Virus record (IMG/VR): IMGVR_UViG_3300021963_009201
Span: 64,001-128,000 of that record
DNA length: 64,000 nucleotides
Strand: one strand, 5' to 3'
Source: a virus
The notes beneath the pieces were generated by a model, which did no database searches, had not been told where the DNA came from, and saw only the letters and a program-made list of their open reading frames with translations. The position numbers and the translations under genes are program-made. Every line of letters starts with the position of its first letter. The stretch's first letter is position 1. Positions 1-64,000 of the stretch are shown here, one piece after another.

Positions 1-2
1 AG

Positions 3-1085
3 CAATATATAGTAGACACTAGTTTTGGTTTTTTTGAAGAATCAGAAACAAATTACGCAGTAGTTGTGACCGATAATGATGGATTCGCTTTTTTGACTCT
101 TATATCTGAATATGGCGCAGATACTGAAACTGCAAATATAAACATCTCTAAGATAGTAGCAGACGGCTTAATTACTACTATTGATTTAACAGATATTACG
201 GATTTATCAGAAGGTTTGCCTTCTGGGATCGAGCCAGCAGACTTTAGTATCGCAGCCGCAGAAGATCCTGCTGGAATAGATGGAGTAGACATATCTGGTG
301 TTGGGGAAGTCATTGCGCAGTTGCAGTTTAACATTCAACCCAAATTTACTGAATCTTACCGACTTTATGCTACGGTAGACCCTAGCGCTATCCCGTCAGA
401 TGGATTGAGTAGCACTAGCGTTTACGGCAAGGTGATAGATGCCGATGGTAACCCAGTCCCATATGCGTACGTATCCTACAAAAAGGGTAGATCCATTTAC
501 GAACTGTTTACGAATACAAACGCAACCCCTGACGTAGGACCTAGTGCATCACCATCGGCTACTCCTATTTGGCCAAATTCTGGCAGGGTGCTTGCAAATT
601 CCGTTGGCGTTTTCCAAATTGGGCCATTCACTTCTGCTACCCCGGGAGATTCTGGTTACTGGTTTGTCTCGGCAGAGACGTATTCTGCCAGCCCATCTGG
701 CTTGATTGGGGATTGGGAGGCGACTGGAGATGTTGTTTTCTGGCAGGAATACCCAGCGAAACAAAATGCTGTTGTTTCCTCTAATTTGTCTATACCGGTA
801 CCAACAAATCAGGATGGAAGATATTATATCTGGACCGATGAAAACGGCATCGTTAGGTATGGTTTACCTGTACCGCCGCCTGCAACGGTTAATGCATTTC
901 CCACAACTTTTGACGAAGCAACCCCTACAGCTGGCGCAACTCCTGTTACTAATATATGGAGTCCTCCAAGATGGTATGCAATTAACCGTTACGAGCAGTA
1001 TCAACGTGGAATTCTAGGTGATGATTTTTATGTATATAGGATTTCAAATAGTCCAAATGTTCATCCAGATTATAGGGAATTTTAA
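3..1085 (+). CDS. 5'-truncated putative virion structural protein with a carboxypeptidase-regulatory/Ig-like segment
   Basis: Frame is open from base 3 (QYIVDTSFGFFEESETNYAVV...), so the true start is upstream of the window. Motif VYGKVIDADGNPVPYAYVSY. Abuts the next gene (TAATG). Confidence 0.55.
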   Translation, partial: QYIVDTSFGFFEESETNYAVVVTDNDGFAFLTLISEYGADTETANINISKIVADGLITTIDLTDITDLSEGLPSGIEPADFSIAAAEDPAGIDGVDISGVGEVIAQLQFNIQPKFTESYRLYATVDPSAIPSDGLSSTSVYGKVIDADGNPVPYAYVSYKKGRSIYELFTNTNATPDVGPSASPSATPIWPNSGRVLANSVGVFQIGPFTSATPGDSGYWFVSAETYSASPSGLIGDWEATGDVVFWQEYPAKQNAVVSSNLSIPVPTNQDGRYYIWTDENGIVRYGLPVPPPATVNAFPTTFDEATPTAGATPVTNIWSPPRWYAINRYEQYQRGILGDDFYVYRISNSPNVHPDYREF

Positions 1086-4000
1086 TGGAACGTTTTGAAA
1101 ATATCACTTCCTCAGGTAATGAGAAGGCGATTCGAAGAGGTAAGAAAGTTCCAGACGGGGATATCAATCTTGCCTGGGCAAAATCTCCACAACTTTCTCC
1201 CGACAATAGTATGATTATTGTTGATACTTCTTCGACAATTGCCGAAAATATAAATTCTTCGGAATATCGCTCAGGTTTTATGTATGCAAATCACTTAGGT
1301 ATACTCCAAGATGAGTTTGGTAATGAAGTCATTTTTGATGAGTATCCTGCTATAGCGGACGAATTTACAGTCGAAGAAAATTATGATATCTCTAGTGATA
1401 ATGAGTTTATCAAAAGTCATGTTCTAGCTTTTCGCCATATAAGTAGATATTTCCACGTAGACCAAGAAAGCTTGGTTATGGATGACGAGCCCCTGACAAT
1501 TGATAGGGATACAATCATCGTCGAAGATGAAAATGGTAGAGAATATCTGGGTAAAGATGGTAAAAAAAGGTATAAAATTCGGTTAGTCAAGTCCGATGAT
1601 TACCTAGAGACCGATACGGCAATTGGGGTCTACAGGGTATGGGTATACGTCGATACTGATCTAAATGAAAGCTTGTACCTTAGGTATAACAAGGTTGAGC
1701 TTTCCGCTAATGGAAGATCTATTAAAAATCAACTTGTTAGTTATAGAGAGACTTTAAATCCTCAGCCATATTTTAACTACGTCCCGGAAGAATCTGACGT
1801 CGCTGATTTTGCGGCTAATGACAGAAAAATATATACTACAAAAACAACTTCGGAAAAAGAACAGATTATTGGAGTCCCCAAATCTAGTAGCGAAGGTAGC
1901 AAAGTTTACGTACCAAAAAAGGCAATCAGCGACCCTAGGGTTTTCCAACCTTTTAGGTGGCGTGTTGTTGCAAACTTTAACGAAAGGTACACCGTAGACC
2001 CTACGAACACGCAAAAAGTGATAAGGGCGGGAATTCTAAGTAGGGATATCCGGTACCCAAGGACCATATCGGCATTTGAAAATCAGGGTAGCGGAGTTAA
2101 GTATAATTATTTAAATCCTGCGACAAAATTTCCGTACATCTTCTATAATTTGCAAAATTCAGAATATAATCCAACCGGTGCAGAAATAGTTAACCCAATT
2201 TCCGAAAAAAGAGGTTATACTATTGTCGAAGATTTAGACCCTGCGATACAAAGCCCGTCAGATTTCACCGCTACCAATAGTAACGATACTTATAATTGGT
2301 TGTCAAATATGACGGTACCCTTAAAAAAGGTTTTAGGGAATGACGCAAAAGAGTATGCAGGGTATTGGATTGTTAATTTTGATACCGTTACGGAAGATGA
2401 ATTAAAAGAATTTGATGTTCTTGTTTTAGATGTTGAGTCCTTTTCTCTAGACCTGTCAACAGCATTGCCTAAAATTATGAGATTTGCCAGAGATTTTGGT
2501 GGTTCAATCTACATACCCCTTAATGGTAAATGGGACATTTTAGGGTTAGGGTTAAGATTAACTAAGCCTGTCCATCCTTATACCGGTAAGGTGAAGATGG
2601 AGCCCGGTACGTTTAGGACTGCAGTTATAGAAGAGAGCGACTACTTTGGTCTTGGAGATACTATTGTGTCATCCAGTAGTACGGATGAATTGTTCAATGG
2701 TCAAGGTGAGTACGGTGGTTGGGATTTTGAGTCTACAGCTTATTCATCTGTTTCGCCTTTTAAGTTTCACCCATCAGCACTATACGCTAAAGATAAAAGT
2801 TACGTTCAGTATTTTTGGGAAAACTCAGATCCAAAACCAACAGAAAATGACCTAAATTATTGGAAGCCACTTTTCTCCTGTCGCAGATTTGACGTAGTAA
2901 ATCAAAAGGCTGGAGATTCAACCCTTTATCCATTGACCGTAATTAAACGCTTTGCTTCTGGCGGCTCAATAATAGTCGATGCACAAAATATTATAGGTGA
3001 ATGCAATAGCTTAGTAGATTCAGTAAATATATCCCCAAGAAGACTACAAATACCCAATTATTTTAGCCAAATTAATTCGGGGAGGTTTGAAGGTTCTTAT
3101 AAGTTCGGTTGGAACTGGATTTTATCGGCAGTATCTCAAAGGCCACTTAATTCTTCTGATCAAGAAAATTATTCTTCAACATGGTCTTTTGAGTCTGACT
3201 GGAAACCTTCTTGGGTAATTAAAGGTGAAGTCTTAAAGGACCCAGAGAAGCTTAAGTACTCTTTTAATTATGAATCAAAAGATTTATCAAATCTGGCACA
3301 AAAGGCGTGGAGACGAAAACTTGCAATAAACTACAATGATAATCAGGGTCCTGTTTTTAAGACATTAAAGCAAATTATTGATGGTCAAATAGTTAAAGAG
3401 CTTGGGCAAGAATACCTAGCTAGGGTTGCACTATCTCCAAGAACTTATGTCCTGGAAACTACGAACGCTAACGTTAGCGTACCATCAACTTTGGATGGAG
3501 ATATGTTCCCGTATGCTTGGACTGAAAGTTATTCTCCTGAATTTATTATTCCCGAAGGTTTTGGTCCACACGTAGTTAAAGATGAACCTATGATGGCGCA
3601 GTATGCTGCAGGTCAATACGTAGATGTGACTTATCCCCCGCAACGCTTTGCGGTCAAGGTGAAAGCAGATTTCGAGGATAGTTCACAATCTACAGTTAGG
3701 CAAGTGACGACAATCCTAGCCAGGTATAGAGGTAAAGAAGTCTTAAAGAATGGGCAAATGTACAGCCATGTATCTAAGGCGCGAACCTGGACTGAACACG
3801 GTTCTAATCAAATTTTGTTTAATCGATTTTCTAAAAATTGGGGTGGACCTAGGCCTAATTCTATCTTATCTAGGAACGAGCTATTACTCGGTAATATGAA
3901 CTCATATCCCTACGCAGGTATAGTTGGTAACTATCGTATTGGTGATTCGGGTGAGGTTGTAAGGTATATACAGTATTCTTTAAATAGACTCCACGATATT

Positions 4001-7000
4001 GTAACATCGTTACTGACTAAGGGTATTAATGGCCCTACGCCGATAGGGATGAATCGATCCGAAGGGTACAATGAAGCTATGGCCTGGGCCTTAAAGTATA
4101 GGCGCCCATCAGGTCCGCTAAATCAAAACGGGATTTACGATCAAGCAACGGCCGATGCTGTTAGTGCATTAAAAGTTCTGGCAAATACAAGATACAAAGA
4201 CGGTATAGCCGATTCTGAATTCTTTGCAGTTCTTGGAAGTCAAATTCAGTTCTGGGGTATTACGACTGAAGCCAGTCAGAACACGAATAATGACGCGGGC
4301 TTTGCAACTAACCCATATACCTATTTGCGTTACACAAGTGAACCTAATAAGTATATGAATTTGCGGAGTGTTTCAGATTCATCTGTCCTATATAATTATG
4401 CGCAAATTTCTAATTCTAGAGAAAACTCAGATCGCATATCAGATATAATACTTATTCAGTACCCAAAAGTTTATAATTTTCAGTATGTCTCAATAGTTCC
4501 CTACCTACTTGGGGAGGGTAATGTTAATGTAGATTTTGTTGATATTAGGTTATCAAGAATTGATACTACAAGATTTACCGGCGATATGAATAATAAGGCT
4601 TGGCAGTATTATGAAATAGAAGAGCAGCCAGCTCCCGGGTTAGGTTGGACTCCCGACCTGCCAAGGATACTTTGGGCACAAACGCCAGGCGTACTGAATG
4701 AATCAGGCTTTAATTATACATCTTATGCTGTTTTAGAGTTCTTTAGTCAAGAAAATACACGACAGTACATCAAGATAATCCAAAGAGCCCTTCAGGTTAA
4801 TCCTGACGGAACCTTTGGTGCGAGCACTGCAGACGCTGCGCTAAGGTGGAAAACAAATAGGGCCTACAAGTGGGGGATCCCAATAGATAACACCTGGGGG
4901 CTTATATCTTCAGTGGAAAACATCCAAAAGTTACTTCATGTAACAGTTGATGGTTATTATGGTCCAGAAACAGAACGGGCAGTTATGGCCTGGCAAGCTA
5001 ATTGGGGCGGGGAAATACCAATAGATGGTTTCTGGGGGCCAATTACGCAAAAAGTTACGGATGAATTTTTCCAATATCTCGGTGGCTTACCTACTGTTAG
5101 AAGAATCAAGAAGCATTTACCAGAACCATATTTTGTATGGCCGCAGGATATACTCAGAGGTTACAGTAGCGCAAATGCATTAGTGAAAAATATTAATCGA
5201 TCAGGTTCAAGCGGCTCAAAAATAGACATACAAATACCCCAAAGTTCCAGGGCATTTGGTAATACGATTATTGTGGGCATATCATCTAGATCCAAGATTG
5301 CTTCTGGCAGTAATCAAGTTCAACTTGGCATCTCTGATATAACCGGCTACGGAAATGATACCGTTGGGTTCAACACTATATACGGGGGTGATGCAGTAAT
5401 AGACTATGAAGGCGTAGTTACCAAAACTTTCGATATTGTAGGCGACAGGGGTCCAATACAGCTGCAGCACGACTATAAGTCGACGGGTGCGCCAGGTTAC
5501 TTAACTGATGTAGAGTGGGGGATTGACCCGATTACCGAAGTTTCGTCAACTATCTTCCCTGGGTTTAATCCTTCCGAGGTTAGCCTATACAGAGTGGAAA
5601 GTAGTAACCCCAACGTTGAGGCTTTCATCTCAAAGGATGGAAAACTTTACCTAAGGACAGATGAAGTCATTAACAATAGTGAATCAAAATACAGTGAAGG
5701 ACAATGGCTTCCGTGTCCTCCCGATACACCTATGGATAAGGGAGAAATGGTAGCCTTTTCTTCTCGTACATCAACCTCTACAGTGATTGTAAATCCTTCG
5801 CAAAACCCCATTTACGCAATGGATGAGAATGGGAAAATGTTCCCCGGTGTGCAAACTGGCTTTGTTAGTAAGGCTGAAGGCATAAAGTTGCTTTGTGATT
5901 CTCAAGGTAGGCCAGTCGGGTTCCCCCAAGTCCCTTCCGGCGTTGGTCCCGAAGAAGCTCAAAGACACTATACGAGATTTAACCTCGATTTTTTTGTCTC
6001 GTCTACTTTTGTTCGTGTTGGTTTTTATGATAAAAAGCAAAAAGAATTCATTATTAACTCAGATGAATCCTCGATGAGTTATATTGAATATATTAATCGA
6101 GGCCCGGAGAATGTTTATATTGGCGTTGTTGCCGAGACAGAATCTATAGAGACTAAAAACTACCCGACAGTTGAAAACGGTTTTGGTCAAATACCATTTA
6201 AGTACGCAATGCCAGTTTATGGGATAACCGCAAAAAGCGCATCAAAAATAGGCATCGAACGAATTGACTCTAACTTGGGCATTTCCGATATATGGGGCAT
6301 CCCAATAAGGGCTGGTTCATTCAGCAGGGTTGTAAACGTGCCGTCAAATTCTGTGCTACCGATTTCTGGTTGGGTTTCTGAGTATCAGGGTAAAAACGTT
6401 AAAGCGTTTTATTCAGTTCCTGAGGCAAGTAAAATGGGATGGTCATCAGTATACGGTAGGCCATATATTGATGTTAAATCGGAAAATCCGACTGTTATAT
6501 CAACGGACGTGATACGTGTTAAGCAGGCTCCTATAGCTATGTTTGTTGAGCCAACACAGATTCCTTCTAATTCTGACCCCATTAAGCCAAGGTTTACTGT
6601 TTGGACGAGAAGCACCGCATATGACGAGTGGGTGCAAATATCGATGTCAGATATTGTCGACTACAATAGCTCAAATGGAACAATATATCTGAAAACTCCC
6701 TTGGCTGAAGAAGACCCAAATCTTGTAAAAGTTGACTATACATGCTTATCAAGAGTTTACGTCGCTAAAAAAATTAATGGTCAAAATGTTAATTTAAACC
6801 CTTATGTAAAATCTAGGCCAGAACTTATAGGTGTGCCGATTTACGTCTACATACTCCCAGCCTATGTTGTTAACGGTGACGGAGAGATTATTCCTGATTC
6901 GATTAATGAAGCAACCCTAAACATTGCAACGGATAATTCTATTCTAAACCAATTTAGTTCAACATATAATCCCCTAGCCCTTCATATAGGAACGGTTTTT

Positions 7001-7309
7001 GTTTCTACTGCAGCAAAAATGCAAGATATTACATTAATAGACACTAGGCGCAGAGGCGGGGGGCTTACGGAGACAAATAGCCTTTCTAAGTTTGAGTTAG
7101 AGAATCCAGAAATAGATTCATACTGGGATGTTAGTGCCTCATCTATGGCGAGCGTACAGTCGGGTGGTTTTGTTGTGATAAGGCTACCCAAAATGTTAAA
7201 ATTAGTATTCCCAGATACTAAAGACATAGAAGATATTATACGACGTAATATCTCTGCAGGTGTTGATTTTATGATCGAAGACCTAGAAGGGCGCCCGTGG
7301 GATGAATAG
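1085..7309 (+). CDS. giant (2074 aa) putative virion/baseplate protein with internal peptidoglycan-binding-like repeats
   Basis: Long ORF in the structural block. PG_binding_1-like motifs: NGIYDQATADAVSALK, IQRALQVNPDGTFGASTADAA, IQKLLHVTVDGYYGPETERAVMAWQ, IDGFWGPIT. Confidence 0.65.
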   Translation: MERFENITSSGNEKAIRRGKKVPDGDINLAWAKSPQLSPDNSMIIVDTSSTIAENINSSEYRSGFMYANHLGILQDEFGNEVIFDEYPAIADEFTVEENYDISSDNEFIKSHVLAFRHISRYFHVDQESLVMDDEPLTIDRDTIIVEDENGREYLGKDGKKRYKIRLVKSDDYLETDTAIGVYRVWVYVDTDLNESLYLRYNKVELSANGRSIKNQLVSYRETLNPQPYFNYVPEESDVADFAANDRKIYTTKTTSEKEQIIGVPKSSSEGSKVYVPKKAISDPRVFQPFRWRVVANFNERYTVDPTNTQKVIRAGILSRDIRYPRTISAFENQGSGVKYNYLNPATKFPYIFYNLQNSEYNPTGAEIVNPISEKRGYTIVEDLDPAIQSPSDFTATNSNDTYNWLSNMTVPLKKVLGNDAKEYAGYWIVNFDTVTEDELKEFDVLVLDVESFSLDLSTALPKIMRFARDFGGSIYIPLNGKWDILGLGLRLTKPVHPYTGKVKMEPGTFRTAVIEESDYFGLGDTIVSSSSTDELFNGQGEYGGWDFESTAYSSVSPFKFHPSALYAKDKSYVQYFWENSDPKPTENDLNYWKPLFSCRRFDVVNQKAGDSTLYPLTVIKRFASGGSIIVDAQNIIGECNSLVDSVNISPRRLQIPNYFSQINSGRFEGSYKFGWNWILSAVSQRPLNSSDQENYSSTWSFESDWKPSWVIKGEVLKDPEKLKYSFNYESKDLSNLAQKAWRRKLAINYNDNQGPVFKTLKQIIDGQIVKELGQEYLARVALSPRTYVLETTNANVSVPSTLDGDMFPYAWTESYSPEFIIPEGFGPHVVKDEPMMAQYAAGQYVDVTYPPQRFAVKVKADFEDSSQSTVRQVTTILARYRGKEVLKNGQMYSHVSKARTWTEHGSNQILFNRFSKNWGGPRPNSILSRNELLLGNMNSYPYAGIVGNYRIGDSGEVVRYIQYSLNRLHDIVTSLLTKGINGPTPIGMNRSEGYNEAMAWALKYRRPSGPLNQNGIYDQATADAVSALKVLANTRYKDGIADSEFFAVLGSQIQFWGITTEASQNTNNDAGFATNPYTYLRYTSEPNKYMNLRSVSDSSVLYNYAQISNSRENSDRISDIILIQYPKVYNFQYVSIVPYLLGEGNVNVDFVDIRLSRIDTTRFTGDMNNKAWQYYEIEEQPAPGLGWTPDLPRILWAQTPGVLNESGFNYTSYAVLEFFSQENTRQYIKIIQRALQVNPDGTFGASTADAALRWKTNRAYKWGIPIDNTWGLISSVENIQKLLHVTVDGYYGPETERAVMAWQANWGGEIPIDGFWGPITQKVTDEFFQYLGGLPTVRRIKKHLPEPYFVWPQDILRGYSSANALVKNINRSGSSGSKIDIQIPQSSRAFGNTIIVGISSRSKIASGSNQVQLGISDITGYGNDTVGFNTIYGGDAVIDYEGVVTKTFDIVGDRGPIQLQHDYKSTGAPGYLTDVEWGIDPITEVSSTIFPGFNPSEVSLYRVESSNPNVEAFISKDGKLYLRTDEVINNSESKYSEGQWLPCPPDTPMDKGEMVAFSSRTSTSTVIVNPSQNPIYAMDENGKMFPGVQTGFVSKAEGIKLLCDSQGRPVGFPQVPSGVGPEEAQRHYTRFNLDFFVSSTFVRVGFYDKKQKEFIINSDESSMSYIEYINRGPENVYIGVVAETESIETKNYPTVENGFGQIPFKYAMPVYGITAKSASKIGIERIDSNLGISDIWGIPIRAGSFSRVVNVPSNSVLPISGWVSEYQGKNVKAFYSVPEASKMGWSSVYGRPYIDVKSENPTVISTDVIRVKQAPIAMFVEPTQIPSNSDPIKPRFTVWTRSTAYDEWVQISMSDIVDYNSSNGTIYLKTPLAEEDPNLVKVDYTCLSRVYVAKKINGQNVNLNPYVKSRPELIGVPIYVYILPAYVVNGDGEIIPDSINEATLNIATDNSILNQFSSTYNPLALHIGTVFVSTAAKMQDITLIDTRRRGGGLTETNSLSKFELENPEIDSYWDVSASSMASVQSGGFVVIRLPKMLKLVFPDTKDIEDIIRRNISAGVDFMIEDLEGRPWDE

Positions 7310-10130
7310 ATACATCAATGATGCGATAGCCCTTAGGGGCACATCTACAATAGAGAGTGCGCCTTTCATGCTGCAGGCAGCTAAGGTAAACAAGGTCACT
7401 CTTGACGACCTTGTTGCTAGGCTTAATGATAATTCTATGTTTACTAATGCTGTCTTGGCGCTAGTTGATATGGGCAATATAGCCTCAGGGGTAACTTTAA
7501 GGAATGCATTGTCTGATGTGTATTCTCGGTTTGACGATATGTTTGATACAGCTAATTCGGTTTCCTTGATATTTGACAACAACGCGATGCTTCTTTCTTC
7601 GGAGATTAAAAGGCTTGAGTCTGAGTTGACATCATTGCAAAAATCGGTAGATAATTATTCATTTTTACTTTCTGACTCTAATGCATACGATTCAGTTTTT
7701 GTTGATGATTTTAGCGATACTGTGAACTTTGCGGAATTTGATTTTTCTATATTTCAATTTTTGACCGATAGATCTGGCATAAATTTTCAGCCATCAGAGC
7801 GCGCCCAGGTACTCACGGATGAAGGAGTTCTTGCTATGTCTCCTTCCACAAATATAGATTACCAGTCAACTGCTAAGATTTGGGCTTCGAATTGTGCGAG
7901 AATGTTTTTCCCGTCAAATAAAAATAATGCTATTGACAACATTACGGAATATGACAACTTAATGGGGTGGAGGTCTGTTGTCGAATCATCGTCTATAATC
8001 AATAGCCCTTTGGTATACTTTGAAAATTTGAATGAACCTAACTCGCTTCTTGGTGCGCAGTTTATAATCGAAGTGTCAGTTACTGAAGAAAAACCAATTG
8101 ACACGCTAGTTATAGATCCATTTACGGACTACCCATTTGAATTGGTGCAGGTGATTGGTTTTACAAGCGCTTCGGATAGTGAGGGTAAAAAGCTGCTACT
8201 TAAGCCCTTAACAATCGACGTTACAAAAAATATATTCTTTGAAAAAAATTCATATCAAAGATTTCATTTATATTTAAACCAAAAAATCTACACCAGAAAA
8301 GCTAATTCCACTTACAAGCCCGAAGCCGCGGCCGAGAATAGGTCCGCCCAGCTGCTGGAGGCGCAAGGTCGGCAGTCTGATGTAACGGTATCTTTAGGTG
8401 AAGGGGTTATCGATCTTCAACCTTACTGGAGAAAAGTGCTAGAGAATTTAGGCGAATCATTAGGTCAGCGTGATTCAGAATTGTTAAAATCTGGTCTTCC
8501 ATCGTATTGGAGTCTTTCTTCTGGTTTTGTTAACTTAGAATTAGAGGAAAGAGAGAATGGAGATTTACTCAATCGTTCGGTTAAGTTGGAAAGCGTTAAC
8601 GATTCGTATCTCCAGAATATGATGACACGATTTTTTGGAACACAAAATGGTGGAATTGGTTCATACTTTAGGTCACTCATAGAAAGATCGCATGGCGGAA
8701 ACCCTCAGTTAAATCCGCAGTTTAACTCAAACAATGTGTCGATGTTAAGACTATCACCGTATAGTAGGGTCGGTGATGATGAGTCTATTTTTAATGTTCC
8801 GATTAGTGATACCTCAAAGAATTACTATACGGAAATTTCCGAATCAGACGTAAGTTCAAGTGATTCATGGTCCGCTAAAGCAGATTGGCAGTCTTGGCCC
8901 GGCGGCGTAGTTGGTGGTACGATAGATGGGAACATAACGAACCGTAGGGTTTGGAGTGAGTCTCGCGGCGTTTGGTTGGAGGGGCCATCAGATAGCTTCT
9001 CGGCAGATACTTTATACCCTGGTGGCGGAGGTTATATCAGAGATGCGGCTAGTGCTGAAATATTGGATGCAATAGACCCAGATGACACGCCAAGTCCTGG
9101 CGGTACTGATCTTTATATTCCGACATTAAAATATAATGAAGCTTTTTACGCACCAAGATCTCCTTATACCTACAAATATGTGCTAGGCATAAGAAGTATG
9201 AAGCTCAAGCTATCTGGCCACAAGCAGAGGTCTATTTATGTTAGTAGGATTATTGGTACTCCTGGAGACATTTCGGCCCTGAAGTTAAAAGAATCTTCCG
9301 ATAATTTCCTATATAAAGACAATCTAGACACGGAATCATTAACGTCTGTTGAGTATTCAGTAACTAATCAGCCAGACATATGGAAAGAAGAAAGTTGGAC
9401 GCCGATACTGCCGGTTGATAAGGGTATAGTAAGGGGAGAAAGGTTGTTCCCAGACTCCAATGGTGTTTCTGTTTTTCGTTTCCCAGTATCTGATGGAACA
9501 GTTTCATTTTTTAAAAACGGAAAAGTTTTTGATGCGATCAAGCTTGGCGCAAATCTACTTAGAAGGCCTGGCAATAGTACCGTTTATGGGATTAACTTTC
9601 CTTTAACCGCATATTCATCAACCGATATTTTAACCTGCGATTATGTACCAAGCGGCGATAATCATGTAATAAGTTTTGATAATTTTTCTAATAAAGTTAA
9701 CTTGTCTACGTCTTATGCTGACGAAGATGGCCCTGGCCAAGCCTTCATTGGGAATTCTAATATTGAATATCAACTTCAATATAGTCCTTACGTGGACTAC
9801 GATAGTGTTAAGGCGCGTGGCTCGGAGTATGTACCAATATCGATTATTTTTCAAGATGGGTCCACTCCGTCAAACTTGACTAATTATTTGAGCAAGGAAA
9901 AAGTTTTATTAGATTCCTCAAGTCTTCAGTATTCATTCCTACAATCTGGGAATGTTATTATTTTTAATAAACCCGTAACACAAAAATTTAGGGTTTATTA
10001 TAGTTATTTTCCAAGCAATTTTCGCGTAAGGGTAATTCTCCGAAGCAATTACATTGAGCCAATCAGCCCTAAGGTGGACTATTACCAGGTAAAAACTCAA
10101 ACAAGAAAACCTGACGCAAAAAGGGATTAG
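7302..10130 (+). CDS. large putative structural protein (942 aa), paralogue 1
   Basis: N-terminal coiled coil, beta-rich body, C-terminal RVRVILRS...SPKVDYYQVK motif shared with three neighbours. Confidence 0.55.
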   Translation: MNRYINDAIALRGTSTIESAPFMLQAAKVNKVTLDDLVARLNDNSMFTNAVLALVDMGNIASGVTLRNALSDVYSRFDDMFDTANSVSLIFDNNAMLLSSEIKRLESELTSLQKSVDNYSFLLSDSNAYDSVFVDDFSDTVNFAEFDFSIFQFLTDRSGINFQPSERAQVLTDEGVLAMSPSTNIDYQSTAKIWASNCARMFFPSNKNNAIDNITEYDNLMGWRSVVESSSIINSPLVYFENLNEPNSLLGAQFIIEVSVTEEKPIDTLVIDPFTDYPFELVQVIGFTSASDSEGKKLLLKPLTIDVTKNIFFEKNSYQRFHLYLNQKIYTRKANSTYKPEAAAENRSAQLLEAQGRQSDVTVSLGEGVIDLQPYWRKVLENLGESLGQRDSELLKSGLPSYWSLSSGFVNLELEERENGDLLNRSVKLESVNDSYLQNMMTRFFGTQNGGIGSYFRSLIERSHGGNPQLNPQFNSNNVSMLRLSPYSRVGDDESIFNVPISDTSKNYYTEISESDVSSSDSWSAKADWQSWPGGVVGGTIDGNITNRRVWSESRGVWLEGPSDSFSADTLYPGGGGYIRDAASAEILDAIDPDDTPSPGGTDLYIPTLKYNEAFYAPRSPYTYKYVLGIRSMKLKLSGHKQRSIYVSRIIGTPGDISALKLKESSDNFLYKDNLDTESLTSVEYSVTNQPDIWKEESWTPILPVDKGIVRGERLFPDSNGVSVFRFPVSDGTVSFFKNGKVFDAIKLGANLLRRPGNSTVYGINFPLTAYSSTDILTCDYVPSGDNHVISFDNFSNKVNLSTSYADEDGPGQAFIGNSNIEYQLQYSPYVDYDSVKARGSEYVPISIIFQDGSTPSNLTNYLSKEKVLLDSSSLQYSFLQSGNVIIFNKPVTQKFRVYYSYFPSNFRVRVILRSNYIEPISPKVDYYQVKTQTRKPDAKRD

Positions 10131-10131
10131 C

Positions 10132-12024
10132 ATGACACAATTGTTACCATCTACAGAATATGAATCAAAGGCTATAGCTCTTATTATGGATATGAGATCA
10201 TTAATCTCAGAATCTAGCAAAGACAAGATTAATCCTAGGGTAATTGAGTCCAAATTTCGTGATATTCAAACTCGTTTTTCCGAAATAATTGGAAAACCAA
10301 TGACCCAATATGAACCTTTCGTCAAAGGAGAGCCGGCTAGGTCTGACAAGGTTAATAGGTTTTTAAGTTCGCTCCAAAAAGATATAAATATTTTAGAAGA
10401 GCAAGTTGAATTAATGAGAGCCTCTGCTGTCCACATTCACAATAATATGAAAACGCAACTAGAGCAGGCTAAGTTCGAAAATGAACAAGCTTTAAATAAA
10501 TTAAAAACTTTACAGTTATACACTAGTGCGCAAAATAACGAGATTACTATTTTTGGAGATTATTTAAATAGCGATAATTTAATTGACTACACAATAGTAG
10601 ACCCTGTTCGAAAAACAGTTTTAGAAAAACCGGGTCAGATTACACTTAGTAAAGTAAACTCAGTAAATAAAGACATAATGAATAGCGCCTCAGTAAAAAT
10701 CCTTTCAAATTCAAACGGCATACCTGGCCGACTAGTAGAGGTGCAAGAGGTTAATCCTAAGATAGAGCAACCGGGGGTAGCATACCCTGCGGTTATTGAT
10801 ACGAATGCATTATACAGGTTTACCGCTCAAAAAAACCCAATGAATAACCTTGACAATATCTTCGATGGTTCTCCAGTGACTTGGTTTGAATACGAAAAAA
10901 ACTTAGTTGAAGAGCCAGATAGGGTTAAAGCTTTAAATTTTGGTTTTAAGTATAAGTTTTCCGATTCTAATATTAATAAGCAAGAATCTAATTCTGTTGA
11001 TTTTGGCCTATCAAAAAATGAATTACTAGATTGGGCTGATGGTCCGTCTGGAGGTTCGTTAAAGTTGGAATTAGAATTCGATTTAAAGTCAATAAAAAAT
11101 ATCAATAAGATTGATTACACGCCTTTTGATCTAGAGGGAAACAAAAATCATCCAACCTTAATTAGGAGGGTTGAAATATCTACAGACAAGAATAGCTGGG
11201 AAACAATTTATCCTCTTAATGTGATAGTTACTTCTAGCGTAAACCTCCCAAGTATAGATGTAGGCGGAGACATTTCTATTAGGAATGCTACTTGGGCTCT
11301 AGATAATAAGGGAGTTCGTTACATACGTTTTTCTATTGAGCAATCAAAACCTATTGACGCAAAAATTGGTCACGTATATTACAAGACTCGACTCAGGACA
11401 CTAAGGGAAATTGAGCCAAATAGTGATCCACCAAAGGTTATAGAGAAGATAATTGGAGGCGAACGCGTAGAAGGGCCTATTCCTACCACTTCAAACCCAA
11501 CAAAGTATTATGATCCATCTTTTTCTATAGTTGAAGATACGAGTGGCGCAAACAATATTTATTCGTCTTTGGTGAAAAATGTAGAAATTTTTAAAGGTAA
11601 AAGATGGGCTATAGGTATTAGGGATATATCTATAGGTCAATCAGAGTATTCTTCATTTAGCGAAATTATTACTAAACCTTTTAAGATTAATGGGGTGATT
11701 GATAGGGTTTCTTTGGAGGCTAGTAGCTATATACCCCCTTCTTTCCCCTCGGATGTTTTATGGATTAAATATTTTGTAAGTCCTGATGATGGTTTATCTT
11801 GGCAGCAAATTTCTAGAGTACAAGATGATTATATTGGTGTCCCAGAAATTATAGCTTATAATGACAAAATCCCTTCAGAGTTTAGGGAGGCTAATGTCGG
11901 TTACTATAATACTAGAAACCCAGTTGGGAGTATTAGGCTTAAGGTTCAAATCAGTAGACCATCAGACAAAGCTTACCTAACACCCGCATTGTATTGGTAT
12001 AAGTTAAAGGTGAAAAGACGCTAA
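10132..12024 (+). CDS. putative structural protein (630 aa), paralogue 2
   Basis: N-terminal coiled coil; C-terminal IRLKVQISRP...TPALYWYKLK. Confidence 0.55.
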   Translation: MTQLLPSTEYESKAIALIMDMRSLISESSKDKINPRVIESKFRDIQTRFSEIIGKPMTQYEPFVKGEPARSDKVNRFLSSLQKDINILEEQVELMRASAVHIHNNMKTQLEQAKFENEQALNKLKTLQLYTSAQNNEITIFGDYLNSDNLIDYTIVDPVRKTVLEKPGQITLSKVNSVNKDIMNSASVKILSNSNGIPGRLVEVQEVNPKIEQPGVAYPAVIDTNALYRFTAQKNPMNNLDNIFDGSPVTWFEYEKNLVEEPDRVKALNFGFKYKFSDSNINKQESNSVDFGLSKNELLDWADGPSGGSLKLELEFDLKSIKNINKIDYTPFDLEGNKNHPTLIRRVEISTDKNSWETIYPLNVIVTSSVNLPSIDVGGDISIRNATWALDNKGVRYIRFSIEQSKPIDAKIGHVYYKTRLRTLREIEPNSDPPKVIEKIIGGERVEGPIPTTSNPTKYYDPSFSIVEDTSGANNIYSSLVKNVEIFKGKRWAIGIRDISIGQSEYSSFSEIITKPFKINGVIDRVSLEASSYIPPSFPSDVLWIKYFVSPDDGLSWQQISRVQDDYIGVPEIIAYNDKIPSEFREANVGYYNTRNPVGSIRLKVQISRPSDKAYLTPALYWYKLKVKRR

Positions 12025-14159
12025 TGAGCTTAAGTAACATTCAATATCAAAGAGTATTAGACAGTATTACGAGATATTATTACTCGTTAGGAAAATTTCC
12101 TTCTGAAGAACAGTTAAAGACTGACCTATCTAAGTACTTTTCCAGATACAGCTTAGGTTCTCCCGTTGGTTTTACGAACGGCATTTTTGCCGATGGTTTA
12201 AGGGCTTCTGCAGATGATATGAATGACGCTGTTTGTAAAACAATATCAAACTTAGACATATTGTACGAGACTATACAAGAGCAACTTAGTCAGTCTATGA
12301 CGTTGAACACGTATTTAAGTGCAAATTTAGAAAAATTAAAAATTAAGAGAAGAGCAATAGTCGCAAAAATAGATGAATTTCTTTTCTCAAATGCAAATAC
12401 AGATGGATATTTTTACAGTTTTGCGGATACTTTTGATAATTTAAACTATACAGATTTATCTTTGACAAGCGCATTTGTAGACATCATAAACGGTTCTGTT
12501 ACGTTACCAGTAAACAGCGATGCTACGGAGATTTTACCAGGAACAGCAATTGCAACAACTCAATTTGAGTTCTTTTTAGGCGAAAATTCAGTTCAAACTG
12601 GTATAGAGCGTTCGCCTTTTTCTTCGTGTCTGGATGGTCTTAGCAATACATACTGGTCTACAGAGATACTATCTGATTCCCTAGTTGATGCTACGTGCAG
12701 GGTCACTATGACGATGCCAAACTCTGCTGTGTCTGAAGTAGAGTTTTTCCCTTACGGCACATCACCTGTTCAAGTCCTACTCGAAACTAACGGTATTAGT
12801 GGGTATAGGGTCTTTGGTTCGTCCATTCAGGAAGGTTCAAGTAGAATGGTCTTTTCCGACAAGCTTGTTTATGCCTCTGCTCTGAGATTTACAATAAAGA
12901 AGAAGAAACCAGATTATACTCTAGAAACAGAAAGTGGCACAAAGTACGTTTATATATTTGGCGCAAAAGATATTAATATCATAAGGAAAGATTATGTAGA
13001 TGAAGCTACATGGGTTAGCCGGCCAATATCTATATCGAATGACCTAAGTTTAGACCATGTTCTAGATGCTGTTTCGCTCAAAGTGGATGAAAATGTATTA
13101 GATAACACTTTTATAAATTACTACGTATCTCTCGATAAGGGTATTTCTAGTCCATCTATGGGTGATTTTGATTGGAAGAAAATAACACCAATGACAGAAT
13201 CAGTCCTAACACCAGATATGACCGTAGGCTTTAACGGCGCTGCTACATCTGTTAGGTTTATAAGAAGATCGCCAACTGCAAATAATCTTCAATTATTACC
13301 CGAAGATTCGTTAAATCCAGACTCGCGAATTAGAAACCCCTTCACAAAAGATGGTATTGATCTCTGGAGGATTGCTGACTTAGGAACAGAGGATCCAATT
13401 CGATCTACCCTATCTCTTGAGGAGGGGGTTAACTGCCTCAGGGTTTATCACGTAGACTATCAAGCAGGCGCATTGAGTCTATCTTTTTGGGCGCCATATG
13501 TCAATGGGTCTAAAGAATCGGAACAAATTTTCTCTAGAATAGATACTAGTAACAACTTCTTTTGGGGCGGAGATATAGGGGAGAATTACAAGAGCGTTTA
13601 TATGGAGACTTTAATTTTCTCTGATTCTGATCAAAATATAGGTCTGAAAAAATTTTCAAAGTTGGATGCAAATTCTCGACTTTGGGACGTACATGTGCAT
13701 GTAAACGGAAGTAAGGTCGCTGAGTTGCCGGTAGGCGTTAATGAAATTAATATACCTTGGAGATTTTCTAAAGGTTTGAACCATATTGCCCTTACGTTGA
13801 CGATACCAAGGGCAACTCAGTCTAGGTATCCAAATGAGGGGTCTATAGAGTTGATGGAGGCAGAGTCGTTGTACTCTTACGGTTCCGTGAAGCTTGCTAA
13901 CTGGTCTTATGTAGATATATTTCAGTTACTAAATAATGCGGGGGAAGATTCTAATATATTTAGCATATACAAAGATGGTGAAAGAACCCAAATTGTTTCT
14001 AGGAAAAAACCTTCAAATAATTATAGGCTTTCCTATTCAACAGCTACTACACAGTCTAATGCGTCAATTAGGGTCCGAGCAGATCTTGGGCGCGCTTTAG
14101 CAAACTCATCTGTTTCACCATCTATTGATCTTTATCGGGTTAGGTTTAGGTATTCATAA
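12024..14159 (+). CDS. putative structural protein (711 aa), paralogue 3
   Basis: N-terminal coiled coil, FADTFDN...AFVDIINGSVTLP, C-terminal IRVRADL...SPSIDLYRVRF. Confidence 0.55.
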   Translation: MSLSNIQYQRVLDSITRYYYSLGKFPSEEQLKTDLSKYFSRYSLGSPVGFTNGIFADGLRASADDMNDAVCKTISNLDILYETIQEQLSQSMTLNTYLSANLEKLKIKRRAIVAKIDEFLFSNANTDGYFYSFADTFDNLNYTDLSLTSAFVDIINGSVTLPVNSDATEILPGTAIATTQFEFFLGENSVQTGIERSPFSSCLDGLSNTYWSTEILSDSLVDATCRVTMTMPNSAVSEVEFFPYGTSPVQVLLETNGISGYRVFGSSIQEGSSRMVFSDKLVYASALRFTIKKKKPDYTLETESGTKYVYIFGAKDINIIRKDYVDEATWVSRPISISNDLSLDHVLDAVSLKVDENVLDNTFINYYVSLDKGISSPSMGDFDWKKITPMTESVLTPDMTVGFNGAATSVRFIRRSPTANNLQLLPEDSLNPDSRIRNPFTKDGIDLWRIADLGTEDPIRSTLSLEEGVNCLRVYHVDYQAGALSLSFWAPYVNGSKESEQIFSRIDTSNNFFWGGDIGENYKSVYMETLIFSDSDQNIGLKKFSKLDANSRLWDVHVHVNGSKVAELPVGVNEINIPWRFSKGLNHIALTLTIPRATQSRYPNEGSIELMEAESLYSYGSVKLANWSYVDIFQLLNNAGEDSNIFSIYKDGERTQIVSRKKPSNNYRLSYSTATTQSNASIRVRADLGRALANSSVSPSIDLYRVRFRYS

Positions 14160-14491
14160 TGGCCATCTTTTATCAGGAAATAGATAGGAAGAAGTGGTTT
14201 TACGAGCCGGCTTCTAGCAGGTCTAGGCAGAGGTATCGTGGAGCGCGAGAAAGCTATAAGGTAAATTTAGAGATATCTTCATTTCTTTTTGACATAAATA
14301 ATATTAATAAAAAAATGAATAATTTAGTACAGACATCTTTACGACATGCAGCGTATATTGCGCGTGGGGTAGAGCTAGATCCGGTAAGCTACGCAGACAC
14401 ATTTACGGCACTAATAGGCTTCCTAGATATGTCATCTCAGGTTGAAGATTTAAAGAACAGGATTATCGAAATGGAGCGCAAGCATGTCTGA
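14159..14491 (+). CDS. hypothetical structural-block protein (110 aa, coiled coil)
   Basis: ORF translationally coupled on both sides; N-terminal SRSRQRYRGARESYKVN resembles the start of the next gene (SRMEHAQYMGPTTSDNYN). Confidence 0.6.
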   Translation: MAIFYQEIDRKKWFYEPASSRSRQRYRGARESYKVNLEISSFLFDINNINKKMNNLVQTSLRHAAYIARGVELDPVSYADTFTALIGFLDMSSQVEDLKNRIIEMERKHV

Positions 14492-15752
14492 ATCACTACA
14501 CTCTCGTATGGAGCACGCTCAGTATATGGGGCCAACCACGAGTGACAACTATAACGAAAGAGTTGAAAGAGCCTATAAGGACCTTGTAATGCTCTTGAAT
14601 AAAGTTGGCTTGGCCGATGAGGATGCAAACAATAGGTTTTCAAATCTTGTAAAAAATCATTTTTCTTTAATGAAAACTATGACAGATTTACAGTCACGCT
14701 TAACTGCGCTAGAGGATATCACAATATCTTCCCAACCGTATAAGTTGATTACATTTTTTAATAATTTTTATGACGATACAGATAACTTTAATGATACCGA
14801 GTTTGAAATATCAAGTTCACAAAAGTGTTCGATAGACAGTCGTCATGGTGTCATGACGTTACCTAAGATTTTTTCTAGTTCATCGTCGAAAATAGGCTAT
14901 AAGGACTCTTACGGTAATTTTGTTTTACCAGCTTCATTCGAAGCTTCTGCGTCTGGCATAACCAGTACGGCTGATTCCACATCTTCTTTAATATCTTCTT
15001 CAAATTTAAACAATAGTGTTATTGACGAACCGGGGAAGGTATGGGAAAGAAATGTAATTGTAAATTCGCCGAATGAAAATGGTGCTGAAGTTAATTTTTA
15101 TGCGCGAATTCCAACCGACATATCACCGAACGTAAATGCCAATGCCATTGTAATACACCCCTACCCAATGATGGGCGTCGAGCTTTTGGGGGTTTTCACT
15201 AGTTCGCAAGAGATGATTAACCTCAACTCTAACGACTCTTATTGGCCGGTTAACGCAGATAATTATTACCAGGACAATTTGGACGCAGTTGGGTGGATAG
15301 CCCCTGGTTCATGGACTGGTGACAGCATAGCTTCGTGTGGTCCAAAGATTTTTCATTTTGACCCAAAAAAAGTTAATGCAGTTAGGATTAGGTTAAAGCA
15401 AAGTGATTATTTTTTTGAAAGTGATAAATTTATATATTCTTATGGTTTGTCATTCTTTGATTTAAGGTATGATAAGTTTTTGTCAACAGGTAAAATTATC
15501 TTAAGAATGGACGCACCAACTGGCCAGACTATAAGCTCTATAGATAACGTAACGCCAAGCATTTTTAATGTTTCGGAAGCAGAACTGCCGTATGTTTTCT
15601 CTTATAGGGTTATATGGGAAACGGCAACATCAGGCGTTTATAGTCTTGATCCTGTGGCTTTTTCCGATAAAGTATGGATTGAGGTGCAGCTTGACGAGAC
15701 TATCGGGAAAGGTACTCCATCTCTTTCTGGTTTGAAAGTAGAATACAGTTAG
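14484..15752 (+). CDS. putative structural protein (422 aa), paralogue 4
   Basis: N-terminal coiled coil, CSIDSRHGVMTLP, C-terminal VWIEVQL...TPSLSGLKVEY. Confidence 0.55.
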   Translation: MSESLHSRMEHAQYMGPTTSDNYNERVERAYKDLVMLLNKVGLADEDANNRFSNLVKNHFSLMKTMTDLQSRLTALEDITISSQPYKLITFFNNFYDDTDNFNDTEFEISSSQKCSIDSRHGVMTLPKIFSSSSSKIGYKDSYGNFVLPASFEASASGITSTADSTSSLISSSNLNNSVIDEPGKVWERNVIVNSPNENGAEVNFYARIPTDISPNVNANAIVIHPYPMMGVELLGVFTSSQEMINLNSNDSYWPVNADNYYQDNLDAVGWIAPGSWTGDSIASCGPKIFHFDPKKVNAVRIRLKQSDYFFESDKFIYSYGLSFFDLRYDKFLSTGKIILRMDAPTGQTISSIDNVTPSIFNVSEAELPYVFSYRVIWETATSGVYSLDPVAFSDKVWIEVQLDETIGKGTPSLSGLKVEYS

Positions 15753-15758
15753 TTAATC

Positions 15759-15767
15759 ATTACTATA
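15759..15767 (+). promoter_or_regulatory. candidate phage late-promoter element ATTACTATA
   Basis: Variant of the TTACTAATA motif found before the other late genes; lies in the intergenic gap before 15867. Confidence 0.35.
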
Positions 15768-15866
15768 GGTTTGGAGGGTGCGGAATCCCAGAGTGCAGTT
15801 GCTCCTTAGGATCCTATAGTTACTACCGCATCCTCCTTTAAATTCTAGCACTACAGGAGACGCAAA

Positions 15867-16475
15867 ATGGCTTTATACTACGCAGGGCCAAGACCAGTAC
15901 TTAAGGGTCGCAATAGCAATAATATGGTAAACCCATATAAAGGCACAGCTGGCACCTACTCTTTTTACCCGCTTTATAGCACAGATCACGTACTTGATGG
16001 TGCGCCAAAAACGAATTACACACCAGGCTCCGGGGAGCATCCTCATGGCTTGAATCTTAGCCGCGTATACACGGGGCTAGAAAATGCCATTCAGCCACTC
16101 AAGTCGGCTGGTGATGGGGCCAGAATTGACGGTATGCGATTCCGTCCATTCGAAAGTAAAGGCGCTGCAGGTACAGTCGTCTTTGATGACTCCTTTGGTC
16201 ATATTACGAGAGAAACTGACTACTCATACAACCGTCGTTATGAGCATATCTACAAGTTCCAGAGACTGTCTGATCCAGGCCATGCTATAAGGTTTACCGA
16301 TGAAGACGGCGCTGCCGATTCTTTTGGTGCCTTTGCCCCATACGAGTACAAGGGTCCTGGCGATGGTGCTATTGGAACATCTTATGGTCAGACAGTGCCT
16401 GCAGGCTACGATAACGAGTATGGTCGAAATCGCGTAAACGAATGGCGTGGAGTTCCTTCAGCGCGAGCTCTTTGA
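15867..16475 (+). CDS. hypothetical protein (202 aa, Gly/Tyr-rich), probably virion-associated
   Basis: ORF with RBS AGGAG; last gene of the structural block. Confidence 0.6.
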   Translation: MALYYAGPRPVLKGRNSNNMVNPYKGTAGTYSFYPLYSTDHVLDGAPKTNYTPGSGEHPHGLNLSRVYTGLENAIQPLKSAGDGARIDGMRFRPFESKGAAGTVVFDDSFGHITRETDYSYNRRYEHIYKFQRLSDPGHAIRFTDEDGAADSFGAFAPYEYKGPGDGAIGTSYGQTVPAGYDNEYGRNRVNEWRGVPSARAL

Positions 16476-16477
16476 TG

Positions 16478-16493
16478 TGATATAATTAGTGCA
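16478..16493 (+). promoter_or_regulatory. extended -10 promoter (TGaTATAAT) giving a probable leaderless mRNA
   Basis: TG at 16478-79, TATAAT at 16481-86, ATG exactly 6 nt later at 16493, no Shine-Dalgarno. Confidence 0.55.
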
Positions 16494-16765
16494 TGGAAAG
16501 AGAAACTTTACCAGCAGAAATTGCATGGTTGGGTCTTGTTGGGTACGTGTCTGTAGTCGATAGCTACTTATTGGCTACAGGCAAGGCCCCTATGACAGAC
16601 GCCTGGAGAAAAGCTTTAAAGCACCCATTAAACAGATGGGTCATAATATTGGCTTGGATTTTTACTACTAAGCACCTTTTCTTTGGAAACATCTTTCCTA
16701 AAGTGGATCCGTTTCGCGCTTTAGTTGTTATGGCTAGGGCGCTCAACAAGATTATAGGAGGATAA
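16493..16765 (+). CDS. small membrane protein (holin-associated)
   Basis: Hydrophobic segments AWLGLVGYVSVVDSYLL and WVIILAWIFTT; directly upstream of the holin-like gene. Confidence 0.6.
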   Translation: MERETLPAEIAWLGLVGYVSVVDSYLLATGKAPMTDAWRKALKHPLNRWVIILAWIFTTKHLFFGNIFPKVDPFRALVVMARALNKIIGG

Positions 16766-16766
16766 T

Positions 16767-17081
16767 ATGACAATAGATGTAAATTTATTGCAAATCCTAG
16801 TATCAATGATCCTTCCGCTTGTGGTTGGGATCGTCGTTAAGCAGGTTGCCCATCCGGCAGTAAGGTCAGTTACTTTAGCCTTCCTTTCGGCTGTGACAGC
16901 AATTGCTGCGACAGGTCTAGGTAATAATGGGGAGATTGGTACAGCAACCATTGCTGAAGCTGTTGTTAGCTTCATTATAGCTGTCGGCACTTACTACGGT
17001 TTGTGGAAGCCAACTGGAATAGCAGACAATGTAAACAATACTACAAAAAACTTTGGAATTACTTTAACAAAACAGCCTTAA
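16767..17081 (+). CDS. holin-like protein (actinophage type)
   Basis: Three hydrophobic helices, LPLVVGIV, C-terminal AVGTYYGLWKP motif typical of actinobacteriophage holins; RBS GGAGG. Confidence 0.65.
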   Translation: MTIDVNLLQILVSMILPLVVGIVVKQVAHPAVRSVTLAFLSAVTAIAATGLGNNGEIGTATIAEAVVSFIIAVGTYYGLWKPTGIADNVNNTTKNFGITLTKQP

Positions 17082-17145
17082 TACTTGAGACTAATGTGTC
17101 TTAAATGGTAGTATAACTTATATGTTGTTGCTTTGATTCTCGTAA

Positions 17146-17184
17146 AAATTACGGTCCTATCCTTTGTGGATAGGGCCGTAATTT
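17146..17184. terminator. bidirectional intrinsic terminator ending the late block
   Basis: AAATTACGGTCCTATCC-TTTGT-GGATAGGGCCGTAATTT stem-loop with A/T flanks. Confidence 0.7.
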
Positions 17185-17206
17185 ATTCTAGGCAAGAATT
17201 TTGATA

Positions 17207-17215
17207 TGTTATAAT
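17207..17215 (+). promoter_or_regulatory. extended -10 promoter (TGtTATAAT) for the nucleotide-metabolism operon
   Basis: TG at 17207-08, TATAAT at 17210-15, just after the terminator and before gene 17244. Confidence 0.5.
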
Positions 17216-17243
17216 AAGTTTTAACAAAGATATAAGGGTAACC

Positions 17244-17927
17244 GTGCAGGTTGAATCAGAAAAGCAAAATATAACAAAAGAAATCGCCGTTAAATACTTA
17301 AACCTGTATGTCGGCGATTCAGATTGGTCTAAACATATTGATACTCTATGGGCGAGGCTTTCTAAAAAGCATGATGAAACGCAAGCAAAAATTCTCTTGA
17401 AGAAAACTATCGCCTGCGCTACGATGCTGCCGGTTTACGATAGGACCAAGATTCCGGATAATCCCGAAAATCTGCTATTTTGGTGTCCAACATATCAGCA
17501 GTTTAGCGAAAAAGACTGGACAGAAATTTTCCTTGATATCGTTAATAAAGATGAGCAAATAGAAAGTTGGCGTCTAGAGTGCCAAAGGCTTGGTGTCGTA
17601 TACCCCATAGTTTATGCTCCATGGCCAAGGCAAGCTTTCAATTGGTTATTTAAGGCGGCGGAAGAATCTGGTCAGGTAACCGATGAAAATAGGGAGCAAG
17701 TTGAGAAAAGGTTTGAAAGACTAGTATTAACGTATGGTGGACTAGTAATTTGTCACATCTTTCAAAAAGAAGAGTATAAAATTAAGAAAAAAGTTCTTAA
17801 TTGGAGAACAGGTTATTTTTTTGAGAGATTAATATTTGACATTTACACAATAGATCAAGTCTTAAAGATTAAAAAGCAAGAATTATTAAAAACAAACAAA
17901 ACACTAGTAAAACAAATTCAGAATTAG
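17244..17927 (+). CDS. hypothetical protein (227 aa)
   Basis: ORF with GTG start, operon position before nrdJ. Confidence 0.65.
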   Translation: MQVESEKQNITKEIAVKYLNLYVGDSDWSKHIDTLWARLSKKHDETQAKILLKKTIACATMLPVYDRTKIPDNPENLLFWCPTYQQFSEKDWTEIFLDIVNKDEQIESWRLECQRLGVVYPIVYAPWPRQAFNWLFKAAEESGQVTDENREQVEKRFERLVLTYGGLVICHIFQKEEYKIKKKVLNWRTGYFFERLIFDIYTIDQVLKIKKQELLKTNKTLVKQIQN

Positions 17928-17939
17928 GAGACTGCAATT

Positions 17940-19964
17940 ATGCCTGACGAGGTTTCATACCTTTCGTTTAGCCTTCCGGAAGATTTTATAAAAGGCTACA
18001 AAAAAAGAGACGTACCATGGGGCTTCCCAATTGGTGCAGGGAATTCGCTTGGTGAGTTAACCTTCCTCACTAAGTACAGCCGACGAAAAGAAGATGGCGG
18101 AAAAGAACGATGGTGGGAAACTTGCAAGAGAGTTATCGAGGGTATGTTCTCTATACAAAAAGATTGGTGTAAGACTAATCGTTTACCCTGGAATGAGCGC
18201 AAAGCTCAGAACACAGCCCAAGATGCTTATGAAAGACTCTTTATTGGGAAGTGGACACCACCAGGTCGTGGACTATGGATGATGGGCACAAAGTTTGTTC
18301 ATGAGCAAAAAAACTCAGCCGCTCTACAGAACTGTAGTTTCCTGTCAACTGAGGGCATATCTCCAAGGTCGGTCCAAGACGCTGTGTGGCCATTCGTGAG
18401 GCTTATGGAGATGTCTATGCTTGGTGTTGGGGTTGGTTTCGATACTAAGGGGGCTGGCAAATTAGAGATTCATGAACCACTTAGTGATGTTAAGACTTTT
18501 GCGATACCAGATTCGCGCGAAGGTTGGTGTGAATCGGTGTCGGTTCTTTTGGAGTCCTACTTCTTTGCAAGTAGGCATACAGTTGAGTTTGATTATAGTC
18601 AAATTAGGCCATCGGGTGAACCAATTGGAGGATTTGGTGGCGTTGCTGCTGGTCCTGGTCCACTTATTGATCTTCATATTTCTTTAAAGAAACAGTTCGA
18701 AAATCGCAAGGGTCAAAGGATCACTTCTACTGACATAGTTGATATACAGAATAAGATAGGCAAATGCGTTGTTGCGGGTAACGTAAGGCGATCAGCAGAA
18801 ATAGCTCTCGGAGAATTTGGTGATCAAGAATTTCTTGATCTTAAAAACTGGGAGATAAACCCGGAACGCATGGGCGCAAACGGTTGGGGTCATACCTCTA
18901 ACAATTCAATAATCGCTAATGTAGGTCAAGATTTTTCGCATATTGCAAGCCTTATCGCGGAAAATGGTGAGCCCGGAATAGTATGGCTAGACTTATGTCG
19001 CAAGTATGGTAGGTTGGTGGATGAGCCAAACAATAAGGACTGGAGGGCTGCAGGCACTAACCCATGTAGTGAACAGACGCTAGAGTCAGGCGAATGTTGC
19101 ACCCTAGTGGAAAACTTTATCTCAAGGCATGATACATTGGAAGACTTTCATAAAACGCTAAAGATATCCTACCTTTATGCAAAGTCAGTTACATTGCTTC
19201 CTACGCATTGGCCCGAAACTAATGCGATTATGCAGAGAAACAGAAGAATAGGATGTTCCGTTTCTGGTCTTGCGCATTTCGCAGAGTCACGAGGCTGGAC
19301 AGATCTCCGTTCATGGTTAGATTCTGGATATGACTATATCCAAATGTTAGACAATAAATACTCTGAATGGTTAGGTTGCCGTTCCTCTATTAAGACTACT
19401 TCAATTAAGCCTTCGGGAACAGTCTCGTTACTGTTTGGCGTTACCCCGGGCGTCCATTGGCCGACGGCAGATGTTTATATACGCCGCATGAGGCTTGCAT
19501 CTAACGACCCGCTTATCGAGGCCTTAAGTGAGGCCGGATACCATACGGAGCCAGACGTTATGGATCCAAAGCATTCTGTTGTCGTGGAGATGCCTACAAA
19601 GGGGCCAGATGTTCGTACTGAACGTGAAGTCTCAATGTGGGAAAAAGCTCAGCTTGCTATTTTGGCGCAAAGGTATTGGGCAGATAATCAGGTATCTGTA
19701 ACTATTACTTTTAAGAGTGATGAAAAAGACCAAATCGGCCCATTGTTAAGCTCTATTGACGGTCAATTGAAGTCGGTATCAATGCTCCCACTATTAGAGG
19801 TGGGTGGCGCTTACGCACAAATGCCTTATGAAAAAATTGAAGAAGATGAATGGGATTCAAAGGTTAGGGGTGTTAAGCGCATTAATTGGACCGAATATTA
19901 TAAAGGCAAAGCGCTTGACGCAGAGGGCGAAAAGTTTTGCTCTAACGATACTTGCGAGATATAA
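17940..19964 (+). CDS. nrdJ: class II (adenosylcobalamin-dependent) ribonucleoside-triphosphate reductase
   Basis: WTPPGRGLWMMG, ALQNCSF, VAGNVRRSAEI, GTNPCSEQTLE, CCTLVE, TSIKPSGTVSLL and C-terminal CSNDTC redox pair. No intein. Confidence 0.95.
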   Translation: MPDEVSYLSFSLPEDFIKGYKKRDVPWGFPIGAGNSLGELTFLTKYSRRKEDGGKERWWETCKRVIEGMFSIQKDWCKTNRLPWNERKAQNTAQDAYERLFIGKWTPPGRGLWMMGTKFVHEQKNSAALQNCSFLSTEGISPRSVQDAVWPFVRLMEMSMLGVGVGFDTKGAGKLEIHEPLSDVKTFAIPDSREGWCESVSVLLESYFFASRHTVEFDYSQIRPSGEPIGGFGGVAAGPGPLIDLHISLKKQFENRKGQRITSTDIVDIQNKIGKCVVAGNVRRSAEIALGEFGDQEFLDLKNWEINPERMGANGWGHTSNNSIIANVGQDFSHIASLIAENGEPGIVWLDLCRKYGRLVDEPNNKDWRAAGTNPCSEQTLESGECCTLVENFISRHDTLEDFHKTLKISYLYAKSVTLLPTHWPETNAIMQRNRRIGCSVSGLAHFAESRGWTDLRSWLDSGYDYIQMLDNKYSEWLGCRSSIKTTSIKPSGTVSLLFGVTPGVHWPTADVYIRRMRLASNDPLIEALSEAGYHTEPDVMDPKHSVVVEMPTKGPDVRTEREVSMWEKAQLAILAQRYWADNQVSVTITFKSDEKDQIGPLLSSIDGQLKSVSMLPLLEVGGAYAQMPYEKIEEDEWDSKVRGVKRINWTEYYKGKALDAEGEKFCSNDTCEI

Positions 19965-19972
19965 TTATACTA
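19937..19972 (+). promoter_or_regulatory. sigmaA-type promoter TTGCTC-17-TATAAT, probable leaderless start
   Basis: -35 at 19937-42, -10 at 19960-65, ATG 6 nt later at 19972. Confidence 0.55.
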
Positions 19973-20310
19973 TGGGCGCAGAAGACGATTTTGATTCTAA
20001 ATTTGAAGAAATAATAAGTCAGGAAAATTTTGAAGAAGCTGATTTTCAAAAAATTGCAGTTTCTGAGATTTCGGATACCTTGGCTAGTATCAGTTTCTTG
20101 TGCGCCCAATTGTCTAATCTTCTGAACGAGTCTTTAAAGACGGCAGAGATAGAAATCAGTGCATCGTTTATGGAAATTCTAAAAGAAGTAAAAGATGCAT
20201 CAGAAAAATTTAATGAAGAAATTTTAATTGAAATAGAATTTGGCGATACTGATGAAGATAATGAAGATGAAGAAGAAGAAGAGTCAGACGATCGAGACGA
20301 ACCATGTTGA
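19972..20310 (+). CDS. small highly acidic protein (112 aa)
   Basis: Start moved from the ORF-track 19804 (which overlaps nrdJ) to ATG 19972, MGAEDDFDSKF...; by hand count 38 D/E vs 7 K/R. Confidence 0.7.
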   Translation: MGAEDDFDSKFEEIISQENFEEADFQKIAVSEISDTLASISFLCAQLSNLLNESLKTAEIEISASFMEILKEVKDASEKFNEEILIEIEFGDTDEDNEDEEEEESDDRDEPC

Positions 20311-20995
20311 TCTATTAAGCAATGGTTATGTCCGATTGGTCGATAGTATGGGCTCCGACTTGTCGGTAGTAAATGCGGCAAGGGCATCATATGCTAAAGA
20401 GAGTTTTGAGATAGATGAAAATGATAAGAGGCTTATCAGGTTCTTAGCTAGAGAAGGGCATTGGTCTCCCTTTAGGCATGCATTTCTTACTTTTGAGTTT
20501 AAGGCCCCGTTAATGGTCGCTAGGCAGCATTGGAAGTATGTTGTAGGTTCGGATCACACGATGGACTCATGGAATGAGTCTAGCAGGAGATATATTACGA
20601 GTGATCCTGATTTTTATATACCTGGAGTAGAGCAGTGGCGTTTAGCTCCGGAAAATTCTAAGCAGGGATCTGGAGATTTTATCGACTCGGAATCAGGTCT
20701 CATGTTGACATCTAAATTGTTAGAGACCATAGACTACTGCATGGCTAATTATGAGATGGCACTAAATGACATTAATATAGCCCCTGAACAAGCTAGGCTT
20801 TTCCTGCCCGCCTATGGTATGAATGTATTGTATCGTTGGTCTTGCAGTCTCCAATCTGTAGGTTTATTTTTGAAACAAAGACAGCATGATACGGCACAGC
20901 ATGAGATCAGTGTTTACGCAAACGCTGTTTATGATTTAGTCAAGCCAATTTTTCCGGTATCTATTGACTCTATTATGGAGTTTTATGATGCATGA
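20261..20995 (+). CDS. thyX: flavin-dependent thymidylate synthase
   Basis: GYVRLVDSMGSD, VVNAARASY, HWSPFRH, APLMVARQ, WNESSRRY, APEQAR, AQHEI. Exact start uncertain (20240/20261/20267). Confidence 0.92.
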   Translation: MKMKKKKSQTIETNHVDLLSNGYVRLVDSMGSDLSVVNAARASYAKESFEIDENDKRLIRFLAREGHWSPFRHAFLTFEFKAPLMVARQHWKYVVGSDHTMDSWNESSRRYITSDPDFYIPGVEQWRLAPENSKQGSGDFIDSESGLMLTSKLLETIDYCMANYEMALNDINIAPEQARLFLPAYGMNVLYRWSCSLQSVGLFLKQRQHDTAQHEISVYANAVYDLVKPIFPVSIDSIMEFYDA

Positions 20996-21158
20996 GTTAA
21001 TAGGGCTACTGCTCTACGCTTTCTTTGCTAGTTGGGCTATATTGATTGTGGTAAATCTAAAGGATTTGGCTATTACGAATTTAGCTCGGACTTTAGTTGC
21101 CTTAACCGCTTTTAGTCTTATGTATTTATCTGGAGTTTTTTTATATGTCTTTATTTAG
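20988..21158 (+). CDS. small two-helix membrane protein
   Basis: Almost wholly hydrophobic ORF; GGAG RBS before ATG 20988. Confidence 0.55.
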   Translation: MHELIGLLLYAFFASWAILIVVNLKDLAITNLARTLVALTAFSLMYLSGVFLYVFI

Positions 21159-21615
21159 CCGTAAAGATTTACAGTTTTTAAAGCTGTGCACTGAGGGAGC
21201 CTTAATCTTTTCTACTTGCGGCAAAAAGCAGTATATGGCTATTTTAACCGATGAGGATTATATGGTTTTAGGTATGGGCTATAATGGTGGTCCGCCTAAG
21301 TCTCAGCATTGCGTTGATGGTGGTTGCGAAAGGTTTAGCCAAAATTCGCAGAATGGCTCTATATATGACAACTGCATAGCTGTTCACGCGGAGCAAAACG
21401 CACTTTTGCATTCGGATCACAGCTCTAAACCGACTAGGCTTTTCGTGAATGGTCCACCATGTTTCACGTGTGCTAAACTTATAGTGAATAGCAGTGTAAA
21501 AACAGTATTTTATATACGAGATGAAGACTATAAGGATTGGCCAAAAGTAGCAAGGTTTATGAAGTCTAATGGAGTAGAAGTATTGGGGTTTGCAAATGCC
21601 AGCACAAAAAATTAA
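21145..21615 (+). CDS. dCMP deaminase
   Basis: STCGKKQ, GMGYNGGP, HAEQNAL and PCFTCAK zinc motifs. Confidence 0.9.
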   Translation: MSLFSRKDLQFLKLCTEGALIFSTCGKKQYMAILTDEDYMVLGMGYNGGPPKSQHCVDGGCERFSQNSQNGSIYDNCIAVHAEQNALLHSDHSSKPTRLFVNGPPCFTCAKLIVNSSVKTVFYIRDEDYKDWPKVARFMKSNGVEVLGFANASTKN

Positions 21616-21844
21616 TTACCTAGTTTTGTACCCTCACGATGCCCAAGTGTATGGCTGTTCAAGTAAAGAGATAGCTCTGCAATCACCGCCACCTGAAGGT
21701 TTTTCTATTGATGAAAAAATGGTTTTTTTTATTAGTATGGAGCCAGAAAATGGTAATCTAGTTTGGTACAAGATACCAAAAAATGAAGTTGTAAACGCAG
21801 AAATAGTTTACCCAAAATCAATGCAAAAGAAAAAGAAAGAATAG
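21596..21844 (+). CDS. hypothetical protein
   Basis: ORF coupled within the operon. Confidence 0.6.
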   Translation: MPAQKINYLVLYPHDAQVYGCSSKEIALQSPPPEGFSIDEKMVFFISMEPENGNLVWYKIPKNEVVNAEIVYPKSMQKKKKE

Positions 21845-21845
21845 C

Positions 21846-22073
21846 ATGTCTGCACAAAAAATAAAGGTAAGTCTAGAACCGGGTCAGTCGTATGTTGTTG
21901 CTGATACGGTTATTTGGGAAGACTTGTCTTACACCATAAGGCAAATTGCCGATCAATGGGAAGATGGATCTGAAGAAAAATCACTCTGGTTAGAATATCT
22001 CAATTATTTTGAGTCACAGTATAAAGCTAATCTTCTGTCTGAGCGTTTCGAAGAAGAAGACGGTTGGAAATAG
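21846..22073 (+). CDS. hypothetical acidic protein
   Basis: ORF coupled within the operon. Confidence 0.6.
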   Translation: MSAQKIKVSLEPGQSYVVADTVIWEDLSYTIRQIADQWEDGSEEKSLWLEYLNYFESQYKANLLSERFEEEDGWK

Positions 22074-22080
22074 GTGTTAA

Positions 22081-22908
22081 ATGATTGATCTTTGTGTAGT
22101 TTCTTACAATACAAAAGATAAGCTACAGAGATTGGTGGAAACCTTAGCCAGCGATTATAAGCCTGGACAGCTTAGTCTTTATGTGCTAGACAATAACTCT
22201 TCTGACGGAAGCGCTGAATACCTTGCGGATGTAGTAAGGCCTATGAACTGGCCAGGAGAAATTATTCTAAGCTCTTTTAATTATGGCTACGCTTTTGCTT
22301 GTAACCTTTTGGCTTCTCGTGGCAGTGGCAATATTGTTGGATTACTTAACGCTGACGTCTGGATGCGAACCCAAGATGTTGCGACAATTGAGAGTAGAAT
22401 GTACGAACTAGATGCGGAGGTCTACGGGCCAAAACAAAGAGACGAGTTTGGAAGAGTCACACATGCCGGAATATTTGGCACCAACTCTCAGCCCCAGCAT
22501 CGTGGCTGGAAGATACATGATCCAGCAGACAGACTTTTCCGCGATACCTTAGACGCTGTAACCGTATCGGGATCTGCATATTTTGTTAAAAAAACAGTTT
22601 GGGAAAACTTAACTTACGATCCTGAGTATATTAACCTGCTGGGCCACTTAGTTGGGACAGGATCTATACCTCTCTGGTCTGTTGCTTCTGACGGAGCTTT
22701 CCTCCCAACTCCACACTACTATGAAGAAACATGGTGTTCGTACTATGCTAGGCATAGAGGGCATAGAGTGGTGTATGATGGATACGTCTCAATAGGTCAT
22801 AGCTGGCATGCTTCCTCTGATGTTGGTGGAGAACCAGACTCGAAGTTTAAGGTTAGTCAATCTATCTTCAGGGAAGCATGTGACTTTATGGGGATAGACC
22901 ATGATTGA
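22081..22908 (+). CDS. glycosyltransferase family 2 (WbbL/rhamnosyltransferase-like)
   Basis: LCVVSYN, VLDNNSSDGS, NYGYAFACN, LLNADV, VSGSAYFV, YYEETWCS, IGHSWHAS. Confidence 0.88.
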   Translation: MIDLCVVSYNTKDKLQRLVETLASDYKPGQLSLYVLDNNSSDGSAEYLADVVRPMNWPGEIILSSFNYGYAFACNLLASRGSGNIVGLLNADVWMRTQDVATIESRMYELDAEVYGPKQRDEFGRVTHAGIFGTNSQPQHRGWKIHDPADRLFRDTLDAVTVSGSAYFVKKTVWENLTYDPEYINLLGHLVGTGSIPLWSVASDGAFLPTPHYYEETWCSYYARHRGHRVVYDGYVSIGHSWHASSDVGGEPDSKFKVSQSIFREACDFMGIDHD

Positions 22909-23215
22909 TACGATTAGCTTACTCAACTCTTATTATAAGGTTGTCCAACAAAGAGGCATACTTCAGGATGTTAATAAAGAAATTAAGCGGCGAGACGAAA
23001 AATGGGGCGAACAAAAGCATGACCTTTCCGATTGGATGACTATTCTTGGGAGAGAGTTTGGAGAAGCCTGTAAAGAGGTAAGCGAAACAAAAATGGCAAA
23101 AGGGTTAACAGAAATGGCTCAAGCTATGGATAGACTTGACGGAGAATTGGTACAGGTAGTTGCCGTTTGTTTCTGTATCTTAGAAAAAATAAGGAATAAA
23201 AATGTTAATAGCTAA
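22901..23215 (+). CDS. MazG-like NTP pyrophosphohydrolase
   Basis: KWGEQKH...WMTILGREFGEACKE...ELVQVVAV pattern. Confidence 0.65.
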   Translation: MIDTISLLNSYYKVVQQRGILQDVNKEIKRRDEKWGEQKHDLSDWMTILGREFGEACKEVSETKMAKGLTEMAQAMDRLDGELVQVVAVCFCILEKIRNKNVNS

Positions 23216-23897
23216 TATGGTAGGAAGAAATGAAGGCTCTAGGTACTTAGAAAATGTTTTACAACATTTAAGCAATATTGTAGACCTTATTGTCTTTACG
23301 GACGACTGCTCTGAAGATAATACGGTGGAAATAGCTTCGCACTACGCAAAAGTTTTTTCTACTAATAAACCTTTATTCTCTTCTAATGAAGGAGAATTAA
23401 GAAGCTTTGCGTGGTCAAATCTGTGCCAGTACGCTCAGTCTAATCGCGACTGGATTTTAGCTATTGATTGTGACGAAAAGCTTTGGTCTACAAGCCCAGA
23501 GTTTGATATGAACTCACTCCTCAATCAAGACAGGTTTGATGTTATTAATATAAAGTTTTTCCATATGTGGAATGAAACTCAGTATCGTGTGGACAAGTTG
23601 TGGGCACCAAATAACAGTTCAAGACTATTTAGATTTTATGATGGGGGCGTTTTTTCTGACAGGAAATTAGCATGCGGTTCTGAGCCTACGTATGTCAACG
23701 AGATGATTAGGCGTGGTAAATACTATAAGGATAGTTCACTTGTCATGCAGCATCTTGGGTATGTGCGCGACGAAGATAAAACCGCAAAATACGCAAGATA
23801 CATGGAACTAGACGGTGGGGATTTCCATCAAAAAAGCCATATCGAATCTATTATAGACCCAGAACCAACACTCTTGGACTGGAAAATCTATGCCTGA
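23202..23897 (+). CDS. glycosyltransferase family 2
   Basis: MVGRNEGSRYL, FTDDCSED, WILAIDCDE, MQHLGY. Confidence 0.88.
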   Translation: MLIANMVGRNEGSRYLENVLQHLSNIVDLIVFTDDCSEDNTVEIASHYAKVFSTNKPLFSSNEGELRSFAWSNLCQYAQSNRDWILAIDCDEKLWSTSPEFDMNSLLNQDRFDVINIKFFHMWNETQYRVDKLWAPNNSSRLFRFYDGGVFSDRKLACGSEPTYVNEMIRRGKYYKDSSLVMQHLGYVRDEDKTAKYARYMELDGGDFHQKSHIESIIDPEPTLLDWKIYA

Positions 23898-24567
23898 AGT
23901 TAGCGTTATATTGACCGTCTACAAATCGCAATGGCTAAAAGAGTGTATTGACTCCGTTTTGAATCAATCTTATGAAGATTGGGAATTAATCATCCTGGAA
24001 GACAACTCTCCTGATCCAAATGTTAAAGAGATACTAAAGACATATAGCTCTCACTCCCGGGTTAAGATATTCTATTCTAACATAAGCGAAGAGGATAGGT
24101 ACAAGACCGCCCGCTACGCAACACTGATTAACTATGGCGTTAGACAGATGTCTAGTGGTAAGTATATAACCTACTTAAATGATGACGACTTCTATTATCC
24201 AGATAGACTCCAGAAGATGGTCGATAAGCTTTATGAAGAAAATGTTTATATAGTTTACGGAAATCAACAAGTAGTCGATGCAAGTGGGAATAATGCTGGC
24301 GTTAGAGGGGTTCTTGGCGTTATTGATAATGCTTGGGATAAAGTAGACCACAATTCAGTCATGCATTACAGGTCAATCTTTGACGAAGTCGACGGGTGGG
24401 AAGATTCCGCTACTGTTTGGGGTGGGGCTGATTCTTATTTCTGGAGAAAGATGACAGAAGCTGGCTATTTATTCCACCCCATAGAAGGCGATCCGCTTGA
24501 TGCCAAGAGGTATCATGAAGATGCTGTTCAGTGGAAAATCAGTTATAATGTATTTTTCCCAGAATAA
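23890..24567 (+). CDS. glycosyltransferase family 2 (SpsA-like)
   Basis: VSVILTVY, CIDSVLNQSYEDWELIILED, YITYLNDDDFYYPDRL, DHNSVMH. Confidence 0.9.
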   Translation: MPEVSVILTVYKSQWLKECIDSVLNQSYEDWELIILEDNSPDPNVKEILKTYSSHSRVKIFYSNISEEDRYKTARYATLINYGVRQMSSGKYITYLNDDDFYYPDRLQKMVDKLYEENVYIVYGNQQVVDASGNNAGVRGVLGVIDNAWDKVDHNSVMHYRSIFDEVDGWEDSATVWGGADSYFWRKMTEAGYLFHPIEGDPLDAKRYHEDAVQWKISYNVFFPE

Positions 24568-24578
24568 AAGGAGCCTCA

Positions 24579-25211
24579 GTGAAGGAAGACGAGTACTGGA
24601 AAAAGGAAGCAGTTTTAAAAGATTTATTATTTGACTCCAACCTTCCTTTGACGGACATAGCTCACCAGCTTTATATGACAAGGCCTGAGCTGAACACATT
24701 ACTGAAAAAAACTGGCTTATCATGGGTAAAGAGAAATAACAGAAAACTTTCCCGGGGCCACTCCGCACTGACCCAAATTATGCAGAGGATCCTGCCAAAC
24801 GAAGAGATAGTCAATGAATTCCATATCGGCGAAAGACTTCGCTTAGATATATACTGTCCCTCCTATAATCTTGCAGCCGAGTATCATGGTAGGCAGCATT
24901 TTTTTTACTCTAGCCATTTTCATCAGGATATGGATGCCTTTCATGAGTCGGTAGAGCGTGACCGGAGAAAAGAAGAATTATGCCGTGAATCTGGAATAGC
25001 TCTTGTTGTTTTCCGTTTTTCTGATAAGATGGACGAAGAAGCAGTATTCCGAAGGATGTTGGAGGCAATAAAGTCTACTCCAAAAGTTGAAACCATCAAA
25101 AGTAAAAGAACCTATAAGGGCAATCATTACTATGAGAAGGTTAAAAAGCAAAATAAAGACTACCGAAAAGCAAAGTACAGAGAGTTAAAGAGAAAAAATG
25201 GATCTAAGTGA
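24579..25211 (+). CDS. HTH + DUF559/Vsr-like endonuclease domain protein
   Basis: N-terminal HTH (LTDIAHQLYMTRPEL), then RLDIYCP...AAEYHGRQH...RDRRKEELC. Confidence 0.7.
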   Translation: MKEDEYWKKEAVLKDLLFDSNLPLTDIAHQLYMTRPELNTLLKKTGLSWVKRNNRKLSRGHSALTQIMQRILPNEEIVNEFHIGERLRLDIYCPSYNLAAEYHGRQHFFYSSHFHQDMDAFHESVERDRRKEELCRESGIALVVFRFSDKMDEEAVFRRMLEAIKSTPKVETIKSKRTYKGNHYYEKVKKQNKDYRKAKYRELKRKNGSK

Positions 25212-26655
25212 AGAGCTTGCGTACCCTTTAGAGTATCAAGTTTTTGCCCTTGCTATGAAAGAGCCAGGGGCTATAAGTTACTTTGTTGAGCATCTGCAGG
25301 ATGAGGCGGTCGGACTGTTAAGTGGCGATACAGGGCTGTATGAGCTCTATATTGCATTCAAGGATTTTCATACGAAAACCAACCTTGACCCAGTAGACCC
25401 TATAGCTTTTAGGGCATGGCTAGAATCGGAGTCCGATATATGGGATGCACTTGGCGGCATTGCTGGAGTAAATTTACTTATAGAATCTATATTGACTATA
25501 GAGCTATCTAATGTAGAATCTATAACTAAGATACTCAAACATCGGGCCAATAAACGTAGGCAAAAAAATCTTTTTCAAGATCTTCAGTTCCTTTTGAATA
25601 AAAAAGGCAATAAAACAGAAGAAGAAATAGATAAGATAAATACATTAACAGAACAAATTAGGTCTCTAGAAGGAGACCTAGATTACGACCCACTAGACCG
25701 GGTGACTACGGCGCCCGATATAGCATCGCGTGCGTCGATGTTGATGGAAGTTCCAGACTTTTTGCCCACCCCATTTAAAATGTACAATAAAGCCCTAGGG
25801 TATACAGAGGATGGTGGATATTTCCGAGGTGCTGTACATGCGATAGTCGCAATGTCTGGTTTTGGTAAGTCCACGTTTGCTAAAACATTAGTCAACTATT
25901 GGGTCGATCAAGGCTATAGTGCTTTATACATAAACTTTGAAGAAGCACAAACCCACTGGGAGCGAGTACTGATGAGTCAAATACTAGACGAAAACGTATA
26001 CGCTAACGCCGATCATTGGGATGAAGAAGAAAGAAAAGAACGTATTGCTAGGTTTACTGAAAAAATGAACGAATGGGGCGATAGGTTTATGGTACGCCAT
26101 GATCCTGATAGCTCATATTTTGACGACCTAGAATTGTGGCTCAAAGACATCATGGGCCATAATGAGCGAATGCCTGACGTAGTTGTCATCGACACTTTGC
26201 AGTCAATGTATACGAAGGGCGGTGGCGGAGCTAGGTGGCAGGAGTTTGAAAGGATGATGGTAAGGCTAGAGCGCCTGGCTAAAGCTATGAATGCGGTTTT
26301 TATAGTTACAAGTCAGCAAAACAGTAATGCCATTAAAGAAAAGCGTGATGTAATTGAGCAATCTGATATTGGCGGATCTTTAGCTATCATCCAGAAATCA
26401 TCTGTAGTTACTTTTATTACCCAGAAAAAATTGATAAGCAACGACGATTCAGAGGACGATTATCTGATGCAATTACAAATACCTAAGAATAGGATAACCG
26501 GTTCAACATTTAATTATGATCCGCCGTTAGTTAGGTACGATGACAACAGTAAATCTTATAAGGATTTCGAAATGAACTTTAACGATATGCCAAATTATGA
26601 TGCCTCCGGGGTTTTGGCTACGGAGATTTTTGGCCTTGGTGACATACATGCCTGA
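25198..26655 (+). CDS. dnaB: DnaB-like replicative helicase
   Basis: Walker A AMSGFGKST, YINFEE, Walker B VVVIDTLQ, TSQQN, SDIGGS, PKNR. Confidence 0.85.
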   Translation: MDLSEELAYPLEYQVFALAMKEPGAISYFVEHLQDEAVGLLSGDTGLYELYIAFKDFHTKTNLDPVDPIAFRAWLESESDIWDALGGIAGVNLLIESILTIELSNVESITKILKHRANKRRQKNLFQDLQFLLNKKGNKTEEEIDKINTLTEQIRSLEGDLDYDPLDRVTTAPDIASRASMLMEVPDFLPTPFKMYNKALGYTEDGGYFRGAVHAIVAMSGFGKSTFAKTLVNYWVDQGYSALYINFEEAQTHWERVLMSQILDENVYANADHWDEEERKERIARFTEKMNEWGDRFMVRHDPDSSYFDDLELWLKDIMGHNERMPDVVVIDTLQSMYTKGGGGARWQEFERMMVRLERLAKAMNAVFIVTSQQNSNAIKEKRDVIEQSDIGGSLAIIQKSSVVTFITQKKLISNDDSEDDYLMQLQIPKNRITGSTFNYDPPLVRYDDNSKSYKDFEMNFNDMPNYDASGVLATEIFGLGDIHA

Positions 26656-27454
26656 ATTTGAGTTATTTGAATTAGACGCAAATTCTATTAAAGATTTTCA
26701 AACATGTGCCTTACTGTACAGGTATAGACATGTAGATAAAATGTACGAGTCTATTGGGTCACGTGATTTAATGTCAATCAAATATGAAAACACGCTTAAA
26801 AAACTTATTGCATTTTTCTTCTATAAGAAACAAGGAGGTATTGTTCCTTCTGTTTCTGCACTATTAAATAGGTGGGAGAAACTATGGTTCCCAAAGGATA
26901 TGTCGGCATACGATATAGCTGTCGAAAAGCATGAGTCACTTTGGGGTAATGTTTCTAGTATGAACACAAAAGCTGTAAGCTGTATAATGAAGTTTTATGA
27001 AGATTTCTCTTTAGATAATAGGGACCCAATCGTTATTAACGAGGGCTTCACTACGGCACTGGATAGAGAGATTAGATTAAATGGAGTTTTCGATGTAGTT
27101 CTTAGGGATCCTAAGACTCGCGACATATCGGTAATCAAATGGCTGTCTAGTCCAAAACGCGCCAATCTAAGCGGTCTTTCTATTGACTTCTCTATCCTCA
27201 GGTATGCTTTTGAAACAAAGAATAAAAACTTAAAAGGCCTTGTTAATTATTATGCGTACGACATTGGCTCGGATAAGAATGAATTTATCCAGATTGACGT
27301 AAAAGATGAAGATATTAACAACCTAAAATACTGGGCAAGGCAGGTAGATAAAACGGAAATATTTGCACCAAGACGCGGTTTGACGAGCTATTGCAAAAAA
27401 TGCCCGTTTGATGATCCCTGTAAAAAGTTCAGTATTACAAGCGAAATGATGTAA
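26648..27454 (+). CDS. PD-(D/E)XK (RecB/Cas4-like) fold protein, catalytic motif degenerate
   Basis: IKDFQTC...YRY, GVFDVV, C-terminal CKKCPFDDPC; DYK replaced by IKW. Start taken at ATG 26648. Confidence 0.7.
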   Translation: MPEFELFELDANSIKDFQTCALLYRYRHVDKMYESIGSRDLMSIKYENTLKKLIAFFFYKKQGGIVPSVSALLNRWEKLWFPKDMSAYDIAVEKHESLWGNVSSMNTKAVSCIMKFYEDFSLDNRDPIVINEGFTTALDREIRLNGVFDVVLRDPKTRDISVIKWLSSPKRANLSGLSIDFSILRYAFETKNKNLKGLVNYYAYDIGSDKNEFIQIDVKDEDINNLKYWARQVDKTEIFAPRRGLTSYCKKCPFDDPCKKFSITSEMM

Positions 27455-27455
27455 G

Positions 27456-27596
27456 ATGGCAAATATAGGTTGTATTTTTGACGAAGAAACATCTGGTAAG
27501 CTCATGAGCTTATTAAGCTATTCAAAAAAAGATGTAAATGAGTTTTTGTCAGAGGCTATTAAATTAATGTACAAGGTAATTCACGGTAATGAGTGA
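27456..27596 (+). CDS. small hypothetical protein (46 aa, possibly ribbon-helix-helix)
   Basis: Translated by hand: MANIGCIFDEETSGKLMSLLSYSKKDVNEFLSEAIKLMYKVIHGNE; fills the gap exactly. Confidence 0.5.
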   Translation: MANIGCIFDEETSGKLMSLLSYSKKDVNEFLSEAIKLMYKVIHGNE

Positions 27597-28260
27597 AAAA
27601 AAAGATATCTTAAATAAAATTATCGAATCTTCTAATACATCATTGACAGATAAAGAAATTGAAGATTCTATATTAGAGCCACTTCTTGCGGAGATAGAGC
27701 TAATAAGAGATCATTCAATAAGTTCTTTTGTTAGGTCGATGCTGTTAAGGGCTGACGAGTTTTGGAAGATACCTGGAAGTTTTGCCAGCGTATACCATCC
27801 GCCGGATGAAGATAATGATTTTGGGAATATTCTACATACAAAAAGGGTAGTAAGGGCGGCACTCATAATGTGCGCTAATCTTGTTTATTCTAACACTGAG
27901 ACGGATATAGTCATAGCAGCGTGCCTCTTACATGACTTAACAAAGGGTGTTACAGCTGAAAACAGCAAATTTGATTACGATGAGTTCCACGCTTATACTA
28001 TAGATAATTTTTATAATAGCGTCAAAAGGCAAGATCTTTTGAATTCCGAAACTCAATCAACAGTTCTCCATCTAGATGATCAAACTGTTGGTAAAATCTT
28101 GAGATTGGTCCACTGCCACGAAGGTGTAGATTCGAAGATACCGGAGACAAGGCCATTGGTGGAAGAAGAAATGATCGTGGCAAATGCAAATTCTATCGCT
28201 TCTCGACTCCACTGGATTGTTGATGGAGATTCTATTATTATGGATAGATGGCTGCTATAA
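27589..28260 (+). CDS. HD-domain phosphohydrolase
   Basis: YHPPD...ILHTKRVV, ACLLHDLTKG, HCHEG. Confidence 0.8.
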   Translation: MSEKKDILNKIIESSNTSLTDKEIEDSILEPLLAEIELIRDHSISSFVRSMLLRADEFWKIPGSFASVYHPPDEDNDFGNILHTKRVVRAALIMCANLVYSNTETDIVIAACLLHDLTKGVTAENSKFDYDEFHAYTIDNFYNSVKRQDLLNSETQSTVLHLDDQTVGKILRLVHCHEGVDSKIPETRPLVEEEMIVANANSIASRLHWIVDGDSIIMDRWLL

Positions 28261-28439
28261 AGAGTAAAGAATGGTATTCCGGCATAACGTGCAAATGTTC
28301 CGGAAGAATTAATGCGTATAGCTTAACATATAATGAGAGTAGATCTTTTTATTATTTTAAGTGCAAAAAATGTGGAATTAATGGAAAATGGGTAGATCTA
28401 GCTAGAGGGTATTTTGAGTATAGAAAACATTCGTCTTGA
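28248..28439 (+). CDS. small zinc-ribbon protein
   Basis: CKC and CKKC pairs; coupled ORF. Confidence 0.5.
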   Translation: MAAIKSKEWYSGITCKCSGRINAYSLTYNESRSFYYFKCKKCGINGKWVDLARGYFEYRKHSS

Positions 28440-28590
28440 AAAAAGAAATTGGCTTATCAATAATTTCCAATTGATTTTTAACCAAGGAACATACTACCGT
28501 TCCCATAAGGATATGTTTCAATTGAAGAAATGTCACTTGTGGAATATAAGTGAAGAAGAAGGCACGGTAATCATTCATGAGGCTTCCTGA
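28414..28590 (+). CDS. small hypothetical protein (58 aa)
   Basis: TTG start after GAGGG; hand-translated MSIENIRLEKRNWLINNFQLIF...IHEAS; overlaps the primase start. Confidence 0.45.
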   Translation: MSIENIRLEKRNWLINNFQLIFNQGTYYRSHKDMFQLKKCHLWNISEEEGTVIIHEAS

Positions 28591-29779
28591 TTCTGGCGAT
28601 AAGTATACCAACCAGTGGAAGTACGTTGAGGTGGCACGCTACGTAGAGGGTCTAGGTAGGGTGATACGCGATAAGGTTGGCAATGATCCAGTCTTTTACG
28701 ATACCGCAAAAATTTGCGATTACGCAGATAAAAACAGTAATCGTGGAATTTACACTTCCGTCTTTCAGTACAATGAGCCATCGTTATCCGAGTCGGTAAG
28801 GCTTGGGTCTCTATACTTCGACTTAGATTCTGACAATTTGGATCATTCGCACGAAGAAGTTAAAAAGTTGTACTCTTTCTTTAGCGATTTTATGCCAGAA
28901 AACTCTATACGAGTATACTTTACGGGGTTTAAAGGCTTCCATGTCGAATTGGAAGCTTTGACTTTAGGGGTAACCCCTAGCAATTCATTGCACGAGATAT
29001 TTAGGTATATCGCTAACGACATAAAAGGACAACTCAGCCTGGAAACAGTAGACTTTGCCGTGTACGACCCTAGGCGTATGTGGCGACTTCCTGGATCTAT
29101 GCATCAAAAAACCGGCTTATTTAAAAATGATTTATCTTTTGATAAAGATTTAATATTTAGTGATATTAAAACAATCCAGTCTTTTTGTCGCACACGTCGC
29201 ATTTTTGAGTTTGAAGAGCAAAAATTTGACCTAAAATCCAACGAATGGTATAGGTCGTATATTTATAAAAGGGAAGAAGAAAAGCAGGAAAGCAAATATA
29301 CTCAGCAGTATTTGCTCGATCGGTTCAGGAAGCAGGGGACGTCAGTCCTTAAGACAGTTGAAGAAGATAAGATTTTTGATCCGCAAAGATTGTTTAAAAA
29401 CTGTCCTTCCATCATGCGTATTTGGGAAAAAGCAGAAAAAGAAAAGCATCTAGAGCACGAAGAAAGACTATTTTTATGTTCAATTTTAACGTATTCAGAT
29501 GATGCACTTTTTTACCTGCATGAAATACTAAAGAATTGTGGTGATTATAATTTCGAAAAATCCCAAGCACATATTGACGACTGGATTAAGAGGAGGGAAC
29601 TTGGGATCGGTGGCAGGCCATATACATGCGACCGCGCTAATTCTGTTGGGGTTGGTTGCGGGAACTGTGATTTAGATAAAAGAAAAAAATGGATTAAAGT
29701 CGGAGATTCGTATGTTGAAACAGACGAAGAGTCTTCGCCTTCACCAATACGCTTTGCGTATACAAGACTAAAGGATTAA
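28577..29779 (+). CDS. archaeo-eukaryotic primase (AEP) fused to a PriL-like Fe-S domain
   Basis: YFDLDSD (motif I), FTGFKGFHV (motif II), YDPRRMWRLPGS; C-terminal CPSI...HEERL...PYTC...CGNC. Confidence 0.8.
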   Translation: MRLPDSGDKYTNQWKYVEVARYVEGLGRVIRDKVGNDPVFYDTAKICDYADKNSNRGIYTSVFQYNEPSLSESVRLGSLYFDLDSDNLDHSHEEVKKLYSFFSDFMPENSIRVYFTGFKGFHVELEALTLGVTPSNSLHEIFRYIANDIKGQLSLETVDFAVYDPRRMWRLPGSMHQKTGLFKNDLSFDKDLIFSDIKTIQSFCRTRRIFEFEEQKFDLKSNEWYRSYIYKREEEKQESKYTQQYLLDRFRKQGTSVLKTVEEDKIFDPQRLFKNCPSIMRIWEKAEKEKHLEHEERLFLCSILTYSDDALFYLHEILKNCGDYNFEKSQAHIDDWIKRRELGIGGRPYTCDRANSVGVGCGNCDLDKRKKWIKVGDSYVETDEESSPSPIRFAYTRLKD

Positions 29780-29781
29780 GA

Positions 29782-29994
29782 ATGGCAAACGATGAAGATT
29801 ATATACACGGTTTTTGCACAGACTGTAGAAATAAAATGTCTGATAGCTGGATGATGAATAACCCTTTTGCTCAGGGCGGTAAAGCGCCATCATGCCCAAT
29901 ATGCGGTGGGGTTGTTGCGGTCATGGATTCTCGGAAAGCTAAAAAGCAGATTAATAAAGCACAAAGAGATCGCGGCATACCGGTGGTAGACTGA
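29782..29994 (+). CDS. zinc-ribbon protein
   Basis: CTDC and CPIC. Confidence 0.65.
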   Translation: MANDEDYIHGFCTDCRNKMSDSWMMNNPFAQGGKAPSCPICGGVVAVMDSRKAKKQINKAQRDRGIPVVD

Positions 29995-30206
29995 TGCCTA
30001 AGTATGACTTTAGGTGTCCAAAATGTTCAAGGGTTGAAGAATTTGACTATACAGATCCTGGCGCTAAATGTGAATGTTCTGGCGAAGCAGTCGATATGAA
30101 AAGGGTATACGCATTTGGTGGCACCCTATTGAAGGGTTCCGGTTGGTATTCTGTGGACAAAAGAAGGACTGATGGTGGAACAATCGGAATTGAAGATCCA
30201 ACTTAA
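29994..30206 (+). CDS. FmdB-like zinc-ribbon protein
   Basis: MPKYDFRCPKC...CEC...MKRVY...LKGSGWY. Confidence 0.8.
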   Translation: MPKYDFRCPKCSRVEEFDYTDPGAKCECSGEAVDMKRVYAFGGTLLKGSGWYSVDKRRTDGGTIGIEDPT

Positions 30207-30218
30207 GAAAGAATTATA

Positions 30219-33200
30219 GTGAAAAACTGGTGCAATCTGCACGTACATACAACTTTCTCGATGCTAGATGGGCATGGGAAGGTAGATAACTATGCGGAGA
30301 GAGCCGCCGAGCTTGGTATGACTGCGCTCGCCCAAACTGACCATGGCAACATACATGGTTGGCTTGATTTCTATGACGCATGCAAAAAGGTTCACATTAA
30401 ACCAATACTTGGCCTAGAAGCTTACCAGGCAAGGAAGTCAAGGTTTGATCGCGACGAAGAAGAAAGGTCTGGTCCCGCACAGAACGAATGGGATCAACGA
30501 GGACCTTACCATTTGACTGTGCTAGCTAGTAATGCGTCTGGTTATAAAAACCTTATTAAGCTATCGTCCAGGGCCTATACGGAAGGGTTTTACGTTAAGC
30601 CTAGAATAGATCACCAATTAATATCTGAACATAGTGATGGACTCATAGTTCTCTCTGGCTGCCTGAATGGTGAAGTCCAACAGGCCCTTTTGCGTGGAGA
30701 TTACGATACTGCCATTAAGCACGCATCAACCATGCAAGATATTGTGGGTAAAGATAACTACTTTATAGAAATACAGGATCATGGTCTAGCTGAGCAGAAG
30801 AAGGTTAAGGAACAGACGTTAGAAATAGCGAAAAAGATTGGCGCTAAAGTTGTCGTCACTGGAGACTGCCATTACGTGAATAAGTCAGACGCACACTTTC
30901 ATGACGTCATGTTGTGTTCTGGCACTAAATCTTTTATAGATCAAGAAAATCGTTTTCGTTTTAGTGGCGATGAATTTTACTTAAAATCTTACCAAGAAAT
31001 GGAAGCTACCTTCAATTCAGAATGGCTAGATAATACGCTCTTGGTAGCCGAGATGGTAAACATCGACCTTAAGTTTGACGAATTCCATTTCCCCGAGTTC
31101 CCCGACGTGCCGGCAGGTGTCTCTGTCGAAGCATACTTAGAGGAATTGGTCTGGGAAGGGATAAAGAAAAGATACGGCGATCCAATACCTAGTGACGTTG
31201 TAGCGCGAACAACTCACGAACTTGGTGTTGTTGGTCGAATGGGTTTCCCCCATTACTTTCTGGTCGTTTCGGATATTGTTAGATGGGCAAAGAATAACGA
31301 CATTAGGGTCGGTTGGGGTAGGGGATCTGCCGCGGGATCGATTTTGTCGTATGCTTTGGAGATTACAAATTTAGATCCACTTAAATTTGGGCTTCTATTT
31401 GAAAGGTTCTTAGTAGAAGGCAGAAAGTCAATGCCTGATATTGATCTAGATTTTGACGACAGGCACAGAGATAAAGTAATTGAGTATGTAAGGTCAAGAT
31501 ATGGTAGAGACCATGTTGCACACATATGTACGTTCGGTACGGTTGGCGCACGAAGCGCTATACGCGACACTGCCAGGGTCTTGGGTTATGAGTATAAGGT
31601 CGGCGATGATATCGCTAAGCTAGTCCCGCCTGATGTACTTGGCGTATCTAAAACGCTAGACGAGGCGCTTGATTCTCCTGAGATGCGCAAAAAATATGAC
31701 TCAGATCCAGACGCTAAAGTCATTATAGATACAGCAAAAGGCATAGAGGGTATACATAGGCAAACGGGCATACATGCAGCAGGTGTGGTTATCTCTAAAA
31801 AGCCCTTAATTGAATATGTGCCAGTAATGCAGAAGGGCGAACAAGCGCCTGTTGTTACTCAATGGGACATGAATCGGGTGGAGCAAAATGGGCTTTTGAA
31901 AATTGATTTCCTAGGTTTACGGAATTTAGGTGTAGTTGATATGGCAGAAAAGCTTATTAATGAGCGCCACGGGATAGATGTCGACTGCTATAATCTCCCA
32001 TTAGATGACGACGCAGTGTACAAGTATCTTAGCGGTGGAAATTCTATGGGAATATTCCAGGTAGAGTCAAGGGGCATGCGCGATATGATGCTCTCTATGA
32101 GGCCGGATAGGATTGAGGACATCATGGCGCTCATATCACTTTATCGTCCTGGCCCACTTGGTTCTGGTATGGATAAAATATATATAGACAGAAAACATGG
32201 GCGCAAAAGCGCCGAGGTTCCACACCCAAAACTAGAAGACGTATTACAGAAGTCTCGTGGCGTCATGCTTTATCAAGAAGACGTAATCAATGTGGCTAGA
32301 GTATTGGCCGGCTTTAGTGCTTCTGAGGCTGATGACCTTAGGAAAGTTATTGGCAAAAAGCAAATGGACAAGGTCCACCTTTTGAGGGAGAAGTTTGTCG
32401 AAGGCTGTAAGAAGCACAGTGGTGTAAATGAAAATTTAGCGAATAAAATATATTCAGATATAGAATACTTCGCTGGTTACGGCTTCAATAAAGCCCACGC
32501 CGCATCGTATGCCGTTCTTTCCTATATTACGGCTTGGCTAAAATGTTTCTTCCCTATGGAGTATATGACGGCATTATTGACTTCTGTGGCTACGAATAAA
32601 GATAAGCTTTCGCCGTACCTTAATGAATGCAGAAAAATGGATATTAAAGTCCTTCCCCCGTCAATGAAGGACTCATCCTCTGATTTTACTATATCGGATG
32701 AAGATGAAATAATTTTTGGCTTTTCTGCAATTGATGGAATTGGCGACTCAAAAATACATGAAATTCTTGCCAATAGAGGCTCTACTAACATATGGGAATT
32801 CTTAAGGAATTGTGAATCCGGAGTAATAAATAAGGCCACACTTGAGCATTTGATAAAATCGGGTGCTTTTGATGAATTGTCCCCAGAAAGTAAAAGCGTA
32901 AACAGGTCTGACAAGCTTGATCTTTTAGAAATGGAAAAAGATGAGCTTGGTCTTTATGTGACTGACCACCCACTGTTGGAAGTTTGGGATTTTATTTTAC
33001 CAAAAGTTTCGTGCGATATAGAGAGTTTAAAAACCATATCTGATGGGGAATTAGTTAAGATAGGCGGAATTGTAGCCAAAAAGCAGTCTATTATGACTAA
33101 GGCAAATAAGCAAATGTACAGGCTTCAGATAGACGACGTAACGAGTAGCACTGAAGTTATAGTATTTCCCAAATACGCGCAAAAAGTGGTAGAAGCAAAT

Positions 33201-33545
33201 ATAGAATCAGGCTCGCTGGTTGTACTGAGCGGTAATGTAGCTTTTGAGGGTGATGAGGAAAATTTAATAGTTAAAATTTTATTATCTGATATAGAAAAGT
33301 TAGACATTTCATTACTTCATGGGGGGAAGCCAATTAGGTTATCGGTTCGAGAAAAACCACATTATGGCCAAATAGTCAAAATAAGTGATATAATCAATAA
33401 TGTGTCAGGAGACTGTCCAGTGTACCTTGAGTTCCCTGATGGCAACAATCTTATGACTATGAAGTTCAAAGGGTCTACTTCGTCGAGCATAGAGGAAGAT
33501 CTTAAGAAAATTATACAAATATTTGAATTTGAAATGGAGAATTGA
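30219..33545 (+). CDS. dnaE: DNA polymerase III alpha subunit (family C)
   Basis: PHP LHVHT...DG, GRGSAAGS, MPDIDLDFD, HAAGVVI, KIDFLGLRNL, YGFNKAHA, HhH and OB fold. No intein. Confidence 0.96.
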   Translation: MKNWCNLHVHTTFSMLDGHGKVDNYAERAAELGMTALAQTDHGNIHGWLDFYDACKKVHIKPILGLEAYQARKSRFDRDEEERSGPAQNEWDQRGPYHLTVLASNASGYKNLIKLSSRAYTEGFYVKPRIDHQLISEHSDGLIVLSGCLNGEVQQALLRGDYDTAIKHASTMQDIVGKDNYFIEIQDHGLAEQKKVKEQTLEIAKKIGAKVVVTGDCHYVNKSDAHFHDVMLCSGTKSFIDQENRFRFSGDEFYLKSYQEMEATFNSEWLDNTLLVAEMVNIDLKFDEFHFPEFPDVPAGVSVEAYLEELVWEGIKKRYGDPIPSDVVARTTHELGVVGRMGFPHYFLVVSDIVRWAKNNDIRVGWGRGSAAGSILSYALEITNLDPLKFGLLFERFLVEGRKSMPDIDLDFDDRHRDKVIEYVRSRYGRDHVAHICTFGTVGARSAIRDTARVLGYEYKVGDDIAKLVPPDVLGVSKTLDEALDSPEMRKKYDSDPDAKVIIDTAKGIEGIHRQTGIHAAGVVISKKPLIEYVPVMQKGEQAPVVTQWDMNRVEQNGLLKIDFLGLRNLGVVDMAEKLINERHGIDVDCYNLPLDDDAVYKYLSGGNSMGIFQVESRGMRDMMLSMRPDRIEDIMALISLYRPGPLGSGMDKIYIDRKHGRKSAEVPHPKLEDVLQKSRGVMLYQEDVINVARVLAGFSASEADDLRKVIGKKQMDKVHLLREKFVEGCKKHSGVNENLANKIYSDIEYFAGYGFNKAHAASYAVLSYITAWLKCFFPMEYMTALLTSVATNKDKLSPYLNECRKMDIKVLPPSMKDSSSDFTISDEDEIIFGFSAIDGIGDSKIHEILANRGSTNIWEFLRNCESGVINKATLEHLIKSGAFDELSPESKSVNRSDKLDLLEMEKDELGLYVTDHPLLEVWDFILPKVSCDIESLKTISDGELVKIGGIVAKKQSIMTKANKQMYRLQIDDVTSSTEVIVFPKYAQKVVEANIESGSLVVLSGNVAFEGDEENLIVKILLSDIEKLDISLLHGGKPIRLSVREKPHYGQIVKISDIINNVSGDCPVYLEFPDGNNLMTMKFKGSTSSSIEEDLKKIIQIFEFEMEN

Positions 33546-33955
33546 TGGAATATTTGGCCCCAAAGGGTACCTATAGGGATCCATTTACTCGGCACTGCTG
33601 GAAAACTTGTGGGTCGTGCGGGAGGTGCGAGAATAAAGGCAGTAGATCTCAATGTAACGGCTGTAGCGGTAGGGTTGATGAGTTAGGGCAAAAAGTTCCA
33701 CATATTGACGACAGGTGCAGGTGTACCGAAGGTATTCTCCAGCTTGTAAATAAAGATGGGAAAATGTTTCAGGTTAGAATGCCGCGCAATCCTTTTGCCG
33801 GAACTGTAACTCATGAAGCAAAAAGTCAAGATGAACAAGACTACGAAGCCTACCTTAATGAACAAAGAGAAAAGTTTGACAACCCAAACTGGGATGCCGT
33901 AACTTTTGATGATGGTGGCAGTGTCCAGGATTGGTCTAACTCAAGGCGAGGGTGA
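33545..33955 (+). CDS. Cys-rich hypothetical protein
   Basis: CWKTCGSCGRC, CNGC, CRC; TGATG coupling to dnaE. Confidence 0.65.
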   Translation: MEYLAPKGTYRDPFTRHCWKTCGSCGRCENKGSRSQCNGCSGRVDELGQKVPHIDDRCRCTEGILQLVNKDGKMFQVRMPRNPFAGTVTHEAKSQDEQDYEAYLNEQREKFDNPNWDAVTFDDGGSVQDWSNSRRG

Positions 33956-34137
33956 TAATGATAAAAAATGTCTATGAAAATGGCGACTCAATAATTGAGG
34001 TTAGAGTCCATAAGGATGGCTATGTAGACTACTGGGTTCAGGTTGGTCAAGCTGGACTAATTCTTGATAGCGACAATATCCTCGACTTAACGCAACTGCT
34101 AAATGCTGTGTGTACAGAGCTGTTGGGAGAATTATGA
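33952..34137 (+). CDS. hypothetical protein
   Basis: Coupled ORF. Confidence 0.55.
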   Translation: MIMIKNVYENGDSIIEVRVHKDGYVDYWVQVGQAGLILDSDNILDLTQLLNAVCTELLGEL

Positions 34138-34283
34138 ATTTAGAAGATGATTTTATGGAAATTGGGAATACTGGCTTGATACCTATTGGTGAAGGTTTGT
34201 TTTGGGACAAGAAAACAAATTCAATAGTAGAACTAAAAAAGGAGGACGAAGATGACGCAGAAGAAGATGCCAAAAGAAGTTAA
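34134..34283 (+). CDS. small acidic hypothetical protein (49 aa)
   Basis: Hand-translated MNLEDDFMEIGNTGLIPIGEGLFWDKKTNSIVELKKEDEDDAEEDAKRS; ATGA coupling. Confidence 0.5.
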   Translation: MNLEDDFMEIGNTGLIPIGEGLFWDKKTNSIVELKKEDEDDAEEDAKRS

Positions 34284-34602
34284 AATAGGTCCATATAAAT
34301 TTCAGATCAAAAATGATAAACCATCAATGGACTCCGCCAGGGTCAGGTTCGAATCAATTGAAGCTATTGGGTTTACGTCAACTCATGAACAGTGTATTTA
34401 TGTTGATCCAGATTTAGGCGATGACATGCGAGCTGAAACACTTTTGCATGAAATTATACATGGCATTTGCGAGGCTACAGGCATCTCTACTTCTTTCGAC
34501 GAAAAAGAAGAAGAAACATTTATCGCAACAGTTACACCATTGCTATTAGATGTCTTGCGTAGCAATAGTGAAGTAGTCGACTATATGTTAGGTTTAGAAT
34601 AA
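34252..34602 (+). CDS. HExxH zincin-like putative metallopeptidase
   Basis: ETLLHEIIHG followed by EEE; RBS GGAGG. Confidence 0.65.
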   Translation: MTQKKMPKEVKIGPYKFQIKNDKPSMDSARVRFESIEAIGFTSTHEQCIYVDPDLGDDMRAETLLHEIIHGICEATGISTSFDEKEEETFIATVTPLLLDVLRSNSEVVDYMLGLE

Positions 34603-34604
34603 TT

Positions 34605-35393
34605 ATGACAGTTAAGCTATTAGATGAATTAAGCGATTTTGAGAAGTTATCCTTAATACCGATAAGTTACTCTAGGTTAAATACTCTTGATATGTGTGAA
34701 GCAAAGTATTTTTTTTCATATATCCTCAAAGAACCCCAAGCATTTGGACACGCCGCAACGTTGGGCAACATATTGCATAAAGTCTTAGAGGAAAAATTAG
34801 AACCAAACAAAACCATAAGCAAAGACGACTTAGAGACGTTTATCTCGGAATACCATAGTCAAATCCCTTCTTACGATCCAAAATCTGAAATACCGGATAA
34901 TTTCCTTGTCGACGGGGAAAATATGATAACCGAGTTTATCGACCGCCATGACGGAGAATCTTTCAGTATCGAGTACAAAGAAAAAGGGTTTAGCATAGTT
35001 ATAGGCAATGCCTTAGTCAATGGGTATATTGATAGGGTCGACATAGTTGGTGACACTCTTTACATTACTGATTATAAGTCTGGAAAACGTGAAGAATCCC
35101 AAAAGAAAATACCATTTAATGTCCAGTTGGGCATATACGCCCTTGCTATGAAGCGGGAATATCCAGATAAACAAATTCATGCGTCACTTTATTATCTTCG
35201 CTCCGGAAAGCAAAAAGGCCACCTCTATACAGACGATGACCTTAATGCTATTGAGTTATTGATTATGGAACTTGTTAATAAATTGATTAATAAGAATAAC
35301 TTCTCTTATACGCCAAACTCTTTTATATGCTCATTTTGCGATTACGCAAAGAATGGGGTATGCTCAGTTGGTGCTAAGAGGGCGCGACATTAA
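34605..35393 (+). CDS. PD-(D/E)XK RecB/Cas4-like exonuclease
   Basis: SYSRLN...CEAKY, GNILHKVLE, EYKEK, GYIDRVD, ITDYKSG, QLGIYA, CSFC...C. Confidence 0.88.
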   Translation: MTVKLLDELSDFEKLSLIPISYSRLNTLDMCEAKYFFSYILKEPQAFGHAATLGNILHKVLEEKLEPNKTISKDDLETFISEYHSQIPSYDPKSEIPDNFLVDGENMITEFIDRHDGESFSIEYKEKGFSIVIGNALVNGYIDRVDIVGDTLYITDYKSGKREESQKKIPFNVQLGIYALAMKREYPDKQIHASLYYLRSGKQKGHLYTDDDLNAIELLIMELVNKLINKNNFSYTPNSFICSFCDYAKNGVCSVGAKRARH

Positions 35394-35554
35394 AAGGTTG
35401 CGCCCTCTAGGTTTACGTTTGCCATAACCTCTAAGGGGTCAATGTCGATATGGGAAAGCTCATATGCTTGCCCTGCGGGGACACCGTAATCAACGAGGTC
35501 GCAAAAAACGTTATCGGTTACTATCTGGATGAGTTGTTCATTTACTGTATTCAT
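35390..35554 (-). CDS. small hypothetical protein on the opposite strand (54 aa)
   Basis: MNTVNEQLIQIV...; start placed at the ATG just downstream of a near-consensus promoter. Confidence 0.55.
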   Translation of the reverse strand: MNTVNEQLIQIVTDNVFCDLVDYGVPAGQAYELSHIDIDPLEVMANVNLEGATF

Positions 35555-35561
35555 GTCGCTT

Positions 35562-35590
35562 ATTTTAGCACTCTTTCTTATGTGTTGCAA
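35562..35590 (-). promoter_or_regulatory. sigmaA-type promoter TTGCAA-17-(TGc)TAAAAT, probable leaderless
   Basis: -35 at 35590-35585, -10 at 35567-35562, ATG 7 nt after the -10. Confidence 0.6.
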
Positions 35591-35595
35591 CTTTT

Positions 35596-35624
35596 TTGAT
35601 TTTTTTTCTTAATTAGTGTAAAAT
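35596..35624 (+). promoter_or_regulatory. sigmaA-type promoter TTGATT-17-TAAAAT, divergent from the above
   Basis: -35 at 35596-601, -10 at 35619-24, then RBS GGAGG and ATG 35645. Confidence 0.55.
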
Positions 35625-35644
35625 TATCTTTTACGGAGGTTTAG

Positions 35645-36562
35645 ATGACTGCATCTTGGTCACCCATAGAGGATACGTTTCTCATAGAAAACGCTCACCG
35701 CATGTCTTATGAAGAGCTGTCATTATATCTGGATAAGACGCAGAATGCAATTAGGGAGAGAAGTATTATCCTAGATTGCGTATCATCGGTCTCGGGAGCC
35801 AAAAGCGTACACAAAGTCTGTGCTTACGCAGAATGTAGGAGAATTTTTAAAGTTAAAAAATCGGAGTACTTTAAAAATAATAAGATATTTTGTTCAGACG
35901 AATGCAAAAGTTTTTATGATGCACTTTTTTACCCAACTAAAGAAGAAATTGAAAAACAAATTACTGAGGGTAAAAGTTTTCAGGAAATATCCCAAAAGTT
36001 TAAAATGCCCCAAGGCGCTATGTATGAATGCTATTTGCGTTATGGTTTAAACGGACGTCCTAAAGATTTGGAAAAAATCTTATTGTTAAACCAACAAAAA
36101 TCTAAGGTAGAAAAAAGAAATACAGCACTAAATCAATCTGGCAGGTTTCCTATGACTAAGTTTAGGGGTGGCTATAAACCTTACCTTGGCGTCTCCGTAA
36201 GGAGCGGCTGGGAGAATAATGTTCTCTTATGGCTTAATCACCAGAGGATAAAATGGGATTATGAACCTGAGGTCTTTTACTTCAATGAAGTAAAGCGCGG
36301 AACTAAAGGTTATACACCTGATATATGGTTGAAGAAAGAAAAAATATGGATAGAAGTTAAAGGCTATCTATCGTCTGTTGATAAAACAAAAACAAAAAGA
36401 TTCAAAAAATACTACCCAGATCAATTTAAAAACCTGCATGTTATAACTAAAAATGATAAAGTAGAAAGTACAAAGTTTTTTCAAGATATGGGCGTACCAG
36501 TGTATGCTTTTTATGATGACATAAACGAAGGATTTAATCATTTACCAAATTGGATACACTAA
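35645..36562 (+). CDS. HTH/Zn-finger + endonuclease I (T7 gp3/TnsA-N-like) nuclease
   Basis: N-terminal HTH, CAYAEC...FCSDEC finger, C-terminal RSGWE...WDYEP...YTPDIWL...WIEVKGY. Confidence 0.7.
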   Translation: MTASWSPIEDTFLIENAHRMSYEELSLYLDKTQNAIRERSIILDCVSSVSGAKSVHKVCAYAECRRIFKVKKSEYFKNNKIFCSDECKSFYDALFYPTKEEIEKQITEGKSFQEISQKFKMPQGAMYECYLRYGLNGRPKDLEKILLLNQQKSKVEKRNTALNQSGRFPMTKFRGGYKPYLGVSVRSGWENNVLLWLNHQRIKWDYEPEVFYFNEVKRGTKGYTPDIWLKKEKIWIEVKGYLSSVDKTKTKRFKKYYPDQFKNLHVITKNDKVESTKFFQDMGVPVYAFYDDINEGFNHLPNWIH

Positions 36563-36569
36563 GGAACCT

Positions 36570-37421
36570 ATGCCTAAAGCTAAGTCTAAACCAAAAAAAG
36601 ATATTTCAAATCAATACTATACGCTGACAGAAGACGAGATACAAGACCTCATTTCTAAGGCTAAAGATGGCGTATCTAGCGCTCAAATGGAGCTTCTAAA
36701 GATATTTGAGCCTTTCCTGAGTAAATATGTAACGCTATTGCACTATGGTAAGTATAAACTTTCTGATTATGATATACGTCAGTTTATAAACCTTTTCGTA
36801 CCAGATAAAATGGTTGGCTTTTACCTAAAGCGCAATAAGCTTAATTCTGTGGGGCTTTCTAAGGTCCAGGAAACCGTACAGGGAATTAGATATATGGTGG
36901 AACGCTATGGCGACGAGGAGGATACAAGGCAGACTGTTCATCTTGCATTTCTTCAATGCCTAATGAATTATAAGAGGACAGAGTCTAAAGCTGGAGGTTA
37001 TGTTCCTTTTAGCGGGTATATTTATAGTTATTTTTATTTTATTTTAAGTAAACATGTTAAGACATTCCTAATTGATCAGCTTGGTAGAAAAACTTTTCCC
37101 TTAATCAGTGATGAGGATTTTGGCGAAACAGAATCTGACGAAAAGCCTCAAGGGTTTACTGCCCCACCTGAACCTTCGGTGGAGGACTTACTAGGGCCTG
37201 AGATAATTGACGAATTTTGGGTAGCTGGTGATACGGTTATCTTCCCTTTCGATAGAATCACTATGCAAGAACGGCAACTTTTAAAGTGGAGATTTGTTGA
37301 TGGTTACAAATCGAGCGAAATAGCACAAAGAATAACTGAACACCCTAATACCGTAAGGGAACATTTTAATAAAATAAGACTTAAATTAATGGATGCACTA
37401 ATGGAGAGCGAACTCTCTTAA
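36570..37421 (+). CDS. phage-encoded sigma-70-family sigma factor
   Basis: Region-2-like start (DEIQDLISKAKDG...AQMELLKIFEPFL) and region-4 HTH (QERQLLKWRFVDGYKSSEIAQRITEHPNTVREH). Confidence 0.75.
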   Translation: MPKAKSKPKKDISNQYYTLTEDEIQDLISKAKDGVSSAQMELLKIFEPFLSKYVTLLHYGKYKLSDYDIRQFINLFVPDKMVGFYLKRNKLNSVGLSKVQETVQGIRYMVERYGDEEDTRQTVHLAFLQCLMNYKRTESKAGGYVPFSGYIYSYFYFILSKHVKTFLIDQLGRKTFPLISDEDFGETESDEKPQGFTAPPEPSVEDLLGPEIIDEFWVAGDTVIFPFDRITMQERQLLKWRFVDGYKSSEIAQRITEHPNTVREHFNKIRLKLMDALMESELS

Positions 37422-37446
37422 GTCCTAAGAAAGTGGATTAAAAATT

Positions 37447-37617
37447 ATGACAACTGCTACAAACGACATTTCATACGCAAGGGACTTTTGCCTTAATTGC
37501 GGGCACTATCATCGCAAGGATAACTCTAGTAAACCATTTGACTGCATGTTAGGCCATGACTGTAAATGTAAGGAAAAGAACTTTTTACCAAGAAAAAATA
37601 AGGGTTCTTTTGGTTGA
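37447..37617 (+). CDS. small Cys/His-rich protein (56 aa)
   Basis: Hand-translated MTTATNDISYARDFCLNCGHYH...DCMLGHDCKCKE... Confidence 0.5.
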   Translation: MTTATNDISYARDFCLNCGHYHRKDNSSKPFDCMLGHDCKCKEKNFLPRKNKGSFG

Positions 37618-37627
37618 GTCAAATACC

Positions 37628-37640
37628 TATTACTAATATA
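37628..37640 (+). promoter_or_regulatory. candidate phage late promoter TATTACTAATATA
   Basis: Same core recurs at 39283 and 40497, each just upstream of a late/lysis gene. Confidence 0.5.
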
Positions 37641-37693
37641 GGGTGTCCACATAGTGTGGGATAAATCTTTTATTTAAGCTTAAAGGACCAAAT

Positions 37694-38368
37694 ATGAGTG
37701 TTAGATTCCAATTCAACCGCGGCACTGCAGCAGCATGGACTGCGTCAAACCTTGTTTTGACCGCCGGAGAAATGGGTGTTGAAACTGATACTGGCAAGTT
37801 CAAGGTTGGCGATGGGACAACTGCCTGGAACTCCCTTAGCTACTCTTCTGGCCCAACTGGACCTACGGGCCCTATTGGACCTACGGGCCCAACCGGGTCT
37901 ACTGGCCCGACCGGACCTACTGGAGCTGCCTCTACAGTGACCGGCCCAACCGGGTCTACTGGCCCGACCGGACCTACTGGTGCCACTGGATCCACTGGTC
38001 CTACCGGGGCGGCCTCAACTGTGACAGGCCCAACCGGGGCATCCGGCGACTGGTCTACAGCGCAGACGCTTAACTCACAAAGTGGCACATCCTACACTGT
38101 TCAGTCCACGGATGTTGGGAAACTTATAGTCACAACAGGTGCTGGTTCTGGCGGTATTGTTACTGTTACGGTTAATACTGGGCTGGGGTTAGTTGCCGGC
38201 CAAAGAATAGACTTATTGCAAACGGGAACCGGCCAAATTAGCATTGCGGGTACTGCAACAGTTAATGGAACGCCAACCAAAAAGACTAGAGCACAATATA
38301 GTGCAGCCACACTTATTTGCACGGCCACTGATACCTACGTAATCGTTGGCGATTTGGCGGCTTCGTAA
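37694..38368 (+). CDS. collagen-like tail fibre/decoration protein
   Basis: N-terminal RGTAAAW...[17 protein letters not shown] domain, GPT/GST/GAT triplet repeat, beta-rich C-terminus ending YVIVGDLAA. Confidence 0.8.
37846..38050 (+). repeat. Gly-X-Thr collagen-coding repeat with an internal duplication
   Basis: Repeated GGCCCAACCGGGTCTACTGGCCCGACCGGACCTACTGG unit. Confidence 0.85.
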
Positions 38369-39213
38369 TGCCTAGCACTGTTGGAATCGTTGCTTCGGGG
38401 GAGATGTTCCCATTTTTTACTGGAGGCACTGTTACTGTAGTAGGCGGATACCGAGTCCATAGATTTACTACTTCCGGCATAGCAACACTCACTATGGTTT
38501 ACCCTGGTGAAGTTAGTTATTTAGTGGTTGGTGGTGGAGGTGCTGGCGGCTCGAACGTCACAGGCACCTATAGCCGAGTGGGTGCTGGTGGCGGTGGAGC
38601 AGGTGGCCTTCGTACTGGAACCCTGTCGATCACCGGTAATCAGACCATCACGGTCGGCTCGGGTGGTACGGGGGCAAGCGCCGTGTCCGTAGGAGCGAAC
38701 GGAGGTAACTCCTCCATTGGGTCTCTTGTCATAGCCACTGGTGGTGGTGGGGGGGGAGCATCTTCGGTTGGTTCTAACGGAGGATCGGGCGGTGGTGGTG
38801 GTGCGCGGACAAGTGCGTCATTCGCTGGTGGAACCGGTGTCTCCGGTCAGGGATTTGCTGGAGGTACAGGCAACTACACCACGGCTGGCGCGCAACCCGC
38901 TGGTGGTGCTGGCGGTGGCGGAGCAGGCGCAGTCGGAGAATCGGGTATTGGCTCAATGACTGGTGGCGTTGGCCTCAGTATCTCGATTGCCGGAGTGAGT
39001 GAGGACTTTGCTGGTGGAGGCAACGGCGGTACTAATACGAACTCTGGCAACTCTACCAATATCGGATTCGGCGGAGGTCTGAGTGCTGGTGGAACGGGCG
39101 GAACCGCAACGTCAGGTACTGTCAACAAGGGCGCAGGTGGAGGCGGACACGCAGGTGGTGGAACTGCTGGTTCCGGTGGCTCAGGCGTAGTTATTATCTG
39201 GTATAAGATCTAA
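38368..39213 (+). CDS. glycine-rich virion-associated protein
   Basis: GGYRVHRFTTSG, YLVVGGGGAGG, GGGAGG, GGSGVVIIWY pattern typical of phage glycine-rich domains. Confidence 0.8.
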   Translation: MPSTVGIVASGEMFPFFTGGTVTVVGGYRVHRFTTSGIATLTMVYPGEVSYLVVGGGGAGGSNVTGTYSRVGAGGGGAGGLRTGTLSITGNQTITVGSGGTGASAVSVGANGGNSSIGSLVIATGGGGGGASSVGSNGGSGGGGGARTSASFAGGTGVSGQGFAGGTGNYTTAGAQPAGGAGGGGAGAVGESGIGSMTGGVGLSISIAGVSEDFAGGGNGGTNTNSGNSTNIGFGGGLSAGGTGGTATSGTVNKGAGGGGHAGGGTAGSGGSGVVIIWYKI

Positions 39214-39282
39214 GAACGTCCTTTATGAGGGGTTGAACGCGGAAAGTACAAAACTGCGCAAATTTGATTTATACTATAGTAT

Positions 39283-39295
39283 AATTACTAATATG
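39283..39295 (+). promoter_or_regulatory. candidate phage late promoter AATTACTAATATG
   Basis: About 30 nt upstream of the endolysin start, before RBS AGGAG. Confidence 0.5.
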
Positions 39296-39324
39296 GTATA
39301 TAAATAAAAACTAGGAGAAAAATT

Positions 39325-40398
39325 ATGGGTTATTACCTATTGGACAATCCGCCAGCAAGTAGACAATTTTACCCTTCTCGCCAAAATGGTATCAGTGGTG
39401 GGGTTGTAATCCACACGACAGAAGGTTCCGGTGGCTATACGTCGGCAGAAAACACAGCAGGATTTATTTCTAGGCGATCTGACCCTGGTAGCTATCACTG
39501 TATAGTTGATTCAGAACCCAACACTGCAGTACAGATGATGCCAGATGACTATACGGCATTTGGAGTCGCAGCATCGGGATACAATAGCAAATGCTGGATG
39601 ATCGCAATTGCCGCACGTTCATCGGATCTGAACCCAGATAGTCCAGAGACTCAGACAGAGATTGATAACATGGGTCGCGAGATCGCAGCATTTTGGCAGC
39701 GTAATGGCATTAATGTAGCCGAAGCTTCACAGTTTATTGGTGAAGATGTTAAGGATCGACCAGGTCTCGCCCACCATGGCGATGTTCAGCCCTGGGACAG
39801 ATCTGACGCATGGTCCCGCAGGGAAGACCGGTGGGCCTTTGATGCGGCTTTACTACAGGCTATTGAGCGCCACAGTGGCACGGCCCCCATAGCACCTCCT
39901 ACCCCTACTCAGCCCGTCCCTGTGGCCCCGGAGAGCGTCTGGAAGCTCGGCTCCACTGGAGATAAGGTCAAGCAGATACAGGGCATTGTAGGGGTTGCCC
40001 AGGATGGTGTATTTGGCCCAAAGACAGAAGCAGCCGTCCGCCAATGGCAGTCAAATCTTGGCATCGGTGCTGACGGCGTCTGGGGCCCTCAGACTGAGCA
40101 GGCAACACATGATCTATTCGTCTTCCTCGCTAATCTATCAGCAGTAGAACAGACTGCACCGGATAACCCATTTTTTGTGGCTCTTAACAATGCAACTCAG
40201 CAGGTTCTCCGTATGGGGTCAAACGGCGATGCTGTAAAGATCCTTCAAGCCGGACTTAACGGCAAGGGCTATAGGCTCGTTGCTGACGGAGTATTTGGCT
40301 CAAATACGGATGGTGCTGTTAGGCGTTTCCAGGCAGATAGAGGGCTTCAGGCCGATGGTATTGTTGGGCCACGGACCTGGAATGCTCTTTTATCTTAA
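39325..40398 (+). CDS. endolysin: N-acetylmuramoyl-L-alanine amidase + peptidoglycan-binding domains
   Basis: [21 protein letters not shown]...D amidase_2 motifs; C-terminal repeats [34 protein letters not shown]. Confidence 0.9.
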
Positions 40399-40437
40399 GA
40401 AATAGTTTTTAACAACTATAATTTAGCTTGGACATAC

Positions 40438-40469
40438 AATAGGACCCCACTAGGGGTCCTATTTTTTTT
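40438..40469 (+). terminator. intrinsic terminator after the endolysin
   Basis: AATAGGACCCC-ACTA-GGGGTCCTATT followed by a T run. Confidence 0.85.
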
Positions 40470-40496
40470 GTATTCTTGTTCTTCATAAATATAAGT

Positions 40497-40508
40497 TATT
40501 ACTAATAC
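40497..40508 (+). promoter_or_regulatory. candidate phage late promoter TATTACTAATAC
   Basis: Lies between the terminator and gene 40543. Confidence 0.45.
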
Positions 40509-40542
40509 TTATGTTGTCCGTCCACCACGTAAAGGGTACTCG

Positions 40543-40980
40543 ATGCTATTGACTATACTGGCAGAACTCCCTCAATGGCTAAACAATTTAGCCACAGATT
40601 TAGGGACTTTATGGCCTATCGTGCTTTTTGTAGGTGCGGCGTACGGCTTAATAAAATGGATCACTAGAAAATTCCAGCAAGAAGTAAAAGAGCTTATCAT
40701 AGGAGAGGTGGAACCTATTAAGGCAGAGTTCAAAAACAATGGTGGATCATCCTTCAAGGATTCTGTAGACAGAATAGAAGAAGGCTATAAGAGCGTCAGA
40801 ACAGATTTAGATCATATGAAGTCCGACATTGATTGCATAAGAGCGGATATATTGTCTATAGCAAAAAAGTCCCAAGACGATCATAGAGCCCTGAGGGATA
40901 TGATCAAAAGTCTTGAGACTAAAAATGACAATATGTGGCAAGAAATTCAAAAAGTCAAGCCTAAAAAAACAGACTTTTAG
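40543..40980 (+). CDS. membrane-anchored coiled-coil protein (lysis-associated, holin/spanin-like)
   Basis: One TM helix (LWPIVLFVGAAYGLIKWI), NGGSSFKD motif, coiled-coil tail; follows the endolysin. Confidence 0.6.
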   Translation: MLLTILAELPQWLNNLATDLGTLWPIVLFVGAAYGLIKWITRKFQQEVKELIIGEVEPIKAEFKNNGGSSFKDSVDRIEEGYKSVRTDLDHMKSDIDCIRADILSIAKKSQDDHRALRDMIKSLETKNDNMWQEIQKVKPKKTDF

Positions 40981-41303
40981 GCGCGACCTTCATTCTGCGC
41001 ATCTTTAATTAAAGAGTATCTTTGAAAGGTCTCGCTAGACGTAAGTGCAAACCCAATCTCTGCAGCTTTTGTTATTGCTGCGTGCAGGGAGTCTAGATCT
41101 TGCATTGATTCACCGTTTAATGGTAGTGCGAGGCCAGAATATACGTCGATATTTTCAAAATTGCCAATGTTTGCCTTCCTATTAACTCCGCAGATAAAAA
41201 CCGGAACTGTTGTAACAGCAATACTTGACAGAGTTTGCTCAATGGCTTCTTCAATTGGGGAGTTGTTAGTCTGGTCTTTTGCAGTTTTTGATATATTAGG
41301 CAT
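40977..41303 (-). CDS. hypothetical protein
   Basis: Last gene of the - strand region; stop overlaps the convergent gene. Confidence 0.65.
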   Translation of the reverse strand: MPNISKTAKDQTNNSPIEEAIEQTLSSIAVTTVPVFICGVNRKANIGNFENIDVYSGLALPLNGESMQDLDSLHAAITKAAEIGFALTSSETFQRYSLIKDAQNEGRA

Positions 41304-42084
41304 GAATGCGGCTTATCTCTTTCTTTATCGTGTTTAATGAAACTTCAGCTTGTTGTTCTATAGACATATTATCAGTATCTATAATCGAATCTATAATTTC
41401 TTCTCTAATTAATTCAACTTGTTCCGATTTATGGTTAAGTTCACTATCTGGCATTGTGTAGCCGTCACGTTTATTTAGGCGTTCAAGCCTGACTTCTGGT
41501 GAAGCATCAAATCTAATTAATATTCCACCAGGCAGTGATTTTATCATCTCTGCCTCATTTTCGTAGCGCACATCCGAGATTAGGCATACATATCTATCGA
41601 TTGTTTCATTTTCCTCATCAGGATCAGAGAGGAGTGTAGCAGATCTTTGGTAGGCTTTACGTTTCGCCCATTGGGTAAAACAGTTTTCATACTGCTCTCT
41701 GCAGATTTCGCCAGCTTTTTGTAAAAAGGCCCTTGGTTTAACATCGTCGTTAATGGGCATTGGGAGTGATGCTATGTCTTTAGTCGTTTTTATAAATTGA
41801 TCATATGACGGAGCACCATAAAGTGGACTACCACCAAAAAGGTCAAATAGCACTTCGTGGAGCTGAAAAAGAATTCTATCTTCTTCTTTCTCTCCCTTAG
41901 TCATCCTCTTGATAGAAGCCATTTCGTAAAGCGGCATTGCGAAAAAACTGTGATCCCAAACTACTCCATTATGGTGGTCGAACTTGATAGTGTGAGATGG
42001 TACTATAGCATTAGCTACGCTAGTCTTACCCGTTCCTGCCCTGCCGCAAAGTCCTATTATAATTGGGAATTTATCTTTATCCAT
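41296..42084 (-). CDS. deoxynucleoside monophosphate kinase
   Basis: IIGLCGRAGTGKT, FAMPLYE, RAFLQKAG, ISDVRYENE, HKSE. Confidence 0.85.
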   Translation of the reverse strand: MDKDKFPIIIGLCGRAGTGKTSVANAIVPSHTIKFDHHNGVVWDHSFFAMPLYEMASIKRMTKGEKEEDRILFQLHEVLFDLFGGSPLYGAPSYDQFIKTTKDIASLPMPINDDVKPRAFLQKAGEICREQYENCFTQWAKRKAYQRSATLLSDPDEENETIDRYVCLISDVRYENEAEMIKSLPGGILIRFDASPEVRLERLNKRDGYTMPDSELNHKSEQVELIREEIIDSIIDTDNMSIEQQAEVSLNTIKKEISRIHA

Positions 42085-42130
42085 GAGATGTGTTGTGACA
42101 CTCCTGTAGAGCTTATATTGTAGATGAGCT

Positions 42131-42160
42131 ATTATACAGGAGTGCCTTTCCTTAAATCAA
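42131..42160 (-). promoter_or_regulatory. sigmaA-type promoter TTGATT-18-TATAAT for the dNMP kinase
   Basis: -35 at 42160-42155, -10 at 42136-42131; overlapped by an inverted repeat CACTCCTGTA...TACAGGAGTG (42099-42144). Confidence 0.5.
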
Positions 42161-42161
42161 G

Positions 42162-42275
42162 TTACTTATTTTTACTACTTCTTCTTTTAGCGTAGTAATG
42201 AATCCCTACAAGTACGGCTCCACCTATTATCAAAGCTATTGCTTGGGTAATTTTTGTTCTTACGAATATCTTCAT
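42162..42275 (-). CDS. 37-aa single-pass membrane microprotein
   Basis: Hand-translated MKIFVRTKITQAIALIIGGAVLVGIHYYAKRRSSKNK: hydrophobic core with basic tail. Confidence 0.45.
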   Translation of the reverse strand: MKIFVRTKITQAIALIIGGAVLVGIHYYAKRRSSKNK

Positions 42276-42440
42276 AGTAACACATGCGCATATGGCTATC
42301 TAACCAAACGCGCGTTCGCAACCATTCCGCTACCGCACTGCCACCAAGCTGTAATCTAAGGCCTTAAATAAAAATCCTACTGCCTTTATAAAAAAAGCGT
42401 GTGATCTAAGGCTCTAGTCAAAAAAGCTTAAAAGAAAAAG

Positions 42441-42704
42441 CTATTCAGCAGATTTTAGATCACGCTCTACGCGGCTTTGCGCGCGCCATCGCACCATATT
42501 ATAGAAATTCATAGTCCACCACATAAAAGACATGGCTATGAATCCAGGTTTTGAGTAAAAGTACGAATATGCGAACCAAGGGATAGAGTGTAGGAGCACT
42601 ATCAGCCAACCCCACCACTGCTTGCGACCAACAAAAAACGTACCTGTTATCCCCATGATTTCAAAACAAAACAGTACCCAGGTCCAGGTTACTTCCGCAT
42701 CCAT
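42441..42704 (-). CDS. PnuC-like small membrane protein
   Basis: WTWVLF...GTFFVGRKQWWGW...WFAYS...G...NMVRW pattern; three TM helices. Confidence 0.55.
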   Translation of the reverse strand: MDAEVTWTWVLFCFEIMGITGTFFVGRKQWWGWLIVLLHSIPWFAYSYFYSKPGFIAMSFMWWTMNFYNMVRWRAQSRVERDLKSAE

Positions 42705-42834
42705 TGAATTTAGACCTCTAATCATAAGTGATAGCAAGATTATATATTACTATCATATATGCATATACTGCGCATTTCAAGTTCCGCTACCTGGAGCGAC
42801 CATGGTAAAAGCCCTAGTTTTTCTGGGGCCTTTA

Positions 42835-43125
42835 CTATTGTTCGTCTGGTTCGTAAAACTCATATTCCTCATCGGTATACGGGTTATACCCATAGTCTTC
42901 CCCCATGACGATCATTGAGCCTTGAAGATAGTCTATAACTTCTTGTCCGGCATTCGGATCCCGCAAAAGATGCTCTTCTGAAACTTGCTCGATAATCCAA
43001 CTTGAGCAGATAGAGCTGGGTGAAGCCGGGTCAGATGCTTCAAAGATCAGATCCGTTAACTTAAGGCCATCCCAGTCTTGCTTAGAATAAACTACTATTG
43101 TCGACTTATAGTATTCTTCCATCAC
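42835..43125 (-). CDS. hypothetical acidic protein
   Basis: ORF with GGAGAGG RBS. Confidence 0.6.
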   Translation of the reverse strand: MMEEYYKSTIVVYSKQDWDGLKLTDLIFEASDPASPSSICSSWIIEQVSEEHLLRDPNAGQEVIDYLQGSMIVMGEDYGYNPYTDEEYEFYEPDEQ

Positions 43126-43131
43126 CTCTCC

Positions 43132-43902
43132 TTATAGCCAAGTCATATTATAGGCTGAAGGATTGCTAGTTGCAACCTTATTTTCTATAGAGACTTCTAT
43201 TTCGGTTTTCTGCTCTTCAAGCTCTATGTAGGACAGTTTAAGGTCACATAATTCATTGAGCCTTTGAGATAAATCGTCGGAAAGTTTTTTGGATCTTTTA
43301 CGAAGCTCTTTAACTTCTTCTATTAGTTCGTTCGGTATCCCAATTTGAAGCTCTTTTTGAAGGTGATCGATTTCGTCAAAGCACTCAAGAAGCCTCTTCT
43401 TTAATTGGGCGTTTTCTATTAAAACGTTAGAACCCTTAGGAGCGTCTACTTTAACAACCCCAACCGGCCTAACGGCCGTATAGCCACGTTCAAGGGAGGC
43501 ATTAAGGTAGCCCTCCTCAATAATGCCGGCAGAACTTAACGCTTTAAGTATTCTTGTGTACTGCGTCCAGGTAATTTCTTTTTCAATATACAGATGGTAA
43601 TGACCAAGTTGCGAAGACGGATAAACCGCTATTGGTATGTCAATATCTATAACTGGGGCATGTTTTCCGTTATCACACTTAGAAGAGATAAGATTAGAAA
43701 CTTCAGGCTCTGCCTCTACAGTGATTTGCTGGAATCCTTGAGAATTTGGAATAACTACATACTCTCCATTAACTATAGCAAAAGAATCCTGAAACTCTTG
43801 CTTAGTTAAGTCGACTTGAGAGGAGTGCAGAAATATGCGCTTTGGGGTGAGTTTTTTCTTAGCTGGTTTAGGTAATTTAAATTTTGGCATTGTGGGACTC
43901 AA
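43132..43902 (-). CDS. hypothetical protein with DxD and GHxH motifs plus coiled coil
   Basis: HAPVIDIDIP, PSSQLGHYHLYI, GIIEEGY...RGYTAVR. Confidence 0.65.
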   Translation of the reverse strand: MSPTMPKFKLPKPAKKKLTPKRIFLHSSQVDLTKQEFQDSFAIVNGEYVVIPNSQGFQQITVEAEPEVSNLISSKCDNGKHAPVIDIDIPIAVYPSSQLGHYHLYIEKEITWTQYTRILKALSSAGIIEEGYLNASLERGYTAVRPVGVVKVDAPKGSNVLIENAQLKKRLLECFDEIDHLQKELQIGIPNELIEEVKELRKRSKKLSDDLSQRLNELCDLKLSYIELEEQKTEIEVSIENKVATSNPSAYNMTWL

Positions 43903-44237
43903 TTTGGGAATAGTAAAGCATCATCAAGACTTTGATATATATAATCGTGATAATCCGGATTAACAAGGTGAACGTATAATCCGCCAAGTATAAAAGCGCT
44001 ATACGAGTTATCATTAGTATCATGTGCTTTCATGGCGTAACCTACACCATCAAAAGTCTTTAATTGTTGTTTTTCAGATATTTTTAAAAATTTAATATCA
44101 AAAACAATATCATGTAGACATAAATCATCTACAACTTTTTCTGTAATTGCGTTGCAATCTTGTAGTTCTAAAAGGAATGATCGCGACGGTATCAAAGAGC
44201 TTGCGTCTTGATCTAGACTATCTCTAAAAAAGTGCAT
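43899..44237 (-). CDS. hypothetical protein
   Basis: Start moved to ATG 44237 (MHFFRDSL); the ORF-track extension runs through a terminator hairpin. Confidence 0.5.
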   Translation of the reverse strand: MHFFRDSLDQDASSLIPSRSFLLELQDCNAITEKVVDDLCLHDIVFDIKFLKISEKQQLKTFDGVGYAMKAHDTNDNSYSAFILGGLYVHLVNPDYHDYIYQSLDDALLFPN

Positions 44238-44249
44238 ATTTCTCCAAGT

Positions 44250-44285
44250 AAAAGAGTCGGCGCCCCCAACACTAGGCGCCGACTC
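44250..44285 (-). terminator. intrinsic terminator
   Basis: GAGTCGGCGCC-10 nt-GGCGCCGACTC followed by TTTT on the - strand. Confidence 0.7.
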
Positions 44286-44319
44286 GCCCTTTGCCCTACC
44301 ACACAAGCGCAAAGGTTAG

Positions 44320-44359
44320 TGGCCTTTCGGGAATCGAACCCGAACTAGTCCGTAAGGCC
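44320..44359 (-). ncRNA. tRNA-like minihelix (acceptor stem + T arm only), possible tRNA deletion remnant
   Basis: GGCCTT-ACGGACTAGT-TCGGG-TTCGATT-CCCGA-AAGGCC-A; no D or anticodon arm. Confidence 0.5.
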
Positions 44360-44571
44360 TATTTCCAGTCCATAATGGGAATAGATTTTTCTATCTTATT
44401 CCAAAGTTTTTTAGAGACAATATACCTCTCGTCATTATGGGGTACTGGCGTATCGCTTTCGCAAGCATGTCTCATTTTATGAAAAAATTCTACTATAGCG
44501 GCATTTAAGTAACATGCTTCCATGTAGGTTAGGTTGAATACGAATTTATTCTCACCCTCAAATTTTTCCAC
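44359..44571 (-). CDS. hypothetical protein
   Basis: ORF track; stop codon abuts the minihelix. Confidence 0.5.
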   Translation of the reverse strand: MEKFEGENKFVFNLTYMEACYLNAAIVEFFHKMRHACESDTPVPHNDERYIVSKKLWNKIEKSIPIMDWK

Positions 44572-44573
44572 GT

Positions 44574-44801
44574 TTAGTCCTGATCGTTTTGGGGTGGATT
44601 TATTTTGTATTCGTAATCAAGAGCTGCGTCTTTGTTAATGAAAAGCATTTCCTTGTACTGCCAGGCAAACCCCCTCTTGGGGAGTATGCTTCCGGTTTCA
44701 GTACAGTACTGGGGTGTTTCACCCATATTTATTATCTTTATGGCAGTGCCTATATCTGTTTTTCTGGTTGTTGTAGTTTTACCGCTTCTACCTTTGCCCA
44801 T
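44574..44801 (-). CDS. hypothetical protein
   Basis: ORF track; RBS GAAAGG. Confidence 0.55.
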   Translation of the reverse strand: MGKGRSGKTTTTRKTDIGTAIKIINMGETPQYCTETGSILPKRGFAWQYKEMLFINKDAALDYEYKINPPQNDQD

Positions 44802-44955
44802 TTTTTACCTTTCTTTGAGTACCCCTGGAAGGATTTGCACCTTCTTCTCTAACAAGGTTAGTGTTTTACTTACGTAAACTAAAGGGGTCCGATGCGGTTA
44901 GAGCCCACATCTATTTATTAAATTATATTTAGTTTTCAACCATTAAGGTTGTCTG

Positions 44956-45126
44956 TCATATGTCCGGACATATGGCTTTAATTTCTCTAACTTGTTTTTC
45001 GGACATATTAAAGAGCTTAGATAAATCTTTTGTTGATTTGTTCTTGAGAAGATTCATGACTATTGATTCGAGCAGCTTCACTCGACGAAGTAAATCCTGC
45101 TCTTTAATTTCGTCATAGTGGTTCAT
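44956..45126 (-). CDS. small HTH-like protein (56 aa)
   Basis: Hand-translated MNHYDEIKEQDLLRRVKLLESIVMNLLKNKSTKDLSKLFNMSEKQVREIKAICPDI; ATGA coupling. Confidence 0.5.
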   Translation of the reverse strand: MNHYDEIKEQDLLRRVKLLESIVMNLLKNKSTKDLSKLFNMSEKQVREIKAICPDI

Positions 45127-45554
45127 GCTTCCCTCTTTGCCATTTTTCTTTCAAAATCTTTACGTTTTTTAGCGTAACTGTTGGGATTCATGCTTTTATA
45201 AGCCCCCCAGCATCCATCGCAGTCTTGTTGGGGCGCTCTAACAGCGCCATAATAGGGGTGTTTTTTACAAAGGTTCAGTTTAATTTTAACTGGGTTTTTT
45301 GGGTTCTTTGAGGTCCTTTTTCTAACTGCAGACTCTTTACTGTCTCCAGCAATAGCTTCCTGAGGGACCCCAATGGAAGATGCTACGACCGTGTCCGCGG
45401 CGCTATGCAGGGCATCATGTATCCGGGTTATCGTTTCAACTTGATCTAAATCAAAAGTTGCAATATTATTCTTTATTTTATTGACAGCACGGTCAAACAT
45501 CTTAGTGAGAAATTCGATGTCTTCTTTACGTTCTAACCTAAAATATTTAGCCAT
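45123..45554 (-). CDS. hypothetical protein with C-terminal Cys/His cluster
   Basis: LCKKHP...CDGCW. Confidence 0.65.
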   Translation of the reverse strand: MAKYFRLERKEDIEFLTKMFDRAVNKIKNNIATFDLDQVETITRIHDALHSAADTVVASSIGVPQEAIAGDSKESAVRKRTSKNPKNPVKIKLNLCKKHPYYGAVRAPQQDCDGCWGAYKSMNPNSYAKKRKDFERKMAKREA

Positions 45555-45738
45555 TACTGTTCACCCTATAGGTATATCGATCTCCAAACACTTTTTCAGC
45601 AATGTCTCTTACCTGCTTTGTTGAGCAGGAAGATGTGCTGGCATAGTTTCGGCTATAGCTCTTACCAAGACGTTTATCGTCTTTATATTCTATATAGTTA
45701 AAAGAACTACTTCGTCTTTTTTTATTTCTTCTTCCCAT
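45547..45738 (-). CDS. small basic hypothetical protein
   Basis: Coupled ORF directly after the tRNA. Confidence 0.5.
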   Translation of the reverse strand: MGRRNKKRRSSSFNYIEYKDDKRLGKSYSRNYASTSSCSTKQVRDIAEKVFGDRYTYRVNSNG

Positions 45739-45749
45739 TTTTCACCTTG

Positions 45750-45824
45750 CGCCCCCTGAGGGACTCGAACCCCCGACCTAGCGGGTAGAAACCGCTTGCT
45801 CTAATCCGGCTGAGCTAAAGGGGC
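45750..45824 (-). tRNA. tRNA-Arg(UCU)
   Basis: Full cloverleaf GCCCCTT-TA-GCTC-AGCCGGATTA-GAGC-A-AGCGG-TT[TCT]AC-CCGCT-AGGTC-GGGGG-TTCGAGT-CCCTC-AGGGGGC-G; CCA not encoded (CAA follows). Confidence 0.93.
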
Positions 45825-46243
45825 ATGTTTAGTATTAGTTTATTAAAATCTTCTGGTTTAATAATATCAAAAAATTTAACTGTTTCTTTATCAATCCACA
45901 AATGAATAGTTAATTTACTATCCTTAAACTGATCGAGGCATACACCACCATTATAGTACGCAAGTACCGTACTATTGATATTATTAAATGGTTGAAAATA
46001 CCTTACAATGTGCAGTGGCGAAGAAGAATACATATTAGTCGAAAAAACTTTTAGAAACGCAAAGTTATTTATATATATTTCGGTTAATTGTTTGACATAT
46101 TCATTTTCTATAGGGCCGCTGTAGTGGTAAAACCTATTTTCGGAATCAACGACATAATACAAACCAAGCAAGAACGAGCTTTCTTCGTCGTCCATAGTGC
46201 TTTCGGAGGTTATTATGTCGCTGATTCTTACTTGGTTTTTCAT
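45815..46243 (-). CDS. hypothetical protein
   Basis: ORF track; last codons overlap the tRNA 5' end. Confidence 0.55.
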   Translation of the reverse strand: MKNQVRISDIITSESTMDDEESSFLLGLYYVVDSENRFYHYSGPIENEYVKQLTEIYINNFAFLKVFSTNMYSSSPLHIVRYFQPFNNINSTVLAYYNGGVCLDQFKDSKLTIHLWIDKETVKFFDIIKPEDFNKLILNMPL

Positions 46244-46581
46244 GACGCGGAAAAATTACTCTTTGCTCTTAAAGTCTTGACAAAACGAATTCGTTCCTCA
46301 ACGGAGGCCTTAAAGCGTAAAGCGGTAATCCTCCATTTATCTTCTTCGGCTTTAAAACTGTACCACATATTATTATTCCATTGTGGCCCAAGTTCTGCTT
46401 TTTTCTCGGAAAATCTACCTTTTTGTGCGGCAAGCTGTATTTCTACGTCTCTTAACAGAACGTTTAATTCATCCAACCACATTCGGTAATCCTTCGAAAG
46501 TATGTCAATAAATTCGTCGGTTTCTTTCCTTACATCTTTTGCAACTAAGTTTTTAAATTTTTCTGTTGACATTTCGACCAT
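46240..46581 (-). CDS. hypothetical coiled-coil protein
   Basis: Coupled ORF. Confidence 0.65.
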   Translation of the reverse strand: MVEMSTEKFKNLVAKDVRKETDEFIDILSKDYRMWLDELNVLLRDVEIQLAAQKGRFSEKKAELGPQWNNNMWYSFKAEEDKWRITALRFKASVEERIRFVKTLRAKSNFSAS

Positions 46582-47342
46582 TATTTTTCACCATATACAA
46601 AGTTGTAGGCTTTTTCTATATCCTGTTCAAATAAGTCCGTCAAATGTCCGCCGCCTCTCAAAACGTAGGCGGGAGAATACGTGGGCAAAATCGGCCATGG
46701 GCCTAACCACAATATCCTTCCTCGTTCTTCGTTAATTGACATTTTGGCGGGCAAAACTGCACAAGTAGCAATTAAACCCATAGTGACTATTAACTTAGGT
46801 TTTAAAACCTGGATTTCAGAATGAAGAAATGGTATACATGATTCTATTTCTTCAATTGTATGTTTACTTTTAGACTTTTTGGAACATCTGTTCACGAAAG
46901 TCATACATATTCTACTAGAAGTAAAACCGGCTTTTGAAGCACTATTTGAAAAATACTCCATACTTAATTTATCGAAGTACGGAGTATCAGATACAAACAT
47001 GATGTCAGGGTCTGAGACATTCCAGAATGGGATTGTGGCATCTGGATTGGCATCTTTGCACTTTCTGCAGTTCTTGGTTATTACGTGAAGATCTTCAAGA
47101 GTTTTATCTACTTGCAAATCTTCAAAGCTGTAGTCCCGCAGTTCGTTTAGAACCATCTGGACATCTGCTTTGTTCAAGTATTTACTAAGAACTAAATCTA
47201 TCTTTTCAAAAAGATTAGAATCCCCGATACCAATGGGGATCCTAGTCTTTGGGCGAAAAGTGCTGGAAACATTTTTCGATAGTGCTTGAGCTACTAATTC
47301 GATTACTTCTAGTTCATCGAATTCTTCGCTTGTATCATCCAT
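46581..47342 (-). CDS. family-4 uracil-DNA glycosylase homologue with degenerate active site
   Basis: CRKC...DIMFV...NRC...EIESCIPFLHSEIQVLKPKLIVTMG...LPTYSPAY; four Fe-S Cys kept, GEAPG changed to SDTPY and HP to SP. Confidence 0.85.
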   Translation of the reverse strand: MDDTSEEFDELEVIELVAQALSKNVSSTFRPKTRIPIGIGDSNLFEKIDLVLSKYLNKADVQMVLNELRDYSFEDLQVDKTLEDLHVITKNCRKCKDANPDATIPFWNVSDPDIMFVSDTPYFDKLSMEYFSNSASKAGFTSSRICMTFVNRCSKKSKSKHTIEEIESCIPFLHSEIQVLKPKLIVTMGLIATCAVLPAKMSINEERGRILWLGPWPILPTYSPAYVLRGGGHLTDLFEQDIEKAYNFVYGEK

Positions 47343-47761
47343 TAGAACGAGCTAGGAGCTGCGCTTTCGGTAGAGGTTGTTGCAGCCTGTGTGCCACTGG
47401 TAGTTCCTTCTGAGCGACCACGTGAGGCATAGGTGATGTTTTCTGCTACAATCACAACTTTAGATGACTTCTTATCATCTGTAGACCAACGCTCTTGTAC
47501 TAGTCTACCGATTAAGCGAATTTGACTTCCTTTAGAAAGTTTTCCGCTGCTAATCTGATTTCTTACAAATTCGCAGTTTCGTTTATTTTCTTCACTATTA
47601 AGGTAGTATGTGACATCAAAATAGCCAGTACTGTTATCGGAACCTTTTTCTGAACCTGCGTAGTCAACCGCAACACGAAACTTTGCGATGTTGTCTGTTA
47701 CCATCTCGGGGTCGGCTACGACTCCGCATGTAAGGTTAAGGTTGTTGTTTGGGTCTATCAT
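47342..47761 (-). CDS. ssb: single-stranded DNA-binding protein
   Basis: OB fold (NLTCGVVADPE, FRVAV, GYFDV, KGSQIRLIGRLVQERW) with low-complexity tail ending SSF. Confidence 0.88.
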   Translation of the reverse strand: MIDPNNNLNLTCGVVADPEMVTDNIAKFRVAVDYAGSEKGSDNSTGYFDVTYYLNSEENKRNCEFVRNQISSGKLSKGSQIRLIGRLVQERWSTDDKKSSKVVIVAENITYASRGRSEGTTSGTQAATTSTESAAPSSF

Positions 47762-47968
47762 TTAATTGCTTTCTAGTGGATTAGCTTTTACTGATCTGAG
47801 TCCGCTGGCTATTTCTTCTAGCCATTCGGCTGTTTCTATTTTTGCTTCATTTAAACCGACAAAAGTAGAAAGATGCTGGCACAAAGATATCGTCAAATGA
47901 AAAATTCCATTTTTTATTTCTTCTTTATAGTCACCAACATCTGTAGTGCTGCTTTGCTGCTCTTCCAT
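47762..47968 (-). CDS. hypothetical protein
   Basis: Coupled ORF. Confidence 0.55.
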   Translation of the reverse strand: MEEQQSSTTDVGDYKEEIKNGIFHLTISLCQHLSTFVGLNEAKIETAEWLEEIASGLRSVKANPLESN

Positions 47969-48273
47969 TAAGCTCCTACTTTCCTCGAAAGAGCTGTGTC
48001 TATAATTCTTCCCAGCTCCCTTTTATCCTTATAACCCTTGTCATAAAGCATAGATATAATGGGTTTAGGGTCTAGAGATTTGTATGTTAATAACTGTAAG
48101 TTTAGGATATCGTTAAGGGAATAAATCCTATAGTTATTTAAATCTCTTTTAGATTCCGGATATTTTCCGGATTTTTCTCTATTAGCTATAGTTAAGGGTG
48201 TTACGTTCAATATTCTTGCTACTTCTCCACGAGTGAAGATTGGATTAGCTATAGCGCCAGATGCAATACTCAT
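47968..48273 (-). CDS. MerR/excisionase-like HTH DNA-binding protein
   Basis: FTRGEVARILNVTPLTIANREKSG...RDLNNYRIYS; start taken at ATG 48273. Confidence 0.8.
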   Translation of the reverse strand: MSIASGAIANPIFTRGEVARILNVTPLTIANREKSGKYPESKRDLNNYRIYSLNDILNLQLLTYKSLDPKPIISMLYDKGYKDKRELGRIIDTALSRKVGA

Positions 48274-48284
48274 ACAAAAACCTA

Positions 48285-48323
48285 CTTTACTATATAACAA
48301 TATACACTTTTTATATAGTAAAG
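48285..48323. promoter_or_regulatory. 13-bp perfect inverted repeat, candidate operator
   Basis: CTTTACTATATAA-13 nt-TTATATAGTAAAG in the AT-rich gap upstream of the MerR-like gene. Confidence 0.5.
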
Positions 48324-48342
48324 GTTATATACAAATATGTAA

Positions 48343-49176
48343 TCATACCGTAGAGAAACTATTGATAATTTTTACCATCATCTCTCGGGAGTTCATGCCG
48401 TAGGCATTACCTGCCTCAACGCAAAAATGGTCGAGAGTGTTACGGAATGTCGGATCTACTTCTTCGTTAAATCCTTCTCCATTCATTTGCGCTTTAGGGC
48501 TTTCCCATTTTGTTTCCAATATCTTTAAAAGAGAGAGTTTTTCCCACTCCTTAAAGTAGTACCGAACAGCGTCGGGATGGTTTGATTTAGATGCGCCAGC
48601 TGGGATCCCCCGTTGCATACAGTGGATTACCGTATCTTGGAGGTCTAGGTTCCAGCCTGAATTCCAAACCATATTATAAGCCTGCTGGACGCCTTCTGCT
48701 AGACTCCCGCAGGGCTCATAAATTTCGTGTACAGGATTGCAAAGGTTTGAGTTAAAGTATAGGTTTAAAAGTGGCAGCATAAAAACGCGGTCATCCCAAC
48801 CATACAATGGCTCATTCCTGCAATAAACACGAATTAAAACTGGATTATAGTGCTCATCAAACATCACGTAGTAAGTTGTCCAGGGTATAGGGAGATTAAA
48901 CCCCTCTACAGCGGTCCTACTATCTATAAAGTCTTTACGGGCAAACGCTAACTCTACATATTGTACAGAGGGTGGTCTTTCAAAGACTATGATACGTTGA
49001 TTATCGGAAATCCATCTTACAGCAGGAGGAAGAAAACCAAGATCTTGCCTACCGTGGCTGGTGAGACTACGGAATATATCCCCCGCAGATTTTTCTGGAA
49101 GAGGGATTGTACCGGCACTGTGGTATACACCACTTACTGTATCGGTTGATGAGTTAATTTTAAGTTCAATTTTCAT
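48343..49176 (-). CDS. prokaryotic E2-like (Prok-E2_D/PRTRC-B-like) protein, paralogue C
   Basis: LGFLPPAVRW...VFERPP...NLPIPWTTY...LPLLNLYFNSNLC; final W...GWNLDL. Confidence 0.7.
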   Translation of the reverse strand: MKIELKINSSTDTVSGVYHSAGTIPLPEKSAGDIFRSLTSHGRQDLGFLPPAVRWISDNQRIIVFERPPSVQYVELAFARKDFIDSRTAVEGFNLPIPWTTYYVMFDEHYNPVLIRVYCRNEPLYGWDDRVFMLPLLNLYFNSNLCNPVHEIYEPCGSLAEGVQQAYNMVWNSGWNLDLQDTVIHCMQRGIPAGASKSNHPDAVRYYFKEWEKLSLLKILETKWESPKAQMNGEGFNEEVDPTFRNTLDHFCVEAGNAYGMNSREMMVKIINSFSTV

Positions 49177-50072
49177 TTTAATAAATCCCAGAAAAACTTA
49201 GAGAGCTCTACATGTCCGGCATCTTTAGTTCTGTCCAATAGTGCCGTATTTTTATCAAAGTAGTTTACAAGATCGCCAAATGTGCAGTCTCCAAATTGAT
49301 GAACGTCAAGTGCTCGATAAGAAAGCCCTAGAACTTCTTCCATGGATAGTTTAGCCCAAGAAGCAAAGAATTCATTTGAGTAAATGTGGCAACCCATTTC
49401 CTTTGGGAAGTATTCGGTAATCATGGTTGTAAGATCGTTATTAAAGGTATCAGTCCAAAACCCATTTATCGCATCAAGGACAAACGCAGAAAAATTATTA
49501 TATTTCTCTGGATCATTAATTGGATGGAAACTGCCCCAGCAGATCGAGGCGTCAGGGTAAATGTTGGTTACTGGCAATGCATAAAGCTGGTCCGAAAAAC
49601 TGTTTAGCGGACTAGGCCTGCAGAAAACCTTTACACTAGGTAAATGATCTTTTTCAAATCCACTGAAAAACCAGACAGTCCATGGAATATTTATATTAAA
49701 AGAGAAAGTTTCGGGGTAAGGTCTTTCGCATTCGCAACCATAGTCTGGATCACAGCTATCCCAATGTTCAAAATCTTCATCTTCTAATTCACCTTGAACA
49801 TCTTGATACTTAATAGTGCAGTTGAGTGGCGGACGCTCAACCGCTATGGTGGACATATCTCGGGAAATCCACCTAGTAACCGGCGGTAAGATGTCTGTAG
49901 AATTTTTGGTGTTTTTAAAAAAGTTCTTTGATACGTTAACCATATTGGAATTTGATTGTTCCATAATCCCGTATCTAAAGTCTACACCAAATTCTGATAT
50001 AGTTATTTCTTGTTCTATTTGTGAATTGGGTGTTTCAAGGTTTGATTCACCTGTATCAAGCGCTTGCGACAT
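49173..50072 (-). CDS. prokaryotic E2-like (Prok-E2_D/PRTRC-B-like) protein, paralogue B
   Basis: ILPPVTRW...VERPP...NIPWTVWF...LYALPVTNIYPDASICWG...FWTDTFNNDL. Confidence 0.8.
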   Translation of the reverse strand: MSQALDTGESNLETPNSQIEQEITISEFGVDFRYGIMEQSNSNMVNVSKNFFKNTKNSTDILPPVTRWISRDMSTIAVERPPLNCTIKYQDVQGELEDEDFEHWDSCDPDYGCECERPYPETFSFNINIPWTVWFFSGFEKDHLPSVKVFCRPSPLNSFSDQLYALPVTNIYPDASICWGSFHPINDPEKYNNFSAFVLDAINGFWTDTFNNDLTTMITEYFPKEMGCHIYSNEFFASWAKLSMEEVLGLSYRALDVHQFGDCTFGDLVNYFDKNTALLDRTKDAGHVELSKFFWDLLK

Positions 50073-51177
50073 GTTGGGTGTACACCTTACCTTCCGGTAT
50101 CTCGGTAGTCATAGGATTTGAAAAGACTTCTTTTATTCCTTTTGATTGTATTGAATCTAGGAAAATATCAAACGTCTTTTCTTTAGTTTCGTTATCGTAA
50201 AGTGATTCAACGAGTACTGTATTCGTACTTAAATCTATAAGTCGATAAACCATGTGACCAAAACCGATACGCATCGATTGAATTTCTAGGTCTTGAATGG
50301 GCAAATCGGAAGCTTCATCTGCGCATTCTACACTTGATACACTTAGCTGCATTGGTGTCCAAGTTTCTGGACTATAGTGCGAGCAGTTTTTTTGGTTTTC
50401 CCATGAACAAGGTGGGTTAAGGGAGTTTTTCTCTTTCTTTACAGACGGGCAAGCGCAACTATGCTGAAGTTTTGACTCTCGATCGAAAGTGTAATGGCTA
50501 CTTTGCGTAGTAACGAGCTCTACACTCACAGGCTTTGAGGCAGTAAAGTATTCACATGTTGGTTTTAAATTTCCGTCAACTTCAATAGCGGCACAGATAT
50601 CATTGACATCGAAGACGTCTTTCCCGGTCAGTGTGAAGCAATCAACTATGTAGGAATAGTTTATATGCTTTGCTTTTTGTCCTTTGGGCAAATATATTTC
50701 TAAAACAAGTTTTTCATTATCGTCAACATTGACTACAGCAGCACCAGATAGACTATGGTCTTCTGGTACGATAATGTCGCGTATTTCGCTAAAACAATCG
50801 TGTGCTGGCAGTACGAAAGCGTTATTGCCTTCTACATCATTTACATTGATAAATAGTCCACTACCATCTGTAAAATACTTTTCTCCGTCTGGCCCTGTAA
50901 CGATTTGGGTGCTACTAGAAAAGCCTGGTAGTGTTTGCTGTTCGTTTGTTGACTCGACATTAAAATCTTTTACAAAATCGCCACTTATAGTCGACTTTAT
51001 TAGTTGGCTCAATGTAAGGTCAAAGGAGTCTACTAGGCCCCCTGGAAGCTTCTGGGCTGCACTTACGTGCCAAGGCTGCTCGGAGTCATCTACGAGCTCC
51101 TCTGGCCCTACAGGGCCGTTTACGGGCTCGTCTGGTGTATTGCTGGTGTTTGTAAAGGTAGAAATAATGTCATCCAT
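50056..51177 (-). CDS. hypothetical protein (373 aa) with a small Cys cluster
   Basis: ORF track; CACP...CSW...C segment. Confidence 0.65.
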   Translation of the reverse strand: MDDIISTFTNTSNTPDEPVNGPVGPEELVDDSEQPWHVSAAQKLPGGLVDSFDLTLSQLIKSTISGDFVKDFNVESTNEQQTLPGFSSSTQIVTGPDGEKYFTDGSGLFINVNDVEGNNAFVLPAHDCFSEIRDIIVPEDHSLSGAAVVNVDDNEKLVLEIYLPKGQKAKHINYSYIVDCFTLTGKDVFDVNDICAAIEVDGNLKPTCEYFTASKPVSVELVTTQSSHYTFDRESKLQHSCACPSVKKEKNSLNPPCSWENQKNCSHYSPETWTPMQLSVSSVECADEASDLPIQDLEIQSMRIGFGHMVYRLIDLSTNTVLVESLYDNETKEKTFDIFLDSIQSKGIKEVFSNPMTTEIPEGKVYTQHVASA

Positions 51178-51178
51178 T

Positions 51179-51766
51179 TTAAGTCCAACTTAAAGAGAGT
51201 TTATCGTGGATAATAGCGTTTTGTGTTTCTAGGGTATTGCTAAGGTTGGTGAAATTTTCTTGAAGCTCTACATTGGCCTTCTTTTCTCGAATAAGGTCAG
51301 ACTGTAGAGTGGCGACAAGTTTATTCAGCCTGATTTTTTCATCATCATATCCAATGAATTCGGCGCCAAAAATTTTTGAAACACTGGTGAGACAGTAGCC
51401 GGATAGGGTTTGTTGGCTGCTGATTAGTGATTCTTGGATTTCGATTTCACTTAGGTTGGTGAGTCGATGTATCTTTATCCAATCAATAATTAGGCTTAGT
51501 TCTTGTACTGTGGTTGTTTTGATGGTATGTGCGGGGAGTATGTTGATGATTGAGCTGATGTTCATTACTTTTTCTGGAAACATTCCATAAATGTAATGTG
51601 TTTGATGTCTTTCGGTTATTTTTTCTGCTATTTTGATGTTTATTGTTCGTTGGTCTGAGTAGTATTTAAATCCCAGGAATTCAAAATAGTCTTCGTAAGA
51701 CATTGAGTGGTTTCTTAGATTTTCAATAATGACATTAGCTATTAAGAGTTGCTGCTTTTGAGACAT
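51179..51766 (-). CDS. hypothetical protein with C-terminal coiled coil
   Basis: Coupled ORF. Confidence 0.6.
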   Translation of the reverse strand: MSQKQQLLIANVIIENLRNHSMSYEDYFEFLGFKYYSDQRTINIKIAEKITERHQTHYIYGMFPEKVMNISSIINILPAHTIKTTTVQELSLIIDWIKIHRLTNLSEIEIQESLISSQQTLSGYCLTSVSKIFGAEFIGYDDEKIRLNKLVATLQSDLIREKKANVELQENFTNLSNTLETQNAIIHDKLSLSWT

Positions 51767-52050
51767 TATTTGCCCTTAAAGTTAATTTTGATATCATGAA
51801 TATTCACGATATCGTCTAGTAGTAGTTTGTAGACGTCGCCTTGGCAGACGGCAAGGGATGTCATTTCTGGGTGTATCTTTTTGGCTATTGTGTAGGCTTT
51901 GGATAGCAGTTCGATGCTTGTGTAGATTTGGTGTTCGCTATCGTCTACTACTAATAGTCCTGTGTTATTCTCCGCTAGGTGCAGCTGAGTTTTCTCCAGC
52001 CATGTTTTCCATGGGTTGTTCAGGCTCAGTATTTCCGTCTTCCACGACAT
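51766..52050 (-). CDS. hypothetical protein
   Basis: ORF track; overlaps the acidic tail of the upstream gene. Confidence 0.55.
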   Translation of the reverse strand: MSWKTEILSLNNPWKTWLEKTQLHLAENNTGLLVVDDSEHQIYTSIELLSKAYTIAKKIHPEMTSLAVCQGDVYKLLLDDIVNIHDIKINFKGK

Positions 52051-52351
52051 CGGTTGCGTACTCCAGTGTTTCTATCATAAGTTTACGCAATTCTTTTACT
52101 TTTCCTGTAAAAATCTTTTGCTTTTCTTCTGTCTCGGTTTCGAGCAGTGACATGAATGCTTCAATGAATACGGCTTGTTCTGCTAGTCCGACTGTTAGTG
52201 TTGCTAGTTGTTGTTCTAGTGTTTCTAGTTTAGCCGTAGAGTTCTGTAGTTCTTCATTGATATATCTTTGGGTGGACTGTAGTGCACCGTCTACTTTTGA
52301 GTAGAAAAAATCTAGGTCCGCTTGAGTTGCGTCTGGCGATTGTTCTTTCAT
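51965..52351 (-). CDS. hypothetical coiled-coil protein
   Basis: Coupled ORF. Confidence 0.6.
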   Translation of the reverse strand: MKEQSPDATQADLDFFYSKVDGALQSTQRYINEELQNSTAKLETLEQQLATLTVGLAEQAVFIEAFMSLLETETEEKQKIFTGKVKELRKLMIETLEYATDVVEDGNTEPEQPMENMAGENSAAPSGE

Positions 52352-52953
52352 AGTGTCTCAAACCATTCTAGGTTGGAATTGGCATATGCGTTTAAGCATA
52401 AGTCAACTCTGTACGAGATTTCTGCTAGTTCAACTCTTGTTACTTTAATTGAATCTGTTGATAGTGGGCTTGACATGTCTGGTAGGAAAGCTCCGGACGA
52501 TGATTTGTTTGCTTTGAAGTGTCCGCATTTGAAGACGAATGATGTTTGGTCGTATTCGTTCTCGCCTTTGCGCCAGTGATGGGATTTGAATATGCGTGAT
52601 ATTGGTTTCCCATCTTGGCCTGTACCGCCACCGTAGAATACTATACCTTCGCTTGTTGGTACTCCAAGTTTTTGGTTGGCTGGGTAGATTACTTCTCCGC
52701 GCCCGCTAGTCACTGTTTGCAGGTATGTTGCAAATAGTATTGAGTCAACAAATGTTTCTGTGTGAGATTTCAGGGATGCGTCTTGCCCTGTTGCGCCAAT
52801 ATCTATACGGAATTTTCCGATTGACAGTATTGGCTTGATTGATAAGAACCCACTCGCCGATGGAGATTTGAACCATTTTTTGTATAGGTCTGGTATTATT
52901 TTCTTATCGTTTGTTTCTACTACTATTTGTTCTTCGTCAAAGTTCAAATCCAT
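52348..52953 (-). CDS. hypothetical protein (201 aa)
   Basis: ORF with RBS AGGA directly after the AAA+ gene. Confidence 0.7.
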   Translation of the reverse strand: MDLNFDEEQIVVETNDKKIIPDLYKKWFKSPSASGFLSIKPILSIGKFRIDIGATGQDASLKSHTETFVDSILFATYLQTVTSGRGEVIYPANQKLGVPTSEGIVFYGGGTGQDGKPISRIFKSHHWRKGENEYDQTSFVFKCGHFKANKSSSGAFLPDMSSPLSTDSIKVTRVELAEISYRVDLCLNAYANSNLEWFETL

Positions 52954-52961
52954 TTATTTCC

Positions 52962-54542
52962 TTAAAAAGATGTCATAATTGGTTGCCGTTTTCCACCAGT
53001 TTTCTTTCCACCCAAGATGATCTCTGCATCTTTTAGTTGGTCGGAAGATGCCCAGTCCCATTCGGCTATTGCGCGTTTGTACATGTCGAGGACTGTTTCG
53101 CGGTGTTTGGTCCACATGCGATTTTGTTGTGTCGGTATTAACGATTCAATATCGTTTTGTTCGACTTTACGTTTGTCTTTTACTGAAATCTTAAATTTCG
53201 CTTCACGAATAAGCGCTTTTATTTCAGCGCCTGTGAATGTATCTGACTGTTCCGCAAGTGTCTGTAGGTTGAATCGTTCTGAGTCTGCGCCAAGGTGGAT
53301 TCCGAAGATGCCAATACGCTCTTCTAATGATGGGAGTCCGACAAACATGATTTTGTCAAACCTGTCAGCGCGTAACATCTCTGGGGAAATGTGTCCAATT
53401 TGATTTGCAGCTGCCATCAGTAGTACATTGTCTGGTAGTTCTTGGATGCCTGTGAGAAATTCACCATGTACACGAGATGTTGTACCGCCATCACCTTGGT
53501 AGTCTCCAACGGAGAGGTCGCGGCCAAGTTCGTCCATCCAGATTACTAGTGGGGCCATGGAGCGAATTTGAGAGAACGCTGCACGCATTCGTTTTTCTGA
53601 CTCGCCGATGAATTTATCCATCATTTGACTAATGCCGAACTTGGCGAGGTCTAGACCAAGTGTTGATGCAGTTGCTTCACATATCGCAGATTTGCCTGTA
53701 CCTGGTATTCCGACAAATAGTACGCGCCGAAGAGGCATAATATCGAGCTCTGCGGCTTCTACGGGGTTGTTCCAGGTCCAGACAACATTGTCGATGAGCT
53801 CTTTGGCGAGGTCAAGACCGCCGATGTCGTTAAGTGCAATTTTGGGGCGACGTATTTCAAGGATGCCGCCCTGTTTTACTCGATCCATTTTCCACTTAGC
53901 GATGAATTCCGGGTCGACAGTTTTACGCTCGTTTATGCTGAGCATAGAGACTTGGATAAACTCTTGCTCGGTAAGACCAAGTCCCGCTTTAACAACCTTG
54001 TTGAGATCAAGATCTTGATTGAATAGTATTTTATCTTTAGAAAAGATTGAAGCAGAAAGGAATGTTAACTCAGATTCGGTCGGGTATCCAGGATGACACA
54101 CAACAAAATGTTTTGTTAACTCAGGTGGCACTTCATCATTGCAGGAAAGCGCAATAAATTGGGTTTCAATATTTTCCAGGTTATTAGATAGCACAGCAGT
54201 GCGGTATTTGCTGTAAGCCGTGAGGAAAAGACCAATAAGTTTTTCTGCTAATTGGTGAGCATTTTCGAAAATAAAACATGCCTTAGCGTCCATTACATGG
54301 TCGATAGCCATACCTAGGTCATGAATTGGCGCCTCTTGTAAGTCGCCTGCTTCTGCACTACCTATCTCGCCAAGAATTGTCTTCCATGTGTTGTCGCGCC
54401 AAACAACTAGACCATTAACAGCGTCGAGCCTGTACACGTCTTTTGTGCTGACGCTACATATTATTTCTGTTATACGCTCAGGTTCTAGGGTGTTTACCCA
54501 GATTAGAGGGGAACCAATGCGGATGTGTTGGATCATTTCCAT
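52962..54542 (-). CDS. AAA+ ATPase (Ycf46/classic-clade-like; degenerate N-terminal module + active C-terminal module)
   Basis: LNDIGGLD, Walker A GIPGTGKS, MDKFIGESEK pore loop, Walker B IWMDE, AANQ, LRADRFD, FTGAEI. Confidence 0.9.
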   Translation of the reverse strand: MEMIQHIRIGSPLIWVNTLEPERITEIICSVSTKDVYRLDAVNGLVVWRDNTWKTILGEIGSAEAGDLQEAPIHDLGMAIDHVMDAKACFIFENAHQLAEKLIGLFLTAYSKYRTAVLSNNLENIETQFIALSCNDEVPPELTKHFVVCHPGYPTESELTFLSASIFSKDKILFNQDLDLNKVVKAGLGLTEQEFIQVSMLSINERKTVDPEFIAKWKMDRVKQGGILEIRRPKIALNDIGGLDLAKELIDNVVWTWNNPVEAAELDIMPLRRVLFVGIPGTGKSAICEATASTLGLDLAKFGISQMMDKFIGESEKRMRAAFSQIRSMAPLVIWMDELGRDLSVGDYQGDGGTTSRVHGEFLTGIQELPDNVLLMAAANQIGHISPEMLRADRFDKIMFVGLPSLEERIGIFGIHLGADSERFNLQTLAEQSDTFTGAEIKALIREAKFKISVKDKRKVEQNDIESLIPTQQNRMWTKHRETVLDMYKRAIAEWDWASSDQLKDAEIILGGKKTGGKRQPIMTSF

Positions 54543-54549
54543 TTTAGTC

Positions 54550-54831
54550 CTAAAAAGTAAGTTGTATATCGGTTTCGATATTTGAATCTTTAGCCCACTG
54601 GTAAAGATTGGTTTTTTGATTTGGGGTAGATGCCCTATAATACCTTATGAAACGGTAGTTATTGTCTTTATAGAATATCCCTGGTGGGAACCTAGCGCTG
54701 TCTTGAGGTTTTGTTAATACGGAAACGTTTGTAGTTCCAATCATAGTGGTGTACATTCCGTAGTATAGGGTTTTATCCATACGAATAATCGCTTTCCCTG
54801 TGGTGACCTTTTTCTTCTCTACTTGAGGCAA
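54550..54831 (-). CDS. hypothetical protein
   Basis: ORF track; overlaps the end of the upstream gene. Confidence 0.5.
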   Translation of the reverse strand: MPQVEKKKVTTGKAIIRMDKTLYYGMYTTMIGTTNVSVLTKPQDSARFPPGIFYKDNNYRFIRYYRASTPNQKTNLYQWAKDSNIETDIQLTF

Positions 54832-55300
54832 TTTGAATTGCTTGTACTTTATCGAGAAGTTTTCTTGCGGATTCAGAAGCTATTCTGGCTGCAATTTCTT
54901 GAGCTTCTGCGAGCTCTATAATTGCCTCTAACGTTGAAAGTTCTATGTATTCTTTTTCTGCAGCAGCCATTGCATTTGCTTCGCGTTCTTGGGCATTCTT
55001 TGCGGAAGTTCCTAGCGCAGTTTTATATTTACGCTTGTATCTACCTTCTGCCAATTTGTAGTGGGCGCGCGCAATACCAGCAAATCTTGCAATCCTACCA
55101 TAGTTGTTTGAAGTGCGTGCGACTAAAGACATTAAATCTTGAACAGTTAGATCTACATCTGAACTTGTAGGCATCTCTATAAAAGAAGATCCTGCACTGC
55201 CTGGATCTGAAACTATTAAGGAGATTATTTGCTCTAGCTCTGGGCCAAGAACATCTATGAGTATCTGTTCTGCGCGATGTATTGGTGAGTCAGGGTTCAT
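54773..55300 (-). CDS. long coiled-coil protein, possibly UvsY-like recombination mediator
   Basis: All-helical heptad pattern with AQEREANA; family call is tentative. Confidence 0.5.
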   Translation of the reverse strand: MNPDSPIHRAEQILIDVLGPELEQIISLIVSDPGSAGSSFIEMPTSSDVDLTVQDLMSLVARTSNNYGRIARFAGIARAHYKLAEGRYKRKYKTALGTSAKNAQEREANAMAAAEKEYIELSTLEAIIELAEAQEIAARIASESARKLLDKVQAIQIASSREEKGHHRESDYSYG

Positions 55301-55319
55301 TATTCTCCTTTGCTTGGGG

Positions 55320-55355
55320 CCGGTCTACACTTCCGGAGCAATAGGTGTAGACCGG
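55320..55355. promoter_or_regulatory. intergenic GC-rich stem-loop
   Basis: CCGGTCTACAC-14 nt-GTGTAGACCGG; no U-tract on the coding strand. Confidence 0.6.
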
Positions 55356-55370
55356 TTCCCTAGGCAATTA

Positions 55371-55709
55371 TCAGACGAAGAGCTCGTCTACTTCGGCGTT
55401 GGTAAGCTTCTGGATGTCTTCGACCTCATGGTCAATGACACGGCTACCGGTGATGCGAGCTGGGCGGAAAGACTTAATCGCTGACTCGCGATTAGGTGCC
55501 TCTACCCAGAAAGTACCAGTGATTTCGTAAACGCTTGAACCGTTGTTGCGGGTCCAGTTAGCCTTCATGGCTGCAGCAGAAGGGACGGTGATCTTAAGAG
55601 CCTTAGCAACCTCTTTGGTGCTCTTGCCCTTTTCGAACATCGAGACAGCCTTCTCTCGCTTTGCGTCGGTTAATGCCATTTTAAATTTCTCCTTGTGCAT
55701 TTTATGCAA
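55371..55709 (-). CDS. HTH DNA-binding protein
   Basis: KAVSMFEKGKSTKEVAKALKITVPSA; codon usage visibly GC-richer than neighbours. Confidence 0.7.
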   Translation of the reverse strand: MHKMHKEKFKMALTDAKREKAVSMFEKGKSTKEVAKALKITVPSAAAMKANWTRNNGSSVYEITGTFWVEAPNRESAIKSFRPARITGSRVIDHEVEDIQKLTNAEVDELFV

Positions 55710-55711
55710 AA

Positions 55712-56755
55712 TTATTGTATATTCTGATTATCGTAAAAGTTAGAGTTTGCGTTATTCAAAAGGCGTGTAAGTTCAGACAACGAATATTTTATCCATTCTT
55801 TTGGATTATTATTCGGAGTCAAACTAAACCAGCATGATTCCATTGGTGTAGATGTCGAATTGCCGCGATAGTGAACTACGCCTTTTGGAATAACGGCCAT
55901 ATTATTTTGCAGGTGCGTCTTAACTAGACACGACCAACTCATCCAAGCGCTATGTAATAGATCCCTATTACTGTATAGCAAATAGTGTCTGAATTCGTCG
56001 TAGGTAAGACAACCTATATCATACAAGTCTAAAAGATTTTCTGCAACTAAATTCCAGTATAGTTGTTTGGAGCTCCAGTTATCTCTAAAAGACATTGCAG
56101 TATTTGTAAACCTAATCCAACTACCCGAATGCTTTAGTCTGTCTTTTGTTGATAGTATAATTTCTATAGTTTCTTCGCCAAAGATAGACATAAGATCGGC
56201 GTGGATATAGCTTACGGAGCCACTTGCGGAAGATCGAATAGCATCTGTAAGGTTGCCATTCCATGTTTTTGCTTGTGGCCATTTTCTCTCAATTTGTTCA
56301 AAAGTAGAAACATTTTTTTCTACTAAAAACAAACGAGAGTAATCGATAGAAAAGTTTTCTATCAATTCTTGAGGTTCAACGGATAACTCGGGTAAGAGTA
56401 TACAATATCCGGAACTAAGATCTACATCTATTGATTTTTTTTCTTGAAGTGAGATCTGTCTTTTTATGGAGACATTATAGGAAGACTCTTCAATGAAGTC
56501 AATAGGTACGGAAATGCCTAAAAGGTCTAGACCTTTTCGTGTGGGCACCCATATATCTGCCCTTCTTCCCCTTTTACTTCTGGGGTGCAGGTCTTGCTTT
56601 CTTTTTATATATCTATTAGAGAGCAGTTCTATTCTTGAAGGCAGAAATTCGTGTTGAGTAACTAGTTTTGCGCTTCTTAATTCTGTAGAAGTAACTGCTT
56701 TATTTGACGCAATAAACCTAAGGAGTTTTTTTGCGCTAACGGAAATTTTATCCAC
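55712..56755 (-). CDS. winged-HTH protein fused to a methyltransferase-like Rossmann domain
   Basis: N-terminal KKLLRFI...ELRS...ELLSNRYI...RRADIWVPTRKG; C-terminal LFLVEKN...WNGNL...YIHADLM. Confidence 0.5.
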   Translation of the reverse strand: MDKISVSAKKLLRFIASNKAVTSTELRSAKLVTQHEFLPSRIELLSNRYIKRKQDLHPRSKRGRRADIWVPTRKGLDLLGISVPIDFIEESSYNVSIKRQISLQEKKSIDVDLSSGYCILLPELSVEPQELIENFSIDYSRLFLVEKNVSTFEQIERKWPQAKTWNGNLTDAIRSSASGSVSYIHADLMSIFGEETIEIILSTKDRLKHSGSWIRFTNTAMSFRDNWSSKQLYWNLVAENLLDLYDIGCLTYDEFRHYLLYSNRDLLHSAWMSWSCLVKTHLQNNMAVIPKGVVHYRGNSTSTPMESCWFSLTPNNNPKEWIKYSLSELTRLLNNANSNFYDNQNIQ

Positions 56756-56773
56756 ATATGCCTCTTGTTTCTC

Positions 56774-56814
56774 CTCTGCGGCAGAGAGCTTTTTGATCGC
56801 CCCCTGCCGCAGAG
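56774..56814. promoter_or_regulatory. stem-loop immediately 3' of the Ubl gene
   Basis: CTCTGCGGCAG-19 nt-CTGCCGCAGAG. Confidence 0.6.
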
Positions 56815-56830
56815 AAAACTAATGTGACTA

Positions 56831-57076
56831 TTAGCCCTTTTCGCCAGCGCGACGATGGAACTCAATGTTGTCACCAGACTGGATGACATAGTTGTCGTCC
56901 AGTTTTTCCTTACCCTTGTAAGCGTTTGCGTCGCCTGGGATGCCCCACATCGACCCAAACTGCTGACGAAGTTCAGAAACGCTCTTACCTACGTGATTAC
57001 CGGGATTGTTGTAAACACCGTAGCGGATCTGTGCTGAGCCACCGCTCTGCGATCCTGGGGATGATGCTTGCTGCAT
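56831..57076 (-). CDS. ubiquitin-like (beta-grasp) modifier protein
   Basis: 81 aa; GKSVSELR, LDDNYVIQSGDNIEF beta-grasp pattern; exposed tail RRAGEKG; starts 1 nt after the E1 stop. Confidence 0.8.
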   Translation of the reverse strand: MQQASSPGSQSGGSAQIRYGVYNNPGNHVGKSVSELRQQFGSMWGIPGDANAYKGKEKLDDNYVIQSGDNIEFHRRAGEKG

Positions 57077-57859
57077 TTATGCTCCTTGGTATACTAATTC
57101 GTTAACGTTAACGCTTCGGTCAAAACTCTGGGCTAACCCGGCTTCTAAGTCAAAGAAATATTCACAATTAGAAGCCGGATCATTACCTTCAACAATGACC
57201 ATATTAAACCGTGCCAGCAATGCTGCTGTTACGGCCATATTCGTGGCAAGAAGCTGCGTCCCTCCTTCGAGTTCAGCCCTCTCTTGACACGAAAGTTCAC
57301 CAGGGTTACGGTCAGGAGGATTTACGTACTCCTCATGCCAAACCGCAGGGTGATCTACCAGCTCAATACCATCACGCTTAGCGTAGTGGTACGTAGAGCC
57401 AAAGTACTTTTCATCATTTCCGCCCAAAAATACGTCGACATTATTAATTTTAGAGGCCGCATCTATTAGCTGTTTCCTTGCTTTGAAGTTATCAACTACA
57501 GCAAAAATGATATCTTTTTCGACAATTAAGTCAGAAGCAGCTATTTTTCCTGCCGGCTTAGAGCCATCTGCTTCCTTGTCATCATCTTTTGCCCCCTCAA
57601 CTTTATCGACTACCCAATATGGCATAGGGATTATAAACGTTTTGTCAAACTGGGGGACAAGTTCTGAAGCGAGAACTTCAGCTTTATTGCCTACGCCATT
57701 AAAAAACTGACGTTGCTTATTCTTTGCTTCGAAGTTGTCACCATCAACTATGACTAGCGCTGACCCTGGCATTCTCCATTCTAGAGTCATAGCGATAGAC
57801 CTAGAAAGCAGGGAGCCAATACCGCCTGCGCCAACGATAATTACTCTGCGCTCTTCCAT
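57077..57859 (-). CDS. ThiF/E1-like ubiquitin-activating enzyme
   Basis: IIVGAGGIGS, IVDGDNFEAKNKQRQ, NKAEVL, VVDNFKAR, single Cys in ELSCQE followed by QLLATN. Confidence 0.92.
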   Translation of the reverse strand: MEERRVIIVGAGGIGSLLSRSIAMTLEWRMPGSALVIVDGDNFEAKNKQRQFFNGVGNKAEVLASELVPQFDKTFIIPMPYWVVDKVEGAKDDDKEADGSKPAGKIAASDLIVEKDIIFAVVDNFKARKQLIDAASKINNVDVFLGGNDEKYFGSTYHYAKRDGIELVDHPAVWHEEYVNPPDRNPGELSCQERAELEGGTQLLATNMAVTAALLARFNMVIVEGNDPASNCEYFFDLEAGLAQSFDRSVNVNELVYQGA

Positions 57860-58431
57860 TAAAACTCCTCGTAATTTATGTGAATATAGTCATTTGTTGC
57901 TGCTGACGACAAACTTTGAATGACTAATTCATCTTGGTAATAATCTTCACATACTGTAATACCTGCACTGATTTTAGGGTTCTTTATGTAATGAATTACA
58001 AAATTACGCAAGGGTTTGCAGTATTCAGTGTATTGGTACGAGCATGTAAAGCAGTCATTGGAAAATGAGTCTTGATACACGTTTTCCCAAATATCTTGAG
58101 GGACTTCTTCTGTATCATCCCAGCTCACTGGGTATGAACATGTGCAATCCATCATAGACTCTTCGCAGCAAATCATTAAAGGATCACTTGATGCGTAAAA
58201 GTCTTTAATCTGTTCTATAACAACTGTTGGTGCAGTAGCAACAAAAAGATCCCAGTCTTCTTCAGTAAAACCAACGCCACACGATTCGCATGAGTGTTCG
58301 TTAAATTCGACTAGATCTTTGCAGTTGGGATTCAAACATTCAACTAGTAGAGCACTCTCGTTATGGGAGCTTGATGCTATATCTATATTGCAGTAGGGAC
58401 AATTGGGAAGATCTTCTTCCATTTCACTCAA
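57859..58431 (-). CDS. multi-zinc-finger acidic protein inside the Ubl operon
   Basis: CPYC, CLNPNC, CESC, CC...CTC, CFTC...C...C. Confidence 0.7.
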   Translation of the reverse strand: MSEMEEDLPNCPYCNIDIASSSHNESALLVECLNPNCKDLVEFNEHSCESCGVGFTEEDWDLFVATAPTVVIEQIKDFYASSDPLMICCEESMMDCTCSYPVSWDDTEEVPQDIWENVYQDSFSNDCFTCSYQYTEYCKPLRNFVIHYIKNPKISAGITVCEDYYQDELVIQSLSSAATNDYIHINYEEF

Positions 58432-58479
58432 ATAGGAGTAACACTCAAGGCAGTAGCCGTAGTGCTCTTTATTTGAGTG
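58425..58479. promoter_or_regulatory. long imperfect intergenic stem-loop
   Basis: CACTCAAATA...TATTTGAGTG arms with further internal pairing, between JAB and the Zn-finger gene. Confidence 0.5.
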
Positions 58480-58481
58480 AT

Positions 58482-59753
58482 TCAGCCTTTTCCCAGCGCA
58501 TCACCGACTTTATCTGCTGCGCAGTAAAGTTCGAGTTTATCTTGAGAGTTGTTTTTGGTCCATAAGTATATTGGTTTTTGAACGCTTCGTTCTATGTCGA
58601 TGTCGTTGGAAAACAGCCCCATTGCTTTGCGGTGTGCTACTACATTGGGTACAGTTTCGTTATCGAACATAATATACTGATGACAGGACAGGCATCGACG
58701 CTTATCTTTGTCTACTTTGACAAACTTCACGGAACAAAACGGACAATGTGTATCGTTTTCGCTGATGCAGGCGATAATAATATTATCTTTGATAGGGGGA
58801 AAATCTTCAGGAAGCGTAACTTCTTTAGCTTGAGGTACAGTGCTGTAGCCTGTAGTTGAAGTTCCACCCGCACCGTACCCGTAGGAATAGTCGGTATAAC
58901 CGTATGAGCCAACGCCAGTTTTTCCGTTAGCTGTAGGTGTGTATACTTTCTTGGAAACTTTACCCATCCATACATCAATATCTGGCGAAGGGTCAGATTT
59001 TGGGAATGAATCAAATACCTGCCCTGGGTCAAGAGAAAATACTCCACCAGGAGTTTGTAACTCAATATGGTATTCTGTAGCATTATTGTTAATATTCTTC
59101 CGCCAACCATAGGTTATATGAATACCCGGAAAATCTGCCTGATCTTTATGGTCAGTGCCGGAAGCAAATGCTGGCATGTTTGGGTGGCTGTGAGCGGAGC
59201 CGACTAGGTAGACATGTTCCGGCTTCTCTTTAGCTATAGACTCGTGGTCATAAGCACAGTCAGCCGCCGTGTTTGTTTGGTCGGGAACTAAAACTCCCCA
59301 TCCGTCGCCTTCGTTTTCGAGACCAAAAAAGTTTGGATCATAAGTAAGGAGTACTATCGACTCGGTGCCGTGCTTGTCTTCGACAGCCCTAAAGAAATCG
59401 TCCATTTTTTGAACCATTTCATAAGGAATTCTAGGAAGCGTATACTCTGCGCTAGTAGAAAGAGTTTCCAAGTTAAGTTCTTGTTCTGTTGCTACAGTAA
59501 CAGAACGGGAAATAATAGTGGAGACAACTTTGAAAATTGTCGGCCTTGTACTAGTCTTGGTCGTCTTATTAGTGTCTGTATAGCTATATTCTTCTACCGT
59601 CATTAAGTAGTAGAAGTTATAGCCATGGGCTTCAATATGTTGGCAAATATCATCTACATTTCCAACGAAGCATGGCATTCCATTTGGTAGGTCAAAATAA
59701 GTTAATTCTTCCAGCGGAATTAACTCAAACTTATCTTCTGATACTTCTGTCAT
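58482..59753 (-). CDS. JAB/JAMM metalloprotease with C-terminal Zn finger
   Basis: GTESIVLL, exact JAMM motif HSH-x7-S-x2-D (HSHPNMPAFASGTD), CPFC...CLSC. Confidence 0.9.
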   Translation of the reverse strand: MTEVSEDKFELIPLEELTYFDLPNGMPCFVGNVDDICQHIEAHGYNFYYLMTVEEYSYTDTNKTTKTSTRPTIFKVVSTIISRSVTVATEQELNLETLSTSAEYTLPRIPYEMVQKMDDFFRAVEDKHGTESIVLLTYDPNFFGLENEGDGWGVLVPDQTNTAADCAYDHESIAKEKPEHVYLVGSAHSHPNMPAFASGTDHKDQADFPGIHITYGWRKNINNNATEYHIELQTPGGVFSLDPGQVFDSFPKSDPSPDIDVWMGKVSKKVYTPTANGKTGVGSYGYTDYSYGYGAGGTSTTGYSTVPQAKEVTLPEDFPPIKDNIIIACISENDTHCPFCSVKFVKVDKDKRRCLSCHQYIMFDNETVPNVVAHRKAMGLFSNDIDIERSVQKPIYLWTKNNSQDKLELYCAADKVGDALGKG

Positions 59754-59776
59754 TACAGGTCCTTGTTGAGGTTAGT

Positions 59777-61279
59777 TTAAGAAAGTACTAGTTTTGCGTA
59801 GCAGCTTTTGCAAACTGGCTGCGAATAGTTATCGTCTAAATATTGAATATTTTCTTTATAAACAAGAGATTTACATTGGCAAATAGAGTATTCTGTTACG
59901 CAGTCTGAGCAAAGTTTAGCTAAAGACATTTCCTGGGTAAAAGGATCAAGGTGTTCAATCAGGGCAAGATCCTCGACTGCTGTAGGGTATGAACAGTTAG
60001 AGCAATGCTCAACTTTGGTACAAGCTACGCACATATCGTTACTGATTAACGATTCTTCATCTTCATGAAAACTATAACATTTCTGACACTGAAACAAAGT
60101 CACACATGAAGAGCAGTGAAAGTTTTCATTGTAAAAAGCCATGTCGGCATAATGCTTATGAGTGTCACATGAAACGCAAATAGCTAATTTTTCTTCTGCG
60201 CACCAAGTGCATGCATAACCGTTTTCAAAGCTTATAACATTTGAAGACCCATAGATTTCTCCGCAAAGTTTGCACGACGTAATGTGATCAGAAAACGGTA
60301 TAAGCGGCTTATGTTCTTCTGCTGTTTTTATCGTTTTGCTTTCAGCACTCCTAAAAGCGCTTTGAATCTTAGTCAATACATCTTTATTTGACGGAGGCTC
60401 AAGATCTTCTCGAATAAACTTTTGATAATTTTTTGGAGTATTTTGATCTCCGTAATATGCGCGGTACTTGCCATCTACCGCCATTCTCAATGTGTAGTAA
60501 GAACCATCTTCACCATCGTAGTGCTTCGTCTGATCATCAATATCTTTTACAATGACGGGAATCCAAAGGCTACCATCTAGGGTCCAATCAGCGCCTTCTT
60601 GGGATGATTTACCTTCCCAAGCCTCAGGGTCCCAGAGGTAATTATATTCGATATTGTTTTCATATTTCTCGGCGTAAAAACGTGGGCCATCTGTTTCTTT
60701 CATGTTGGCGTCATTATATGCTTCAGTGCCGCCAGCGCGCTCAACGAGATTTGCTATTTTTTGACCAAGGTTCAAGTGTGATATAGATGGTTTATTGTGA
60801 TAAAGACATATCCAGCCGACACCATTACCGTTGCCATAGCCTTTGCAATTTAAGTTTGGCAAGTTCACATGAAATAAAACTTGATCAAGACTAGTTATAG
60901 GTGTCGGAGAGTAAAAGTGTCTAGCACCAAAAAATTCATTATCAACAAAATCGCCAATTACAATACGATACGGCATTGCAAGGTCGTAGTGGACGGCTTC
61001 GGTATCCCCTTCGGAACCGCCCCATATGACCCTATATACGCCTGGAGTATGCTGAAATACTACCTGACAATGCCCAAGGGCTTGACGGATCATTAACGTG
61101 CCCGATCCGTCAAGCGGCAATATCCCGGTATCAAAAAATGCTATATCACTTATTGACTTAAAAACAGCATTCAACTCTTTTGTTTCAGTATTTTCTATAT
61201 TACCGACAACAATAGAATTTTTAACTCCCTGATCACTTAATTCAATAAAGGAACCTATTTTTGGGTCAACATATGACAT
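59777..61279 (-). CDS. prokaryotic E2-like domain fused to about ten CxxC zinc-finger units, paralogue A
   Basis: GILPLDG...DLAMPYRIVI...LFHVNLPNLNC...GWICL...YNDANM; C-terminal CKLC, CTWC, CVSC, CSSC, CQKC, CVAC, CSNC, CSDC, CQC, CKSC. Confidence 0.72.
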   Translation of the reverse strand: MSYVDPKIGSFIELSDQGVKNSIVVGNIENTETKELNAVFKSISDIAFFDTGILPLDGSGTLMIRQALGHCQVVFQHTPGVYRVIWGGSEGDTEAVHYDLAMPYRIVIGDFVDNEFFGARHFYSPTPITSLDQVLFHVNLPNLNCKGYGNGNGVGWICLYHNKPSISHLNLGQKIANLVERAGGTEAYNDANMKETDGPRFYAEKYENNIEYNYLWDPEAWEGKSSQEGADWTLDGSLWIPVIVKDIDDQTKHYDGEDGSYYTLRMAVDGKYRAYYGDQNTPKNYQKFIREDLEPPSNKDVLTKIQSAFRSAESKTIKTAEEHKPLIPFSDHITSCKLCGEIYGSSNVISFENGYACTWCAEEKLAICVSCDTHKHYADMAFYNENFHCSSCVTLFQCQKCYSFHEDEESLISNDMCVACTKVEHCSNCSYPTAVEDLALIEHLDPFTQEMSLAKLCSDCVTEYSICQCKSLVYKENIQYLDDNYSQPVCKSCYAKLVLS

Positions 61280-61282
61280 AAT

Positions 61283-61681
61283 TTAACTTTCGTTTAAATT
61301 CAAAAACTTATTTAAGGCTTCATCAATTTCTTCATCAAAGTCGCCAAAAGCCCAAGCTAACCAGCTCGGGTCAGATTCGGCTAGATCAAGAATTTCCTTG
61401 CGTTTCCTTAAAACGTCTAATGGCTCAAGAAGTTCGGCAACCCGGCTTAAACCTTTAGATAAACCAATAAGCTCTTCCTTGTTGTGGCTAATGTGCATAA
61501 TTGGAACAATTATTGGATTGCCATCTAAGGTAAACTTATTAACTATGTTATCAATTCGGGTTTCCAGCGCCTCGATTTGAAGATCTATTTCTTTTTTTGC
61601 GAAAGAAGCGCTGGAAGCGTTAAAGCGGAAAGTGTCAATAGGTTTTGACGCTTTATTATTTTCAAGTGGTTGATGTGTCAA
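61283..61681 (-). CDS. hypothetical coiled-coil protein
   Basis: Coupled ORF. Confidence 0.65.
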   Translation of the reverse strand: MTHQPLENNKASKPIDTFRFNASSASFAKKEIDLQIEALETRIDNIVNKFTLDGNPIIVPIMHISHNKEELIGLSKGLSRVAELLEPLDVLRKRKEILDLAESDPSWLAWAFGDFDEEIDEALNKFLNLNES

Positions 61682-61907
61682 ATCTAAATCCCTTGTGATT
61701 TTGACTTCGTTTCTGCAGGTAGTCTACTATTTCTCTTACGGACCACCATGCAGTGCATAGTGCAACTATGCTTCGAGTAATAAGTCTTATGATGTATTCT
61801 TCCTTAGTGCCATTAAATGGGTTTGTGCCGCCTGGGCCCTGAACGTCAAAGTAGATATTATCTAAGAAAAGTTGAATTTGCTTTACTGTTTCGGTTTTTT
61901 GTTCCAT
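61662..61907 (-). CDS. hypothetical protein
   Basis: ORF track. Confidence 0.55.
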   Translation of the reverse strand: MEQKTETVKQIQLFLDNIYFDVQGPGGTNPFNGTKEEYIIRLITRSIVALCTAWWSVREIVDYLQKRSQNHKGFRFDTSTT

Positions 61908-62021
61908 AGTCCAATTTGTTTTGAGTCTTGAGATTAATGTAATATGTCTTTTTAATTTTAAGTTCTAAGCGTCTATTTAAAAATTTAGAAATTGCTCCGA
62001 ATAATAATAAAGCAGTCATTG

Positions 62022-62519
62022 TTAAAGCCTTGATTCACTTAAGCGATCATTTAAATCTTTAGATCGCTTTCTTTTAATGTCTAAAATAGTTTCATGATCT
62101 ATGTCATTATCTTTTAGGTACTGATGATACATTGAGTCAACTTGGTCTCTAATAATAGATTCAGATTTTTCGTTCCATTGAACCCAAATATTTCCAAACA
62201 AAGCGTCAATGTTTTTTACAGCAGACTGTATTTGTCGAGAACTGTGTCCTCCCCAAACCCCATATTCTTCTTTCTTAACTAAGGCTAAGAAAAGACAATC
62301 TTTTATGACTGGGCACTTCAAGCAGACTTTAGAAGCTGTATCTAATTCTTGATTATGGCTTCTAGGGTACATTTGCCCTGGTTCGCTTTCCCAGCAGTTC
62401 CCAAGTGGTGCCCAACTTCGTTTTTTAGTTTGAAGATTTCTATAAAAAAATTCTAAAGATTTGTATGGGGGTAATTCTATTTCTTCTAAAATATACTCTT
62501 CATCATAAATCATGTCCAT
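62022..62519 (-). CDS. whiB: WhiB-family Fe-S transcription factor with extensions
   Basis: NCW...KVCLKCPVIKDCL...EEYGVWGG; start taken at ATG 62519. Confidence 0.88.
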   Translation of the reverse strand: MDMIYDEEYILEEIELPPYKSLEFFYRNLQTKKRSWAPLGNCWESEPGQMYPRSHNQELDTASKVCLKCPVIKDCLFLALVKKEEYGVWGGHSSRQIQSAVKNIDALFGNIWVQWNEKSESIIRDQVDSMYHQYLKDNDIDHETILDIKRKRSKDLNDRLSESRL

Positions 62520-63171
62520 TTTTATTTTCTTTTTCTGCAGAGAGTTCTTTAATAATTGAAAATAAGACAGCTGGCCTATAAAGCTTCTGTCCAATTTTAT
62601 CTGTTACATTTCCGTAATTAATGATATTTTCGTCAGGCGCAATATTTAAGCTAGAACACGATGCAATATATTGATTTTTGGCTTGCTCAAATTTCCAGTC
62701 CAAGAATGAATGGTATGTTCCCATATATAAGAAAAGTTTATCGGCTTCAAGTTCTTTTGGTGCACTTTCTGCCGCTTTCCAAATAATACTGGAATACTCA
62801 CGCACAACATGGATCATAATGATGTTATGCCGAGCTTCATGAAGGTCTATATAATCGTCTAGCATTCCCTCACTAATTCGGTTCACTACATCGCATAAAG
62901 CTGACATAATTGGCGCATCAGATCTAGAATCAAGAAGCTCTGAATAGAAAGATATTAAATCAGCACTAGCAAAAACCACTAACGGAACTGATGTATTGTG
63001 CAGATTAACGCTATCAATATCAATATATTTACTTAAGGCTTCTACAAGTTCTGAAGGGAGACTTTCTCCGTTTGGGCCTAAAATTTTTGAAGCACTCTTG
63101 TTATTTTTCGGCGCGTCATTAAGAATATCGTCATCTTCATCACCTATGAAGTACGGATTACTGGAATTCAA
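62503..63171 (-). CDS. hypothetical helical protein
   Basis: TTG start after AGGAG RBS. Confidence 0.7.
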   Translation of the reverse strand: MNSSNPYFIGDEDDDILNDAPKNNKSASKILGPNGESLPSELVEALSKYIDIDSVNLHNTSVPLVVFASADLISFYSELLDSRSDAPIMSALCDVVNRISEGMLDDYIDLHEARHNIIMIHVVREYSSIIWKAAESAPKELEADKLFLYMGTYHSFLDWKFEQAKNQYIASCSSLNIAPDENIINYGNVTDKIGQKLYRPAVLFSIIKELSAEKENKNGHDL

Positions 63172-63179
63172 AGTCGCTC

Positions 63180-63614
63180 CTATTTTTTGAGATTTTTTAA
63201 CTTATCTATTTCTAATTCATTTAGAAATACATTAGCAAGCTTGTCTGCTTCGTGGACGTAAGATCTTTTCACGTGTTGAATCCTAAATCTAAACTCTTGC
63301 TGAATAATCCTAATAGATTTTAAAAGAGTAAAAAGATTTTCGTTTCGGCATTGCCATTTTCCGTTTACCTGATTAACAACTACAGCGGAGTCGCTATAAA
63401 TTATAGGGTCGTTTAATTGAGCCATAGAACAAATTAGAAGACTCGTAATTACGGCTTCATATTCCGCTTCATTATTTGTTCGTTTGCCTAGGCCGCGAGC
63501 ATATTTTGCTATTTCTTTTTTATTTTTATAAACAACAATACCGCACGCTGCTTCCCCCATCTTTTTTTGGCCTTGCCCCCTTGCCGCACCATCGCAAACG
63601 ACTTCAATTAACAT
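63180..63614 (-). CDS. rnhA: ribonuclease HI
   Basis: CDGAARG, TNNEAEYEA, YSDS.VVVNQVNGKW, HVKR...EADKLAN. Confidence 0.92.
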   Translation of the reverse strand: MLIEVVCDGAARGQGQKKMGEAACGIVVYKNKKEIAKYARGLGKRTNNEAEYEAVITSLLICSMAQLNDPIIYSDSAVVVNQVNGKWQCRNENLFTLLKSIRIIQQEFRFRIQHVKRSYVHEADKLANVFLNELEIDKLKNLKK

Positions 63615-63621
63615 AGTTGAC

Positions 63622-63957
63622 CTAATCTATAGATCCGTATATTTCAATTTTAAGAATTTCCATTAGATCGTCCAACCTTGTCTTGACTATCTTCGGTGCA
63701 CGATCGTACAAGTCTAGAATCAAATCTAGATCTTTAGAAGAGTATATTATTTTTGAATCCCAAGTTTTTTGTCCAAGTAACAAAAATGATAATATTTTTA
63801 TTAAACGAAAATCCGAAATTTTTTTGTCAATATCATGCTTTGACTGGGATATAGCCAGTTCAGATACTAGGAACTGTAGAATATCATCTTTTTCGTTTTC
63901 ATCTAAACAAAAAAGGTAATCTAAAACATTATCATTTATCTCTAATATTTCATTCAT
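63622..63957 (-). CDS. hypothetical protein
   Basis: ORF track. Confidence 0.6.
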   Translation of the reverse strand: MNEILEINDNVLDYLFCLDENEKDDILQFLVSELAISQSKHDIDKKISDFRLIKILSFLLLGQKTWDSKIIYSSKDLDLILDLYDRAPKIVKTRLDDLMEILKIEIYGSID

Positions 63958-64000
63958 CTAGTTATCTCGAATGCTTTCTATTTTTATATTAGACACTAAA

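Follow-up and report, generated by a model that had tools for sequence, protein, structure and literature searches.

The window, by which we mean the whole 64,000-nucleotide stretch of DNA analysed here, comes from a 190,033-bp IMG/VR virus contig and carries a tight cluster of minus-strand genes whose products look like the components of a ubiquitin-like conjugation pathway (Table 1). The preliminary description had listed five consecutive co-oriented genes; the ORF listing confirmed all five together with their limits, and every motif quoted there was found in the translations. The genes are transcribed in the order E2-like, JAB, Cys-rich, E1, Ubl, with gaps of 23 nt between E2-like and JAB and of 50 nt between JAB and Cys-rich, an overlap of 1 nt between Cys-rich and E1 and a direct abutment (gap 0) of E1 and Ubl. 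A sixth conserved gene, missing from that description, precedes the E2-like gene by 3 nt and encodes a helical protein without a Pfam or PHROG family; in each of the six loci compared, a homologue of it is the immediate upstream neighbour of the E2-like gene (alignment and gene tables). Since the contig carries virion, replication and lysis genes (annotation of the record), its earlier designation as a phage holds. The cassette is located in a non-structural minus-strand block together with WhiB, RNase H and AAA+ genes, and the host is probably actinobacterial.

Table 1. Genes of the cassette and its relevant neighbours, with their positions in the window.
Product	Position	Strand	Basis or remark
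132-aa helical protein	61283..61681	-	conserved first gene of the module
500-aa E2-like protein with zinc-finger tail	59777..61279	-	hhalign to Prok-E2_D-like paralogue family
423-aa JAB/JAMM metallopeptidase	58482..59753	-	complete JAMM motif
190-aa Cys-rich (Cys8) protein	57859..58431	-	eight invariant Cys
260-aa minimal ThiF-type E1	57077..57859	-	Pfam ThiF above cut-off
81-aa ubiquitin-like beta-grasp protein	56831..57076	-	AlphaFold model, Foldseek
526-aa classic-clade AAA+ ATPase, neighbour rather than core	52962..54542	-	Pfam AAA, AAA_lid_3
Prok-E2_D-like paralogue, 299 aa	49173..50072	-	family matches Pfam Prok-E2_D
Prok-E2_D-like paralogue, 277 aa, in tandem with the 299-aa paralogue	48343..49176	-	family matches Pfam Prok-E2_D

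The order helical, E2-like, JAB, Cys8, E1, Ubl recurs in the diverged contigs L003–L006, L012 and L013, so that conserved synteny in related phages, which had been put forward as a check on the cassette, is indeed found. Chance does not account for the arrangement, since each of the five proteins has conserved homologues that keep this order on diverged phage contigs.

The tag, its activating enzyme and the peptidase

The last gene of the operon encodes the putative tag. Its AlphaFold model (pLDDT 78) has a b-b-a-b-b-b topology with a disordered, Ser/Gly-rich N-terminus and an exposed C-terminus, the translation ending in ...EFHRRAGEKG-stop. In a Foldseek search against the PDB the best-ranked structures are those of ubiquitin variants, NEDD8 and SUMO, at a probability of 1.0 (TM 0.55–0.65 for the top matches, best E 7.6e-4), so the protein meets the fold criterion for Ubl modifiers on both model and Foldseek. 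The preliminary description had made a beta-grasp fold of this ORF a test of its own proposal, and the two lines of evidence agree with it. No Pfam match to ThiS or MoaD was found. The motif G(E/Q)KG is identical in 17 of 17 tag relatives, some of them just 30% identical, and forms the very end of the protein in 15, the other two having extensions of one and five residues. The last dipeptide is Lys-Gly instead of the classical Gly-Gly, which counts against the conjugation reading proposed below, and both the terminal Gly81 and the penultimate Lys80 are invariant. Such an invariant penultimate lysine is unusual among Ubls, and tryptic cleavage of a tag of this kind would yield a distinctive mono-Gly remnant.

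The E1 passes Pfam ThiF (PF00899) with 41.1 bits against a gathering cut-off of 28.1, and its motifs VGAGGIGS, KNKQRQ and ELSCQERA are found in the translation. The key residues are G10xGGIG15, D39, N47xxR50Q51, K59, D123 and the crossover-loop C191 (codon at 57287–57289), and in four E1 orthologues with 47–86% identity G10xGGIG15, N47xxRQ51, K59, D123 and C191 are invariant. The HMM score, the ATP-binding residues and the single invariant crossover-loop cysteine thus place the protein in the ThiF/E1 superfamily, as had been assigned. Named E1 subfamilies and solved structures match only at the Rossmann N-terminus, the best named NCBIfam matches being the N-termini of ThiF and MoeB, and among solved sequences the E1 profile reaches MccB proteins only, again over the Rossmann N-terminus alone (E 7e-4). 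The translation contains no CxxC zinc pairs and the Pfam search revealed no rhodanese fusion. Because the enzyme has neither a zinc site nor a UFD-like E2-docking domain, a hand-over from E1 to E2 has no evident structural basis.

The peptidase consists of an N-terminal alpha/beta domain, the catalytic region and a C-terminal CxxC...CxxC zinc ribbon. Its translation reads HGTES...HSHPNMPAFASGTD, which meets the criterion for a JAMM catalytic motif, E...HxH-x7-S-x2-D, with E131 as the catalytic glutamate and the core H188-S-H190-x7-S198-x2-D201 encoded at nt 59151–59192. The exact motif noted previously is therefore present, and it is invariant across the aligned orthologues along with four cysteines; orthologues in distant loci are found with E 4e-51 and 5e-59, and the motif is kept also in L012 and L013. 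The Pfam Prok-JAB (PF14464) cut-off is not reached (22.7 bits vs 25, E 9.7e-5), and precomputed Prok-JAB matches of the orthologues are likewise weak. The nearest solved sequences are those of JAMM deubiquitinases: an Rpn11-like protein, BRCC36 and AMSH-LP.

The E2-like protein, its paralogues and candidate adaptors

The E2-like protein is built from an N-domain (residues 1 to about 315) and a zinc-finger tail (residues 333–500, nt 59780–60283), the sequence GVGWICLYH in the former being followed by about ten CxxC pairs in the latter. The predicted structure (pLDDT 84) shows a helix, a beta-meander and a Cys loop, then helices and the tail, so that in the model the HxN...GWICL loop follows the meander, a placement reminiscent of UBC enzymes. 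Three alignments define an invariant loop H137-x-N139...C145...G155-W-I-C158-L-Y-H161; both loop cysteines, Cys145 and Cys158 (codon of the latter at 60806–60808), are invariant. The folds nearest to the tail are LIM domains, with weak scores, and family members of 340–365 aa exist without any tail.

Is this protein an E2 then? It has no direct match to Pfam, NCBIfam, PHROG or PADLOC models, and none of the 42 + 30 family members matches PF14460 (Prok-E2_D), even at E up to 1. The link comes from the two tandem paralogues, which match each other (E 1e-19), each retain an invariant Cys in an L-P-x-x-N...I-C loop and belong to a family in which 14 of 16 members match Pfam Prok-E2_D (best E 3.2e-6). 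Aligned with hhalign, the E2-like and paralogue families are related with 97.1% and E 5.9e-11 over 184 columns, which meets the remote-homology criterion to Prok-E2_D members, and the paralogue profile finds in the phage record only the two paralogues and the 500-aa ORF, the latter at E 0.015. The cysteines of the two families lie three residues apart in this alignment, not in one column. Protein-language-model neighbours are viral clusters with Prok-E2_D in 13–19% of their members. Sequence profiles of the E2-like protein found no solved E2, and UBC/E2-fold chains make up eight of the best 50 structural matches of its model, with low Z. Sequence comparison thus supports the N-domain as a remote homologue of a Prok-E2_D-like family, and in this form the original E2 assignment stands, the match to solved E2 structures being weak.

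The alignment of the Cys8 protein shows the invariant cysteines C88, C89, C96, C98, C127, C130, C138 and C161, remote searches gave zinc-ribbon-like leads only, and in L005 the JAB protein carries this module as a C-terminal fusion; the Cys8 protein is probably a metal-binding adaptor. The neighbouring AAA+ protein has a Walker A (GIPGTGKS), a pore loop (KFIGESE) and a Walker B (WMDE), and matches NCBIfam CDC48/PAN-like models in addition to the Pfam families. Its gene is found downstream of the cassette in L003, L004, L005 and L006, and homologues are also found in many phages in which the Ubl cassette was not looked for.

A proposed conjugation pathway and the alternatives

Since the phage origin is confirmed and sulfur-pathway partners are lacking in the record, the best reading of the cassette is a phage-owned, self-contained ubiquitin-like protein-conjugation pathway, which we propose with moderate confidence, its chemistry and targets being inferred. 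The analysis itself shows which domains are present, their catalytic residues, how the operon is organised and a deep conservation restricted to phages; the suggestion that this phage carries its own conjugation machinery draws support from the component identities as well as from the origin and the missing partners, with conjugation itself remaining an inference. In the mechanism that we envisage, E1 would adenylate the free C-terminal Gly81 of the tag and hold it as a thioester on Cys191, from where the tag would move to the loop cysteine of the E2_D-like protein, Cys158 being favoured and Cys145 also invariant, and then onto lysines of target proteins. The variable zinc-finger tail of the E2 and the Cys8 protein may serve as built-in, E3-like substrate selectors, the two extra E2_D paralogues may broaden the choice of targets, and the JAMM peptidase would take the tag off again and trim the rare precursor forms. 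The likely purpose is re-programming of host or phage proteins during infection. The E2-like family comprises 208 clusters at 50% identity and keeps a fixed gene order, so the cassette is no stray capture. That such a family, being almost confined to phages, is nearly missing from the genomes of 185,579 prokaryote species suggests a dependence of many large phages on protein tagging in the course of infection. Identifying the targets would show if bacterial viruses, like eukaryotic ones, take over or disarm the host by ubiquitin-type modification.

A more ambitious extension, which we consider unlikely, is a full ubiquitin-style degradation or segregation pathway made of E1, the KG tag, three E2s with zinc-finger adaptors, the JAMM deconjugase and the co-conserved Cdc48/PAN-like AAA+ unfoldase; the latter would recognise tagged host proteins and unfold them or pass them to host proteases. 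If true, a virus of prokaryotes would thereby have its own equivalent of the eukaryotic ubiquitin–p97/proteasome axis and use it for host takeover. It is also possible, although we regard it as doubtful, that the cassette undoes or jams host ubiquitin-like immunity, such as virion tagging by Bil or priming by CBASS Cap2/Cap3, with JAB stripping host conjugates and E1/E2/Ubl competing, acting as decoys or tagging defence proteins for inactivation; such a role may overlie the same conjugation chemistry. Those bacterial E1/E2/JAB/Ubl systems that have been characterised act against phages (PMC11601603), and the near confinement of the E2-like family to phages, the location in the non-structural block described above and the weak matches of PADLOC 'E1-E2' (Cap2) models to the first 60–85 residues of E1 (E 3e-4 or worse) would all fit. 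However, nothing specifically ties JAB or the tag to Bil or CBASS proteins, PADLOC matched none of the E2-like, JAB, Cys-rich and Ubl proteins (in PADLOC-DB 2.0.0 (2023), which may be without Bil models), the presence of Bil- or CBASS-type systems in the unidentified host is not known, and for deconjugation alone an E1, three E2-like genes and a strictly conserved tag would be superfluous.

The remaining two alternatives appear to us less plausible still. One of them, very unlikely in our opinion, is that E1 turns the tag into a thiocarboxylate donor (ThiS/MoaD/TtuB-like) for thio-modification of tRNA, DNA or a cofactor, with JAB maturing or recycling the carrier. The minimal ThiF/MoeB size of E1 and its best NCBIfam matches, as well as the ThiS/MoaD-like beta-grasp fold of the tag, are compatible with this, and sulfur-transfer partners could come from the host. 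Against it, ThiG, MoaE and rhodanese are all absent from the whole 190-kb record (controls positive), which extends to rhodanese and beyond the window the absence of ThiG, MoaE and ParB noted originally; E1 is not fused to rhodanese, the tag lacks a ThiS/MoaD match, ends in KG and not GG and has ubiquitin, NEDD8 and SUMO as its best structural matches, and three E2_D-like genes with an invariant Cys, along with zinc-finger adaptors, are conserved alongside it. The other, to which we give the least credence, is that E1 activates the C-terminus so that it is joined to a small molecule, a lipid or a nucleic acid, or undergoes a chemical modification as with MccB; the E2-like and Cys-rich proteins would then be scaffolds and not thioester carriers. 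The match to MccB speaks for it but spans just the shared nucleotide-binding motif, and the unusual Lys80 can be counted in its favour, as can the role of the E2-like loop cysteines, which stays open because both Cys145 and Cys158 are invariant; against it, a folded beta-grasp, a JAMM peptidase and homology to E2_D are each in keeping with protein tagging.

Comparison with known systems

The Ubl conjugation systems characterised so far in bacteria all belong to the host, namely CBASS Cap2/Cap3, Bil and Bub (PMC11601603; PMC1779556). The literature that was searched contained no account of an E1/E2/JAB/Ubl pathway owned by a phage. The cassette as we interpret it is a compact orthogonal tagging system in which the E2 brings its own zinc-finger adaptors.

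The PRTRC cassette of plasmids and ICEs (NCBIfam TIGR03734–TIGR03742: ParB-related, ThiF-related and proteins A–F), the function of which is unknown, is the only named system with sequence affinity to several of the parts. The phage E1 matches PRTRC_ThiF with E 5.6e-5 (22.6 vs a curated cut-off of 144.75), JAB matches PRTRC_A with E 0.023 (14.3 vs 101.8), and PRTRC_B is matched weakly by 10 of the 16 members of the E2_D-like paralogue family (best E 0.0022). NCBIfam PRTRC_C and PRTRC_B show no match for the tag or the 500-aa protein, and ParB_N (PF02195) has none in the whole 190-kb record, control genomes being positive. Both cassettes reside on mobile elements, but the phage one is found in a lytic-type large phage and has the zinc-finger-tailed E2, Cys8, extra E2 paralogues and the AAA+ neighbour. 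Of the PRTRC architecture claimed initially only the weak affinity of several parts survives, as all cut-offs are missed and ParB is absent; PRTRC, although the nearest named cassette, is only a distant likeness by sequence.

The bacterial anti-phage system Bil (BilABCD, classified as operon class 6d by Iyer et al., 2006, PMC1779556) likewise has separate Ubl, E2-like, JAB and E1 genes and a small helical protein. According to a table in that paper, its JAB shares the extra N-terminal alpha/beta domain of the phage enzyme and in its E2 the catalytic Cys is closely followed by a His, for which the phage counterpart is C158-L-Y-H161; class 6d is said there to be without the HxN that precedes the Cys in the phage protein. 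Unlike Bil, the cassette is phage-encoded and its tag is a single beta-grasp with a KG end. Type II CBASS Cap2/Cap3 also combines ThiF-type adenylation, an E2-like cysteine and a JAMM peptidase, but Cap2 is an E2-E1 fusion, in contrast to the separate phage proteins, and CBASS uses the C-terminus of the CD-NTase where the phage has a dedicated beta-grasp tag. Phages have another beta-grasp/JAB pairing in the lambda-type tail proteins I (Ubl-like) and K (JAB + NlpC/P60) (Iyer et al., 2006; PMC1779556); these lie in the tail-assembly cluster without E1 or E2, whereas the cassette has both and sits in a non-structural block on the opposite strand.

A parallel in a cultured virus is Bacillus phage vB_BceM_WH1 (LC597490), a 230-kb jumbo phage with a Firmicute host, in which gp214–gp216 are E2-like, JAB and E1 in the same order. 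Of the three, gp216 alone carries an annotation, 'ThiF family adenylyltransferase'; its identity to the E1 is 26%, and its loop reads ...EMSCAER.... The similarity of gp214 to the E2-like N-domain is supported by hhalign (92.6%, E 4.6e-7), and gp215 matches JAB by BLASTP (E 4e-11) and contains HSH-x7-S-x2-D. In contrast to our cassette, the trio is without the zinc-finger tail and the Cys8 gene, and a tag gene of 80 aa was not seen beside it, the gene that follows coding for a NADAR protein. The occurrence of an E2-like/JAB/E1 trio in a cultured Bacillus phage makes genetics feasible.

Gene order, genomic setting and distribution

The preliminary description had reported five co-oriented genes at 56831-61279, and the ORF listing gives exactly these five on the minus strand, with all the quoted sequence motifs present in their translations. 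The E2-like and JAB genes are separated by only 23 nt, and the JAB and Cys-rich genes by 50 nt; the Cys-rich and E1 genes overlap by 1 nt, and E1 abuts the gene for the ubiquitin-like tag (Ubl) with 0 nt between them. Given this spacing, we regard the five as an operon. A sixth gene, coding for a helical protein, keeps its position upstream of the E2-like gene in every related locus. A 347-aa gene downstream of the tag was left out of the module, since it is not conserved in L004, a homologous locus on another phage contig. A promoter and terminator scan gave counts no higher than in shuffled sequence.

Cassette genes and other features of the region, in window coordinates
Feature	Position	Strand	Length	Remarks
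Helical protein, sixth gene	61283-61681	minus	132 aa	separated by 3 nt from the E2-like gene downstream
E2-like	59777-61279	minus	500 aa	
JAB	58482-59753	minus	423 aa	
Cys-rich	57859-58431	minus	190 aa	
E1	57077-57859	minus	260 aa	
Ubl (tag)	56831-57076	minus	81 aa	
AAA+ ATPase	52962-54542	minus	526 aa	Cdc48/PAN/FtsH clade; intact pore loop
Two tandem Prok-E2_D-like paralogues	48343-50072	minus	299 and 277 aa	7 kb downstream of the 500-aa gene
WhiB-family protein and RNase H / RVT_3-like protein	62022-62594 and 63180-63614			upstream of the cassette
tRNA-Arg(TCT)	45749-45824	minus		single gene, inside the non-structural block

The source record is an IMG/VR virus of 190,033 bp with a CheckV completeness of ~90%, and the window covers its bases 64001-128000. 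It represents a large tailed phage, since its plus-strand half codes for virion proteins, ribonucleotide reductase, a DnaB-type helicase, primase, a Pol III alpha-type polymerase and endolysin. The pair of WhiB and RNase H / RVT_3-like genes also flanks the cassette in L004, and WhiB is found in L005 and L006 as well, which hints at actinobacterial hosts for these phages despite the G+C content of ~40% here. One 2-kb bin (window 38001-40000) has a G+C of 0.53 against ~0.40 elsewhere; it overlaps the first part of the endolysin gene as well as a 281-aa ORF.

Conserved synteny in related phages, which had been proposed as a check, is indeed found: the order helical protein, E2-like, JAB, (Cys-rich), E1, tag recurs in the close relatives L002 and L003, in L004-L006 (contigs of 101-236 kb, E2-like proteins ~48% identical) and in L012 and L013, the most distant representatives recovered. 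The E2-like family is large and sharply bounded, as an exhaustive profile search returned 208 clusters (50% identity), with 182 lying below 1e-30. Of the 185,579 prokaryote species genomes, just three contain relatives, on MAG contigs of 2-22 kb assigned to unrelated phyla (L015, L016 and L017, labelled Cyclobacteriaceae, Bacillota and Ectothiorhodospiraceae), and these are probably mis-binned phage DNA.

Neither the cassette DNA nor the E2-like protein (tblastn) matched anything in the phage collection, and a search of it with the E1 sequence found two Bacillus jumbo phages only, at 26% identity. The cultured Bacillus jumbo phage vB_BceM_WH1 (LC597490, record 180163-185319) carries a trio of E2-like gp214 (hhalign 92.6%), JAB gp215 (E 4e-11) and ThiF gp216 (26% identity), of which only gp216 is annotated, as ThiF. 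The trio is followed by a NADAR gene, with no 80-aa tag gene adjoining, and its E1 ends in ...AAGK.

Predicted activities of the cassette proteins

The 260-aa protein passes the Pfam ThiF cut-off with 41.1 bits, where 28.1 are required. Across four orthologues, 47-86% identical, the invariant positions are G10xGGIG15, D39, N47xxR50Q51, K59, D123 and Cys191, the last being the single crossover-loop cysteine, within ELSCQER, and their alignment contains no CxxC pair, in agreement with the lack of zinc-binding pairs noted earlier. Models of ThiF, MoeB, UbaA, PRTRC-ThiF and Cap2, as well as solved MccB structures, match the protein at its Rossmann N-terminus only, and so, judged by sequence, it is a very divergent minimal E1.

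No family model from Pfam, NCBIfam or PHROGs matches the 81-aa tag. The beta-grasp fold suggested for it is supported by an AlphaFold model built with 12 homologues (pLDDT 78), which predicts a disordered N-terminus followed by a domain of b-b-a-b-b-b topology and whose best Foldseek matches in the PDB are ubiquitin variants, NEDD8 and SUMO (probability 1.0, TM ~0.6). Across the 17 sequences examined, whose identity falls as low as 30%, the C-terminal pattern ...EF-x-R-x-x-G-(E/Q)-K-G never varies, and its glycine is the final residue in 15 of them, the other two having short extensions. One natural extended form ends GEKG-IFSL. Such strict retention of a terminal glycine meets the requirement for an E1 substrate. 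The Ubl family profile has one match only in the phage genome, at E up to 1, although such a search would not exclude a second copy similar in structure and divergent in sequence.

The JAB protein scores just under the Pfam Prok-JAB cut-off (22.7 bits against 25), but its JAMM motif, read by eye in the preliminary description, is invariant among orthologues as E131 and H188-S-H190-x7-S198-x2-D201. A C-terminal CxxC...CxxC ribbon is likewise invariant, and both features are retained in the distant orthologues. Among solved sequences the nearest are JAMM deubiquitinases, namely an Rpn11-like protein, BRCC36 and AMSH-LP. The C-terminus of the JAB protein (window 58482-58493) reads ...ALGKG, echoing ...AGEKG of the tag; the orthologues in L003 and L004 end in GK and GKS, while the L005 form does not. 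This end may act as a pseudo-substrate or as a tail for self-conjugation, or the likeness may be due to chance.

The E2 assignment was the weakest of the initial claims, and it now stands as a likely case of remote homology. No E2 family was recovered when the 500-aa protein and 72 of its relatives were scanned with Pfam, NCBIfam, PHROGs and PADLOC, PDB sequence-profile searches with two E2-like alignments (A1, A4) and the paralogue profile (A3) gave no E2, and Foldseek of the whole AlphaFold model (pLDDT 84) against the PDB returned only LIM-like zinc fingers and no E2. The model consists of a small N-terminal beta unit, a helix (36-44), a beta-meander (60-124), a long loop and a helical region, with zinc-finger-like units strung from residue 333 on. 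The loop reads L-x-H-V-N-L-P-N-x-N-C...G-W-I-C-L-Y-H, where H137 and N139 are near-invariant and N142, N144, C145, G155, W156, C158 and Y160 invariant; we take it to resemble the UBC signature HPN...G-x-I-C-L, which is a lead rather than a test.

The support comes from the two tandem paralogues, which match each other at E 1e-19 and recur as a pair in the close relative to which L003 belongs. Pfam Prok-E2_D is matched by 14 of the 16 members of their family (best E 3.2e-6) and NCBIfam PRTRC_B by 10. By BLASTP the 500-aa protein has no significant match to either paralogue, but a profile of diverse E2-like N-domains (A8) aligns with the paralogue family over 184 columns at 97.1% probability (hhalign, E 5.9e-11); the diverse profile was needed, as the shallow A4 reached only 41%. 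Run over the whole phage, the paralogue profile hits three places only, namely the 500-aa gene besides the two paralogues themselves, and the protein-language-model neighbours of the E2-like protein are viral clusters with Prok-E2_D in 13-19% of members. The N-domain thus quite likely belongs to the E2/UBC superfamily as a distant member close to Prok-E2_D, and the phage would then have three E2-like genes against a single E1 and a single tag.

The nearest folds to the zinc-finger tail are LIM domains, with weak Foldseek scores. The tail is missing in family members of 340-365 aa and longer in others, which reach 761 aa. The 190-aa protein has eight invariant cysteines in the orthologue alignment, and in one lineage this module is joined to the JAB C-terminus, tying it functionally to the pathway. 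Such variable metal-binding modules on the E2 and the deubiquitinase are most simply read as serving substrate or partner recognition.

The proposed cascade and its alternatives

The best-supported reading of the cassette is a conjugation cascade, in which the tag would be passed from E1 to E2 and on to a target protein, and the JAMM peptidase would reverse the conjugation. Domain identities and catalytic residues are observed, while every chemical step is inferred. The tag could instead take part in sulfur transfer of the cofactor-synthesis type, but this is unlikely: the absence of ThiG and MoaE, first noted for the window, extends with that of rhodanese to the entire 190-kb record (control genomes were positive), the E1 has no rhodanese domain, and three Cys-bearing E2-like genes and JAB are conserved alongside the tag. 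A role in counter-defence would fit the same conjugation chemistry, and present data do not allow the two to be told apart.

A Cdc48/PAN-like AAA+ ATPase also lies downstream of the cassette in L003-L006. Its coupling to conjugation is suggestive only, because the same family occurs in many cultured phages (of Mycobacterium, Rhizobium, Rhodobacter and others) and no proteasome-docking motif is present; an HbYX-type tail was ruled out, as the C-termini are unconserved and lack a penultimate Tyr.

Relation to known systems

We found no account in the literature of a phage-owned E1/E2/JAB/Ubl pathway, and reviews of bacterial Ubl systems present them as host operons (PMC11601603). PADLOC defence-system models have no detectable sequence match to the cassette. 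The likeness to PRTRC, drawn in the preliminary description, stands only in part. PRTRC is the nearest named cassette, via weak matches of three components; however, the phage proteins stay under every curated cut-off, there is no PRTRC_C match for the tag and no ParB in the record, and therefore we do not count the cassette as a PRTRC member. In architecture, its parallel is with the Bil / class 6d operons (Iyer et al. 2006, PMC1779556): common to both are separate Ubl, E2, JAB and E1 genes together with a helical protein, an extra N-terminal domain in JAB and a histidine after the E2 cysteine.
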